Source of the DNA: Gracilinanus agilis
Lineage: Eukaryota
Reading direction: 5' to 3'
Assembly: GCF_016433145.1 (NCBI RefSeq)
Contig: NC_058133.1
Span: 333,419,959-333,483,958, forward strand
Length of the DNA stretch: 64,000 nt
A program made the position numbers and the translations under genes. The notes beneath the pieces are model-generated. The model saw only the letters and a list, made by a program, of their open reading frames with translations. It did not search any database and had not been told where the DNA came from. How positions within the stretch are numbered: the stretch's first letter is position 1; the number at the start of each line of letters is the position of its first letter. Positions 1 to 64,000 of this stretch are shown in pieces.

Positions 1-138
1 TTTTGTGATGCAGGGAGTGGTTGGGGCCCTTATGGATAAATTCTATTGATAACAATAATAAATAATAAAATAATAAATATAAAATAAAGAAATAATTTTA
101 AAAATTAATAATAATAATTAATTAAAATTCTAGGATTG

Positions 139-300
139 GAGCAACTAGGTAGTTCAGTGGATAGAAGTTCTAATCTGGTTTCAGACACTTCTTAGCTGTA
201 TGACCCTAGACAAGTCACTTAAGCCTAGTTGCCTGGCCCTTGCTGTCTTTTGTCTTAGAATTAATACTAAGACAGAAGATAAGGGGTTAAAAAAAGAAAT
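139..300 (+). mobile_element. marsupial tRNA-derived CORE-SINE, internally deleted
   Basis: GGAGCAACTAGGTAGTTCAGTGGATAG head, core TCAGACACTTCTTAGCTGTATGACCCTAGACAAGTCAC, A-rich tail. Confidence 0.8.
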
Positions 301-511
301 ACTAAGAGTTAAAAATGCAAAAAAGAACACTAAAAACAGCCTTTCTTATTAGAATGATTCAAGTGACAGTTCTTTATAAAAATGAGCTTGACTAAGTCTG
401 ATCATCCATTTAAAAATATTTGTTAAAATCTAAATAAAGTATGCTCAGATTCTTAGGTACAATGAAGTCATTTAGAGAGTACCAGAATCTTAAAATTCTT
501 CATGACAACAA

Positions 512-740
512 AGCAGAGAGTATTATCTTTGGAGGCAGGACCATCTGGCTTTTAATCCTGCTTCATATACTTTTTAGCTGTATGTCCCTGGACAAATCAC
601 TTGGCTTCTCTGAACTTCAGATTCCTCAACTTTAAAAAAATAGATATCTGCAGAATTTAGCTCACAAGATTGTGGTGAAGATGATATGAGATATTTGTGA
701 AGTGCTCTGTGAACCTTAAAAAATAAATATAAATGACATT
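512..740 (+). mobile_element. MIR-like SINE
   Basis: core CTGTATGTCCCTGGACAAATCACTT..CTCTGAACTTCAGATTCCTCA and MIR-type 3' part. Confidence 0.7.
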
Positions 741-1039
741 CTATTTTGCCCACATTTTTTGGATTGGGTTTAGATAGAAAATGGTCCTGGGATGAATCAC
801 TATCTTGCTATGATTTTAGAAAGTATTTAATGTTCTGTGAATTAGCATATGAATAGATAAAACAACGGGTTTTTTTGTTTTGAATAAAAGTATTAGGATA
901 GAAGTATGCCCATTGTATGTTCACTGATAACATCCCCAGGACAAGTATAGTATTAGAGAGAATTCCCTCATGATTTTGAACTCTTCTCTTACATCTATAT
1001 GTATTTAAAATATTTCATTTCCTGTTGGTTGAAGATTGA

Positions 1040-2460
1040 TTACTTGACATGGCAAAATTTATTAAAAACATTATTCTTAAGTGTTCATGGATTCATGTTA
1101 TGTCCTGTTAATAATGGGTACCAGTTTGGTCTGTGATAATGGATTAATTTCTACAAATTTTATTGGTTGGATTCTCTAGAATATTTTGAGATTTGAGTTT
1201 GTAGTATAAGGATTTATCTTTTGTTAATCCATGAAAGAGAGCGAACTTTTGAGATTTAATGCCACCAGGTCATGTCTTATGGGGTTTTTTAATGGTAGGT
1301 GTTAATTTTTACAGCCTGTAGTAAAGTGTTGCATGATTTCCATCTTTTCTTTATATTCGTATTATATTCATTATATTTATATTGTCTATATTTTTTATAT
1401 TCATATTATATTTCCTTATATTAATTATATACACTGATTATTCTGTCAGGACTCTTTAAGGGTAACTTTTCCACCATTTTTGGTGGCATTGAAATGGTCC
1501 TGAATTGTCATCATAAACCTTTGTTTCCACAAACTAATCCACATGAATAAGCCTTTTGTTTGATGCTACCTTATTGACCCATTGTTATAGCTGAGAGCAT
1601 GTGGATATAACCCAAGGAAGGCCTTTTGCTTCCATTCTTGGATCTTAGCCATTTTGTAGACCTCATCTAGAGCTAAGTCTTTTGGTTTCATTTGGCAAAT
1701 TAACTATCTTTTAACTTTTACCAAGCTTTACCATTTCTTGATAAAGTGATGTTTGCTTTTTCCAAAAGTATTTCTGAGAGTTTTTTACCTGTTTGCCATG
1801 ATGCTTTGGGAAATTTTATCAGTCCTATTCTTTTTTGGTGAGAAAGTACTAGCCTTTCTATACCTATTTGTGTTTCTTTATTACTGTTTAGTTTTTGTGA
1901 GGTTGCTTTACAGACTTGTTATGTTCTATTTTATTATTATGAAAGTATTCATGAAAATTAGTATTGCATAGATGTTAATTGTTTTCAATGTGTCCTTGCC
2001 AAGAGTTAATTTCAGGATGGCTCAGACTCTTCTTTGATAACTTTATCTTATGTGTTTTGCCCAAGAGAAACCAAGGTATTTGGAAGTATCCCCTTCATTC
2101 TTTGTTTCAAAGGACCTCTGATGGTAAACTTAAAACATTCAGTCTATCTTTCTTTGATATATATTGAAAATTTTACATGTATCAAGTCCAAATTACATTT
2201 TGATATCATTGGTGAGAAATGCCTTGAAAGACATATTTTTCTGTGTTTTTCATTAGGGCCATATAACCTTGTCTCATCTTTGTAAAATAGATGATTAAAA
2301 TGTTTTGGTTTGACTTCTTTAAGCTGAAGCCATATTTAATTATTTTTAGCTGAGATGGTTATGAACTTAAGTCCGCTAAAACTCAAATGGACTTAAAATT
2401 ATCTCTATCCTAATCTCCTTGGAAAATGGCACAATTTATATCAACTGATCTTGACATTGT
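1040..2460 (-). mobile_element. R4/Dong-clade (RLE-type) non-LTR retrotransposon fossil, Mam_R4-like; RT C-half plus Zn-knuckle/REL region
   Basis: Minus-strand motifs in canonical order: AIFQGD (2413-2430), NHLFYKDETRLYG (degenerate YMDD, 2273-2284), FGLDTC (~2175-2192), KYLG (2070-2081), TINIYA (~1965-1982), WKQK (1623-1634), FMMTIQD (1497-1517), QHFTTGC (1311-1331), RHDLVA (1260-1277); many stops and frameshifts. Confidence 0.8.
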
Positions 2461-2479
2461 ATTGGTGGTATATTTCATT

Positions 2480-3485
2480 TTTAATATAATGTTTTATTTT
2501 TCCCAATAATATGCAAAAACAATTTTCAACATTCTTTTTCCCAAATTTTGTTTCAAAATTTCTCCCTTCCTCTCTTCAGACAACAAACAGCTTAACCTAG
2601 GCTATACATGTGTGATCATGCAAAATTTGTTTCCTTATTGGTCATGTTATGGAAGGAGACTTTAAATATAAAATTTATTATATATAAATATTATTTAAAA
2701 TTTTAAATAGTGAATATTTAATTTTGAATATAAAATGTGAAAAAAATAAAGTGAAAAACATTATGTTTCAATCTGCATCCAGACTCTATCAATTCTTTCT
2801 TTGGAGATGGATAGCATTTTTCATCATGAGTCCTTTGGAATTGTCTTGGATCATTAAATGCTGAGAATACTAAAGTTATTCGTAGTTGATCATTGTACAA
2901 TACAGCTGATACTATGTACAAATTTTTTCTGGTTCTTCTCAGTTTCATTTTGCATCAATTCATGTTGTCTTTTCCAGGTTTTTCTGTCATCATGCTGCTT
3001 GTCATTTCTTATAGTACAATGGTGTTACAGCACAATCATATGCCACAACTCGTTCAGCCATTCCACAGTTGATGGATATCCCCTTAATTTCTAATTCTTT
3101 GCCATCACAGAAACTGCTGCTGTGAACATTTTTGAGCATAGGTCCCCACCTTTTTTTTATCTCTTTGGGATAAGACTTAGTAGTGATATTGCTAGATTAA
3201 AGAGTATGCAGAATTTTAGAGCACTTTGGGCATAGTTTCAAATTGCTCTTCAGAATGGTTGGATCAGTTCACAGCTCCACTGACACTGCATTAGTGTTTC
3301 AATTTTTCCACATCCCCTCCAACATTTATTATTTTCCTTTTTCTGTCATATTAGCCAATCTGATAGGTATGGAATATACTCAGTTTTAATTTGCATTTCT
3401 CCAGTTAGGAGTGATTTAGAACATTTTTTCATATGAATTTAGGTACTTTTGATTTCTTTTTTTGAAAACCGCCTGTTCCTATCCT
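2480..3485 (-). mobile_element. L1 3' region (ORF2 end plus 3'UTR), old marsupial subfamily
   Basis: antisense L1 hallmarks GTTCAGCCATTCCACAGTTGATGGATATCCCC, GCTGCTGTGAACATTTTTG, TTTGCATTTCTC. Confidence 0.85.
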
Positions 3486-4369
3486 TTAGCAATGAGTTTT
3501 AAAGAACTGTTTTTTTTCTGTGAACATCAAGTACTTTACTATTCTCATTGTACATGAGTCTATCTTACATTTTTGAAATACATGAATATATGTATGTATT
3601 TGCAGTACATAAATAAACCAAGAGTGTGAGTGTGGAATAGAGTCAAAGACTTTGAGATAGTTAGCAAAGGCAGTATAAATGTTACATAGTTTTCAGGCGG
3701 CCTAAATAATAATTAATAACTGGATCAAGAATAAATTTCTCTTACTTATTGAGATATCTCTGGCACTTTTGGATAACACCTATTATCTTCAGCCAATAGA
3801 TAATTTTCTTGAATTTATAGTTTTTTGGTGATATTATCTTTTTCAATGGAGTTCAGAAAACAGTCGTAGAACAAGCTGTTATACTCATTATTTTATGGTT
3901 AAAATTCTATGTACCATTGTACAATTAGATAAATATAACTTCTTTTTGTAATTGAAATATTGGAATATAAGTTTACATCTTCCATAGGCTAAATGAAACA
4001 TCTTTGGGACAACTCTAGTCACAGATGGGCTTGATGGGGATGATATGTACCCATCCAGTTGCATAGTTTCAATCTCTTCAAATTCTTGGTTGCAGCATGT
4101 TTGAATCTAGGCTGAAAAAAATTGAACAAGAACTTCTCCATAAAGATTCAGCAGATCTATGTAGTTTTTCCATCTTAAAACTAGTCATTTTGTTAGAAAA
4201 TAACATTTTCATTCATGACCTATTGATGTTTCAACTATTTCAATAGCAAAAGGAGCATCTCTGTTTACCTGCAACCTCCAACACTGAAACAGGTGAGAAG
4301 GTGTTGAACATGTGTGTAACCATGAAAAAATAAGTTTCAACTCGTACTTTCTGTGTTAGAATTGATATA

Positions 4370-4523
4370 AGTTCCAAGGCAGAAAAGAGATAATGGCTAG
4401 ACAGTTGGGGCTAAATGATTTGCATTGGGTGAATACTAGGAAGTATCTGAGTCCAGATTTGAATCTGGGACTACCTGTCTCCAGGATTGGCTCTCTATCC
4501 AGTTAGCTACCTAGCTGCCCCTC
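4370..4523 (-). mobile_element. Mar1-type CORE-SINE
   Basis: antisense GGAAGTATCTGAGTCCAGATTTGAATC..CTACCTAGCTGCCCC. Confidence 0.8.
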
Positions 4524-4919
4524 TAGCTATATTTTGGAAGGTTTTTATATTTCAAAAGCTTTTCATTATATTTAACTCAGTGATTATCAGTATTTATTAT
4601 ACCAACATCTGTTAAAATCTTGTTACTCATTTCTATGGGTCAGGTGATTGTGGGTACCATTTAAGTCTGACATGTTGTTGTCATGATCATATATCATTAC
4701 CTTGTCTGATCCTCAAAACATCCCTGTGAATTAATTCCAGAGGACTCATAATGAAATATACTACATACCTCCTGAGAGAGGTGTTCTGGGCTCAGAACAC
4801 AGATTGAGACATTTGTTTTTGAACATAGTCAGTGAAGGAATTTGTTTTGCCAAGACTAGCTCTTTCTTTTTACTACACTAAGCCTGTTTTATACCCTTAA
4901 TAACTTAAGTACTTCTAAT

Positions 4920-5045
4920 TAGTCAGTCAGTAATCATTATTAAGTGCTTACTATATGCCAGGCTCTGTAATAACAAACAGGAGGAGACAAAAAGAGGCAA
5001 AATACAGTCCCTGCCCTCAGGGAGCTTACAATCTGATGGAGAAAC
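4920..5045 (-). mobile_element. L2 3' end
   Basis: AGTCAGTCAG..TTAAGTGCTTACTATATGCCAGGC..CCTGCCCTCAGGGAGCTTACAATCT. Confidence 0.75.
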
Positions 5046-5457
5046 ATGGAAAGTTTGAGGAAGAATGAAAAGGTTTTGAGGGAGTCACTTTTTAAATTTT
5101 TTATTTCATTTTAATTAAGAATATTTTTCCATGATTTCATGATTTGTGTTCTTTCTCTCCCCTTTTTCCTCCTCCCTCCCTCAACTGACAGGTGTCACTT
5201 TTCAGAGTATGATAGTGAGTTGAGAAGGGAAGTATATTCAGATTGCCCAGTGGCAATGAGATTGTGTTACACAAATTTGTAATGAACCCAATCAGAACAT
5301 TTCCATGATTTTCTCTACCTTCATTCAGCAGGAGGGGTGGGTGATGGGAGTGATCTAAAACTGAGGCTTGGCAGGATTCGATTGGCAAAATGATAAAAGG
5401 GTAAGGGTAAGAACTCAAGAAAATAGGATCTACCACCCAGCTTAAAATAGGTTTCTA

Positions 5458-5629
5458 CAAAGCAACCACCAACAATTTGGAAATAGGTCTTGATCAAGGA
5501 CACATGACAAAACCAGTGGAAATGTGCGTTGGCCATGGGTGGGGGGAGTGCGGGGGGGGGGGGTGAAGGGAAAAGTAGGAGCATGAATCATGTAACCATG
5601 TTAAAAATGATTATTAATAAATGTTTAAA
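5458..5629 (+). mobile_element. 5'-truncated L1 3' end with TSD
   Basis: GAAATAGGTCTTGATCAAGGACACATG, G-rich tract, CATGAATCATGTAACCATG; 14-bp TSD AAAATAGGTTTCTA at 5444-5457 and 5630-5643. Confidence 0.9.
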
Positions 5630-6457
5630 AAAATAGGTTTCTATTTTTCTCTCTCCCTGTTCAAAAAGTGATGTCCCTTATTTTTCCATTGATATAGGTA
5701 TGATAGTCATTTAACTGATCATAGAAGGAAACTATCATTCATATGCTTTAGTTGTGGCTGTGTGGAGAGTGAAAAATGTGACATATATCATTTACAGTTT
5801 GAGCTAAATAAAATCTCTATTCAGGAAATAAATATATCCTAATTGTTTTGAGCAAACAAAAACTAAATCACATCATTTAGATTCATACATTTAATAGAGA
5901 ATGATGCTCATTTGACTTTTTCAAAACCATCCATTCATGTAGAAAAATAGAATTATACTTTAAGAAAAGGAGCTGGCAAAGGAAGATTAGTCAAAGACAA
6001 GAATATGCACGTCTTATTGGCATCATGTGAGTATCAGAGGATACTTAAATTTAAAATCAGCTTCAAGCTAATGTTGATCAGTTTATGTGCTACATAAAAA
6101 GCAGTCCCTTTGGTGGAATGCATTGCATAATCACAGTGCCTGCTATCATTTACTTTATTTGCTTTTAAGGGAATTTGATGCCATAAGATTTTGAGTGCTG
6201 GTTTGTCTGGGAGCAGGCTTGTTAGGGTGGGACCTGCATGACTGCACACCTCAGAGAAAAAAAAAATCTACCTATAAGGTGTTAAAGTAAACCATTTGTA
6301 GTATCTGTTCTGAGCTCTTAGCTGTTCAGTGGATTACAGTTGAAAGCATCCATTGACCTGGTAATATCAGTATGAAAAACCTCATTTACCAACATTATTG
6401 AGGAATGAGCAGTTCCCCATAAGTGAATTTTGTAGAAAAATAAAGCTTTCTTATTTA

Positions 6458-7000
6458 TTTTTTCTTCTTTTAATTTAAATTTTGAGTATTTTCCCCATAG
6501 TTACATTTCATGTTCTTTCCCTCTCCCCCAAACCTACCCCACACCCTCACCCCCCATAGCCAACGCATAATTCCACTGGGTTTTACATGTATCATTGATT
6601 AAGACCTAATTCCATATTATTGATAGTTGGACTAGAGTTATTGTTTAGTGTCTACATCCCCAATAATACTCCCATCTGCCCATGTGATCAAGCAGTTGCT
6701 TTTCTTCTGTGTTTCTACTCCCACAGTTCTTCCTCTGAATGTGGCTAGTTTTCTTTTTCATAAGTCCCTCAGCCTTGCTCTGAATTCTTGCATTGCTGCT
6801 AGTAGAGAAGTCTGTTATGTTCGATTGTACCACAGTGTATCAGTCTCTGTATACAGTGTTCTCCTGGATCTGCTCCTTTCACTCTGTATCAGTTTCTGGA
6901 GGTCATTCCAGTTCACATGGAATTCCTCCATTTCATTATTCCTTTGAGCACAATAGTATTCCATCAGCAGCAGATATCACAATTTGTTCAGCCATTCCCC
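6458..7000 (-). mobile_element. 5'-truncated opossum-type L1 3' end with TSD
   Basis: antisense L1 3'UTR; 16-bp TSD AAAGCTTTCTTATTTA at 6442-6457 and 7001-7016. Confidence 0.9.
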
Positions 7001-7214
7001 AAAGCTTTCTTATTTAAATTAAAAACAAAACAAAAAACTTTTTTGATGGAAATCTAATGTGATGGTGACTAGCATGTACACAGAGCATCTTGCATATTGT
7101 CCTCCCACATGGAGGAACCTAGAGAGCCTGTTTCTAGAAAAGCAGTAATAATGTATAATGGGAGTGCCTTGCAGAAATCTTGGAGAATCAACAAATCCAT
7201 TCTGTGACAGTGTC

Positions 7215-7236
7215 CAGTTGGCTCACTATCTGATAA
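7215..7236. promoter_or_regulatory. candidate E-box plus palindromic double GATA site
   Basis: CAGTTG (7215-7220) followed by CTATCTGATAA (7226-7236) in non-repeat sequence; motif match only. Confidence 0.3.
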
Positions 7237-7431
7237 ATAAGGTACTCTTTGGCTACAGAGGCATTCAAAATGGACTAGCTAACCAGAGCTGCAGTTCTTT
7301 TCTCTTGGTTGCTCTGCCCGGGGTTTGAAATCTCCCTTGAAAAGCAATGCTGTCTGGGGAGAAACCTTATTGCTTCTCCCTGTTGAGGTCATGCAGCTTC
7401 CATCTTTGATCTCTGTTCTTTTCTATTCTAG

Positions 7432-7470
7432 ATGAAGGGTTTGGAAACTATGATCTGTGAATTTCAAAAG
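7432..7470 (+). other. candidate 39-nt internal exon (phase 0: MKGLETMICEFQK); gene not identified
   Basis: strong acceptor TCTCTGTTCTTTTCTATTCTAG| and donor AAAG|GTCAGT; only phase 0 is open. Confidence 0.3.
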
Positions 7471-8779
7471 GTCAGTTGGCATCCCACTATCTTGGTTTTG
7501 TAGTCAGTTCAGCACCAAAGCCCTGAGGAGCTAGGAATGACCTCTGGGACTCAGGCTAGAAATAGCTAAGAAGAGGACCCCTCTCGCATCTGCATCTGGA
7601 TATAAAAATTGGGGGAGTCCATTTCTCACGGAGACCAGTATTAGAAGGAAACATTTGTTCTTGGGATGTATTTGCAGTATATATCTTTTTGGCAAAGCTA
7701 ATGGTTATTAAGCAGTTAAGTGAACTGGAGTACTATTCACTGGCACCTAACAATATGGAGAATATAGCTAGCTGCTCGGGGCTTGAGCCAATAGTAATAG
7801 AAAAGAGACTCTCTCAAGTCCTCAGGGAATCCCTAGAAACCTGAGGGATACCAGTAGCAGGTCTCACTCTGGAGCATATTCACTATGCTCACGTGTATTA
7901 CACACTGCCTTAGTTTCTCAGGCAAAACAGATTTAATTTGTGAAGAACAGAAAGGTCATTTTGTCTGGATCACAGAATGCAAGAATAGAAAGGGAAGCAG
8001 TGGTCAATAAGACTAGAAAAATAGTCTGGGACCAGAATGTACAGGACTTTCAAAGCTAGAGAGAAAAAGTGGTATTTCCTCTTAAAGCTTTTCCGTGTGA
8101 CTCAGGATCATCATGATGAATATCAGCCACAGGATGTGATGTGTTGAAATGTGTTAGGTCAATGTTCCCCTATGCTGCATGCTATCAGCTCACAATGCTC
8201 TTTGAGCATTTTTGTGTTTGCTTTTTTTGTTGTTGTTGTTCTTTAAGGGATTTTAAACTTAGATTGTAAGAACTCTACAATTTCATGTTTACTTTTTTGC
8301 CTTAGCTGCCTAGAAATTCAGAGCTAAATACTATCTAGTTTAAGGAATGAATTCATTTTAGTTGCCTCTGCCATCTATTCTTCTTTTAATTGATTTCCAT
8401 AGTGTTCTATTTTTTATTGAGCTTTTTAATATCATATTCAAAATTATAAGCTGCTTCATGCCCTTTTTGGAAATAGATAGGATCCTGTGTAAATGGAGAG
8501 AAATGATTTTTTATTTCCTCCTTCCCTATCAACTTCTCAATATTGTCAGTATGCTTGTCTCTAACAGCAAACTCTACTCTTAATTTGCTCTTCTCGATAA
8601 CCTGAAAGTTAGAAATCTAGCAATCAAATGGATTAGAATTGTTGTATCTAAAGAAAGAATAAATGAGTTAGGAGCAAGAATTTGAAAGGCACTCCTAAGA
8701 GTTAATAAAATCCATGAATTTTAGCACTTTTTATGACATCTATCTTGATGATTCAGACACATTAACATTTTTTTTTGTT

Positions 8780-9725
8780 TTAAGCCATTTCTCTAATTGA
8801 CGAATGGTCAAAAATAATATGAAAAAATGTCCTCAATCACTCATGATTAGAGAAATGCAAATTAAAACAACTATGGGTACCCATCACATCTATCAGATTT
8901 CCTGATAGGACAGTAAAGGAAAGTGATAAAGGTGTGGGGATGTGGCAGAATTGGGATATTAATATATTATTGGAGTTATGAACTGATCCAACCATTCTTG
9001 AGGGCAATTTGGAAGTGCACCCAAAGGGCTATGAAAATGTGCATACCTTTTCATCCTGTAATACCACTACTATATCTGTATACCAAAGGGATCATAAATA
9101 AGGAGAAAGAAGCTACTTGTACAAAAATATTTATAGCAGCTCTTTTTGCGGTGCAAAGAAGTAGAAGTTGAGGGGTTGTCCATCAATTGGGGAATTGTAG
9201 TACATATTGGTAATGGAATACTACTGTGATATAAGAAATGATAAGCAAGATGATTTCAGAAACAGCTGGAAATATTTATGTGAACTGATGCAGAGTGAAA
9301 TAAGCAGAACTAGGAGAAAACTGTACACAGTAATAGCAATATTGTATGATCGGTTGTGAGAGCTCAATATTCTCAACAATACAGTAATCCGAGGCAGTTC
9401 TGAAGGATTTTGGGCAAAGAATGCTATCCACCTCCAGAGAAAGAACTGTTAGAATCAGATTCAAATCAAAGCCTACTATCTTTCACATTAGTTTATTTGC
9501 AGTTTTATTTCGGGGTTTTGATTTTATATGAGTATTCTCTAACCACGGTGACCAATATGAAAATATGTTTTGCATTATAATATATGTATAATCTAGATAA
9601 AATTGCTTACCCTCTCCAAGAGGGGATAGGGAAGAGGAGGGAGACATTTTGGATCTTTCAAAAATGTATGTAGAAAATTGTTATTACATGTAATTGGGAA
9701 AATAAAAAAATCTTTGAATAAAAGT
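8780..9725 (+). mobile_element. L1 ORF2 C-terminus plus 3'UTR
   Basis: AGAGAAATGCAAATTAAAACAAC, CCATCAATTGGGGAAT, 3'UTR ending TAATTGGGAAAATAAAAAA. Confidence 0.9.
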
Positions 9726-9984
9726 TTTGTTTTGTTTTTCTTCCTTTGCAAAGAATCTCCAAGTTGAAGAGACTTTAGACGCCATCTAATACAACCTCTA
9801 TCACAGTTGCGTGAGGTTGCTAGATAGCTAAGATTGAGAGAGATGAGATATTACTCTGAAAAGTAAATAAGTTAATTCTTCAAAAACAGACATATCCAAA
9901 GGCAAGGAATGTTTTGTAGGATTTTATTTTATCTTAACTTCTGCGTTACACATATTTTGTCCTTTATTTTGGCTTTCCTACTAG

Positions 9985-10125
9985 ATATATATATATATAT
10001 TTTTTTTTTTTTTAATTTGTGTATTTGTTTGTTACATTAAAATACTCAATTAACTTCTTCCTTCCCTCCCTTCCCCATTAGAGAAGAAATCATTTGAAAA
10101 AAAGATATATATGTGTGTGTGTGTG

Positions 10126-10161
<36 letters not shown>
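9985..10161. repeat. (TA)n/poly-T and (TG)n(TA)n microsatellites within L1 3' debris
   Basis: directly visible dinucleotide runs near 9985-10013 and 10108-10161. Confidence 0.9.
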
Positions 10162-10165
<4 letters not shown>

Positions 10166-10639
10166 CATGTCTCATTTCTATTTTTCAGTTCTTTTTCTAG
10201 AGGTGGACATAGATAAATCATTCTTCAAACTATTTTTGCTGTAATATGTAATGTTCTCTTTTTTACATATTTTCTTTTATGTGATTATTCTAGAAGTGGC
10301 AAATAGGGGAAAGTTTCCTGTTCTATCTTTCAGATTTTGATGGTTTCTTTTAAAAATTATTTACTTATATTTTTACTATATTTACTGAAAGCAGATAAGA
10401 TAAATGATACACAAACTCAGGAATTCCAAAATTCCACAAAATAAGTTGCTTTTTTATGCTATGTGAAAACTAATCAACCTCCTCATAATGTGTATATTCT
10501 TAAACAATAATACCAATTGAACATATCCACACATTTTTAATTAATTTACGCTCATGCCATATCTATAAGACCTTATTAGTTAGTCATACTCTTTCATTTC
10601 TTTCTTGCCTTTTTTTCTTAGGCTTATTTTCTCAATTGC

Positions 10640-11760
10640 AATTTAATTCCACAATTACTCTGTGCCAACTAAATCCAAGGCACTCAGGATACACTTTTTA
10701 AAATGACAGTCTTTTACCTTCAGGGAGCTTGCATTTTACTTCACAGGGAATGACGTGTATACAAATAAGTATTCTAATGATAGACAAATCTTTATGGAAA
10801 CAGAAGAGAGATCCTGACAGAGTGCTTAAGAAGTAGCCAAAGCAGAGTAAACTGCTTTTATGTAATGGGAGGGATCAAAGAAGTCCTCATAGACAACATG
10901 GCATCTAAGCTACACCTTGAAGGAAGAGAAGCATTCTAAGAGGCAGTAGTGACAAAAGAGCACATCCCAGCATCAAGAATGGTTCATAAGAATACACGGA
11001 AGTGGAAACAGTAGATTGAGTGCAGAGACCATCCTTCCACTTTGACTAGAATGCAGCTAGTTTGGAGAATAACATGAATTAAAACTGTAACAATTGTAGT
11101 CAAATTGTGGAAGTCTCTAGGGACCTGACTTAAACCATTTATATTTTACTTATTTTAGAAACAAGGGGGCCCCCAAAGGTATAACTTTTTTATCTCTTTC
11201 TTGAAGACTTCTCCCTTTCAAGTTTAAACTCTGATATTACCTTTGCGAAGTCTGCTTGATCCTTTCTTCTGAAAATGTTCTCTCCCTCCTGAAATCATCT
11301 AGATAAGTGCATTTTAAAAGATTTTTTCAGATCTCCGAAAGTTGGAATAAGGAGAGATTGAAGATAGACCTATTGAGACTATTACTGTAGTTTGGGTTAG
11401 AAGTGATGAAAATCTGAGTTAAGGTGACTACAATTTGGTTGGAGAGAAGAGGATAAATGAAAAAAGATTCTGTGAAAGTAGAATTCATAGTTACTTGGTG
11501 ACTTTTAATTGGAGAGTTAATGATGAGAGAGAGAGGGGTTCGGTGTCTGTCTTAATTCAGAGGATGGACCATCAACAGAAATAGGGAAGTTGGAAGAAGG
11601 GTTTCGAAAGGCTTAGGAATGGAGGGAGAGATAATAAGTTTAGTTTGAGACATAATGAATTTGAGTTGTTTGCAAAATAGACATAGATGTCCAATAGGAA
11701 GCTAGAAATGTAGGACTAGCAGTAAGCAGAAAGATTAAGGCTACATGTGTAGATTTTGAA
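10640..11760 (-). mobile_element. L2 fragments
   Basis: purine-rich antisense L2 body, e.g. TTTAGTTTGAGACATAATGAATTTGAG..AGATGTCCAATAGGAAG. Confidence 0.65.
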
Positions 11761-12400
11761 TTAGATGTCCTATAGACATCTCAAACTCACTAAGTCCAAA
11801 ACAGAACTCAGTCTTTTCCTCAAGCCCACACCTATTTTGAATTTTCCTGTTATTATTGACAGCAGCATCATTCTTCCACCTCTCTAGGTTTGCAATCTCA
11901 GTATTATCCTTAACTGCTCACTTCCCTTCATCTTTCCTGTATCCAGTTAGTTAGCTGACACATCTTGTTATTTCTATCTCCACATGTCTCAGATATGTAA
12001 CCGTCTCTTTCCTCACACAAGCATCACCAAGATTTCATCACTTCTTGCCTAGACAATTGCAGTAGCTTCCTAATTGGTCACCTTTCCTGAAGTCTTCACT
12101 CCAGTCCATCATCCATGGAGCAGCAAAGTGATTTTTCTGAAGTATGGGTCTGACCCTATCATCTTCCTACTCAATAAACTCCTGTCATTTCCAGGATCAA
12201 ATATAAGCTCTTCTATTTGTTTTTTTTTAAAGCTCATCAAAATCTGCCTGTTCTTATTGTTTTTTCTGGCACATTATTGTCTTCTATGTAATATATAGTT
12301 TACACACACACAGAGCTTCATTTTCTGTCACAATTCCTTTTATCTGGCCATTCCTCATACCTGGAAAACTCTTCTCCCCCCCCCCTTCACCTTCTGTGGA
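11761..12400 (+). mobile_element. L2 fragment
   Basis: TAGATGTCCTATAGACATCTCAAACTCACTAAGTCCAAAACAGAACTC, typical sense L2. Confidence 0.75.
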
Positions 12401-12849
12401 ATCTCTGTGTAACAACAGACCTTACTGGCTTAGCAGGCTGAGGGTCACCTTTTCCCTCAAGGGGCCCCAGCTCTGGGCTCATGCAGAACAAGTTCATTCA
12501 TGGGTGAGCCTGACTTCTAAAGAGAACAATTAACCATTTTTCTTGTATTCTCTAGGTCTTTACCCACCTCTCTCTAGTGCCCTAGGGAAAATCAGTTAAG
12601 GTTTGGCTCAAGGATATGGTCTCTCCAAAGCATAGTAGAAAGGGTCTTGATTTATAGTGTAAATTAGGTATAGAGCAAGTTGTATTTTTGCACCCCCCCA
12701 AAAATGTTTAAGACACAAGAGAATCAAGCCCATGTTGACAAATGTTTAAAATATGATATACCAATCTCTGATTCCACCTATACTGTCTTGGGAAGTTGAT
12801 GCTTAAAACATTAGAATATCAGATATATGATGGGAGTTTTGGGTATGTT

Positions 12850-13050
12850 TTTTTAAAAAACCCATACCTTCTATCTTGGAATCAATACTGCATATTGGTT
12901 CTAAGGCAGAAGAGTGTCAGGGGCTAGGCAATTGGGGTTAAGTGATTTGCCTAGGGTCACACAACCAGGAATTAGCTGAGACCAGATTTGAACCCAGCAT
13001 TTCCCCATTTCTAGGTCTGGCTTTCAATCCACTGAGCTACCTGCTTTCCA
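12850..13050 (-). mobile_element. marsupial CORE-SINE
   Basis: TTGGTTCTAAGGCAGAAGAG..GGGGTTAAGTGATTTGCCTAGGGTCACAC..TCCACTGAGCTACC. Confidence 0.85.
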
Positions 13051-13369
13051 CCTTTACCTCCAATGTGTACTGTCCAAACAACTCTGTCAAGGTTCATATC
13101 TTCGGTCAAGTCAGGCCATGGTTTGGGCTTACTTACAGCTGACACTGGATGAAAGACCCAGGAGCTCTTGAAAACAACTCCAGGAGGTAGGTGCTACCTC
13201 CATTTTTACCAGTGAGGAAATTGAAGCAAACAGATTAAGCAACTTGCCCAGATTCACAGAGCTGATATCTGAGGCCAGCTTTCAACTCTCTTAAAGTCTG
13301 CTGAGTGAGCTGCTTTTCCTGGTTCAGTGATCAATTAAGAATATTGCTTTATCCTCTGAAAACTCAGAT

Positions 13370-13910
13370 CTTCAAACCTGAACCATTCCCTAGAAGCTCA
13401 CTGAAGCTCCAAGGATACTCCATCCATAGTTTGTACTCTATTAAGAGCACATTGGGGGATGCATTTCCCCCGTTAATATGCTGCTTCCTTCAAGACAGCT
13501 AAAGCATAGCCTTCTGCATGATATTTGAGGAGAAAGCAAAGTCAAAGGAAGGTTTTTCAAGGATAAGGAAACACCAGGTAGTGGACAAGAAGCCAGGAGA
13601 TAGGGATAAAGTAAGAGATAATGATTGGTGTGGCAAGCTCCTGAAGGAGTCAGAATTAAGGACACAATTAAAAGTGTGAGCCTTGACAAAGAAAGGCTGC
13701 CTCTTCCATGACTGGAGCAAAGATGAAGGAGAGGCTGGGTGAAGATTTAGCAGGGATTTGAGGTAAAGATGAGGAGAGATGAGGAAACTGATGATGAATA
13801 ACCTAAATTTTCTTCAGGCAGGTAGTAAGTGTGGTGACATGTTAAAAGTGGGTGGGATAGAGGTTGAGAACTTGAGGAGAGAGAACAAAGTTTGAAATAA
13901 CTCCTTTAGA
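13370..13910 (-). mobile_element. L2 internal fragment
   Basis: purine-rich GATATTTGAGGAGAAAGCAAAGTCAAAGGAAGG..; degraded. Confidence 0.55.
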
Positions 13911-14384
13911 GAATATAATAGTAATAAAATTCATAGCTAACATTTAGGTTATACTTAATGTATGCCAGGTGCTAGGCTAAGTATTTTACAATTATCATCT
14001 CATTGGATCCACACAACAGTCTTGGGAAGTTGATGCTATTATTGTCCCCATTTTACAGATGGAGAGTCAGGCAAACAGGTTAAGTAGACTTGTCCAGCGT
14101 CACACAGCTAATAAATTGCTGGGACCAGATTTGAGTATGGATCTTCCTGACTCCAGACCTCATACTCTATCCATAGCCTAACTGCCTCTAAATCAGAGAT
14201 GTATAAAATATTTCCTCATAGAAATGAGGGACCACATGGGATTAGATAACATTTATTTGTAGTGAGGCTAGTCTTTACGCTTGCCTGATATCCCTAGGGG
14301 TATGAGTGGATAAAGTAGATGAATGGTTCAAGGTTAAAGGCCCACAAGAAGTAAACAGTGGAAGAACAAGGGGGCAAATTGTTC

Positions 14385-15115
14385 AGAGAGCAGAACTTTT
14401 TTTCTCTTTAATTATACTTGGTCTTCATGTTGTTTTCTCATTTTACTTTCTTTATTTCAAATTATTTCATAAACATTTCCAAATTTTTTTATGTTCTTTA
14501 TATTTCATTATAATATTATGTTGCTTTGGCATATCATAGTTCATTTAACCATTCCTGGGCTCAGCTGTTTAGTTGTTTCCAGTTCTTTGCAGATTTTTAT
14601 GATCATAGTTTTGTTGTATAGTGCCAATCATGGAATGATTAGGTCAAAATATGTGATTATTTTTTATGCCTCTTGCTGTGTACTGACAAATTGCTTTCCA
14701 AAAGTATTATACCAATTCATAATCCCTCTAGCAATGCATAAATATGCCCACTTCTCCAGAATCCTGCTGACATTTTAAATTTTGCTATTTTTAGATATCT
14801 TTTCTGTTTAAATTGGTGTGAATTGGTGCCCTGTAGTATTAATTTGCATTTCTTTATTAATGTAGAAATATTTTTCAAGCGATTATTAATAATACATGTA
14901 GCCTTTTTTTGTATATTGTTCATCACATTCAACAGTTTATCCTACAGGGCTTGGATATTGTTGCCTTTAAATATTTGTATCATTTCTTTATGAGCACAAC
15001 ATATTAAGTTTCTAGTTGTTATGTTTTCCATGAATTTTCCCTAGTCCATTGTTTTTCTTTTATCTTAATTATGTTGTCTTTTGTTGTATAGACATTTTTC
15101 ATCTTTATGTAATTG
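14385..15115 (-). mobile_element. old L1 fragment
   Basis: AAATTGCTTTCCAAAAG..ATAATCCC..TTAATTTGCATTTCTTT antisense ORF2 3' region. Confidence 0.7.
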
Positions 15116-15331
15116 AATCTCAAATGTAGTCCAATTTGGGAAATTGTGCAGCATTTTCACTAATCACAGACAACTCCCTTATAGAAAAAAATATCCATCT
15201 TTTAATACCGCTTTTCCAGTGAGGTTATATAGCTATGAGTCATAGAATATCATGTTATCTAAAGAAATAATACTTCAAGTGACCCCATAGATAAGGGAGA
15301 AAAGCTATGATGGGCACAAATAGTCTAAAGC

Positions 15332-15542
15332 TGTTTTGGCAAACCTATGGCATGCATGCCAGAGGGGGCTGCTCCTCTCCCCCTCTCCCTCTCTCTATCA
15401 TGCCTGAGGACTCCCCTGCCTCTCTGCCCAGCAGCCCAATGGGAGTGCTTCCTCCCTTCCCTGTCTAGAGTTAGGGGGCAGCCCACCTGCAGCATGATGG
15501 TGAAGTTTGGGCACTCTTTCTCTAAAAGGTTTGCCATCACTG
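15332..15542. mobile_element. hAT MITE, OposCharlie1(OC1)-like
   Basis: 3' TIR AGGTTTGCCATCACTG, degraded 5' TIR CTGTTTTGGCAAACCT followed by ATGGCATGCATGCC; imperfect TSD. Confidence 0.65.
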
Positions 15543-15570
15543 GTAAAGCATAGTGTCAAATGATATAAAG

Positions 15571-15764
15571 CAGTGGTTCCCAAATTTTTTTTGGCCTACC
15601 ACCCCCTTTCCAGAAAAAATATTACTTAGTGCCCCCTGGAAATTATGAAACTATTTATTTAACTCAGAATAGAATGTAATACAAAAAAAGTGTGGCCATT
15701 ACCGCTCTCCTGGATCGCTGTAGCACCCATCAGGGGGAGGTAGCGCCCACTTTTGGAATCACTG
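15571..15764. mobile_element. hAT/Charlie MITE copy 1
   Basis: TIRs CAGTGGTTCCCAAA / TTTTGGAATCACTG; 8-bp TSD ATATAAAG/ATATGAAG. Confidence 0.9.
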
Positions 15765-16539
15765 ATATGAAGGATATCATCCTGGAGGAATGTGGCCAGG
15801 AAAAGAGGTGAGGCTGGATGTGTAATGAGAATGAGATAGAACTGATGGGCAGGTACCTATGGATTTTTTTTGGTGGGGATTTAGGCAAGTTATTTATTTC
15901 CACAAAAGAAAGCAATAGTAAGCAGAAGAGAATTGCAACATGTGTTAACAGAACAAATGAAATAGCACTAAGTTATCTTACTACTAGTACAACTAGCTGG
16001 AAGGCTAATGTTAAATCCTCCTTGGGATATAAAATAGTTTTTGCTGTGTTGCATTTCACTACTGTTGGCATTGTCGGATCATATCTTAGAAGCTGATTTT
16101 TTCTAGTGATCTCTCTTCACTTGATGCCAGCCCACTCCTGTCACTATTTAGGCACTCTTTCTCCTAAATTGCTCAGGTGTCAGGGAAGGGGAAATCAAAT
16201 GCTGCCACCTTGCAGAGTTTTTGATGCTTACATAGTTAATTCTAATGAAAGGAAATATAACAAAAAAGACAGAGGCAACCAAGGGACCTTAGTATAAGCC
16301 CACCTAGTTGAATATATAATCCACATAAGGGAGTGGTAGCGTGTGCTCCATTTTGTCTGGCATATAGAAGGGTTGTCTTTCTCTGCCTCTCATTGAAATT
16401 ATATCTTGTCACTTGGTGGACTGCATACATTGAATGTTAAAGATCTGAAGAAAGACTTTCAACATGTTGGCTAGTCTTTTAGAGATGACTTATCTGAAGG
16501 TATGAATGAAAATTTAACAGGTTAAGAAGGTGTAGGAGA

Positions 16540-18960
16540 AATAGGATTTATACCAGGAATACAGAACTGGCTCAATATTAGGAAAACCATCAGTATAATA
16601 GACCATATCAATAACAAAACCAACAGAAATCATAAAATTATCTTGATAGATACAAAAAATCTTTTGAAAAATTCAACTATTTAAAATACCAGAAAGCACA
16701 TGAATAAAGGGAGCTTTTCTTGAAATGATAAGTAATATCTATCTAAAACCATCAGCAAACATTGTCTATAATGAGGACTAGCTAGAAGACTTCCCAGTAA
16801 GATCAGGGATGAAACAAAGATGTCCATTATCGCCACTATTATTCAGTATTATACTAGAAGTGTTAGCTATAGCAATAAGGAAAGAAAGAAATTGAAGGAA
16901 TCAAAATAGGCAATGAAGAAACAAAACTGTCACTCTTCACAGATGATATAATGATATGCCTAGAGAATCCGAGTGTACCTAGCAAAAATTACTTGAAATA
17001 ATTAACAGCCTTAGCAAAGTTGTGGGATATAAAATAAACCCACATAATTCATTAGCATTTCTATATATTACTAACAAAGCCAAACAATAAGAGATAGAAA
17101 TGGAAATTCTATTTAAATTAAGAGTAGATGACATAAAATATTTGAGAGTCTATCTGCCAACATAAACCCAGGAACTATATGAACTCAATTATAAAACACC
17201 TTTCAAACAAATAAAGTTAGATCTAAACAATTGGAAAAATGTTAATTGCTCATGGGTAATCTTAGCCAATATAATAAAAATGATAATTTAACCTAAATTA
17301 ATCAACTTATTTGGTGACATACTAATCAAACTGACCAAGAATTATTTTATAGAGCTAGAAAAATAATGCAGAATTCATCTGGAAGAACAAAAGGTCAAGA
17401 ATATAAAGGGAATCAATGAAAAAAAAAGTGGCCATGCAGTATCAGATCTCAAACTGTGTTACAAAGCAGTAATCAACATAATCTGTTACTGGCAGCAAAG
17501 AGAGTAGTGGATCAGTAGAATAGATTTAGGTACATAATTCCTAGTAACAAATGACCATAGTAATTTAGGGAATGAGAAACCTAAAGATCCAAGTTCTTGG
17601 AACAAGCTCTCTCTATTTGACAGAAACTGTTGGGAAAACCAGAACATGATATAGCAGAGACTGGGGATAGACCAGCATCTCACACTGTACACCAAGATAA
17701 GGTCAACATGGGTGCATGATAAAAGTTGATAACCATAAGTAAATTAGGGGAGCATGGAATAGTTTACCTTTTAGCTCTATGGATAAGGGAAGAATTTGTG
17801 AGAAAGAGAGAGAGAGAGAATATGAATGAATTAAAATATATAAAATGGATAATTTTGATAATATTAAAACAAAATTTTGTACAAACAAAACTAATGCATC
17901 AAAATTAGAAGTAAAGCAGAAATCTTGGGGGAAATTTCTTTACAAGTATTTCTAAATATTTCTAAAGGCCTCATTTCTCACATATTAGAGAACTAAGTCA
18001 CATTTATAAAAATATAACTCATTCTTCTATTGATGAATAGTAAAAGGAAATGAACAAGAAGTTTTCAGATGAAGAAATCAAAGCTACCTACAGTCATTTG
18101 AAAAACTGCTCCAAATCACTCTTTATTAGAGAAGTGCAAATTAAAGTAACTTTGAGGTACCTCAACCTTTCAGAGTGGTCAATATGACAGAAAATAAACA
18201 TTGACAGGGATGTGGAAAAATTGGGACATTAATGCACTGTTGGTGGAGTTGTGACCTGATTCAACCATTCTGAAACTGTGTATATATCCTCTGATCCAGC
18301 AAAACCACATCCCAAAGAGATTTAAAAAAGGGAAATTGACCTATTTGTACAAAAATATTTATTGCAACTCTTTTTGTAATAGCAAAAAATTGAAAATTAA
18401 GGAGTTGTCCATCAATTGAACAATGACTGAACAAGTTTTGGCATATGATTATGATGGATTACTATTGTGTTATAAGAAATGAAGAGTAGGATAATTTCAG
18501 AAAAAACCTGGAAAGACTTACATAAACTAATGCAAAATGAAATAAATAGAACCAGAAGAATACTGTAAACAGTAATAGCAACATTTTTTGATGAACAACT
18601 GTGAATGACCTAGTTATTCCCTGCAGTACAGTGATCCAAGATAATCCTAGAGATTCATGATGAAAAATGTTTTCTGCCCTCAGAGAAAGAACTGATAGAT
18701 TCTGACTGAAGACCAAAACATACTGAATTTCACTTAATTCTTTTTTTTTTCATCTGAGTCCTCTTTCACAAAATGACTAATATGGAAAAATGTTTTACAT
18801 GACTGCACATGTAAGATCTCTATCAGATTACTTACCATCTCATGGAAGTGGGGGGGGGGAGAGGTGGAAGGGAGAGAATTTGGAACTCAAAAATTTTAAA
18901 AGATGAATGTTAAAATTTGTTTTTACATGTAATTGGGGAAAATAAAATATTATCTAAAAG
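16540..18960 (+). mobile_element. L1, RT domain through 3'UTR, pseudogenised
   Basis: GFIPG..WLNIRKTISIIDHINNK-like RT start at ~16544, LFTDDI-like motif (~16933-16950), C-terminal region and 3'UTR. Confidence 0.92.
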
Positions 18961-19299
18961 AAGGAGTAGATGAATTTGAATCTACACATTTGGAGAGAAC
19001 ACCTAAGTTAATTAAATCACAGATGTTTTGAAGTATGTGTAATTTAAAACTGATTTTTAATTTTTGGTCTCCCTTAGCTCTTGTAATTTCTTCTGTTTCT
19101 CTGAGAAACATTTATTCATCCTCTACAAATAAGATAAATATGATTTTAATTTCATTTTCTTATTATTATTTTTGTCTGTGATCCAACAGAAATTATTATG
19201 GCATAGAAATTCATTTGATAATTTAAAATTTCCCCCATATTTCTATCCAATTTTCACAGTATACTTAAATCCTTTGATGAATCCATCACGTTACCAGTA

Positions 19300-20380
19300 T
19301 AGTCACACCCTTCACTGGTAAATTTTGTAAGTCCTCTACACTTATTCTGTATGGTTCCAATTCATGTCTTTCCTTGGATTCTCCACCTAGGCCTCAGCCA
19401 AATGCCTTTCTCTAGTTCTACCTCTTTTTCCAACCATTCAGGATCTAGATATCATTTTTTGCCCAGGGAGATAAAAAATGTTTTTCATCCTAGATTGTAT
19501 AGAAGTGAAGTATTATATATCTTCCCATTGCTCTTTGGGTCATTTATAATTCTTTTAAGATCATGGTGGTCTATGATTTGAAGTTTTGCATTGTCAATAT
19601 TAATATTAAAAGATGGACATATGCATTTTTGAATAACTTGGAGATATTGACATTCCTGTACAATTTTCTAAATGTGATCTAGTCCAATATCCTATTCAAT
19701 TCTGGATCTAGTTTGAGTCTAGTCAATTGTTCATATGATTACTAATCAACACCATAATGGTCCAACAATAATTGCTGTAGCCCTCGGTGCTCCTAAGTAG
19801 AGTTGAACCAGATTACGATGTAATATTGGGAAATATTTAACAAAATAAGTCAAAATGCAATAAGACATAGACAATGTTAATTTGTGGGGTTTTAGGTCAT
19901 TTAGTAGATCTATTTCTGTTTGTTTGACAAAACTGACTTATATAGATGTTTGTTATGCTGAACAAATTAGTGATCTTACCTAATTGCTTGTTGCAATATG
20001 AACAAAATGTCTTTATCATCCACTTTGTTTTTTGACTATGAATGATTGCTCCTCTTTTGAATGACTGGATTTCATTTAGGAATCTGATAGTTTTCCGGGG
20101 CTTGATCTAACCAGTGAAGTGTCATCTGTCAATAGCATTGGGAGAACATTCTTCAGCAGTAGGGAATCCCCTTTTTATTTGATCTCTGAACAGATATCCA
20201 TGATTAGACTTCATAAGTGAGAACATCTCCCTATGCTATCTCTCATATGATGATTATACTCAGCTGATTGTTGAAGAGAGTTGTCTCATGAGTCTCATCC
20301 ATTTAGAATCTTTTATAATTTTTAAGATGTGTGGTGGAGTTACCTGGTTTGAGGAGAGCCATTAAAACTACATTTTCTCT
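19300..20380 (-). mobile_element. RTE-clade LINE fossil (RT and thumb), interrupted by a hAT MITE fragment near 19770-19890
   Basis: minus-strand MLLTDD (20121-20138), KTKWM-like, DPELNR (19691-19708), TQRAMGRY (19517-19540). Confidence 0.75.
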
Positions 20381-20550
20381 CACTAAATCAAATGCTTTAT
20401 GTTGAAAGTAATGGAGAGATATGTGCTAGTTGATTAATTGATATGTTCCCTATACCTCTCAGGCATATGATGGTCATTCCCTGTAGAAAAACATCTGAGA
20501 AAGTTTGCCCATTGTTATCTTATTTTCATCAAGAATGCCCTCATTTTAGA

Positions 20551-21119
20551 TAATAGGGGAAAAGACTTATACAAAAATATTTATAGCCATGCTCTTTAGG
20601 GTGGCAAAAAATTGGAAAATGAGGGGATACCCTTTGATTGGGGAATGGTTGACCAAATTGTGGTATTTGTTGGTGATGGAATACTGTTGTACTGAAAGGA
20701 ATAATGAACTGGAGGAATTCTATGTGAACTGGAATAACCTCCAGGAATTGATGCAGAGTGAAAGGAGCAGAACCAGGAGAACCCTATACACCGAGATGGA
20801 TACCCTGTGGCACAATCGAATGTAATGGATTTCTCCACTAGCAGCAATGCAATGATCCAGGACAATTCTGAAGAATTTATGAGAAAGAATGGTATTCACA
20901 CCCAGAGAAAGAATTGTGGAAGTAGAAACACAGAAGAAAAATAATTGCTTGATCACATGGGTTGACGGGCATATGATTGGGGATGTAGACTGTAAGCGAT
21001 CACCCTAATGCAAATATTAATAATATGGAAATAGGTCTTGATCAATGACACATGTAAAACCCAGTGGTATTGCATGTTGGCTATGGGAAGGGGATGGGAG
21101 GAAGGGAAGAAAAGAACAC
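20551..21119 (+). mobile_element. L1 3' fragment lacking terminal ~40 nt and poly(A)
   Basis: opossum-type L1 3'UTR; 18-bp TSD GAAT(G/A)CCCTCATTTTAGA at 20533-20550 and 21120-21137. Confidence 0.85.
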
Positions 21120-21402
21120 GAATACCCTCATTTTAGAAAGATAAACAGAAAGATTGGCAGTTGCTAATGTCTTCCTGTTTGCTTTTCTTTTTTTAAAGAA
21201 AAGGTATAGTATTTCCCATTTGTTTACAGTTCTTTTGAAATTGAGTAGAATGGAGGTATAGTTGGAATATTTTTTGAAATCTGAGAGACAGGAAGGTAGA
21301 ATAGAAAAAAGATGTGGACTTTAAGAAAGCAAAGACCTTGACTCAAATCCTACCTACCATTTGCTAACTGTGTCACAATAGACAAATCAGTTTCCTCATA
21401 TG

Positions 21403-21630
21403 TAAAATCTTTTTTTTATCATAGACCCCTTTGACAATCTAGTCAAGTTCATGAACTCCTAAGAATAATGTTTGGTAAGTGCATAAAATGAAACATACAA
21501 AGTTATAAGAGAAATCAATTATATTGCAATACAGTTATCAATTTTTTAAAAAATAATTAAGATTATTTTCCCATTGATTAAAGTTAACATCCCCAATCAT
21601 ATCCCCATCAAACCATGTATATAACTATCT
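21403..21630 (-). repeat. inverted mosaic duplication of downstream local sequence
   Basis: 21417-21553 is the reverse complement of 25513-25649 (7 mismatches in 137 nt); 21554-21600 mirrors 21827-21847 and 21690-21711. Confidence 0.8.
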
Positions 21631-21689
21631 TTTAAATTGTTACCTCTAGCATGGATTTCCATATATATATGTGCATATATATCCCCATT

Positions 21690-21910
21690 TGATTGGGGAT
21701 GTTGACTTTAATTGATCATTCTATTGCAAATATTAATAATATGGAAATAGGTTTTGAACAATGTGGAATTGCTCATCTGTTCAGAAAGGGGTGAGGAAGG
21801 AGGGAAAGAACATGAATCATGTAACTATGGGAAAATAGTCTTAATTAATTAAATTAATTAAAAATAATCTTCCTAAAGTACAAAAAAATAAATAAAAATA
21901 AAAGTAATAT
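21690..21910 (+). mobile_element. L1 3' end with A-rich tail
   Basis: TGATTGGGGATG..GAAATAGG..CATGAATCATGTAACTATGG. Confidence 0.8.
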
Positions 21911-22499
21911 AAAGGATGGGAATAAAAAACAGCGATAGCTAACATTTACATAACACTTTAAAGTTTACAAACCATTTTACATACTTTATCTCATATGATC
22001 CTCACAACAGTCCTCTAAGACAGGTACTCGGGGTCAGTCTTCACAGTATTTTTTGCAAATAGTTTGGACTCTAAATCCATATAGCCCTTGATTGCCATAT
22101 TTCACTCTGGTGAGAAGGGGTTTCTGGATTCCTTTCCATTTCTCTTTTGTGGTGAATGTTTTATGTTGGTTAAATTTATTTTAAAATGGTGCTAGATTCA
22201 CTGTTTTTTATTTTGTTCATTTTCTCAGTGTTCAAGGTCAGCAGCTTTGGAAGAAAAAAAGAGAAAGGTTAGGTCAGAGTAGCTATAATTAAATGCATTG
22301 TCATTGTGGATAAAATTTGTGTACTCTAATTGTGAGGGATACATCTTCTTTCCCAAAAGAAAAAGAACTTTTTTTTTCAAAGAAACAGAGCTATGGGATT
22401 ATGTAAATAGAGATAGCCTCAGTTTGTATTTTATTCAACGACAGGTTGATCCCTGATGATTTTATCTTGAAGAGGGTTTCCAATACATTTATTTATTTA

Positions 22500-23110
22500 T
22501 TAGAATTTATTTTTATTTTATTGATTAATTATGGAAAATTTTCCATGGTTCCATGATTCCTATTCTTTCCCTCCCCTCTGGGTTTTACATGTGTCATTGA
22601 TCAAGCCCCAGTGCAAACACTAGGGTGATCGTTTAGAGCAGTGGTTCCCAAATTTTTTTGGCCTACTGCCCCCTTTTCCAGAAAAAAATATTACTTAGTG
22701 CCCCTGGAAATTAATTTTTAAAAAATTTTAATAGCAATTAATAGGAAAGATAAATGCACCTGTGGCCATCACCGCTTTCCTGGATCGCTGCAGCACCCAC
22801 GAGGGGGCAGTGGTGCTCACTTTGGGAATCACTGGTTTAGAGTCTGCATCCCCAATCATATCCCCATTGACCTATGTGGCCAAGCAATTGCTTTTCTTCT
22901 GCATTTCTGTTCCCACAGTTCTTTTTCTGGATGTGAATAGCATTCTTTCTCATAAGTCCCTCAGAATTGTCCTGGATCATGCATTGTTGCTAGTACAAAA
23001 AGTCCATTACATTCTATTTTACCACAATGTATTGGTCTCTGTGTACAGTGTTCTCCTGGTTCTGCTCCTTTTGCTCTGCATCAAGTCCTGGAGGTTGTTC
23101 CAGTTCACAG
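22500..23110 (-). mobile_element. L1 3' fragment interrupted by a MITE
   Basis: antisense L1 3'UTR on both sides of 22639-22834. Confidence 0.85.
22639..22834. mobile_element. hAT/Charlie MITE copy 2
   Basis: TIRs CAGTGGTTCCCAAA / TTTGGGAATCACTG; perfect 8-bp TSD GTTTAGAG. Confidence 0.92.
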
Positions 23111-24900
23111 GTTTCTAATATATTTAGAGATCTCTTGCCCCACCATGTTATTCCGAGGAGATTAACTACAGAGAAACAGCCCCACTGAAACAAATCTAAA
23201 CTTTGGCCACTCCTGAGATTTCAAGTTTAACACATTCTAATCTCAAAATGAACATATTTTCCCCTAAATCACTTTACATTCTGTCTGTTTCTCAATCTCC
23301 CAAATAAGGAAAGTAAGAGAGTTTAGTTTGGTGGGCTGGTTTGAACTTTAACTTTTGACACATAATGTCAATCCAAAGCTATATATAACCTCATATATAT
23401 ACTTGTTTGGTGGCTCATTGCTATCCACTTGGTCTCCCATCAAAATGCACCCAGGAGGAAAGAATTACTCTCCAGAAGGAATTCCACAACACTAGCTAAT
23501 ATGTGTGACCTTGAGCAAGTCATTTAACTTTTCTGCTCTTCAGTTTTCTTCTGTAAAATGAAAGAATTGGAGCAAATTTCTTTTCAGGTCCTTTCCTGCT
23601 CCACACATACAGCCATATAATCCCTTCTTCTAATTTGCTTTTCATTTTGAACTCTATTCTAAACTATACACCTTCATCAGTGTTCTCCTCCAGATTAACT
23701 TGGCATTTTTGCTTCTGTGTTTTTACCTGTAAATCTCACTGTGACTTTATGCAGTTCTCTTTTTAAAAATTCATATTTTAATTACCATTGCATTAAATCT
23801 GTAACTTGGAGAGTCTTGTCATTTTTAAGCCTAATGATCCAGGTTATATTAATTTATTTGCTGATGAAATTAGGATAAAAGTCACCATCTCTCCCTACCC
23901 CTTTTAAGTATTCTTTCCAGAGATGACTTGAATGAAATCTGGCTTGTGATTAAAGGACTTGATGAGTTGGGGAGGGTTGCAAATGACTACTATAATCCCA
24001 CCCTACTCCTTTGCAAGTTTTTACTAAGTGGAACTCCTGGCACAATTTACTAGGACCCAGGAATGTGATAGGAGTTAGAGGGAATTTTTGGATCCTAACT
24101 CAAGCAAGACTTTAAACTGAGTGAGTCAGAGTGATAACAGAGTGGTTTGGTTCAAAGGAGATTTAAATGCCTAAGGGTTTATTTAGCTGTTTAGCAGAGT
24201 TTGTGTATCTAGTTGAAGTCTACACTATCAAAAAACTAAGATAGACTCTGAGAAATGAGTTTAAAGAACCAACACACCCCTCTCACTTAAGGAAAAAGTG
24301 CACGTAGTAAAATTTCACCAGCACATTGTAGCAATAACTCATTTGAGACATCCAGAAAAGAGCAGCTCCTTCAATAACACCCAGCAGAGTATGGCAACAA
24401 ATGGAAATGGCTAAGGAGCTGAGTGAAGAAGCTTTTGTAAGCAGGAGGCTGGGATTCCAGCTGGATACCACCTTAAAAGTGTGAGTTGCCCTAGCTTGGT
24501 GTGTTCCTTGGCTGTGAATGTTCCTGGTGGGTAATTTCCTGCCACTGGTGGTATTGGAGAGGGTTACATCCACATATACATGGGGGAATCTTTCTTACTA
24601 TTTTGCTCTGCAGTTGCAAAATATTTTGCTTTAAACTAATGTAGCCTTTCCTTGACTAGTAAAAGAAACACATCTATAGGGACTTGAAGTGATAGTTTTT
24701 GAGGGTATGCTAACTCAGTTTGCATCAAAACCGAGGTACCTTTTAGAGACCCACATATAAGAGGAATCTAGGTAATTGTTTCTTGAACATTAGATTTCTC
24801 TGCAATTATCTTCCTTTGCATATTAGCTTGATGGTCTAGTCTATCAGTGCTTTGCTCTGAATCATAAAATACTGAAAGATTTGGAAGGTTAGTGATTCTC

Positions 24901-24985
24901 TCTGTCTTTCTGTCTCTTTCTCTGTGTCTGTCTCTCTGTCTCTCTCTGTCTCTGTCTCTGTCTCTATCTCTCTCTTCCCCTCTCC
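24901..24985. repeat. (CT)n/(CTGT)n microsatellite
   Basis: visible pyrimidine repeat. Confidence 0.9.
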
Positions 24986-24994
24986 CCCTCTCTC

Positions 24995-25185
24995 CTAAGT
25001 AGTACAGTGGATAGAATGCCAGGGCTGTAGTCTAGAGGACCTGGGTTCTAAATGTGGCCTCAGATACTTCCTAGCTGTGTGACTGGACAAGTCATTAAAT
25101 CCCAGTTGCCTAACCCTTGTTGCTCTCCTGTCTTCAAATTGATACTAAGATAGAAAGAAGGTAAGGGGTTAAAAAAGAAAAAAAA
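24995..25185 (+). mobile_element. marsupial CORE-SINE
   Basis: CAGTGGATAG..GGCCTCAGATACTTCCTAGCTGTGTGAC..GTAAGGGGTTAAAAAA. Confidence 0.85.
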
Positions 25186-25484
25186 TGATTCCTTTTGTTT
25201 TTTCATCCATTATCTCTGAATATACTTCCACCTAGACAACAAATCCTGCTTTGATGCCAAGAACTGCCAAGTGAAACCTGTTTTCCATGAAGTTCCACTG
25301 ACTGAGGCCCTCAATTCTGTACTAACAAAAAAAGTTTATTCCTTTGTTTTTGACTTTGTTTTATTGCTCTTTTATTTTGTGGTACTGTGGTCATTGAGGA
25401 TATTGTTCTCCTATTTATGCATATTTCAATCTGTATATGTTGATGCAAGCCATTGGGCTATGGGTTCTCGATGTTTTACAGCTT

Positions 25485-25670
25485 CATAGGTTCTTAACCT
25501 GGGTTCTGTGAATTTTTTAAAAAATTGATAACTGTATTGCAATATGATTGATTTCTCTTATAACTTTGTATGTTTCATTTTATGCACTTATCAAACATTA
25601 TTCTGAGGCGTTCATGGACTTGACTAGATTGTCGAAGGGCTCTATGATACAAAAATGTTTAAGAACCCCA
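25485..25670. mobile_element. old hAT-family MITE
   Basis: terminal inverted repeats GGTTCTTAACCT / GTTTAAGAACCCC. Confidence 0.75.
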
Positions 25671-26018
25671 TTTTACATTGCATTTTTTATTTCTATTTCA
25701 TAATTATTTTTTGCAGACCAATCTGGTGTCTAGGTAAGTTAGTTCTAGATTTTTGGTTTCTTTTGAGAGAGTTAATATTTTCTCATTTTATGTAAGAATA
25801 AGAATGGTAGAAGAAAGAGAGTAGTTTGTGTGGAGTGAATTCATGACTAGATATAGGTAGAGATATTTGGTTAGAAGTATGTATGAAAATAAACACAGAA
25901 TGAAATAGACCTTGTCAACCTACAGAGGAATTATAGATAATTAGATATGTGGCTGATTGGATGGTAGAGGAGATGTTTTAGGAAAGATTTAATGATTGAA
26001 GTGATCGAATACTGTGGC

Positions 26019-26175
26019 AGGGCAGCTAAGTGGTGCAGTGGATAAAATGCGGGATCTAAAATCAGGAAGACTCATTCTTCATTAGTTCAAATGGCAAAGC
26101 ACTCCAGTCTCTTTGCCAAGAAAACCCCAAATAGGGTCATGAAAAAACAGACACGACTGACAGGACTCAACAACA
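26019..26175 (+). mobile_element. Mar1-type SINE
   Basis: GGGCAGCTAAGTGGTGCAGTGGATA..CTTTGCCAAGAAAACCCCAAATAGGGTCATG..(CAA)n. Confidence 0.85.
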
Positions 26176-26214
26176 ACAACCACCTTACCATGGCACTCAA
26201 AAGATTTTACATCT

Positions 26215-26928
26215 TGCAAATTCACTGAACTCATTTATTGCTCCAATTAAATTTTGTTGTTGTGGAGATGGTGGATTCTCTATTTAATCAATCATTTCTT
26301 CTTTGGATGATGCTTAGTATTCGGGTCTTTACCTCATTGATGTAGGAGAAGCTTCCCATTACCTGAGTGCCCAATAGTATTTGATCACGAATATTCTGCA
26401 TAGTTTCTGAATATGTGCCTAGAGACCTAAACAGGATGTTCATCCTATAAATCAAATAAATAGTTGCCTGAGCTCTCTTATTGAGCCCATCTGCTCCTTG
26501 GCTTCCAAAGAGAAATAATGATATGAAAGTTGGCACTAAAACTTCTTTATGAGGCTGATTTACATTTCAGTCCAGTGTGCTTCCGATGCTGAAGGAAAAC
26601 AAATTAGAATTAAAGTTAACTTTATGGTTCCGGCTCTTTTGGAAATCCAGGTAAAAAGTTAATACCGGAATGAGTTAAGGCAAGATGGAACACAGAAATC
26701 TTTTAAGAAGACTTTACAGTTGTTTTAGTGTGGGTCTTTATTTAATTGTTTGTTAATCTTTAAACTGTATCAGCCAAGAGTTATTTGACACCTCATTAAG
26801 AGCTTATTTAGTGACTAACATCTTTGCTTTCATCGGCTTTTTGTTCAGACATACTATTCTTCTGGGTGGCTGAACCAGAAGTGGAATAATAGTGACATCC
26901 CTGGCACCACCCTCTGCCTAGACCATGC
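26215..26928 (-). other. candidate penultimate exon (26855-26928) and terminal exon (from 26588) of an unidentified transcript
   Basis: branch-like TTCTAAT plus TTGTTTTCCTTCAG| acceptor at 26588, donor AATA|GTATGT at 26855, AATAAA at 26234-26239; plus-strand splice sites are also plausible. Confidence 0.22.
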
Positions 26929-28088
26929 CTATATTAGAGTCCTGGGTGCCTGATTGGAGAGAATTCATATGTAAGTGCCTGACATTCATCTTGATGTTTC
27001 TGCCATCTGTGAGTGTCTCCTACTGATGTCTCCCTCCCCTTCCAGCTCTTACCTGATGTCAAATCAACATTACCAGTTTTGGAAAGGATGCACTCATTTA
27101 TCTTATGATTATACTTACCATTCCTGTGATTTTCCAGATCAACACTTGGCTTTACCCACTATTCCTCTAGATATATGTGGCCTTTTTTTTTAAAAACTAT
27201 AATGTAAATTACCTGGGTGCAGGTACTTGTGCTTTTTGTATTTTGTAGGATTCTAGTTCTAAACTTGAATATGGCCTCAGTGGGTGTCAGTTGGTCCCCT
27301 TTTATTTTACCTGAGGCATAGAGTTTAAATCACTTACCCAGGTTCCCTCTAGACAGAATTTGAATCCAGGAATTTCCATTCTAGAGATAGAGTTCTTTTG
27401 CTGCATTAGTGCTGGGCACATAATATGTACTTAATAAATGCTTTTTAATTCTTTCAGTTTGATTTTTCAACATTGTCAAAAAGAGTGAAAATGCAGAAGA
27501 AGAATCAAAGTATACCTTCTAAGTATTTACGATGGCAAGAACCATTCTGGCATTCAGAAGCATTCTTTTTTCTTTTTTTTAAAATTATTCTCATATCACA
27601 TTGACTTTTTAATGTCTCTACCGTTTCTTCTCCTTCCTTTGCATAAAGATTTAAAAAATAGCAGAACAAAAACCAAACAATACTATCTGACTATTTACTG
27701 TGTCTGGTAATATACGCAACATTTATCTCTATAGTCTCCCGCTTTTAAAGTACAGGGAAAGAGATGCATTTTCTTAGCTCTTCCCCAAGGCCAAGCTTGG
27801 TCATTATAATTATACAGTATTCAGTTTCATTTCATGGCAGAATAATTATTTTTTAAATGAAAAGTAACACTTGGCTAAGTACTCCCATCACTTGAAGGTG
27901 AAATAACATCTATATGTTTGGCTAGAATTGAATGGAGATGTTTGGTTAGATGCATGAAAATAAATGAGACAGATTTTGTTAGCCAGTGGAGAGAATTCTA
28001 GATAATAAGATAGCTGACTGATTGGACAGTGGTGAAGAAGATATTTTAGGAAAGAGCTGATGATTGAAGAGATCTAATATAGTAGTAT

Positions 28089-28320
28089 GGCAGCTAGGTG
28101 GTGCAGTGGATAGAGTGCCTAGCCTGAAGTCAGGAACAATTCAAATCTGGCCTCAAACACTTCCTAGCATTGTGTTTACTTAACCCTATTTGCCTCAGTT
28201 TCTCATCTGTAAAAATGAGCTGGAGAAGGAAATGGCAAACCATTCTAGAATCTTGCCAAGAAAATTCCAAATGGGGTCATGAAGAATCAGAAATGACTGA
28301 CAGGTCTGAACAGTAACAAT
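28089..28320 (+). mobile_element. Mar1-type SINE
   Basis: GGCAGCTAGGTGGTGCAGTGGATAGAGTGC..GAAATGGCAAACC..GCCAAGAAAA. Confidence 0.85.
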
Positions 28321-28566
28321 ACAGTGGCATTCAAAATATAGTTTAAAGACCCCCGAGGTCCATGAGACCCTTTCAGAAGGTTTGCAAAGTCAAAACTATT
28401 TTCATAATAATACTAGGATGTTTTAATATATACACATAATATAGTAAATATCAATAGATATAAACTATAAAAACAAAAGCTCTTGTGGGGAGCATCCTCA
28501 AGCATTTTTTAGCTCATAAAGAGAATCTGACATCAAAAAGTTTGAAAACTCCTGCTCTGGTATATA

Positions 28567-28790
28567 GCTGAGTGATTTGGGGTTATAATCCCTGCTATAC
28601 AGGGAGGCTGAGGCTAGTAGATTATATGATCTTTGGAGCTCCAAATTGAAGTAGGCTAAAATGAATGCCCATGCTAACTTCAGAACCAATATGGTGAACC
28701 CTCTGGAGTGAGGAGCTACTATAGGCTGCCTAAAAAGGGACAATCTATCCAGGTCAAAGCTTCCTTGCCATTACTAGGGGAATCCATCCC
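28567..28790 (+). pseudogene. 7SL (SRP RNA)-derived retrocopy
   Basis: GGGAGGCTGAGGCTAG..CAATATGGTGAACC..GGCTGCCTAA..CCAGGTC, colinear with 7SL Alu and S domains; heavily CpG-decayed. Confidence 0.8.
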
Positions 28791-30034
28791 TTTAGTGGCT
28801 GATGAAGAAGGAAAAGAGGAAATGACAAAATGAGANAATTAAAAAAAAATTTCTGGAAACTTATATTGGAATATGAATGAAAGAGTCTACTAATTAAAAA
28901 ACTATGGTTATAAGGTTTACAGAAGCAGGCTAAATCTTCTCCAAGAATTGTTTCCTAGAAGGGTGATGATTAGGGATACTAGGCTAGAAGCATTGTTATT
29001 CCCAAGACTCTTGAGTTCAGAGTATTGAACTATGTCTAAGAGAAAGGGAGGGAGACACAGGAAATGGGTATAGAAATTAATAGAAGATGCAGCAAAAATA
29101 ATTTAAAGGGTTCAGAGTTTCACATGCTTAATAACTAAATCATTCATTAGCACTTTTTGTATTCTATCTCCTTTTCATCTGTCATCTAAAGAGAACATAA
29201 ACTCTTAGAGTCAGAACTTACTTTAGTTTTCTATATGTATCCTCTGCCCCTCTTATAGATTTTTGGAAATAGTAGATATTTAATAAATGATTCATCAATG
29301 ATGAATTTGTTCAACACATTTATTGTACCTGTTTTGGTGGCCTGTTTCTATTGGAGCTTGACACCACTGCCCTAGAATTGGGGAAATCCAGGAAAGATAT
29401 CCTGCAAAATATCCTGTAGTGTTTCAACTGAATCTTGAAGGAAGCCAGAGAAACTTAAAAGGCTTCAAAAGTGAGGGTGGAATATGGGGAAACACTGCAG
29501 ACATTGGAGAAAGCTAGTGAAAAGGTACAGCATCTAGAGACAAGAACTGGAGGGTTATCTGAAAGTAACAACAAGTAAGCCAGCATTGCCAGAACATAGA
29601 GTAGTATGTGGAGAGAAGTAAGGGTGGAAAACCTGGAAAGGTAGAAAGGGACAGGCCAGAAGAATTTATATTTGATCTGGCCCAAGGATTAGAACTAGTT
29701 AATATCTTATTTTTATTCAAATTAAAATTTAAAAAGCCATTGGAGTTTACTGAGTAGGGGAGGTAACATGGTCATTCCTACTCTTTTGGAAAAAATCACT
29801 TTGGCACCTAAGCAGAAGAAGGATAAGAGTAAGGAGAAATTTGGGGCAAGAAACCAATTAAAAGTCTATGGCTGCAGGCCTAGAGACGGGAGGTCCTAGG
29901 TTCAAATCTGGCCTCAGACACTTCCCAGCTGTGTGACCCTGGGCAAGTCACTTGACCCCCATTGCCTACCCTTACCACTCTTCCAGCTATAAGTCAATAC
30001 ACAGAAGTTAAGGGTTTAAAATTTAAAAAAAAAA

Positions 30035-30434
30035 NNNNNNNNNNNNNNNNNNNNNNNNNNNNNNNNNNNNNNNNNNNNNNNNNNNNNNNNNNNNNNNNNN
30101 NNNNNNNNNNNNNNNNNNNNNNNNNNNNNNNNNNNNNNNNNNNNNNNNNNNNNNNNNNNNNNNNNNNNNNNNNNNNNNNNNNNNNNNNNNNNNNNNNNNN
30201 NNNNNNNNNNNNNNNNNNNNNNNNNNNNNNNNNNNNNNNNNNNNNNNNNNNNNNNNNNNNNNNNNNNNNNNNNNNNNNNNNNNNNNNNNNNNNNNNNNNN
30301 NNNNNNNNNNNNNNNNNNNNNNNNNNNNNNNNNNNNNNNNNNNNNNNNNNNNNNNNNNNNNNNNNNNNNNNNNNNNNNNNNNNNNNNNNNNNNNNNNNNN
30401 NNNNNNNNNNNNNNNNNNNNNNNNNNNNNNNNNN
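30035..30434. other. assembly gap (400 N)
   Basis: run of N. Confidence 1.
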
Positions 30435-30436
30435 AA

Positions 30437-30475
<39 letters not shown>

Positions 30476-30476
30476 G
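30435..30476. repeat. (AAAT)n microsatellite
   Basis: visible tetranucleotide repeat. Confidence 0.95.
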
Positions 30477-30689
30477 CAAATAAAGTATATGGCACTAGTT
30501 TAGGCGAGAGATGATGAGGGGCACCTGCTCTAGGCTAGTGACTAGAAGTGGAAAGAAGAGGCTATATGCAAGAGATAAATGGCAATATCTGACAATAGAT
30601 TGGAAATGTCAAAAGATCTTAACAGGTTAAAATAATTGAATGAATCCACCAGAATGAGTATTTAGTAAGGATAAACAAAAAGTTAAGTG

Positions 30690-31530
30690 TTTAGGTTAAA
30701 ACAGGTAATGGTACAAGTTATCCGCACGGAGAGAGAAGATTAGACAGGCATTCATGTGAAAAAAAAAAGATTTGGAGATTTTGGTTGACTAAGCACAATA
30801 TGAATTAATACAGTGATTAATTGAATGATGAATTAATGATAATAAATGAGTGATGAATTAATACAGACTGCCAAAAAGGGTTGATAGCAGCTGTAAAATG
30901 TGGGGTCTGTCCTAGATGGTCACAAAAGTCCCTTCTAGCTTTAAGTTGTGACCCTGTGACCTTTGACCACTTCCACAGAAATATCATGTCCTAAACAAGT
31001 GATAAATATTATTGTGTTCTTTTCTCAGAACCACACTTTAAGAGGGACACCAATGAACCCCACCAAATCTAGAAGAGAGCAGTGAATTGTCTGGAAACTG
31101 TTAAATAATGGGTTAAAGGGTAGGAGATAGCCTAAAAACCAGAAAAGACAGGGGTGGAGATAACCATTTTCACCTATGTGAAGGACTGTTACACAAAAGA
31201 GGGATTAAACTGAATCTATGCAGTTCTAGAGAACAAAACCAGAACCAATAAATAGAAGTTACAGAAAGACAGATTCCAACAACAAGCATTCATTGAAATG
31301 CCTGCCATGTTTTGGAAGGCTGTGCTAAACTCTGAAGGAGATGCAGAGATTAAGCAAGACAAAGACCCTGCCCTAATGGAACTCACAATTGCTCAGCATG
31401 AGGCAGAAATGCTTAAGAAAGCTGTCTGAAAACTGAATGGGCTGTCTCATGTGGTAGTGAGATCCCTATCTTTGGAAGCAGAAGCTGATTAAACACTTGT
31501 AGCAGATGCTATTTAAAAAGCTTCATAAAT
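30690..31530 (+). mobile_element. L3/CR1 3' fragments
   Basis: GAAAAA..GATTTGGAGATTTTGGTTGAC..; AGAACCA..AGAAGTTACAGAAAGACAGATT; interrupted by MIR3 and L2 pieces. Confidence 0.6.
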
Positions 31531-33229
31531 CAGGTAAGGACTAGACTAGATAATTCCCTGTTTAGTTTCTTTCTACCTCTAATATCCTATAATTCTAGGA
31601 AGCAGCTTTTGAAATGGACTTGAAAGAAGAATTAGGGCTTTTAAAAGCAGAAGTGGACATTCCAAATGGAGGGAATGGCATGAGCAAATTCTCAGAGGTA
31701 GGAAGATCAGGTATATTCAGGGAGGAGATGATGGAGGGTAAGGTTTATGGGTAATGATGGTAGGAAGTCAGGTGAGAAAGATGTAGAAATTTGAAATTAT
31801 TTTTTATTTTTTGAAGAATTCTGGGTTCCTTCATTTCATAGTATAAAGTACTAGTGCTTCCCACTTTTCATTTTTTCCCCACTTATCCAAAGCAGAATTG
31901 CAGTAGCTCAAAAGAAACACAAGGATGTGCAAATTTAGAAACATCTCCATTCCAAATGTTCCTATGGATTATTTATGCCTGACCTGTGGTAGAGCCTTCC
32001 AAGCTCATGTTGGTCATGTTGGTCATGATTGGACACACCATATCTGGACCCCAACATAGTTGTGCCATTTTGGTCCCCCAAAAACATACTTGTATGCTGT
32101 CTCCCTCATCAGAATGGGAGTTCCTTGAGGGCAAGGACTTCTTTTGCCTTTCTTTGTGTATTCTGGGTGCTTGGCACATAGTAGGGGTTTGACAAATGCT
32201 TGTTGGCTACCTAACTGACCAACTGGTTCCTTAGAAATGGTTTACAACCGAACAGAAAGTCAGAGAGAGAAAAACTATTTACTGTGCAGCTTATTACATA
32301 GTCTGGCCTTATGTATAGTATGCCCTCATATGTGTATTCAAAGAAAGGTGAGCTAGAGAACCAGAAATAGGAATGACATCTTTAGGGAAGCACAGCCTGT
32401 TAGTCTTGATATTTTGGGTCTGGAGCTCTCCACCAGTATAATTTCTTTTTTTTCTCTAGTGTGTTATTTATTTCTCTTCCAATTATATGTATGAACAAAT
32501 TTCTACATAGGTTTTCCTAAGTTATATGATCAAACTTATCTCCCTCCCTCCCTTATCTTCTTCCTCCCAGGGCTGGCAGATGGATTATACATGTATCATC
32601 ACACAAAACATATTTCCATATTGTTCATTTTTGTGAGTAATTTTATAAAACTCAAACCCCAAAACATAAACCCAAATATACAACTACAAAATCATTTGCT
32701 TTCGTCTATATTCTTACCAATATGATTTCTAATTACATTTCTTCCAGAAAGCTATGAATGAAAAGCATATTTTTGTGGCATTTCCATTTCTCAAAGTTAA
32801 AATTAAGTGTCTAATCTTTTAAATAAGAATTTTCTCCTCAGATGAAGAAATTTGTATTCTCACCCCCTATAACAAACTGAAGAGGAAGGGGGAGTGGGGT
32901 GCTTAATTCAGAAGTTAAGGGGGTTAGATTCTGGGATCAGACTATTAAATGCTGTCTTTTTTTAAAGAGAATATCCTGAACCTCTTTAAAGTTTAGCAAG
33001 TATTTTACTGGACCTAGAGTTAGATCTGGTACAGTAGATTTGGAGTCAGAGAATCTGGGAGCAAATCTTGGCTCTGCAACTTGTTACCTGTATGATCTTT
33101 GGCAATTACTTAACCTCTCTAGACCTCAGTTTCCTCATCTGTAAAATAATAGATTGAGGCTCGTTGGCCTCTAAGACTTCTTATACTCTAAATCCACAAT
33201 CCTGTGACTTGTGCTCAAAGTACCATTTG

Positions 33230-33630
33230 GTATTGTACATAGCAACAGCAGTACTGTGAAATGATCAATGTGATCAAATATTATATAATACAATGATCCA
33301 GGACAATTCTGAGGAACTTATGACAAAGAATTCTCTCCAACTCCAGAGAAAGAACTGTTGGAGTCAGAATGCAGGTGAAATAATATGATTTTTCACTTGT
33401 TTATTTCAGTTTATGTTTTGGGGTTTGGGTTTTATTTGATTACTCACAACAATATGGAAATATGTTTTGCATGATAATACATGTATCACCCAGATCGAAT
33501 CACTTGGCAGCCATGGAATGGTGAAAGGAAGGGAGGGAGAGAGATAATTTCGATGATAAAATTTAAGAAAATGTGTGTGGGAATTTATTACATGTAATTA
33601 GTTAAAAAATAAAATAAAAAATCTTTTTTT
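33230..33630 (+). mobile_element. L1 3'UTR fragment
   Basis: CAATGATCCAGGACAATTCTGAGG..CTCCAGAGAAAGAACTGTTGGAGTC. Confidence 0.8.
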
Positions 33631-33719
33631 AAAGGTACCATTTGGTTGCTTACTAGCTATGTGACAACAAAGACAAATCACTTTTGGAGATAGGTTTGAC
33701 CATGCCCCATACTTACCCC

Positions 33720-34240
33720 CAATCAAATACACTCCAGTGCTTGTGTATTGCCTTCAAGATCAAATATGAAATTCTCCATTTGGCTTTTAAAGCCTTTTAT
33801 AACCTGTTCCCTTCCTACATTTCCAGTTTTCTTACCCTTTACTCCCTTCCATTTCTTCTTTGATCCAGTGACACTGGCTTCCTTACTGTTCCTCCAACAC
33901 AACTCTCCATCTCCCTACTCTTGGCATTTTTACTGACTTTTTTTTTACACTTACCCTATGCCTGAAATTTTTGTTTCTTTTCTTATTTCTGCTTGCTGTC
34001 TTCCCTGGCTTCCTTCAGGTCTTTCTCAGTTTTCCTTCTTAATGCTTTCCTTCTGTTGAGTGTTTCAAATTTATCCCGTATCAATCTTATTTGTACAGTT
34101 GTTTGCCTGCTGTCATCCCTGTTAGATCGTGATGTCCTTGGAAAGCAAAGACTGTTTTTTGCCCTTCTTTGCATCTCCAGCACTTAGCTTCATGCCCAGC
34201 GCATATAGGTATTTAATAAGTGCCTGTTGACTGACTGTCC
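33720..34240 (+). mobile_element. L2 3' region
   Basis: ends AGGTATTTAATAAGTGCCTGTTGACTGACTG. Confidence 0.8.
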
Positions 34241-35654
34241 AGGTTTATCTTGGCTCAGCCATCAGCTTTGTGATGCTCAGCAGATTATTTCATGCCCCAC
34301 CTTTGACTCATTTTCATCTTTAAAATACTGGGTTTTTGAAAAATATGGTTTAAAGATTTTTTTAAATATGGCATTATGGTGGAATTGCTTATTAGCTCAG
34401 GGAGGGAAAGAATATGAATCATGTAACCATGGCAAATATTCTTAATTAACATTTTTAAATGGGGTTAATAATTTCCATTACTTCAGTGTTATTGGAATTT
34501 GGAAATCATCATGTAAAATCTTAAGGTACTTCTAAAGTATTAGCTAATTTTATCATTGGATCAAAAATTTAGTGTTGGAAGGTATCTCTGGGGTCATCTG
34601 GTCTAGCCCCTTCATTTTATTGACGAGAGAACTCAGGTCTATAGAAGTTAAGTGACTAACCCAAGGTGATAGAAATAGTAAGTAGCAGAAATAGGATTTG
34701 GATCCAGGTCCCTTGACTTCATATTCAGTGCTCTTTCATTTGAAACTTAGAGATAAACCAATTTGCTAAAGGTCACAAGTGAGTATTACCTGACATGGGC
34801 TGGATTTGAACACTGGTCTTCTGTGTCTCTAGCTAACTAGATGTCCTTGAGCAAATTAGTAATCTCCAACTTCTCATTGCTGCAACCAATATTCTCATAG
34901 TGATGTTTTATGTTTTTAAAGTATGAAACATCACATTCTTGATCTCACAAGTTTTCTTATGGATTATTACTGACAGCTTTTGTTTTTGTATTACATATAC
35001 AATGTATTCTCCCCACCCCAAAAAGAGCCAACTCTTATACAACAGAATAAAAAAAAGGAAGAAAAAACTGGTTTAGAAAAATTAATGAAACCAACACAAA
35101 AGTTTTGCATTAGATGCAATGTCAGGTACCCACAGTCCCTTACTTCTGCAAAGAGGTATGGTTACCTTCTACAGCTAGGAAGTGTCTAATATCAGATTTG
35201 AATCCAGGACCTCCCATCTCCAAACCTGGTTTTCCATCTCCTGAGCCACTTGGTTGCCCCTCTGACTAGTTTTTAATTCAGGTCAGGGAGTTCGGCAAAT
35301 GCTAATATATCTCTTGAGCTGCCTTTCCTACCTGCATTTTGCCTTCTGATTTAGATCGCTCTTAGTTTTTAACTGTAAAAAATATCACATTTTGACAGCG
35401 GTGAAACATGTTTACCTGGATTTTCAGTGAGGAGTTGAGCTTTAAAAGTCTTTGTCAAGAGAAAATTATATAGGTTTCTTGAGTATGCATGTGAATTTTT
35501 TTCCTAGGATTTGTTTTCACCCTGTTGGAAGTGTCTACTTCATTGATCCTGGCTGGGAATTTATTAACCTTTAGGGGCAGAGAATAGCAGTTAGTTGAGC
35601 ATAAACATTGAATTAAGACTTATAATTCCATGTCCTTCCCTCTTCTTGTTGTTG

Positions 35655-35843
35655 TTATTTTAAACATTTACCTTCTATCTTAGAACTGTGCTTTGGTTCT
35701 GAGACAGAACATTGGTAAGGGCTAGGCAATGGGGTTTGAATGACTTGCCCAGGGTCAGGCAGCTAGGAAGTGGAGGTCATTTTTGAACCCAGGTCTCCCT
35801 GTCTCCAGCTCTGACTCTATCCACTGAGCCACCTAGCTGCCCT
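35655..35843 (-). mobile_element. marsupial CORE-SINE
   Basis: GGTAAGGGCTAGGCAATGGGG..CCACTGAGCCACCTAGCTGCCC. Confidence 0.85.
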
Positions 35844-36206
35844 GAGTCCTTACCTATTCTAAGACCCATATTACCAGATTGTATGTAGTGGCAATAAAGA
35901 AGTGAAGACTAAGGGAGCTCAGAGTTTCTGTCCAGAAATATCTTTGATGTTCTCATGATTAAATAAAACGCTGAAAACTATTTTGGGAAATCAGACTGTA
36001 TAGCTTTGCAACTTAGCCCATTTTAAGATCAATGCTTCTCTATTTTGTTGCCTCCCCAATTGTCTGGGCAAGATTGACAGTACTAGTAATGAAGGATTAT
36101 TGCCTTCTCCAGGCTGTGGAGCATAGGAGAATTATAGAGATATTAGCACACGTGTGTGACTCACACTGGCATATTATGCCGAATAAATTCTTATCATCTT
36201 ATCAGA

Positions 36207-36440
36207 AGGGCAGCTGAGTGGTGCAGTGGGTAGAGACCAAGCTTAGAGTCAGGATGATTTGAGTTTAAAATCTGGTTTCAGATGCTTGCAAGCTGTGTAG
36301 CTTTGGACAAGTCACTTAACCCTTATTTGCATCAGTTTCTCATCTGTAAAATGGCAGCACACTGGTGAAGGAAATGGCAAACCACTCCAGTATCTTTGCC
36401 AAGACAACCCCATAGAGTTGGACATGATTGAACAACAGTC
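36207..36440 (+). mobile_element. Mar1-type SINE
   Basis: GGGCAGCTGAGTGGTGCAGTGG..GGAAATGGCAAACCACTCCAGTATCTTTGCCAAG. Confidence 0.85.
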
Positions 36441-37254
36441 ACCACATTTTATTATATTTCTTCCATAAACCATGATACCCTTCCTTATACACACAACTAG
36501 AATTTGCTGTTGACTTATTTTAGAAACTGTCAAATTCTCCCTGGAGCAATGATATATATGTATATAGATAGATAGATATTTTATGGCACCATCAGGATTT
36601 CAAAGAAGGGAAAAGAAGAAACAGGAATTGTTCTTTCCCTTTGGCACCTTATTAACATTCCTAGCTGTATATCTAGCATTTTAGGACAGGGGGAGGGAAG
36701 GAAAGGCAAAACTCATATTGGTGTTGGGTCAGCAGCACCAGTGAGGGTTTAGAAAAAGAAAATGAGAACTGGAAGGTATTTCAGAGACCACTGAGTACAA
36801 TTCCTTCTTTGTACCCAAAGAGGTACAAAGGGAGCTGATGGGAGTTGTCCAAGGTCACAAATTGGCCTTGATTGTAAATTCTGTGCTCTTTCCTTTTTAT
36901 GCAGGTTCCTTCTTAATGTATATGATGAGCATCGTGTTTTCTTCATTGGGAGATGTCAAGATCAGAACAGAATGATTGTGGATTTTTTACCCTTTTAGTT
37001 AGTCAAGAGACATTTGTTAATTTATTACTATTTGCTGGGAAAGAAGGGCAAAAAACGGTTTCATCCTCCCAAGAAACTCACATTCTAACTGTGGGAGACA
37101 ATGTGCAAACAAATTAAATCCACAAATAGAGTAACTTTGAGGGAATCTCAGACCCAGAAAGGTTTCTTGCAGAAGGTCAGATTTTAACCTTCACAGTGAG
37201 GGGACAGGGAAGAGAGGGAATTTGGAACTCAACAATTATAAAAAATGAATGTTG

Positions 37255-37450
37255 GGGGTAGTAGCTAGGTGGCTCAGGGGAAAGAGTGCCAGACTTGAAA
37301 ACGGAGGACCTGGGGTCAAATATGAGCTAAAACACTTCCTGCCTTAGTAACTGTGGGCAAGTCACTTAACCTCTGTAGTCTAACCCTTGCTGCTCTCTAA
37401 GTATACATAGTATTGATTCTAAGATGGAATGTAAGGGCTTTTTAAAAAGA
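37255..37450 (+). mobile_element. marsupial CORE-SINE nested in an L1 3' end
   Basis: GGGGTAGTAGCTAGGTGGCTCAG..GGCAAGTCACTTAACC.. Confidence 0.8.
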
Positions 37451-38104
37451 ATGTTAAAACTTGGTTTTGCATGTAATCAAGAAAAAATGATTCTTTAAAA
37501 AAAAATGGATTTTAAAAGAGACTTGAAGCCATGAATGCCAGGAGGCAGAGGCGAGGAAGGGAGTACATTCCGGGCATGGGGGACAGCCAGTGAAAATGTA
37601 AGCAAAAATCTATGTGAGAAAAGGAATTGGAAATCTTTTGCCTCTACTAATGGATAAACTTTTGTAAAAAATAAATATGCAGGACTGATTTTTCATTGCT
37701 TTCCTATTTCTAAGTCACTGCCCCCCTCCCATTCCCAAACTAGTGTCCTGTAGCAGTGCTATCCAAAGAATGGGCCATAATTTTTTTCTGGTATGGTTTT
37801 CAACAATCTATCTAATATTTGTAAGGAAATTTCCAAATATTTTCTTCTTTTGATTTTTAAAAATTTCAATGTTTATTATGAATTTAATTTTTATTATGAA
37901 AGAGTAAGCAATTAATAAATGATTTTTGACTCTCTAAAAGGGTAAGAAATCCAGTCATACTGTTTCTCTCTTGATACCTGACAATGGAGAAAACATGATG
38001 CCCATTTTTATGAAATTTATTATGAATATAATAACAATCATGAATATTTTAAAATATCAAGGACAGAAAAATCTATGAAACTGTACTTGCATTACATACC
38101 ATTT

Positions 38105-38295
38105 TTTTAAACTCTTAGAATTAATAGTAAACATCTACTTGAGGCAGAAGAACAGTAAAGGCTAGGCAATTGGGGTTAAATGATTTGCCCAGGATTACCC
38201 AGCTAGGAAGTATCTGTGGCCAGATTTGAACCCAGATTATCCCATCTCCAGGCTTGACATTCTGGTCACTTCTTTTCACTGTGCCACTTAGCTGT
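38105..38295 (-). mobile_element. marsupial CORE-SINE
   Basis: GGCTAGGCAATTGGGGTTAAATGATTTGCCCAGG..GATTTGAACCCAG. Confidence 0.8.
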
Positions 38296-39359
38296 ATCTA
38301 TTGGGTTTTCTGATTTATTGTCTTTTTAATTGCATGTTATAAGAGGAAGCATGGCAGAATAAATAGAAACTTAGGAAGACCCAGGTTCAGTTCCTACCTC
38401 TGACATATAACTTGCTGTGTGTTGATATGGCAAGTCACTCAACTCTTGGTGCTCCAGGCAATACTTCAAGAGTCTAAGTTCCCCAAAAAGTATAACTCTG
38501 CTTCAGCATCTGTAAAGTAAGTTTCCACATTGAGTGGAATCACAGGACTACTCCGAAGTCCTATATTAAATGTAACTTGATTGTAACAAAATCACCCTCA
38601 TTTTGCCTCTTTCTGAATTTGCTTCTGCCCATATTGTGTATTTTACAAATAATTTGTGCATTTGGATGACTGTCCACTAGTTCTCACCTAGAAACCCTCC
38701 CTTATAACCAATAAGTAGTCCAACAAAACAATAATTCCAGTTTTCTTAGTATTTTTAATCCAATTTAATCAACTTCCTTCTTGAAAATACCCACATAGCA
38801 GGCACAATTCGCCTCACTACTTCCTCTACACACTTTTGCATACATACATCATATCTAGTACAAACCAACATCCTGTGTTGATTAGGAAGGTCAAGTTAAA
38901 GGCTACTATGCCTTGTTTTTCTGCTTTGGAGTAGCACCTGCTTCTGTCTGACTGTTGTTATTTGGACTATGACCACAGGAAAAACGTGGATGTGTTCTGA
39001 GGTTTGGAGACACATTTCATCATCAGACAGGATTTCAGAAAAATCACTGTGTGAGGGGAAGAAATGCTGAATCTGCACAGCAGTTCTGGAAATGTTTGAT
39101 GATTGGGCAATGAGCTAAATGGTTAGTTAGGGATAGAGTTAGTTCTATCTGTGGCCAGTGGTGTTGGACCAGGGCTGGAGTGATCTAGAGTTACCCTCAG
39201 ATAATCTGATCTCAAGGAAGTGAAGTCTGGAGATGTAGTTGTTTGTCATTGTGGCTAAAGATCTAACCTCAGAATCAGAAAGACCTAGATTTAAATTCTT
39301 CTCACAAAGATTGGTGTATGACCCAGGACAAGTCTCATCACTTAATCTCATCACTTTTT

Positions 39360-39537
39360 ATTTTAAATCCATACTTTCTAGTAACAACTCTATGACAGAA
39401 GGTTAAGGGCTAGGCAAATAGGGTTAAGTAACTTGCCCAGGGTCACACAGCTAGGAAGTGTCTGAGACCAGACTTGAATCCAAGTCTCCCTGACTCCGTA
39501 CCTCGCTCTCAATCCACTGTGCCACCTAGCTGCCCCT
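39360..39537 (-). mobile_element. marsupial CORE-SINE
   Basis: GCCCAGGGTCACACAGCTAGGAAGTGTCTGAG..CCACCTAGCTGCCCC. Confidence 0.85.
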
Positions 39538-40117
39538 AAAAGCATCACTTCTAAACTTTACCACCGTGCTGCTAATTCAAACCTTAACTGACCACCTCCC
39601 TATGCCTCCTCTCCCCTTTGATTGGAGAGTACCAAATTCCTTCTAGTGCCTCCCTTTATAGAGGGCAGAAAATAGACTCTCAGATCACTCCTCTTTGTAT
39701 CTGCTGCCCTACCTGGCTCTAGCTCCAAAGAAAAAGATGCCCCTGTGCCAGGTATTCCCTAGAGTCCTTTCAACCCTCCCTGCCATTTTCCTGCCTCCTT
39801 TTATGTGTCTTCCACTTTAGATTCCTGCTCGTTGAAGGCAGGGGCTGTCTTTCTTTTTATTTATTGTATTCCCAGTGCTTAGCAGAGCCTAGTATGTCAT
39901 AGAAGCTTCAGAAATGTTGACTGGATTGGATTTAACCTCTTTCCATTCTTTTAAGTTGCAGTGCAGCTAAATTACAAATCATGTTTAAAAAGGAAAAAAA
40001 AAGATGAATCTAGTTTTGTTTCATGTAACCTTCTTCACTGAATAGCAGCCTGAATCCTCTAAACTAATTCTCTGGATCCCAGGTGGAACCGAGTCTAGTT
40101 TGGAAATTAGCATTATT

Positions 40118-40737
40118 TTTCAAAATTAAGTTCATTTAATTAATTAATTAATTAATTAAGGCTATTTTTCCACGGTAACATGATTCATGTTCTTTCCTCC
40201 CCTCCTCCCACCCCACTCCTGTAGCCAATGAGCAGTTCCACTGGGTTTTACATGTGTCATTGATCAAGACCTATTTCCATATTATTAATATTTGTACTAA
40301 GGTGATTGTTTAGAGTCTATATCCCCAATCATATTACCATTGAACCATGTAATCAAGCAGTTGTTTTTCTTCTGTGTTTCTACTCCCACAGTTCTTTCTC
40401 TGTATGTGGACAGCATTCTTTCTCGTAAGTCCCTCAATATTGTCCTGGATCATTGCATTGCTGCTAGTACAGGAGAACATTATGTTTGATTGTGCCATAA
40501 TGTATCCATCTTTGTGTACAATGTTCTTCTGGCCCTGTTCCTTTCACTCTGCATCAATTCCTGGAGGTCTTTCTAGTTCACATGGAATTCCTCCAGTTCA
40601 TCATTCCTTTCAGCACAACAGCATTACATCACCAAAAGTTACCACAATTTGTTCAGCCATTCCTCAATTGAATCCCTTCATTTTCCAATTTTTTGCTACC
40701 ACAAAGAGCTCGGCTATGAATGTTTTTGTACAAGTCT
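40118..40737 (-). mobile_element. opossum-type L1 3' end with TSD
   Basis: 17-bp TSD TGGAAA(T/C)TAGCATTATT at 40101-40117 and 40738-40754. Confidence 0.9.
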
Positions 40738-42675
40738 TGGAAACTAGCATTATTGCCAAGTGAAACAGATTGTTGGGTGGAACCCTGAGTGATTGTTCCC
40801 TACCTGGACCATCTACCTTACCCTAAGCCAAACTGATCTTTGATATAGTGAGTCAAATGTCTGTATAACTATGTGGGCTGTTGTATATACATACATATAT
40901 AAATATAAAGATAACTAAGTATATCTTTGGAGCTTGATAGAGCCTGATTCATTAAAATCCCAAATAGAGAGAATTCTAAAATTTCCCAAAGTAATCTTTA
41001 GGGCAGACTGTTCATTTTCCTGATATGACACACAGTAGGAAAATAATTTTACCTGTAAACATACCATCTTACATTGGAGTTAAATAAATTTAGAGGGCTA
41101 ATTTAATTGATATCAGTCATCACATTTCCACATTATGTTAGTGGGGCATATCAACTGCCCCTCCTTTCCACCTGAATCTTGTACTCTACCCCAGAACCAC
41201 ATTGAGCTCTGATAGCCCAGCTGTGGCTCTCTCCTGCCAGTTCCAGGCTTCTGTAATATGTCATTATTTGCTTCTACTTGCTTACATTCCCACCCATTCC
41301 GGATCCCCCTGTTATATGCTGCCTTTCCCCATTAGAAAATAAACTTTCAGACTGCAGGTACCATTTTGCTTGCTCGAATTTGTTTCTTTAACACATAGTT
41401 CAGGAGCCTGGCACTGAGTGCTTAATGAATGCCACCTTTGTTTGTCACTCTGCCTACCAGCCTATCTGTCTTATCTATTGAGATGTTAGAATTTCTGGCA
41501 AGACAGAATTATCTGGGTAACAGGATATTGAAGTGTTTGTAAGCAGTCTGGAATGATTTCTCTGGATAATTTCTCTGAATGGGTGACCTTGGCAAAGCAC
41601 TTAGTTTTATTGGCTCTCAGTTTTTTACCTATAAAATGAAAATAATTTTACCTATGAATTATACCACAGAAATACCATGCAAATAAACTGGAATGTGTTT
41701 CTAAGACATTGAGAATCCACAGAATAAATGGGAGGCATGGTATAAATGAAGGAACATTGTGTTTGACTTGCAATATATTGTTTATACAAGGTGGTGATTA
41801 TTTGTTTTTTTAAAAAACTGCCTGCAGGCAATTAGAGTACCAGATCTAGAGCGAGAAAATCCTGACTCAGATACTTACTATGGACAAAGAATAAAAAACA
41901 CACACAAAAAAAACACCACACTGGCTGCCTCAGTTTCCTCAACTGTAAAATGTGAATAATACCCACTTCCCAGGATGTTGTAAAGAACAAATGAGATAAT
42001 TTTAATTGCTTAGCATACCAACTGGCACTTAGTAAGAGGTATATAGATATTAACTAGTAGTAGAAGAAGAAGAATTAGTAGTAGTAGTAGCAGTAACAGC
42101 AGTAGCAATTCTCTGAGCCTGCATTCAGAGTTCACTTGGAACACTGAGTAGGGAACACTAGAAGGAGTTGCCCAAAGTTGTGAAGAAAAAGAATATTATT
42201 AATTTTAAGGTGGGGTAACTAGGTGACAGTAGATTGAGTACCCATCCTGGTGTCAGGAACTTACTGGCTGCATGACCCTGGGTAAATTACTTAACCCTGC
42301 TTTCTGCCTCAGTCTCCTCATCTGCAAAATTAGCTAGATTGCCCCTCCTCCAAAAAAACAAATTGCAGTCATGATGAGTCAGAAAACAATTGAACATCTT
42401 AAAATAAAAATAAATGTTTATATTTTATTCTTACTAAAATATTTATATTTTTACTTTTAGTGAGATAGTTCAGTGGACAAATAATTAGAGTAGGAGGCAA
42501 CAAAACCTGAATTCAAATCCTCCCTCAGAATTTAATTGTAGGATTTCTCTGAGCAAATCACTCAGCCCCAATTTCTTCATCTGTAAAATGAGGACAACAG
42601 TAACACTTCTTGCAAAGGGTTGCTGGGAGGGTAAATTATATAACATCTATAAAACACTTTACACATTTTAAAGTA

Positions 42676-43142
42676 TGTAACAACCAAAAATTCAAATAAA
42701 CTGGTTTATTAGTAAGAAAATCAATTTATTGATCAGGCTAACAATAACCAATAAATTAATAATCTATGATCTTCTCAGTAATCAAAGACTTGGAGTTCCC
42801 CCTCCCAAATCCATAAATACAATTTGAGAGCTCAAAGTACAGCCCTTCCTATGACATCTAAGATATCTCTAATTGATAAAATAGCCAACAGGGAAGTGGT
42901 CCATCAAAACTCTCACTTCTTTCCCGATCCTTTGGGTGATGGTTGAAAGTCATATACTTGATCCCATGCCTCCAGTGTCTAAGAGGAGAAATTGAGTTCT
43001 GCCCAGTTAGTGTCCTCTAATACTTCCAGTGGGAGATTCAAGGACTCCACTTTGCTACTTGCAGATGCATCTGACTTAAGCAGGTTCTTATTTACTGAGC
43101 AAAATAAGATCTCATAATGTCTCCTTTTTTATCTATTCTACA
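42676..43142 (-). mobile_element. solo LTR (467 bp)
   Basis: TG..CA termini (minus: TGTAGA..GTTACA), two AATAAA on minus (42705-42710, 42725-42730); only a 3/5 TSD match AAGTA/ATGGA. Confidence 0.7.
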
Positions 43143-43720
43143 ATGGAAGAAATTCATTGAGTAATGCATTCCTTGGAAGTTCCTAGGATCAAAGAAATAA
43201 GTGCAGAAGTTGAGGGGTGAATTTAAACCTTAATAGAAATAATCCAATATATTGGAAATAAATCTTCTCAAGTACTATATAAATAAATGGTTTTTTAAAA
43301 ATTATTCCATGACAGTTTTGTATGGAACCTGTACTCAGCAGCCTGAAGAGAACTGTAATACAACATAAAGGGGGGGAAATGATAGCTTAATTTTGTAGAA
43401 TAAAGAGTACATAGAGATGTCTTAAGCGGAGAGATTGATGAAGCTTCAGTAGAGATCCATTCTGTAGATACAGGCAGAATGCCAAGCTTCTCAGACCAGT
43501 TTGTCTGAAGGCTCTAAAATAAAATATAATAATGCCATTGTCTTGTCATTGCTTGTAGGTGGCCATCCAATATTGCTCCTTTAGATTTTTATGAAATGCT
43601 CTTACAACTCTGACTCTTTATTTCTTATCTTGCTTTCCGTTTCATTTCCTTTTTCTTTCTGAAGCAATATAGATGGATAGATGGGCATTAGTGGGGAAAT
43701 CAAAGGAAAAAGAACCATTT

Positions 43721-43880
43721 AGGGGCAACTAGGTAGTACACTGGATAGAGCACCAGGCATGAAGTTGAGAAAACCTGGGTTCAAATCTGATCTTGGAATT
43801 TCCTAGCTGTGTGAACTGGGCAAGGCACTTAAACCTCATTGCTTAACCTTTGACATTATTCTGCTTTAAAATTGATACAG
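43721..43880 (+). mobile_element. marsupial CORE-SINE
   Basis: GGGGCAACTAGGTAG..CTGGGTTCAAATCTG..GGCAAGGCACTTAAACC. Confidence 0.8.
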
Positions 43881-44224
43881 AAACCATTTCTTGTCCTTTT
43901 CCCTTCCTTCAAACTCTCATATTGCCATCGAACACATCATTAGTTCAGGGAGAAATGGACAATTTCTCAAATGTGTCAACAAAAAATCGTGTGTGTAAAA
44001 GGGTATACTGGACTCTTAGTCCAGAGGAACAATGCATTTTCTAGTCCTGAAGGTACTACTTGACTAACTCCCCTCCTACTCCATTTAGCGCTTACATAAA
44101 TCTACTGAGTTGTTTTATGTTTGTTTGTTTGTTTTGTTTTGTTTTTGGCCTGGGATGGAGACAGGGAAACTCTAATCCATAGATTCGATCTACTTCTGAC
44201 TTAATTTCATTCAGTCTTTGTGCA

Positions 44225-44430
44225 GTCCCAAAAGGCTGATTTGCTACTCTTCATGCAACCTGATGACCCTTCTTACCAGCCTTTCTCCCCCAAGGGTTAC
44301 CATATTAATGTTGAATTTGGACCTGATTTCCATAGCCCACATAGCTCAGAATTCTCAAGCTTTCTAAGAGATCCACCAGCCTCAGCCTCCCCAGAAGCTG
44401 GGATTAAAATCATGGGCCACTATACCTGGT
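44225..44430 (-). pseudogene. 7SL-derived retrocopy
   Basis: antisense TTACCATATTAATG..CCACCAGCCTCAGCCTCCCCAGAAGCTGGGATTA. Confidence 0.8.
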
Positions 44431-46274
44431 TGAAACTTTCAGCTTATGCCTATGTTTGTAAAAGCATGATGTGAATGTATCCCAAAAGACTGCAATTTAG
44501 AAACAGGACACTGTTTTTTCTTTGCATCTCTAATGCCCAGCATATAGTAGGTGGTGAATAAACAGTTGTTTATGGATTGTAAAAAGTTTTTGTTGGTCAC
44601 TGCTCTTTTTTCCCTCTCACCATCTATACAGACACACAATTTTTATTTCTTTATCTATGCCTCCATTTATGTGTGTATTGGTATCTGTATATCACATTCA
44701 TACAAATACCTCCTTGTGGCTGTCTATTTATCTTGGCAAAGACCATCTGTGACTTTGCAGGTTGAAAGAGGAAGCATATCAAAAAAGAAAGGGAAAAGAA
44801 AAGAGAAGTAGGGCAAATTGGCATATGAATGTAATGAAATATCCCTGAACTATATAGTTTTTCTTTAGTGTTGGAGTCACGCTATAAATTATATTTCTGG
44901 TTCTGCTCACTTTGATAAGTTCATATAAATTGCCTAGTGTTTCTCTGAATCCCTCTCTTTTGTCATTTGTTATGGTTCAGAAATATTTTATGACATTCAT
45001 CTGCCATAATTTGTTCAATCTGCTATTCGTTTTAAAAGTGGAACAATGGAAAGTTTTCTATATTTTCCCTCACAAATCGACTCCCAGATTCCTGAGTTAA
45101 GTGGCTTTTTCCTTTATGTGGTCATTGAAAGATTTCACCTATCCATCCACACAATAGTGATTCTTAATAAATAGATTCTAATAAAGAAACGTATACTTCT
45201 GCTCCAGAACCATTTCAGCTATAGCTTCCAACACCAGAAACATTGTAGTTACAAATGCAAAACCACTGGATAATGAGAATTGGGTCTTGATGCGATGATA
45301 GCCAGAATATGAAGTTTGGTTCCATGTAGGGGGAGGTAACGTGTAAGTATAAAATCAGTGTCCATTGGAGCAAAACTCTGCTTTTCTTCCTTCAGTGAAG
45401 CTAGAAAAGTTATGCTGAGTTAAGAGAAAAGTCTGTGTGGGAGGTCATGTCCCAAAATGCTAACCTTCATAATAGATTTTTGCTTATGCTGCTGAACTGT
45501 AGCTATCATTGAAATATGTAGACCTTCATTACAGTTGTAGTCAACTCTCAATTACCTGCATTAATCAAAAGCTGTGGCTAACAGCCATGAAATCACATGT
45601 TGGTGTTGGAAATGCACTTTCAATTTTTTTCTGTAGGAAATGAATTCATTTATTTTTTAAAGTTTTCTATTTTTTCATTTGAACAACTCAGTGGAATTGC
45701 TTGTTGGCTTAGGGGCAGAAGAGGGGAGGGAAAGAAAATGGATCATGTAAACATGGAAAAATATTTAAAAATAAAGATTTTTATTTTTTATTTTAATAAC
45801 TAATTTCCATCTGTTGGAAATGAATTCATTTATTTTTATTTTTTATAAGATTTTGATTTGATTTCTTTATTTTAATAACACATTTCCATCTGTAGGAAAT
45901 TAATTCAAAGTAAGAGCTTCTTAGGCAAAGGAGGTATCATATCCCAAGACCTCTCTGGCTTCTGAGTGCTGCTGAATAATGGGAAGAAACAGACCCAGAA
46001 TGAAAGAATCTGTAATTCAGGTAATGTGAACAGTGGCTCGACCATGAGAACCTGCTCTTTTGACCAGAGTTGGCCTGGGTATACAGGCATGAGGAGCTGG
46101 GGAAGTTTAGTTCTCTTTGGCACTGGGTTAAAGTTGGTGGAAGCTGAGGAATACATGACAATGATATTTGCTGTCTTCTTTAAAGACCTCTCTAAAGTGA
46201 ACTTGGTATCTTGGAAAGAGCACTAGAGTTGGACTGAAGATCCAGGTTCCCAACTCTTCTTGGAATCGTAATTA

Positions 46275-46465
46275 GTGGTAGCTAGGTGGTTCCGTGGATA
46301 AAGCATCAGGACTAAGGATGGGAGGTTCTAGGCTCAGACATTTCTTAGATGCATGATCCTAGTCAAGTCACTAAACCCCAATTGCCTGGACCTTATCATT
46401 CTTCTACCTTGGAAATGATACTTATTCATTCTAAGGCAAAAGGTAAGGGTTAAAAAAAAAGAAAG
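46275..46465 (+). mobile_element. marsupial CORE-SINE
   Basis: GTAGCTAGGTGGTTCCGTGGATA..GTAAGGGTTAAAAAAA. Confidence 0.8.
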
Positions 46466-46929
46466 AAAAAACTCAGCTCAATAAGTACAGACAAGTTATT
46501 AGCTTATTTTCTCTGAGCCTCAATTTCTTCCTCGTCTATAAAAGAAGGATAAAAATAGCTCTAGTACATGTTCCTATCTCCTGGGGTTGTTAGAGGATGG
46601 ATAAAATCACAGAATTTAGAATAGGAAAGAACTTTAGTGGTTGTCTAGAACAAAAGATAGTCTGTAAAATACTTTGCATACCTTAAAATGTTATATAAAT
46701 GTGTTATATATATAATGTTATATAAATAAATATAAATATATAAGCTGGTGTTTTTGTTCACAGTGGTGATTGTGGTTCATGGTGATGGTGGTTATTACAA
46801 GTGGATGATATCTAGACTGAGCTGAAAAAGGGTCATATTTTAGAGGTCAGACTTGGGGATGAAAGGGACTTTTTTTCCTTAGGATCCTGGAATTTATGAC
46901 TTTCATCATATGACACAAGAGCTTCCTAT

Positions 46930-47115
46930 GGGGTAACCAGGTAGCTCAGTGAATACACTAGATCTAGAGACAGGAGATCCTGGGTTCAAATGTGGCCTTT
47001 GATACTTCCTATATCTGTAACCCTGGGCAAGTTACTTTCATCCCAGTTTTCCTAGCCCTTACCCCTCTTCTGCCTTGGAACCAATACCTAGTATTGATTC
47101 CAAAACAAAAGGTAA
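46930..47115 (+). mobile_element. marsupial CORE-SINE
   Basis: GGTAGCTCAGTG..CTGGGTTCAAAT..TGCCTTGGAACCAATAC. Confidence 0.8.
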
Positions 47116-48096
47116 ATTAGTTTTTTGTTTTGTTTTTTGTATGATAGAATCTTAAGAGAGAACACAATACAAGAAGGTAAAGAGAGTGGGAGTTGCTTTT
47201 AAGGTTTGGCCAGGGAGGGATCCTTTATTGTTGAAAGCATCTCTGCCTACATTTCTGTGTTGGGTTCTGACAGTACCTTGTGTATGTAGTTAGAGAACTT
47301 TATCTTTTTTTCTTTTTTAAAAAAATCTTTTCTTTCTTTTCTTGTAACAATTTTAAGACAAGGGCAAGATGAAGCAAACAGGATGAAATGACTTGCCCAG
47401 GGTCATGTAGCTTAGAAGTATCTGAGGCCAGTTTTGAACCCAAGGTATCCTGACACTCTATCCACTGTGCCATAAATAACTTTCTTTATGGAGACAAACC
47501 TTTGTGTTAGAAGAATCTACTTTACTGCATAGGTTTGTTAGGGATATTTCTTGCGTTAACTCTGACAGAATTTTGGTAGCACATCCAAAAGAAGAGAAGT
47601 GTGGTTACGATGCTAAGAGGAATAATAAAAGTTTTTACTAAAATTCTTCTAGTAGGCTGATTTGTTAGTGTCCATTAACCTTCTTTAAGGCCATGGGCTT
47701 GTGCAGGATTGCATGATTGATTTGGTCCAAGGCAATAATTTGTGTGAGGAATAACTAACATATCTGGTTGCTTCATCAATCTCCTCCACAGTAGAAAGGG
47801 CAAAGATATTAAGTTAAAAAAAACCTATGGTGAGATTTCAAATTTATCTAAAGAGTCTAAGGAAATTTCTCAAACATACATTTTATGAAGATAACAATTC
47901 TAGAAAATAAAGACGTGGTTCGGGTTCAAACCTCGACTGTGTCATGGATGACCTGTGTGACTTCTCTTAACCTAGGAGTGAAAGTTGTTCAGAAGGGGAC
48001 AGTACCATACTGATGAAATTACAGATCTAGTCTAAAAAAACCCCAACAAACATAAAAACAAATAAAAAAAAAACCTGACAAGAAAACACTCTAGGT

Positions 48097-48316
48097 CAGT
48101 GGTTCCCAAACTTTTTTGGCCTCCCGCCCCCTTTCCAGAAAAAATATTACTTAGCCCCCTGGAAATTAATTTTTTTATTTTAATAGCAATTAATAGGAAA
48201 GATAATTATAATTAAAGCAATTAATAGGAAAGATAAATGCACTGTGGCCATCACCGCTTTCCTGGATTGCTGCAGCACCCACCAGGGGGCGGTGGCACCA
48301 ACTTTGGGAATCACTG
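48097..48316. mobile_element. hAT/Charlie MITE copy 3 with internal tandem duplication
   Basis: same TIRs as copies 1 and 2; TSD CTCTAGGT/CTCTAGAT; AGCAATTAATAGGAAAGATAA present twice. Confidence 0.92.
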
Positions 48317-49754
48317 CTCTAGATGGAATACTGGAATCTTATCGGTGAATAGAGCTACTGCATCCAATTCTAGTCTTAAACACTGGCTAGCTGTGTAACC
48401 TGGAATGAATTCTTTAACTTCTGCCTCAATTTCCTCAGCTGTAGAATGGGGATAATAATAGTACTTTCTTCACAAGGCTATTGTGAGAATCAAATAAGAA
48501 TATTTGTGCAGTGCTCAGCACAGTATTTGACACTTAGTAGACACCTAATAAACACTTATTTCCTTACTTCTTCTTTCCTTATCATTTTTATTGTTTTAAA
48601 TATTTGGTCTTACCTTCATACCCTAACCGAAGCTCAGAAATATGCTTATGAACTTATTTTCATGAACGAGGTTTTCCCCATTTTCATTGTTTTGTCTTTA
48701 GGATCACATGCTTATTTCAAAACAAAATGAAAAACTTTAAGGATTTTTTTCCCAGCAGAAATTCCTTTCTCTCATAGTCTATGTAACTTGAACCCTAAAC
48801 CACTAAGGCTCTGGTCCACATTTGCATCGTAAAGAGAAATCCCTTCTTTGCCAATGGAGCTTTGGACAGGTCAGTATCTTTCTTTGAGTTTCTTAAGCTT
48901 ACTTAAACATTCTTTAGAAATAAATCCCTTTGAAGTATTCCATAGAATTCCGAGCCAAAACTTTGCCTGCCTGTTGGCCTATGGAAACCTCTAATTCCCT
49001 GTCACTAATCCTGAAGCATCTCTTTGGAGGAACAAATAAAAGCAGAACACCTGTAGTGGATTGTATCCCCTATTAAAAGTACTTATTTCTGGATCTTTTC
49101 TTAATCAGAAACTATTTAAGAGACATTCATTTCAGGAGACTTAGTGGCCAATTACTGATTAGCTCCATTTTTTAAAGAATCAAAACCATTGTCAAAAATA
49201 GTTTTCTTATATTACATTCCAGAAGAAATATAGTCATAAAAAACATCCAAAACCCCACACTGAAATGGATACCCAGGCATTAAACAGAAGTTTTTCAAGA
49301 GAGATAGATTCCTTAATGGTGTCCTTACTAGTTCTAGCTCTAATTTTAAATATTTTTAAAAGCATTAATATGGGTAAATTTAACACTTTCATTCATTCAT
49401 CAAACATTTATTTTAAGCACCTGCATGTACCAGGAAGACACAGAATAAAAAAGAAATAGTCTCTGCCCTGCAATGCAGTGTGGAATAGATACTTGTAATT
49501 CCAAGGTATTTACCTGGATCTCTAATTTTATAAGTATAGAAAACTCCTTGATAATGAAAATCCATCTATTAATGCAAATTGGCATGTTCTATGCAATTTT
49601 TAGTAATAGTTGCCTAGAGTACAAAGAAGTTAAGTGACTCACCCAGGATTATACAGCTAATATGTGTTGGAGATGAGACTTCTCTATCTCTATGCCATGT
49701 CATGCTGCCTGCCTAGAAATATTAATTGATCCCATGGTGTCTGATGAAGTCACC

Positions 49755-50010
49755 AAGGGAATGATTGTTATTTGATTGTTTCAGTTGTGTCCAACTCTTT
49801 GGGACTCCATTTGGGGTTTTCTTGTCAGATTCAGGAGTGGTTTGCCATTTCTTTCTCCAGCTCTTTTTACAGATGAAGAAACTGAGGCAAACAGGGTTAA
49901 GTGACTTACCCACAGTCACATTACTAGTGTCTGAGGCCAGATTTGAACTCAGGAATATGTCTTCCTGACTCCAGGTCCAGCGTTCTATCTGCTCTACCAC
50001 CTAGCTGCCT
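49755..50010 (-). mobile_element. Mar1-type SINE
   Basis: TTTACAGATGAAGAAACTGAGGCAAACAGGGTTAAGTGACTT..CCACCTAGCTGCC. Confidence 0.88.
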
Positions 50011-51019
50011 AAGAGAAAGATTACAGAGAAAGGAAAGAATATCCAGGACAGGACCTTGGAGGACTTTTGAGATAAGAATTGTGGTGGATAGATAGGAAGG
50101 AGAATCTAGAGAGAAATGGTGACATGAAAATCCAGAGAGGAGAGAATATCCATGATGAAAGGGTGATGCTATAAAGAGATTAAGAAGAATGTGGACTGAA
50201 AAGAAGTATTTTAATTGGTTTGGCAATTAAGAGATAACCTTGTAGTTTTTGTAACACAATGCAATTACCCATGTGCACATAAAGTCACGTGGGCCATCTG
50301 TATCAAATAGTATATCTAATAGAATAGTCTTTTCCAAATTTTCATGTAGAAATAAAAGTTCATATCTAGTCATAGAATTGAATGGAACATTAGAGGTCAT
50401 CTTGTCCAACCTTTATCTAAAGCATGAATCTCCTCTTCTGCATTCTGGACCAGTGATCATTTGACTTCTATTTGAAGAAAAAATCAGTACACTGTACTGG
50501 GCAAAGATGAAGGAATAGCTCTTCTCTGAGAATCAGTGATTTCCCTGGTGTTAGTACTTTTCCCTAGATATATTTCAATCTACTTACACAATTGATCTCT
50601 GACCCTAAGTCCATTGTCTCTCTCTTTTCCACCCCTTGAAAGAAGGAAGTTGGACTAATGATATTGCAGATTCCTCCCAGCATGGATTCTGTGGTCTTGG
50701 TTTTGCCCTTTGAAGCTACATTGAATAAGTCTCATTCTGGAGCTGATTCTCCCAAGAGGCAGTATGGTATGGTGGAAATAGAACTGGACTGGGAGTCAGG
50801 AAAACAGAGTTCTGGTTCCAACTTTGCCAGTAACTAAATTGTGTGTTGAAAACCCACAGTTTTCTCTTCCATAAAAAAAAAAATTAGAGGTCATTCTAGA
50901 TTATCTGTTAGGTCTCTCTTCCATCTCTTAACATTTTAGTTTCTAATGGAAAATTCTGGTTAGTAGCCCTATTTATTATTGCTATAGCTTTTTAAAAAAT
51001 TTTAAGACTACACTTCCCT

Positions 51020-51300
51020 ACTTCACCTATGCCAAAAATTTAGCCACCACTCATAGGCTCAACCTTACTGCTGATCAGCATGAAAATTTTAACCAGTTCT
51101 GTTTCTGACCTGCACTGGTTTACCCCTCATTATGCAACCTGATGGTTCCCTGTTTCCAGGGGCATCTAATTGATACCAGACCCACTATGGACACCTATTC
51201 AGCTTTAGCCTACTGTAGCTCAGAATTCCTGAACCCAAATGATTCATCAAACCTAGCCTGTCCAGTAACAGAGAATTACAGGTGTGTTACCACACAGGCT
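51020..51300 (-). pseudogene. near full-length 7SL-derived retrocopy
   Basis: antisense CTGCTGATCAGCA..GTTTCTGACCTG..GCAACCTGATGGTTCCC..GAATTACAGGTGTG. Confidence 0.8.
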
Positions 51301-51729
51301 TTGCTACAGCTTTTAAAAAACTTTTCCCTTTTTAGAGCCTTCCTCCTTCCCTCCCGCCCTCCATCCTTTCCTTCTTTCCTTCCTTCCTTCCCTTCTTCGC
51401 AATACCAGTGACCACCCAAGTAATGTTTTACTTAGATTTACCATGTTTACTATAGAGCTGAATGTGCTTTTATTTCTAAAATTGAATTTTTCTTTACAAA
51501 TTTTTTTAGGAAAAAAATTTCCTGAGTAATATATAATTATAATAACAGTATTTAAACATTTAAATTAATAAAACATTTATGTTGTGCTTTAAGGTTTAAA
51601 AACCATTTTCCTTATGACAATCCAGTGAGGTTCAGGAAGTGAGAGGTTTAGTGATTGTCCCAAGGCCACAAGCTAATAAGTGGCAGAACCAGGATTTGAA
51701 ATATGCTTAAGGTCTATGCCCACGTGCCT

Positions 51730-52668
51730 TGTTATGGTCCCAAAACTCTATTCTTAATATAAATAGCCTCTGATTTATTGTGGCGTCCATGTTTCTGAGA
51801 AGGGTTCAAGCTGCATCACAGAATTCCATAGTGCCCCCCAGAACTCTAAGAGAGGGGACAGTTAAGGGCAGTTGGAGTCCTGGTAAAAAAAAGCCAGGTC
51901 ACCCCTCTTGCAAGGGGTCCTGACTCTTGGCTCTTAGCTCAGGGCAGAGATACTCTGTGTAGCTCCTAGGGCTGGGACAGTCTCTGACAGCCAGGGTTGC
52001 TTATTTGATAGCAACCTCAAAGATAGACCTTCAAGCAAGATAACAATCTACCTTTAGTTTAGCTATTTAGGTTTTAGAAGGAAGATTATTTAAGGGCTTA
52101 GATAGGAGTTCAGCCATTCAAGATACATTTCCCCCTTGCTGGGGAAGTGCTGCTCATTTTAACATAGCTGATTTTAGATAGCTTCCCCTAACCTCTCATT
52201 CCTAAATAATTTCCCTTCTTCCTGTTCCCAGAAACCATTAAACCCTTACCATTTAGAAGCTGTGCCTGGATACAAATAATTTGGGGAGATACTCACATCC
52301 TCCATAAGCCAAGTTCCTCTTTCTAGTGACTCTGAAGTTGATCCTAGCTTCAGAGCCAGTGGGCTGCTCCTTAGACAACAAGCCTCATATATTTCTATCC
52401 TGTGGGGGAGTAATTTAGACAAAGAAAGTTATTATCACAAGGGTTTAGTCTCTATCCACTTAACATCTTGAATAACCTCCATAACCAGCTCTGAAAGTAT
52501 TCTGTTAACTGATTTCCAACTGCTTACAGGGTGGAGGGAGGTGAAGGAGTACTCCACGGGCTCTTGCCCCTCCCATCCAGTCAAGTTTACCTGCTTCTCC
52601 TCTAATCTGGGACAGGGGAGTATCCATTGCCATCTGACCCCTAATTTACAATTTACCCTAATCCTACA
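51730..52668 (+). mobile_element. 5' LTR of an ERV-like element (~940 bp)
   Basis: TGTTAT..CCTACA termini, ATTAAA at 52237-52242, immediately followed by a PBS and gag. Confidence 0.8.
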
Positions 52669-52671
52669 GTT

Positions 52672-52689
52672 TGGCCAGCCAGCCTAGGA
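52672..52689 (+). other. primer-binding site, tRNA-Arg-like
   Basis: TGGCCAGCCAGCCTAGGA, 3 nt after the LTR end, vs recalled complement of tRNA-Arg(ACG) 3' end TGGCGAGCCAGCCAGGAG (1 mismatch, 1 insertion). Confidence 0.7.
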
Positions 52690-52719
52690 TTTTTTGAACC
52701 TGAGGGTGAAAGTTTCATC

Positions 52720-55186
52720 ATGGCTAACCCTCTTAACAGAATGCTTGTCATGCTAGGGTGCACTTCAGTGCTGCTTTACAGTCTTTGGAGAGCATGTTCA
52801 ACTCTCTGGCTTGTTATAATCCCTCAGTTTTTCATAGAAGTTTTTAGGGTATATGACTCATGCAATAGCTGACCATACCCCTGAGAGAAGCTCTGGCCTA
52901 CGTACCATCAGGGATGGCCATGAAAGAATCATTCTATGGGGCTTTTATGCTATTGGGGAAGTTTTTAAGCTTTACTTTGGGGAAGGCAGAAGTCACTAAC
53001 CTGGCTATGGAAATTGTAATAGACAAATGAAGGTGTTAATAGAAATAAACAAGCAGATAAGGGAAGGCAAGGAGCTAGATGCACAGACCATCATGCAGCT
53101 AGAAGTAATTGTGGGAACAGTTTTAACAAATAATAAAAAAAGCAAAAAAAAAAAAAAAAAAAGGCCAATGAGACAACCAACACTGAACAACAAGTTATAG
53201 GGGCTGAAGTAGCTCTTGACACCATTTTACCCATTGCAGATAGTACTATAATTCAGCCAGATTCGGGGATTGTGCATGTGAAGGGCTATAAACCATTCTC
53301 TGGGGGTGATATAGAAATTTTGAAGAGGAGGTTTCCCCAGTTCTACATAAATCTACATAAGTGGATCAAAGAATACAAAAGGACTGTCTGTTTGTATAAT
53401 CCCCACCTTTGAAGATGTGGAGTTGCTTTTGTCAGAACTGTACACCCCTAGTGAGAAAAAGTTTATAGCTGAGACTAGGAGCAATCCCAACCTAGCCTCT
53501 TGGCCAGAACAACATCAAGACTTGGAGTTATTGTCCCATGCCAACATGGCATATCTGAAACATTGTAGGGAAGATTTGGCAGAAGCGATGTGTCTGCATG
53601 CACGTCACTCCAATGCACGGGGATCCTTTGAAAAGCTTAGGCAAGGGGAAGAAGAGCACACAAGCCTTCATTTAGATAGGCTCTTGGAAGCTGGAGAGAC
53701 AATTTTAGGCTTTAGGGACATGACAACTGAGGATAACATTCAATACTTTAGGCATCAGTTTGTAAAAGGTAGTGCAATTCCCATTCAATCATACTTTAAG
53801 TTGCATTGCCCAAATTGGGAGACCATGCCCATTGAAGAACTTAGGAAGACAGCAGCCTATGTTCATGAATCAAGGGAAACTGAGCCTAAACAGTCTAAGG
53901 CCTCAGAAAAAGACAATGAGATAGCCCACTTGAAAAGACAACTGAAAGAGGCACAAAAGGCAAAATAAATTGAGGAGATAAAGAACATAGCTCTAATGTC
54001 ACATAATCAGAGGAGCCAGAGTAGGCCAAGACAATCCTTCAATAATAATAATAACAACAACTCTGTGAAAAGATGTTTCCTGTGCCAAAAATTGGGCCAT
54101 ATTGTCAGGGACTGTAGATTCAAGTCACAAATAAATTTTAACAAGAATAATTACAACAGCAGCAATAGAAGAAATACCTATTATAATTCTAGATATAATA
54201 ACAACAACAACAAAGACAGTAACACAAAATATAATGACAGAGTAAAACCAAGATGTTGTGATCATACCTGTTCTAGCTTTAATAATTCCCCTAGTTTGTC
54301 CAAGATGGAAGGATATGTGTCCCAAGGAGTGAGACCACGTACTAATTTATGAATTGAGGAAGCAGCATTAGTTGTTGCAGTAACAGACAAGGGCAATGGC
54401 AATGATGAGATAGAGAAGAATGAGAAAGAGAAACTAGGAGAAGTCATAAATTATGGGCTGGTGGATGTAACACAAAGTTACAAGGGAAGGACTGAAGAAG
54501 AGTTGCAGATGGAGTATGATATATTAGAAATAAAAGAGAGGATTTATGGGAAGAAAAACAGTAATTTGGGGAGTAATGAAAGAAAAGCATTTACATCTAC
54601 ACAAAATCTTGATTCAAGCTTGAAGGAAGTAGCATTCATTAATTCTATCTGTACTAGAGAAGAAACATCATTATGTAGTAAGGCCTTCGATCATTTTAAT
54701 CAATCAGTAGTACAGCAAGGCAAAACAACAAGGGCAATGATTTTAGACAGGTCTTCTGATGGGGATCTTATAAAGACAGACATTGTCAACAAGGGAGATA
54801 GGCTCCCTCAGACCATTGAGAAGGAAAGTGCAAAATTCTCAGACACAGGCACAATCTCTTCTCCATCACCAGCTAGAGAAGCTAAAAGGGTAAGTGAAAA
54901 GTCTAGTTGCTACAATGACAAAGAGACTTTATAGTTGGATCCCAATGCTAAGGAATTCTTACCAAGCTTAGCTCAGGGACATTTGCATCAAGATGTAGCA
55001 TACTTTCAAGCCTGCGAAACTCCAAAAAGAGCTGCCTTTGGAGTAAATTCTGAGTCAATGCATTTAAAGGAATTTCAATTCAAAAAATGTCAGGTATGTA
55101 GTGCAGGCATTCCTGTCTTTACTTTACAAATAGGGAAACAGACTCAGTTTCCCTTGACTCATGAACATAGACCGCTGTCTTCCTAA
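52720..55186 (+). pseudogene. gag: disrupted class I ERV-like gag with long C-terminal extension; no pro/pol/env
   Basis: p30-like CA (YKPFSGGDIEILK..YNPTFEDVELLLSELYTPSEK), MHR (LRQGEEEHTSLHLDRLLEAG), CCHC knuckle CFLCQKLGHIVRDC; ORFs 53417, 53996, 54461 and 54935 share one frame separated by single stops; frameshifts near 52840, in the 53144-53162 A-run and at the 53401-53404 C-run. Confidence 0.9.
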
Positions 55187-55248
55187 GTACTTCAATGGGC
55201 ATTGTCTCCCACTGTGGGCAATGCAACTTAAAGTAATGACATTAAGAC

Positions 55249-55290
55249 TGTTAATGTCTTATCTTAATACAGATAGCCTCTGATTTTTGT
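55249..55290 (+). mobile_element. start of putative 3' LTR; only ~40 bp match the 5' LTR
   Basis: TGTTAATGTC..TCTTAATACAGATAGCCTCTGATTTTTGT vs TGTTATGGTC..TCTTAATATAAATAGCCTCTGATTTATTGT at 51730; no PPT seen. Confidence 0.5.
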
Positions 55291-57659
55291 ATTTCCTTTT
55301 AGTAAAGGGACAGCCGAGAGGCTGTAGGAACGGTTCTTGGGAGTTCCTCCCATATTATATAGACCCCACCACCAGACCCATCCAAGGTAGTATCTGTTAG
55401 AAGGAGAGGAAATAGATGAAAAGACTAAAAACCATGAAGGTCTCTAAGATATGACCTATTATTTGGGGTCCCAGATTGGGGTCCCCCCATTTTTTAATCC
55501 TATTTCCTCACTTACAAAGCCACTTTACCATTTGTTTCATAGGATAACTCTCCTTTTTCATACTTCCTTGTTGCCCACTCTAGTAGGTACATCCAAGTTC
55601 AGGTCTAGCACATCCAGGTTGAAGTACTTCCCTTCATTACAGACAATGACAAAGGCATTTAAAGATGGATTATGGTCCTTCTTTAGTTGAATTGTTGATA
55701 AAGTACCAACTAGATATTCAGGAGAGATACATAATTGTCTAGTTGTGTAGATTCTTGTCCTGAAGGCGTGTAATCTATATGGAAAGATAATTCTTTTAAC
55801 ATTGGTAAAACAACATGGGGCTTTACCCAATCATGAGGCAGCAGAACTGGCAACAGAACCCAAGACTTATGGCTCTAAACAGAATGGAATGCTTCACACC
55901 CTTTTATTTAACTGAAAAATTAAATCACTGTGAAACCACAGCCTGGAAATGCTCAGTCAAACCACACATGCACATAATCAAAACAAAGCAAACAACCTGG
56001 CTTCTTTTCATTTCCTCATCAGTAGGAGGCAACATTCTACAATGGAGAATGGAGCAATAAATTGGGAGTCCTAGGACTGGATCCACATCCTACTCTGTCC
56101 CTTCCATGTGTGTTCTTGAGCAAGTCACACATTCTTTCCAGACTTCAGTTTTCTCATCTGTAAAAGGAGGGGATTGAACAAAGTGATCTCCAAGGATGCT
56201 TTCAACTCAAAAGCTATTATTCTCTGATCCTGTGATCTTTTCTCATCCTGATCACCTATGAAGTATAGCTATTAAGGCATTTTAGATGAGACTGATTTCC
56301 ATGATCTTCCTCCCTGCCTCCTAAACAAATCTTATTGCTTTGTGGTCTCAGAATGTCCCTTTAGTTCACTGAGTTTTTCTCAGTGCCTTGCACCATGGTA
56401 GGTGCTTAATAAATGCTAAATTGAATTTATTTCAATTCAATTCAATTGAATTTCCTCTAGGGAAGCAGGGTAGAAAGAGCGCTCAACTGGGAGCTTAGAA
56501 TCTCTCGATTTCAGTCTTGGCTGTGCCACTTAGGAGCAGCCTTGGAAGACTGGGTCAATCTTTTAACCTCTCTGAATCTCTGTTTCCCTATTTGTAAAGT
56601 GAAGACAGGAATGCCTGCACTACATACCTCACAGGTTGCTATGAAGAAAGTGCTTTGTGAACTGTAAAGGGCCATATAAATGGGAGCTGTTCTGTCTTTC
56701 TCTCTTGGTTTCTTTCATTTGTTAAAACACTAAGCTGAATCCTATCTAAGTTTGACCTCTGCAGCCTATCGATCTGTCTGTCTCTCTCTACCTGCCTTGG
56801 ATGTCATCCATTTGTAGAGTGACAGGCAATAGTATAGGCACAATTTCATTGTGATTGTACACTTATCCCCTGAATGTAGTTATGGATTGAATTGTTAGAA
56901 AAGGAAATATAGGATATGGACAGTTGTCTTTGCACCTTCCTGTACTGTCAGAAGACATAATTTTCTTGTTGCTCTTCTGTGTTTTCTCCCTTGGGATCCT
57001 CTTCTCCAAAATATATCTGTATTGGCAGGTGGCAGACATGCTGACATTTGTGGTACAAACAAGATTTAGAGATGAAACACCAAAATGGACTGTCAACATT
57101 TTCCAACCTTATCTTCTGTAAAATACAGTACAATTTTTAAAATGCTCTTTTTATCATCGATTACATTCTGACATTTGTCCCTCATATCTTTGTAAAACAA
57201 CCATGGTCAAAATCACTGAAAGGCAAAGCTCGGTTAATTTCTATCTGAAAATATAATGAATCCACATTTCTGTTTATCACACAAAAAAGTTTTATGGTTC
57301 ATTTCCTGACATAAAAATAATTCTTAGCTATAGTACCCATCATAAAATGAATGATTATAACTTAATATGAAGTTATTCCAACAGATGGCTTTCATTATGA
57401 AAATATATGATAGGAGTAGCTTTTTATATGAAGGTAAGAACCAACACTAGTGGATAGGCAAAGAAGGCAGCTGCTAAGGGCATACATAGTATGTCAGAGA
57501 ACTCAAAAAGGAACAATTCTTAATATTTTTTTAAAAAGTAAAATTTTAAGGAAATATCTTTTGCTTTTATATCACCTAAATCTCCTTTTATCCATTCCTT
57601 TTCTTCCCTCCCAGAGAATCATCCCACATAGCAATGAATATTTTCTTAATATTTCTTTT

Positions 57660-57840
57660 TTTCAAATCTTTACCTCCTGTCTTAGATACTAAGGATTGGT
57701 TCTAAGGCAGAAGAGCACTAAGGTCTAGGCAATTGGGGTTAAGTGATTTGCCCAGGGTCACATAGCTAGGAAGTGACTGAGACCATATTTGAACCTAAGA
57801 CTTCCCTGACTCTCTATCCACTGAACCACCTTGCTGACGT
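57660..57840 (-). mobile_element. marsupial CORE-SINE
   Basis: GGTTCTAAGGCAGAAGAG..GCCCAGGGTCACATAGCTAGGAAGTG. Confidence 0.85.
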
Positions 57841-58218
57841 TTAGTGTTACTTTCAAAAATAACAACACATCAGTTTTTCTTATCCAAAAATTCTGTTCTC
57901 CTTAGCATTTATTTTTGTAATCAGCAAAATCATAGTTGTCACAGAAATGGTACATAGAAAAGGAAATCACAATGAGGTGTAATTCTCAAACATGATATTA
58001 AACACACAAATATCTTACCTTATCTAGACAATTATTAAAGCTGTATATTGAGAAAAACATAACGAGAAAAACTTGAGTGCAAGCCAAGACCAATTAGTAG
58101 CTGTATTTCTCTGGAGCTCAGAGTGGTTGGTACTTCTCACAGCTATACATTAAGCACATTCTATAGAAACCCTTTAGACTTCCCTTGCTCATTCTTGGCT
58201 AATGAAATAGCAGGGAAC

Positions 58219-58260
58219 TGACCTTTGGACTATAGGGAAAAAATGAAGCACTTTGGACCC
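58219..58260 (-). promoter_or_regulatory. candidate tandem HNF4/DR1 sites
   Basis: minus-strand AGTCCAAAGGTCA (58219-58231) and GGGTCCAAAGTGC (58248-58260); motif match only. Confidence 0.3.
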
Positions 58261-58959
58261 ACTTCAATGAATTTTCTTGATCAGTAAAGGGAGTAGGCTT
58301 AGTTGGAGGTTCCGATAATTGGCATGGACTATAAAATGAATATATTTTTTCCTTCTAAAATACATTAGCAAATGGAAGGATTTTCAGACCTTAATCATAA
58401 CCATTCACTAATCTATCTTAGAGGGGGAAATATATTCAATTTATGGTCTATGCCAATTACTGGTACCTCCAACTACTTACCCCCTTAATCTCCTTCTTAC
58501 CACTTAATCTCTTTCTAATTGAACTTGATTATTTCCTCAGCCCTCACTCTGGACTTGGTCTACAAATATTTGTTGACTCTTCTTCTAAGTGGGAGATAAA
58601 CACACAAAAAAGACAGTCCCTTCCATAAAAAAGGATACTCTTGCTTGAATTTCTTCCCTTGTGAATAACTCTCAGTTCTGCATCTCTAAATTAATCTGCC
58701 TATGGACTATCAGCCCTCACATGCCTTAAATTCAACATAGCCCAAAACAGAATTCAATCTTTCTTCACATCTTCCTCAAACCAGCTCTTTCAAAATTTTT
58801 CTTTCAAGTAGTGAAATCTAAGCTATCAATAACCATATGAAAAAATTCTAATGATTAAAGAAATTGACATTTAAAAGCCATGAGATTCCACCTGATACCT
58901 GTCAGATAGATGAAGCTGACAAAAGAGGAAAATGATAAAACAAGAAAGTAAGATAAGCC

Positions 58960-59640
58960 AACCAGCTTTTGTTAAGCACCTACTATGTGCTGGGGATACA
59001 AAGAAAGACAAAAACTACCTACTCTCTGAACACTCACAGCCTAATGGGGGATGCAACATGCAAACAATTATATATAAACAAGATATGCATATATCTTGAT
59101 TATCTCTAGTTTATCTCATATATATGAAAAAAGTATTTATATATATAAAATAAATGAGAGATAATCGTAGAAGTCACTAACTTTATGGGAGACCAGAAAA
59201 AAGCTTCTTATGGAGAATTCTCTTGATAATAACCAGAGAAGCCAGGAAGCAGAGATGACAGGGAGAAAACTTCAAACATAGGAAATAGCCAGAAAAAAGA
59301 CAGAGTGAAGAGATGGAGTGTTTTATACAAGGAAGAGTAAGGAGGCCAGTGTCATTGTATCATAGAACATATGGAGAGGAATAGGATATAAGAAGACTGG
59401 AAAGGCAGGAAAGGAGATGAGGTTATGAAGGATATAACAACCAGAGGATTTTCTACTTTATGCTTATGTCGTGAGGACCACTGAGGTTTATTGAAGGGAG
59501 GAAGATGGTTATGTGTGACATGGGGAGACCTGTGCTTTGAGAAGCTTACTGATAGCTGAATGGAAGAGCAATCAGAATGGGGAGAGACTTGAAGCAGGGA
59601 GATCAGAGGGCTATTTCAGTAGTGCAAACATGAGCCAATG
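58960..59640 (-). mobile_element. L2 fragments
   Basis: TTGTTAAGCACCTACTATGTGCTGGGGATAC.. and purine-rich body. Confidence 0.7.
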
Positions 59641-59694
59641 AGGACCTGTATTAGGGTGGTGGCAGTAGCAGAGGATAGAAAACTGCATATGTTG

Positions 59695-60240
59695 GCTGCT
59701 TATTTGTTGTCCTTCACACTTGAAGAGGACCAAAATGACATCACCAAAATGACAAAGGGTGATGTCTTTTGGCTTAGGCATAAATTGAGTTTAAGTGAGG
59801 CAGAGTTGCTCAATGTCATCAGCTTCACTCTCTCTTCCAGAGTCATTGAAGTCCAGAGGCAAGACTGAAGTCAAGATGATGGGTGATGGTTTGTAAAGCA
59901 GTGGATGACCTTGGGTTCTTCAAAGTCTAATCAAACTTTAAGTTACTCCACAGTGCCTGCTTCTGTTGCCTTCATGGCCATTAGAATAAATGGTTCTCAT
60001 CTACCCCTTCTTCTGGGCAAAGTCTTCACATGCTTATGGCATGTGATGGGTCTGAGGCCTGTTGGTTACCCTCAGTCTGGTTTAGTGTACCTGCAGAGAC
60101 AGTTGACCAAGGTATGGCTGCTGTGCATGCTATAACTTGGAGCCATAGGTGAGAGTTGAATGAAAGGTGGACACCAAAGGTGAATGAACAGCCCCCAAAA
60201 GGGTTTAGTTGCTAGGCAGTAAGAACTATGATATTTCAGA
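59695..60240 (+). mobile_element. MAR2 / RTE-related marsupial element
   Basis: GTCCTTCACACTTGAAGAGGACCAAAATGACATC..AAGTGAGGCAGAG..CTCTCTTCCAGAGTCAT. Confidence 0.7.
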
Positions 60241-60900
60241 GGGGAGATATTACTGTGGTACTTGATTACAAAGGTTATCCCCAAAAATCTGAGCCCTAAA
60301 GCTGAGTCTTTTTTGGATGAATTGGACATGGAAAGATGGAGAAGGAGAGGAGGCATTTCAAGGAAGAAAATGATCTGAGTAAAAATGGCAGAGAAGGCAT
60401 TGTATATTTAGAGGATATTGAGAGGACAGGTTCCCCTAAAGCAGTGGATGATGTAACTTCATTAAAACTGCAAGCATAGCAACTAAAAAATTTTTTCTAT
60501 AAGGATTAAAGGAATACCTACAAGAATTAAAGCAAAACATTTTTAAATGAAATAGAAAATCTAGAGGATAATTTTAGGAGAATAAGTAGCTTGGAATAGA
60601 AAGCAGTACATTTACCAAGAAGTGGAATCCCTAAAAAGTAGACAAGACTTAAATCACTGACTTCATGAAACAGCAACAAAAATTAGAACAAAATCAAAAA
60701 GACTGAAAAACAGTATAATATGTAAGATGTCAAATATCAAAAACAACTGACCCTGGAAATCAAATCAAGGAGAGATACTTTATCATTGGGAAACTTTTGA
60801 CCAAACAACCATAAACCTACTTTAACAAAACCCTGAAGCTTATATCAGTCTGAACAATGATCAAGAAATTCAATGAGAAATTATTAAAGTGACATTTTCC

Positions 60901-61092
60901 GGGGGCAGCTGGGTAGCTCAGTGGATTGAGAGCCAGGCCCGGAGACGGGAGGTCCTAGGTTCAAATCCGGCCTCAGACACTTCCCAACTGTGTGACCCTG
61001 GGCAAGTCACTTGACCCCCATTGCCCACCCTTACCACTCTTCCACCTATAAGTCAATATACAGAAGTTAAGGGTTTAAAAATAAAAAATAAA
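60901..61092 (+). mobile_element. full-length young SINE1_Mdo-type SINE
   Basis: A-box TAGCTCAGTGG (60914-60924), B-box GGTTCAAATCC (60958-60968), retained CpGs, perfect 15-bp TSD AAAGTGACATTTTCC (60886-60900, 61093-61107). Confidence 0.95.
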
Positions 61093-61599
61093 AAAGTGAC
61101 ATTTTCCACCCTAGAACTGTAGCAAAAATGAGCCAGAAGCTCAAGAGCAAGAGGTAAGATCCCTGCTTCCTTCAGTAAAGGTAGTGCTAGCATCTCCCAG
61201 TGAAACCAGAAGTAGGAAAATGAAGAACCTGCAAGGCTTTTCCTCTAGAGAAAAAAAGAGTAGAGGACTTGTCTGAATAAGTATAGACAGATAAGTCCAA
61301 GGGAAGGCAGAAAGCACTGAGGTAGGGATAGCAGGAAGCAAAGATCATGGTGCCATAGTGCTAAGACCAGAAAACCCAGCCTATGTACTCTGAGGTTCCT
61401 GTCAGTCTGTCCCAAGATGCCAGGCTATGAAGATCTAGTGTACTTTTACCTTCAAAGATATAGGGGCGTCTAACTCTCCTGGAGGTGTAGAGGTCAGCAA
61501 AAGAATTCACAGAGCCAGAACAGTACCACAAATTGACTATCATACCACAAAATGGCTCAGAGGTCAGAGTTTGATCCTATCACAAAACCTCAATTCAGG

Positions 61600-62640
61600 A
61601 ATTAAAACTAGAAAAATGAGCAAATTTTTAGGAATACCACCAGGTCTAAAAAATATATTGCAAATATAATTTCCATAATAATTGCAAAAAGGAACTTTTA
61701 AAGAAAAAAGTAGATTTTCTCCCAGGATTACATGAATACTTAGAAAAAATGAAGCAAGAACTAATAAGTGAAATAATTTCCCCTGAGGAAAAATTAGAAT
61801 GAGAACATTAGTAGCTTAGAAAAAAAATGGTGGACTTTACCCAATAAATGAACAGTCTGGAAACTAGAATGTAACAAACAGAAATCGATTACTCAATGAG
61901 ATAGCAAGAAATATTAGAATAAATCAAAAGCCTGAAAAATAGGAGAAATAAAAGATATTTGATAATAACAAAAAAAATTGACCTGGAAAATGGGTCAGAG
62001 ATGGATCACTTAAGAATTATTAGACTCCCTAAAAACCATGATTTTTTTAAAGCTTTTACATTATATTTCAGGAAATTATAAATGAAAACTGCTCAGATTT
62101 ATTAGAACCAGCAGCAAAATATAGATGAAAGGAATTCCCCAAAGGAAAAGTCATAGCCAAAATCCAGACCTTCCAATACTATGAGTATCCACAAAGGAGT
62201 TCAGGTGCCAAGAAATAACAGATCACACATGACCTTCTATTATAAATGAGAAATGATATTGGAATATAATATTTTAAAAGACAAAAGTTACAGGCCAGTA
62301 ATCAAGAATAAATTTCCCTGTAAAGCAAAGAGTAATCCTATAGGAGGGGATAGATATTTAATGGAATAGAGGACTTTAAAGCATTTCTGATGGAAAGACA
62401 AGACTAGAGCTGAGAAGGACTTTGAAATACAAACTCAAGAGGCTTGAGAAATCTAGAAAGGTAAATTTATTTGACCAATTAAAGAGGACTTTATAATATA
62501 GTACTAATCCTCTAATAGGACTGATTCAGAATGGAATGAGAATTAGGAGAACCATTCATATAAGAAGAGTAACATTGTAAGAAAAGCAGCTTTGAAGGAT
62601 TGAAGAACTCTGATCAATGCAAAAACCAATGTATCTACTG
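61600..62640 (+). mobile_element. degraded L1/HAL1-like ORF1 region joined to 3'UTR-like sequence
   Basis: coiled-coil-type A-rich body, AAAGTCATAGCCAAAATCCAG (KVIAKIQ) ORF1 CTD-like motif; no ORF2 seen. Confidence 0.6.
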
Positions 62641-63709
62641 TGATGAATAATATTCACCTACCTCCTGAAGGAAAAAAAAAAGGACTTTAAAAAAGGAAGT
62701 TTTTTCTTTCCTGTCCTGGAGAAGAAAAGTTTATAACCTCTCCAGCCCTTTCCTCCATGAGTCAGCTGAAAGTACAGGTCAGCTTTGTCCAGTTTGCAAT
62801 CTTGTTGCCAACCAATTGCAGACCATTCTCCCAATTCATTAATTATACCATGAGCAATAAAGTGCATTGGATGATTTTTTTTTCAGTTTCTGAGATGTGC
62901 CTAATATTTTAAAAAGGTTTTTATGCACATTAACAAATTAAGAAATCGGCTGCTTAAAGAAAAGCCCTTCCAAATAGTGGGAAATTTATTCATTTTAGCT
63001 GCATTATTTTCTTGGATGCATGGATGATATGCAGCTTCTTTGTTCTGATGTTGTAGTCACCAGTATTCCACTTGGGATAAGTTTTAAGGATTCAGCTAAG
63101 GGAAAGTTTAAAGAAACAACTTAGAATCTCATGGGGGAAGGTATACAGCTATGAATACATAGGCAGAAAGGCATTTTTAGAAATATGCTGAGGGGGAAAA
63201 AGCCCTTCAGCAATACACACTGAATTTTCTGAAAATCCAAGCAAAATGCAAACACTTGGAGAGAGTACAGGCTTCAGAAAGATTGTGGGTGGGTTTCAGT
63301 TTCCATTTATTTTTTCTCAATCTCTTCTTCTAAGAGTACTGGGGAAGAAATTGTGCTCTAACTCTGGAAAATCCATTCCTACTTTATGATTCAGCACTGA
63401 TTTTGTAGGCTATAATAAGACACTTGGTCTAGTGGGGAGAACTAAAGAACTAGACGTCATAATTAAATTCTTTCTAGATTTGTCTCAGTTTTGTGACATC
63501 ATCTTGTGACAATTCATTGAATTACTCTCTACCTGCATTACTTGTTTCCTCTAAAAGGAGAATTGGCTTTAGCAACAGCAAAGACCAGCTTCTACTTTAT
63601 AATCTACTAGGTCCTGGTCCTGATGATGATGATGATAACTAGCATTATATTGTACTTTATGGTTTGCAAAGTGCCTAATAATTATCTCATTTTATCCTCA
63701 CAACAATCC

Positions 63710-63962
63710 TTGGGATGTTGTTGTTCAATCATTTTCAGTTGTGTCTGACTCTTCATGGCCCTGTTTGGGTTTGTTTTTTTTTTGGACAAAGTTACTACAG
63801 TGGTTTGCCATTTCTTTCTCCAGTCCATTTTACAAATGAGGAAACTGAGGCTTTCCCAGAGTCATACAGCCAGTATGTGTCTGAGACTAGATTTGAATTC
63901 ACAAAGATGAGTCTTCCTGAATCCTACCATAGCCTTTTATCCACTTCGCCATCTAGCTGCCA
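63710..63962 (-). mobile_element. Mar1-type SINE (with adjacent MIR)
   Basis: GTGGTTTGCCATTTCTTTCTCCAG..GAGGAAACTGAGGC..CATCTAGCTGCC. Confidence 0.85.
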
Positions 63963-64000
63963 CAGATGTGGGAAAGGAATTATTATTATCTCCATTTTGG

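What the first reader, a model, noticed from the sequence alone, without database searches (positions are those of the whole stretch)
51730..55290. Gag-only ERV-like element: LTR-PBS-one long gag-LTR start, with no pro/pol/env
Seen: a 939-bp LTR, a PBS, and an ORF that reconstructs to ~820 codons (52720-55186). LTR-like sequence resumes only 62 nt after its final stop. No aspartic protease (DTG/DSG), RT or env motif is visible. Established: the CA and MHR resemble gammaretroviral/class I p30, and MaLRs are a known gag-only non-autonomous design in a different ERV class. Inference: this may be a class I-derived, MaLR-like gag-only family that replaced pro-pol with a novel ~400-residue tail rather than a randomly deleted provirus.
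Basis: partly seen in the sequence, partly recalled or inferred. Interest (0 to 1): 0.8.

Follow-up and report, generated by a model that had tools for sequence, protein, structure and literature searches.

The report
Broken retrovirus relic with repair scar
This is the front half of an old retrovirus fossil whose back end was scrambled by a local DNA-repair accident, so it does not show a 'gag-only' design, although its capsid gene has an unusual water-repelling start and is followed by a real but unidentified protein-coding stretch.

Summary
The 5' half is real: a TG...CA block (51730-52668), an Arg-type PBS and a broken class I gag with an MLV-type capsid and one zinc knuckle.

The 3' end is not a gag-only junction. 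The last 32 codons of the 'ORF' lie in two inverted copies of nearby DNA: host flank 56579-56633 (96%) and gag 53792-53887 (92%). A hairpin follows, then only about 35 nt resembling the LTR start. No second LTR, PPT or TSD was found. This is a post-insertion template-switch scar, so the amount deleted is unknown.

The '820-codon gag' is more likely an ~540-codon Gag ending near TGA 54350, where the two closest full-length relatives (520, 533 aa) end, plus a 245-codon in-frame segment in the pro position. That segment is a genuine coding remnant (1 stop versus 16 expected), is not a protease, has no detectable homologue and carries a sub-threshold PAM2-like motif.

The full-length relatives in its clade start with a hydrophobic segment; no matrix domain was detected. 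Whether the family lacked pro-pol cannot be told from this copy.

The parts
51730..52668 (+). 5' LTR (inferred; single copy), inserted in the 3' part of a MIR-like repeat
   Evidence: TG...CA termini and adjacent PBS; ATTAAA at 52237; upstream flank matches other repeat copies at 69-78%; the name MIR is recalled
52672..52689 (+). Primer binding site, tRNA-Arg(ACG)-like
   Evidence: One mismatch in the first 13 nt plus a 1-nt insertion against the PBS typed R/ACG for HERV3 in Vargiu et al. Table S1 (compared by eye)
52720..54352 (+). Broken class I gag, about 544 codons, at least three frameshifts, stop at 53966, ending at TGA 54350
   Evidence: 42-46% identity to full-length Gag relatives P0001 (520 aa) and P0025 (533 aa) up to their C-terminal motif; span
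52720..52869 (+). Hydrophobic Gag N-terminus in place of a recognisable matrix start
   Evidence: Max 19-residue hydropathy 1.58; aligns to P0001 residues 1-40, z 4.1, but not significantly to P0025, P0002 or P0007
53230..53880 (+). Capsid (p30-type), major homology region at about 53642-53700
   Evidence: Atlas, profile vs PDB, model pLDDT 88.5, Foldseek top hits MLV capsid 6hww/6hwx
54074..54115 (+). Single CCHC zinc knuckle
   Evidence: Pfam zf-CCHC E 1.1e-4, above cut-off
54254..54271 (+). Extra Cys-Cys-x-His-x-Cys motif, shared with relatives
   Evidence: Aligned in P0001 and P0025; similar in P0012 by eye
54353..55087 (+). 245-codon in-frame tail in the pro position; charged, no homologue, cut by the rearrangement
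   Evidence: 1 stop vs 16.0+-3.7 expected; no hit; model pLDDT 35
54935..54964 (+). PAM2-like motif LDPNAKEFLP directly after the stop at 54932
   Evidence: Pfam PAM2 14.2 bits, E 0.036, cut-off 20; post hoc pattern found once in six frames of the window and in 0 of 20000 shuffled tails
55088..55142 (-). Inverted copy of host flank 56579-56633
   Evidence: 53 of 55 identical, E 1e-19; next-best match in the window 73% over 30 nt
55140..55235 (-). Inverted copy of gag 53792-53887, overlapping the first insert by 3 nt of microhomology
   Evidence: 88 of 96 identical, E 8e-34
55228..55268 (.). Fold-back hairpin across the 13-nt filler at the junction
   Evidence: z -3.2, 2 of 200 shuffles as stable; window chosen after seeing it
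55249..55290 (+). Short stretch resembling the LTR start: 3' LTR stub, third templated piece, or a related LTR
   Evidence: 30 of 35 nt; no purine tract before it
56579..56633 (+). Host-flank donor of the first insert

Best explanation
A class I (gamma/epsilon-like) endogenous retroviral element integrated here, with an Arg-type primer site, and then decayed. Later a DNA break in its 3' part was repaired by polymerase template switching. Reading along the plus strand, the join holds 55 nt of downstream host flank and 96 nt of its own gag, both inverted, then a fold-back filler and a short LTR-start-like stub. Whatever lay between 55087 and the 3' end was lost. SHOWN: the inverted copies, their donors, and the absence of a second LTR, PPT and TSD. 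INFERRED: the repair mechanism, and that a deletion occurred. Gag proper ended at or near TGA 54350. The 245-codon tail is an element-encoded in-frame segment in the pro position, most likely made as a Gag extension by stop read-through or loss of the stop, and probably disordered (inferred). The locus itself is dead and says nothing about how much pro-pol-env the family carried.
For: Inverted copies at 96% and 92% with E 1e-19 and 8e-34. The host donor is specific to this flank, so the junction postdates insertion. Together the copies differ from their donors at 10 of 151 nt, with compatible rates (Fisher p 0.33), so they are old and not an assembly duplication. There is 3-nt microhomology between the inserts and a hairpin at the filler, as described for templated insertions (PMC8421209, passages). 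The LTR match is no longer than 35 nt. P0001, P0025 and P0004 end 14, 11 and 21 residues after a motif that lies 3 residues before the TGA. The ATG-to-TGA span of 544 codons fits 520 and 533 aa. All 24 of 24 representative hits have their best stretch in query residues 14-331, none in the tail.
Against: The donors lie 1.25 and 1.44 kb away, whereas the tool in PMC8421209 looked only within 100 bp. The gag insert could come from another family copy: two of its differences match relatives. LTR-like sequence does resume just after the scar, which would fit a short original 3' end. The TGA is 8-18 codons earlier than the relatives' ends and could be a later nonsense change. No significant structure follows it (z -1.0). 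No DNA of another copy could be examined.
Confidence: 0.75

Rival explanations
1. One reading: the family is non-autonomous, built as LTR-gag-tail-LTR and mobilised in trans, and the scar removed only the end of the tail, the PPT and most of the 3' LTR. This is compatible with the scar; it concerns what was lost.
For: The tail sits directly behind Gag, where class I protease starts (frame 0 in 1128 of 1803 scored class I HERV chains; PMC4724089 Table 2), and it is not a protease. It is as open as CA-NC: 1 stop in 245 codons vs 1 in 333. An LTR-like start follows within 162 nt of the break. Gag-only ERV families exist (BHIKHARI; PMC12067270 section 5 and passages).
Against: No second copy, 3' LTR, PPT or TSD. 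No Gag-plus-tail protein was found or 53 (searches are weak evidence by the tool's own note). The sister clade includes an RT-bearing protein, P0005.
Confidence: 0.35
2. The family was autonomous, or nearly so, with an unusually long in-frame spacer or accessory region between Gag and protease; pro-pol(-env) was removed by the deletion at 55087.
For: The frame is still open at the break. The frame-0 position matches class I gag-pro read-through. The sister lineage has RT.
Against: I recall no class I virus with 245 non-protease codons before the protease (own knowledge). No pol fragment was found in the window (using P0005, P0008, P0019).
Confidence: 0.3
3. The tail is captured coding DNA (host mRNA or another element's ORF) fused in frame behind gag in one sublineage, as in ERV gene captures.
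For: PAM2-like motifs are typical of host RNA-binding proteins. ERV gene capture usually deletes viral domains (PMC4299795, passages). Relatives end without the tail.
Against: No host homologue among 1.84 billion representatives, in the Atlas or in Pfam. Purine and A content continue smoothly from gag into the tail.
Confidence: 0.12
4. The stretch from 55249 is a different, related LTR (candidate 55249-55862) rather than a stub of this element's 3' LTR.
For: It starts TGTTA and shares about 35 nt with the 5' LTR. The 4 nt before it recur after a CA at 55861-55862 (by eye).
Against: A 6-nt match within 1 kb is expected by chance roughly once in five tries (rough estimate). There is no other copy in the window.
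Confidence: 0.15
5. The junction is an assembly artefact.
For: Inverted local copies can arise from chimeric reads or mis-joins (general knowledge).
Against: The inserts differ from their donors at 10 of 151 positions; an artefact would be near-identical.
Confidence: 0.03

Closest known systems
Class I (ERV1, gamma/epsilon-like) endogenous retroviruses; MLV capsid as solved reference
   Same: p30-type capsid, one CCHC knuckle, Arg(ACG)-like PBS as in HERV3, downstream ORF in frame 0
   Different: No matrix domain or myristoylation start detected, PBS-to-ATG distance only 30 nt, extra Cys/His motif, non-protease sequence in the pro position, no pol to classify by
Unnamed Gag proteins P0001, P0025, P0002, P0003 (same clade, support 100/98)
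   Same: 35-53% capsid identity; hydrophobic start in the three long ones; same C-terminal motifs in P0001 and P0025
   Different: P0001 and P0025 end without the tail; their DNA context and species are unknown to me
MaLR (MST/MLT/THE)
   Same: Only gag-like coding is visible
   Different: MaLR is class III, where 193 of 196 scored chains have no zinc finger; this locus has a class I capsid with a knuckle and no paired LTRs
BHIKHARI (Bik-1/Bik-2), zebrafish gag-only ERVs
   Same: Single long gag ORF without pol or env
   Different: Lokiretrovirus-related, many copies with both LTRs, TSDs and intact ORFs; none of that is shown here
IAP/MusD intracellularised ERVs
   Same: An altered Gag N-terminus, which in those elements redirects particles to the ER membrane or cytoplasm (PMC2791754, passages)
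   Different: Those are class II (recalled); here only hydrophobicity is shown, not targeting. MLV-like P0024 also has a hydrophobic leader before a normal matrix, so a glyco-Gag-type origin (recalled term) is a rival
MMBIR / template-switch insertions
   Same: Inverted copies of nearby templates with 2-12 nt microhomology
   Different: Templates here are 1.2-1.4 kb away and the event is old

Membership tests
Class I ERV (ERV1) | p30-type capsid | tested here: met
   Profile of 20 sequences hits MLV capsid at E 9e-58 (the profile includes an MLV-like member); model's top two Foldseek hits are MLV capsid, E 7e-5 and 3e-4; 13 of 24 relatives match Gag_p30, 12 above cut-off. The window piece alone gives no Pfam capsid hit
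Class I ERV (ERV1) | Usually one zinc knuckle in NC | tested here: met
   One CCHC at 54074
Class I ERV (ERV1) | tRNA primer binding site after the 5' LTR | tested here: met
   Arg(ACG)-like, two differences
Class I ERV (ERV1) | Placement by RT/Pol phylogeny (the formal criterion) | not testable with these tools
   No pol found at the locus
Class I ERV (ERV1) | Protease in frame directly after the gag stop | tested here: not met
   245 codons with no protease match
Gammaretrovirus-type Gag | Myristoylated matrix domain at the N-terminus | tested here: not met
   No Gag_MA in the window frames, P0001 or P0002, or in P0025's precomputed domains; present in P0024
MaLR | Class III origin | tested here: not met
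   Class I capsid and a zinc knuckle
Gag-only non-autonomous ERV family (MaLR- or BHIKHARI-like design) | Two LTRs, PPT and TSD enclosing a single ORF | tested here: not met
   35-nt LTR match only, no PPT, no TSD near the junction
Gag-only non-autonomous ERV family (MaLR- or BHIKHARI-like design) | Many copies sharing the same internal structure | not testable with these tools
   No animal genome collection on hand; the bacterial/archaeal scan gave one chance hit
IAP-like intracellular ERV | Gag N-terminus targeting an internal membrane, env lost | tested here: inconclusive
   Hydropathy 1.58 (window), 1.87, 2.55, 2.25 (P0001, P0002, P0007) vs 0.04-0.63 in P0008, P0019, P0020; targeting and env status untested
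PAM2 motif proteins | Pfam PAM2 score above 20 bits and MLLE binding | tested here: inconclusive
   14.2 bits, profile positions 8-16 of 18; binding not testable here
Template-switch (MMBIR/TMEJ-type) scar | Inverted copies of nearby templates with microhomology | tested here: met
   microhomology could be read at one junction only

The most novel reading that the evidence does not exclude
A marsupial class I ERV lineage replaced matrix with a membrane-inserting N-terminus, converging on IAP-style intracellular assembly. One non-autonomous branch replaced pro-pol with an in-frame disordered tail bearing a PAM2 motif that recruits poly(A)-binding protein to its RNA or particles.
Probability: 0.15. 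Interest if true: 0.68.

Novelty: new variant of a known kind. Interest (0 to 1): 0.32.

Why it matters
As a locus it is an ordinary dead provirus, and a warning that 'gag followed by LTR' can be a repair scar. Two leftovers deserve a genome-wide look. (1) A well-supported Gag clade with hydrophobic starts and no detectable matrix would be a class I parallel to IAP intracellularisation, in a mammal group with high ERV content (about 10% in opossum). (2) An orphan coding segment in the pro position with a PAM2-like motif would, if conserved, be an unusual link between an ERV and poly(A)-binding protein. My searches for such reports (listings and abstract starts) showed none, but Repbase/Dfam and the opossum repeat paper (not held) could not be checked, so the family may already be catalogued.

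Tried and rejected
Searches without result. Longer-protein search with CA-NC: 0 of 2000 candidates. Longer-protein search with the tail: 0 of 2380. PDB sequence search: capsid piece gave only weak geminin coiled-coil matches; tail gave one beta-lactamase match at E 0.08; one minus and one plus frame downstream gave nothing usable. Atlas: no usable hit for the first 193 tail residues. The single-sequence tail model had pLDDT 35, so it was not fold-searched; low confidence does not by itself prove disorder. Pfam on six frames of 55240-56081: 0 of 6 with a family. Genome scan: L001, a bacterial 28% match, rejected as chance. Paper search for the PBS motif: 0 papers; resolved through a supplement.

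Ideas rejected. The in-frame DTG at 54842 as a protease site: wrong context, no family match. The CA plus 6-nt match at 56381 as a 3' LTR end with TSD: it sits in what I recall as an L2/MIR tail, and no LTR precedes it. The 33-nt match at 22399 as a second LTR copy: E 0.09 only. Continuation of the interrupted flank repeat downstream: 0 of 9 trial continuations beat shuffles. A read-through structure after the TGA: not significant. Tail against 25 stored proteins: two reached z 3.2-3.5, both capsid fragments, judged compositional.

Left open. Names, species and DNA context of the related proteins; any viral or metagenome contigs; a Pfam scan of the rest of the window.

Full report
1. Observation. 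The block 51730-52668 starts TG, ends CA and is followed after 3 nt by a TGG-starting 18-mer. That 18-mer differs by one mismatch and one inserted base from a PBS typed Arg(ACG) for HERV3 in the supplement of Vargiu et al. (PMC4724089; supplement rows seen). The block has no second copy in the 64-kb window, so it is an inferred LTR. The host is probably a marsupial, judged from SINE types that I recall; this was not tested.

The stretch from ATG 52720 to TAA 55186 spans 822.3 codons but is not one frame. It changes frame at least three times (near 52860, in the A-run 53135-53162, near 53403) and has in-frame stops at 53966, 54350 and 54932. Pfam finds only one zinc knuckle.

2. The gag is class I. 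An exhaustive search with residues from 53351-55087 gave 24 proteins; all 24 have their best stretch within query residues 14-331. Thirteen of the 24 match Gag_p30, 12 above cut-off. A profile of the window capsid plus 19 relatives hits MLV capsid at E 9e-58, with the caveat that the profile holds an MLV-like member. The capsid model (pLDDT 88.5) has MLV capsids as its top two Foldseek hits, and the Atlas lists retroviral capsid clusters.

A capsid tree of 17 rows (16 of the 25 stored proteins; knuckle-only and very short pieces left out; midpoint root) puts the window with P0001, P0025, P0002 and P0003 at 100/98 support. The sister group contains the RT-bearing P0005. The Gags with conventional starts lie on the other side.

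3. Gag ends where the tail begins. The two closest full-length relatives are 520 and 533 aa and align up to a C-terminal motif. P0001, P0025 and P0004 end 14, 11 and 21 residues after it; the window has TGA 3 residues after it. ATG to that TGA is 544 codons. The simplest reading is a normal-length Gag followed by an in-frame segment, which is where class I elements place protease (PMC4724089 section 9). One copy cannot show whether this TGA is the original stop.

4. The tail is real but unidentified. 54353-55087 has 1 stop in 245 codons against 16.0 +- 3.7 in dinucleotide shuffles (minimum 4 in 1000); the other plus frames have 19 and 25. It is rich in E, K and S and has no hydrophobic segment. 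It found no relative, and its single-sequence model is low-confidence. A DTG at 54842 lacks protease context. A PAM2-like motif at 54935 scores 14.2 bits against a cut-off of 20. A pattern written after seeing it occurs once in the six frames of the window and in 0 of 20000 shuffles; being post hoc, this is a lead only.

5. The 3' junction is a scar. Self-comparison shows 55088-55142 to be an inverted copy of host flank 56579-56633 (53 of 55) and 55140-55235 an inverted copy of gag 53792-53887 (88 of 96). The two share 3 nt at their join. The best other match of the flank piece in the window is 73% over 30 nt, so its donor is this flank and the junction must postdate insertion.

A hairpin spans the filler (z -3.2, window chosen post hoc). 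Only 30 of 35 nt then resemble the LTR start, the whole LTR aligns no better than shuffles, and there is no purine tract or nearby TSD. Ten differences in 151 nt argue for an old event and against mis-assembly. Inverted, microhomology-flanked copies of nearby DNA are the described signature of template switching (PMC8421209, passages), though that study examined templates within 100 bp.

6. How it most likely works. Shown: a decayed class I 5' half-provirus, a coding-type tail in gag frame, and a junction built from local templates. Inferred: integration, decay, then break repair that removed an unknown length; and expression of the tail as a Gag extension in the active ancestor. Confidence 0.75. 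What was lost is open: a gag-only family about 0.35, a long spacer before pro-pol about 0.3, captured coding DNA about 0.12.

7. An unasked feature. The window's gag starts 30 nt after the PBS with a hydrophobic segment that aligns to the start of P0001 (z 4.1; 1 of 24 comparisons, not significant against P0025, P0002 or P0007). P0001, P0002 and P0007 have hydrophobic starts (P0025 by eye) and no Gag_MA match. N-terminal Gag changes redirected IAP and MusD to intracellular assembly (PMC2791754, passages). Against a simple parallel, MLV-like P0024 also has a hydrophobic leader ahead of a normal matrix, and on the tree the label needs two changes and is not significantly clustered (47 of 500 shuffles as low).

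8. Comparison and novelty. It is not a MaLR, which is class III. The dasyurid survey lists eight beta- and gamma-like clades and describes none as gag-only in the part I read (PMC11334065 abstract and section 7). Other papers were seen as passages (PMC5753468, PMC4299795, PMC2717909, PMC13709493, PMC9315527, bioRxiv 10.1101/2025.10.09.680815) or as listings. Repbase, Dfam, animal genomes and bioRxiv supplements were not available, so prior cataloguing and copy structure stayed unchecked.

9. Verdict. Observation partly confirmed; interpretation partly supported; the key junction argument fails. Interest 0.32.

Noticed in passing
window 51003-51299 (-): Full-length match to metazoan SRP (7SL) RNA, 71.3 bits against a cut-off of 70; probably a retrocopy, 430 nt upstream of the LTR.
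   Followed up: no
window 55291-56050: Stretch with no match elsewhere in the window and no Pfam family in six frames. It may be a related LTR (the 4 nt before 55249 recur after a CA at 55861-55862) or unique host DNA.
   Followed up: partly
window 52720-52869 and P0001, P0002, P0007, P0025: Gag relatives begin with hydrophobic segments instead of a detectable matrix domain; possible internal-membrane targeting.
   Followed up: partly
window 54254-54271: A second Cys/His cluster after the zinc knuckle is shared with P0001, P0025 and, by eye, P0006, P0007 and P0012; perhaps a further metal site typical of this lineage.
   Followed up: partly
window 53135-53162: 28-nt A-rich run inside gag at one of the frame changes.
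   Followed up: no
window 29875-30034 and 60934-61093: Two SINE copies 94% identical, the youngest repeat pair seen; many older SINE/MIR-like copies are scattered through the window.
   Followed up: no
window 6553-7002, 20637-21112, 40193-40668, 22835-23109: Copies of a 450-480-nt repeat at 79-85% identity in both orientations; LINE 3' ends by recall.
   Followed up: no
window 15690-15771, 22760-22841, 48242-48323: Three copies of an 82-nt repeat (80-89%); the one at 22760 lies inside another repeat, possibly a small DNA-transposon derivative.
   Followed up: no
proteins P0012, P0005, P0008, P0019: Database proteins that join capsid pieces to a tyrosine phosphatase (P0012) or to RT-like pieces (P0005 and P0019 by Pfam; P0008 by eye); probably mis-predicted gene models or deleted proviruses.
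   Followed up: no
window about 59900-62900: A-rich stretch whose translation looked by eye like decayed LINE-1 coding sequence (recalled; composition).
   Followed up: no

Follow-up and report, generated by a model that had tools for sequence, protein, structure and literature searches.

A PAM2-like peptide beyond the probable Gag end of a decayed marsupial class I endogenous retrovirus

Does a short peptide that resembles the PABPC-binding motif PAM2, and that is encoded in the gag frame of a dead retrovirus, belong to the Gag protein, to a product made beyond Gag, or to chance? The question is raised by a 64,000-nucleotide stretch of Gracilinanus agilis DNA (hereafter the window), in which the codons TAG TTG GAT CCC AAT GCT AAG GAA TTC TTA CCA, at 54932-54964, read as a stop followed by LDPNAKEFLP, in a frame shared with the capsid and zinc-knuckle stretches of an endogenous retrovirus (ERV). 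The original prediction had reported this peptide as a PAM2 motif in a Gag tail, and both the letters and the frame were confirmed. The likeness of the peptide to PAM2, the point at which the retroviral Gag ends, and the character of the coding sequence between that point and the motif each bear on the answer.

The peptide and its likeness to PAM2

In PAM2 peptides, as described in PMC2854688 and PMC7356810, Leu3 and Phe10 fill two pockets of the MLLE domain, Pro5, Ala7, Glu9 and Pro12 add contacts, and position 4 is usually Asn or Ser, which caps a turn and contacts Glu587 of MLLE; position 2 is described as normally making no contact with MLLE (PMC2854688). The PAM2-like core of the window, LDPNAKEFLP (54935-54964, plus strand; positions 3-12 of the motif and codons 195-204 after a UGA at 54350), is identical to the Paip2 peptide 1JGN_B at 8 of 10 residues, and the alignment agrees with the two differences in ten positions counted originally. 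The same Paip2 PAM2 entry is the sole match at E<=10 among 177,635 PDB sequences, with E=0.12. Scored against the seven position classes taken from PMC2854688, the peptide has residues of six: the main anchors of that definition, Leu3, Ala7 and Phe10, are all in place, as are Pro5 (class Pro/Val/Thr), Glu9 (Glu preferred) and Pro12, and the single misfit is Asp at position 4, where the published class is Asn or Ser. Asp is polar and could cap the turn, but would face an acidic partner, and judged from the sequence this misfit may lower affinity.

Among the 127,942 six-frame positions of the window no other site reaches six of the seven classes, and ten sites reach five. The one site falls within one long retroviral coding frame, which accounts for about 560 of those positions, and the number of six-class sites expected in this 562-codon frame is 0.0012. 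PAM2 patterns of our own, graded loose, mid and tight, matched 8, 1 and 0 times in 20,000 dinucleotide shuffles; in 200,000 residue shuffles they matched 128, 3 and 0 times. These counts flatter the match because the patterns were written after the peptide was known. The Pfam PAM2 model (PF07145), run on the window copy, gave 12.8 bits at E=0.1 over positions 8-16 of the 18 in the profile, against a gathering cut-off of 20, a score to which only the residues behind the UAG could contribute, and longer read-throughs contain no PAM2 match at E<=0.5. No tandem repeat covers the motif. The crude FoldIndex is -0.15 for the 47 residues preceding the motif and +0.07 for those following it, on a scale by which the capsid itself scores -0.02.

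The match is thus well beyond local chance, yet within the yield of a genome-wide hunt for any motif. With Asp at position 4 and the Pfam score below cut-off, the peptide is not filed here as a member of the PAM2 family, and the Pfam result goes against the original prediction; the resemblance to PAM2 noted there is upheld, by the agreement with six of seven classes at a site unique in the window and by the match to Paip2. Read from its letters, the peptide would work like a PAM2 if it were bound by MLLE.

Comparison with known systems sharpens both the likeness and the difference. Cellular PAM2 peptides (Paip2, eRF3, Ataxin-2, Tob, PAN3 and LARP4B; PF07145) have in common with the window peptide Leu3, Pro5, Ala7, Glu9, Phe10 and Pro12, and also a hydrophilic upstream context; unlike them, the window peptide has Asp4 and a stop at position 2, scores below the Pfam cut-off and lies in a retroviral frame. 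Viral PAM2 mimics that bind MLLE are reported, with a crystal structure, for the P protein of Hendra and Nipah viruses and the N proteins of HCoV-229E and Berne virus (PMC10132805). Hendra/Nipah P/V/W, 229E N and Berne N share L-x-P-x-A-x-x-F-x-P with the window; in contrast to the window peptide, these mimics are tested binders from RNA viruses, and all 7 of the 7 ligand rows given there have Asn at position 4, where the window has Asp (PMC10132805). The phage screen of that study seems to have been made without retroviruses, since the word 'Retroviridae' is absent from every one of the 13 supplement files searched, out of the 14 of PMC10132805. Among the matches listed in the open-access literature, no description of PAM2 in Gag, retroviruses or transposons was found. 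Strings of the similar form L-N-P-x-A-x-x-F-x-P are present in the polyproteins of some invertebrate LTR elements.

A dead class I element and its relatives

By its sequence, a dead class I ERV of a marsupial-type lineage, in truncated form, occupies the locus. The capsid region of gag starts at 53218-53403 (plus strand; tblastn to residues 149-210 of the relative P0002, frame +1, 40% identity), and capsid and nucleocapsid continue at 53402-54349 (plus strand; aligned with P0002 residues 210-506, 43%), a segment interrupted by an in-frame TAA at 53966-53968. The nucleocapsid part has one CCHC knuckle (54074-54115; Pfam zf-CCHC, 22.5 bits) and an Asn-rich tail. Asn-rich runs flank the knuckle on both sides (54040-54240) and are longer than in P0002, the closest relative.

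A search of 1.84 billion representative proteins with the full frame returned 24 matches, all inside residues 14-331 of 579, of which the best is P0002, an ERV Gag of Monodelphis domestica (LOC103106438) that shares 46% of residues 16-331; the nearest relative is 46-54% identical, and the opossum gene model P0027 is also among the relatives. Both these matches and SINE-like repeats point to a marsupial as the probable host. In a capsid tree of 14 rows (the window and 13 of 25 relatives, with 12 short or knuckle-only matches and P0008 left out) the window groups with P0002, P0003 and P0027 with support of 100/99, and P0005-P0007 adjoin this group. Like P0002 and P0027, the window has one CCHC knuckle, of the form C-C-x-H-x-C-S or similar, G-[AV]-[RN] end motifs, and the same Gag length past the knuckle; the P0002 and P0027 records stop with Gag. 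The class I assignment made originally is upheld by a profile of the clade (A1) that matches the MLV-type capsid structures 6HWX (E=2e-10), 6HWW and 1U7K, by the Pfam Gag_p30 matches of the closest relatives, mostly near or above cut-off, and by the reverse transcriptase (RT) fused to the sister-clade relative P0006, which is closest to MLV (E=3e-43, versus 1e-22 for foamy virus). The window copy itself does not match Gag_p30 and the locus is without pol; its nearest Atlas clusters are Gag p24/p30 at 0.89-0.90. Marsupial class I ERVs that branch between gamma- and epsilonretroviruses have been described, with clades named MEGrv 1-3 (PMC11334065).

Other searches added little. The full frame returned only noise and zinc knuckles from the PDB, and had no match at E<=0.001 among 8,000 candidates of lengths 318-1014, a search probably swamped by the Asn runs; the capsid profile found two matches among 7,998 longer candidates, both Gag-only; and the 64-kb window holds no second copy of the element. 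P0002 is an unbroken 520-residue Gag with a hydrophobic N-terminus unlike the usual matrix start, and is either a young copy or a co-opted gene. The opossum record P0027 bears the name 'protein lifeguard 4 isoform X1', but its sequence reads as a Gag of the same clade, and P0013 has a capsid piece joined to a tyrosine phosphatase domain; both are annotation chimeras or exonised ERV pieces.

The marks of decay at the locus are an A-run (53135-53162), a frameshift near 53403, and the stops at 53966, 54350 and 54932. Downstream, the frame of the element is cut off by an inverted copy (55088-55142, minus strand, 96%) of flanking DNA at 56579-56633, followed with a 3-nt overlap by an inverted copy (55140-55235, minus strand, 92%) of gag positions 53792-53887. 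The patchwork at 55088-55235 is likely an old template-switch repair scar that would have removed downstream sequence, and its gag piece could come instead from another copy of the family. TGTTA-initiated stretches at 51725-51781 and 55249-55290 look like LTR ends and have about 35 nt in common at 86%; beyond these they do not align convincingly, and as an LTR pair they were rejected, the long alignment scoring 92 where the best of 100 shuffles reached 89.5. About 430 nt upstream of the first LTR-like stretch, at 51003-51299 on the minus strand, lies a full-length copy of SRP (7SL) RNA (Rfam RF00017, 71.3 bits, cut-off 70), probably a retroposed pseudogene; no tRNA gene was found. With the frameshift and three stops upstream, the motif gives no product at this locus, and no host function is expected of it.

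The probable end of Gag and the coding stretch beyond

Three in-frame stops, TAA at 53966, TGA at 54350 and UAG at 54932, lie between the capsid and the motif core, of which the original prediction correctly placed the UAG directly before the motif and left the other two unnamed. The TAA is a product of decay, as it falls inside a region that the relatives read through. The UGA (54350-54352, plus strand, context UGA AUU) is the probable natural end of Gag and a candidate gag-pol readthrough codon. It lies 78 residues past the zinc knuckle, and the motif 274 residues past it. Nine relatives were checked for the distance from knuckle to end, and in the eight with a knuckle match the end lies 79 (P0002), 74 (P0005), 69 (P0007), 56 (P0027), 124 (P0008), 43 (P0021) and 30 (P0025) residues past the knuckle, with P0020, which ends in an RT remnant, at 137; the first four of these are the closest knuckle-bearing relatives, 137 is the maximum, and none of the eight reaches 274. 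The P0002 alignment runs to the G-[AV]-R-P directly before the UGA, and in P0027, as in the window, the stop comes 7 residues past the common Gly of G-[AV]. By our own arithmetic, there is a chance of about 12% that one of three stops placed at random over the 579 codons falls in the 56-79 band, which makes the case for this Gag end good, not closed. On this comparison the UGA probably ends Gag, and the motif most likely lies outside Gag, 194 codons beyond the family's Gag end, contrary to its original placement in a Gag tail. Since the nearest related Gags stop where the UGA stands, synthesis of the motif would depend on readthrough or on a start of its own.

Class I elements are described as carrying gag, pro and pol in one frame, joined by stop suppression (PMC1224870), and UGA gag-pol junctions are reported in elements of zebrafish and frog as well as in the epsilon-related SSSV (PMC13517186); the window's UGA AUU is one base apart from the hexamer UGAAGU of the frog element (PMC13517186). 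Folding of the RNA after the UGA was no better than that of shuffles (z -0.41, 69 of 200 as good) in a decayed copy and with a tool that leaves pseudoknots aside, and no Rfam recoding element matched. We infer readthrough at this UGA. The UAG (54932-54934, plus strand) is of a different kind. It occupies position 2 of the 12-residue PAM2 frame, with a coding run of 193 codons before it and 51 after, and no stable fold was found behind it (z -0.98). With an open frame on both sides, no such fold and a position inside the motif, it was rejected as the gag-pol readthrough codon, and is most likely a disabling change brought by decay.

What follows the UGA is real coding sequence of gag-like composition. 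The stretch at 54353-55087 (plus strand), recognized by stop count and codon-position bias, comprises 245 in-frame codons for a charged sequence of low hydrophobicity, and the motif starts at codon 195. It contains one in-frame stop where 16 were expected, and the two remaining plus-strand frames have 19 and 25; none of 5,000 shuffles had a frame with one stop or fewer. This frame is also the one preferred by a codon-position model trained on gag, with 3 of 2,000 shuffles scoring as high. In-frame AUGs lie at 54509, 54737 and 55058. The stretch has no Pfam match, none of the 24 matches from 1.84 billion representatives covers frame residues 335-579, and the stretch alone found nothing at E<=10 among 2,380 candidates of 430-2000 aa. 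The 25 fetched relatives likewise lack a PAM2-like motif, an absence that is no test of the motif because none of them extends into the stretch. The 245 codons contain no match to a protease or pol family, and because the frame is cut at 55087 a protease may have stood further on. A D-T-G near 54840 was set aside as a protease remnant for lack of family support. The simplest reading of the stretch is that it is the long leader of a readthrough product, which presumably led on to pro-pol; no description of so long a leader before a protease was found in the literature searched.

A proposed readthrough motif and its rivals

The explanation that we favour, tentatively and at somewhat less than an even chance, is that a decayed PAM2-type motif lies in a readthrough extension, and that in the active element it recruited PABPC. 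Gag would have ended at the UGA at 54350, and by the class I rule the frame behind it would have begun the Gag-Pro-Pol readthrough product, with a charged leader of at least 245 residues preceding any protease. A disordered part of this leader would have carried the motif in the active element, with Leu3 and Phe10 each seated in one of the two hydrophobic pockets of MLLE in PABPC. The motif might then have kept PABPC bound to the unspliced RNA of the element itself, or competed with eRF3, PAN3 and Tob for MLLE, either of which might have eased readthrough and shielded the RNA from deadenylation or nonsense-mediated decay (NMD).

Because the motif would be made only by ribosomes that read through, its job would likeliest be translational, and its scarcity would suit regulation better than packaging. 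The RNA capture and packaging roles first proposed for a Gag-PABP contact are accordingly weakened, as the motif would be present at a fraction of Gag levels, while control of translation or termination, also part of that proposal, is favoured. eRF3 is reported to bind PABPC through PAM2 and MLLE and so to promote termination (PMC13517186), and PAN3 and Tob to compete with it for the same site (PMC2854688); PABPC is expected to have little effect on stops distant from the tail (PMC13517186), which counts against a strong feedback on readthrough. Two retroelement proteins offer partial likenesses. MLV RT, itself a readthrough product, is reported to block eRF3 on eRF1, which raises readthrough and prevents NMD (PMC4917968), and LINE-1 ORF2p to bind PABPC1 by a PIE contact on another surface (PMC7617806). 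In each, a downstream retroelement product acts on termination factors or binds PABPC1; the contacts differ, being RNase H on eRF1 for MLV and a linker on RRM1 for LINE-1, and neither is a PAM2-MLLE contact. Against the readthrough-leader explanation stand the single decayed copy, Asp4, the Pfam score below cut-off, and the absence of both a protease and a fold.

The main rival, rather unlikely in our estimation, is that a near-PAM2 arose by chance and free of selection in a real, fast-evolving spacer rich in E, K, N and S, and was noticed because scanning many windows for any known motif is bound to meet near-misses. The Pfam score and the PDB E-value of 0.12 fit such an origin, as do the position 4 residue outside the published class and the ordered score (FoldIndex +0.07) of the residues after the motif, and the expectation of 0.0012 per frame must be weighed against some few hundred motif classes and many windows. 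It is harder to reconcile with chance that eight of ten residues are those of Paip2 with every anchor present, and that the sole six-class site of the window sits in its single long retroviral coding frame.

The remaining rivals dispute not the motif but its place. It is improbable that a sub-lineage had a long Gag C-terminal tail, so that the three stops are all products of decay and each Gag molecule carried the PAM2 to tether PABP for packaging or granule targeting: the eight relatives reach at most 137 residues past the knuckle, and only 56-79 in the closest four, P0027 stops exactly at the aligned position, and residues 335-579 are covered by none of the 24 matches. Such a tail would nonetheless agree with the single frame throughout, with the TAA at 53966, which is certain decay and demonstrates that decay stops do occur, with the 46-54% identity of the nearest relative, which leaves room for a different C-terminus, and with the roughly 12% chance of a stop coinciding with the family's Gag end. 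Scarcely more credible is a separate open reading frame of accessory or captured origin in the 245 codons, read from an AUG of its own (54509, for instance) or from a spliced transcript, or taken over as a piece of a host gene with a PAM2, within a non-autonomous element in which pro-pol was always missing at this place. The missing protease match and the three in-frame AUGs would suit this, and capture of genes by ERVs is documented in crocodilians (PMC4299795). However, the stretch is in frame from the first codon past the UGA, with gag-like base and codon-position composition, and a cellular homologue, which a recent capture would have given, was found neither among 1.84 billion representatives nor among 2,380 longer candidates.

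A chance origin of the motif would make the locus one more dead ERV fragment of the ordinary kind. Apart from the motif, the orphan stretch would be of interest as a long coding leader behind Gag, so far undescribed, in an ERV lineage of marsupials. By analogy with the systems above, one may go further and suppose, though doubtfully, that a marsupial class I lineage used a PAM2 mimic made only by readthrough to take the seat of eRF3 on PABPC, with feedback to readthrough and RNA survival, which would be the first such case in a retrovirus. Should the motif prove conserved and be bound by MLLE, viral PAM2 mimicry would extend to retroviruses, and epsilon-related elements would offer a testable link between PABP and gag-pol readthrough.
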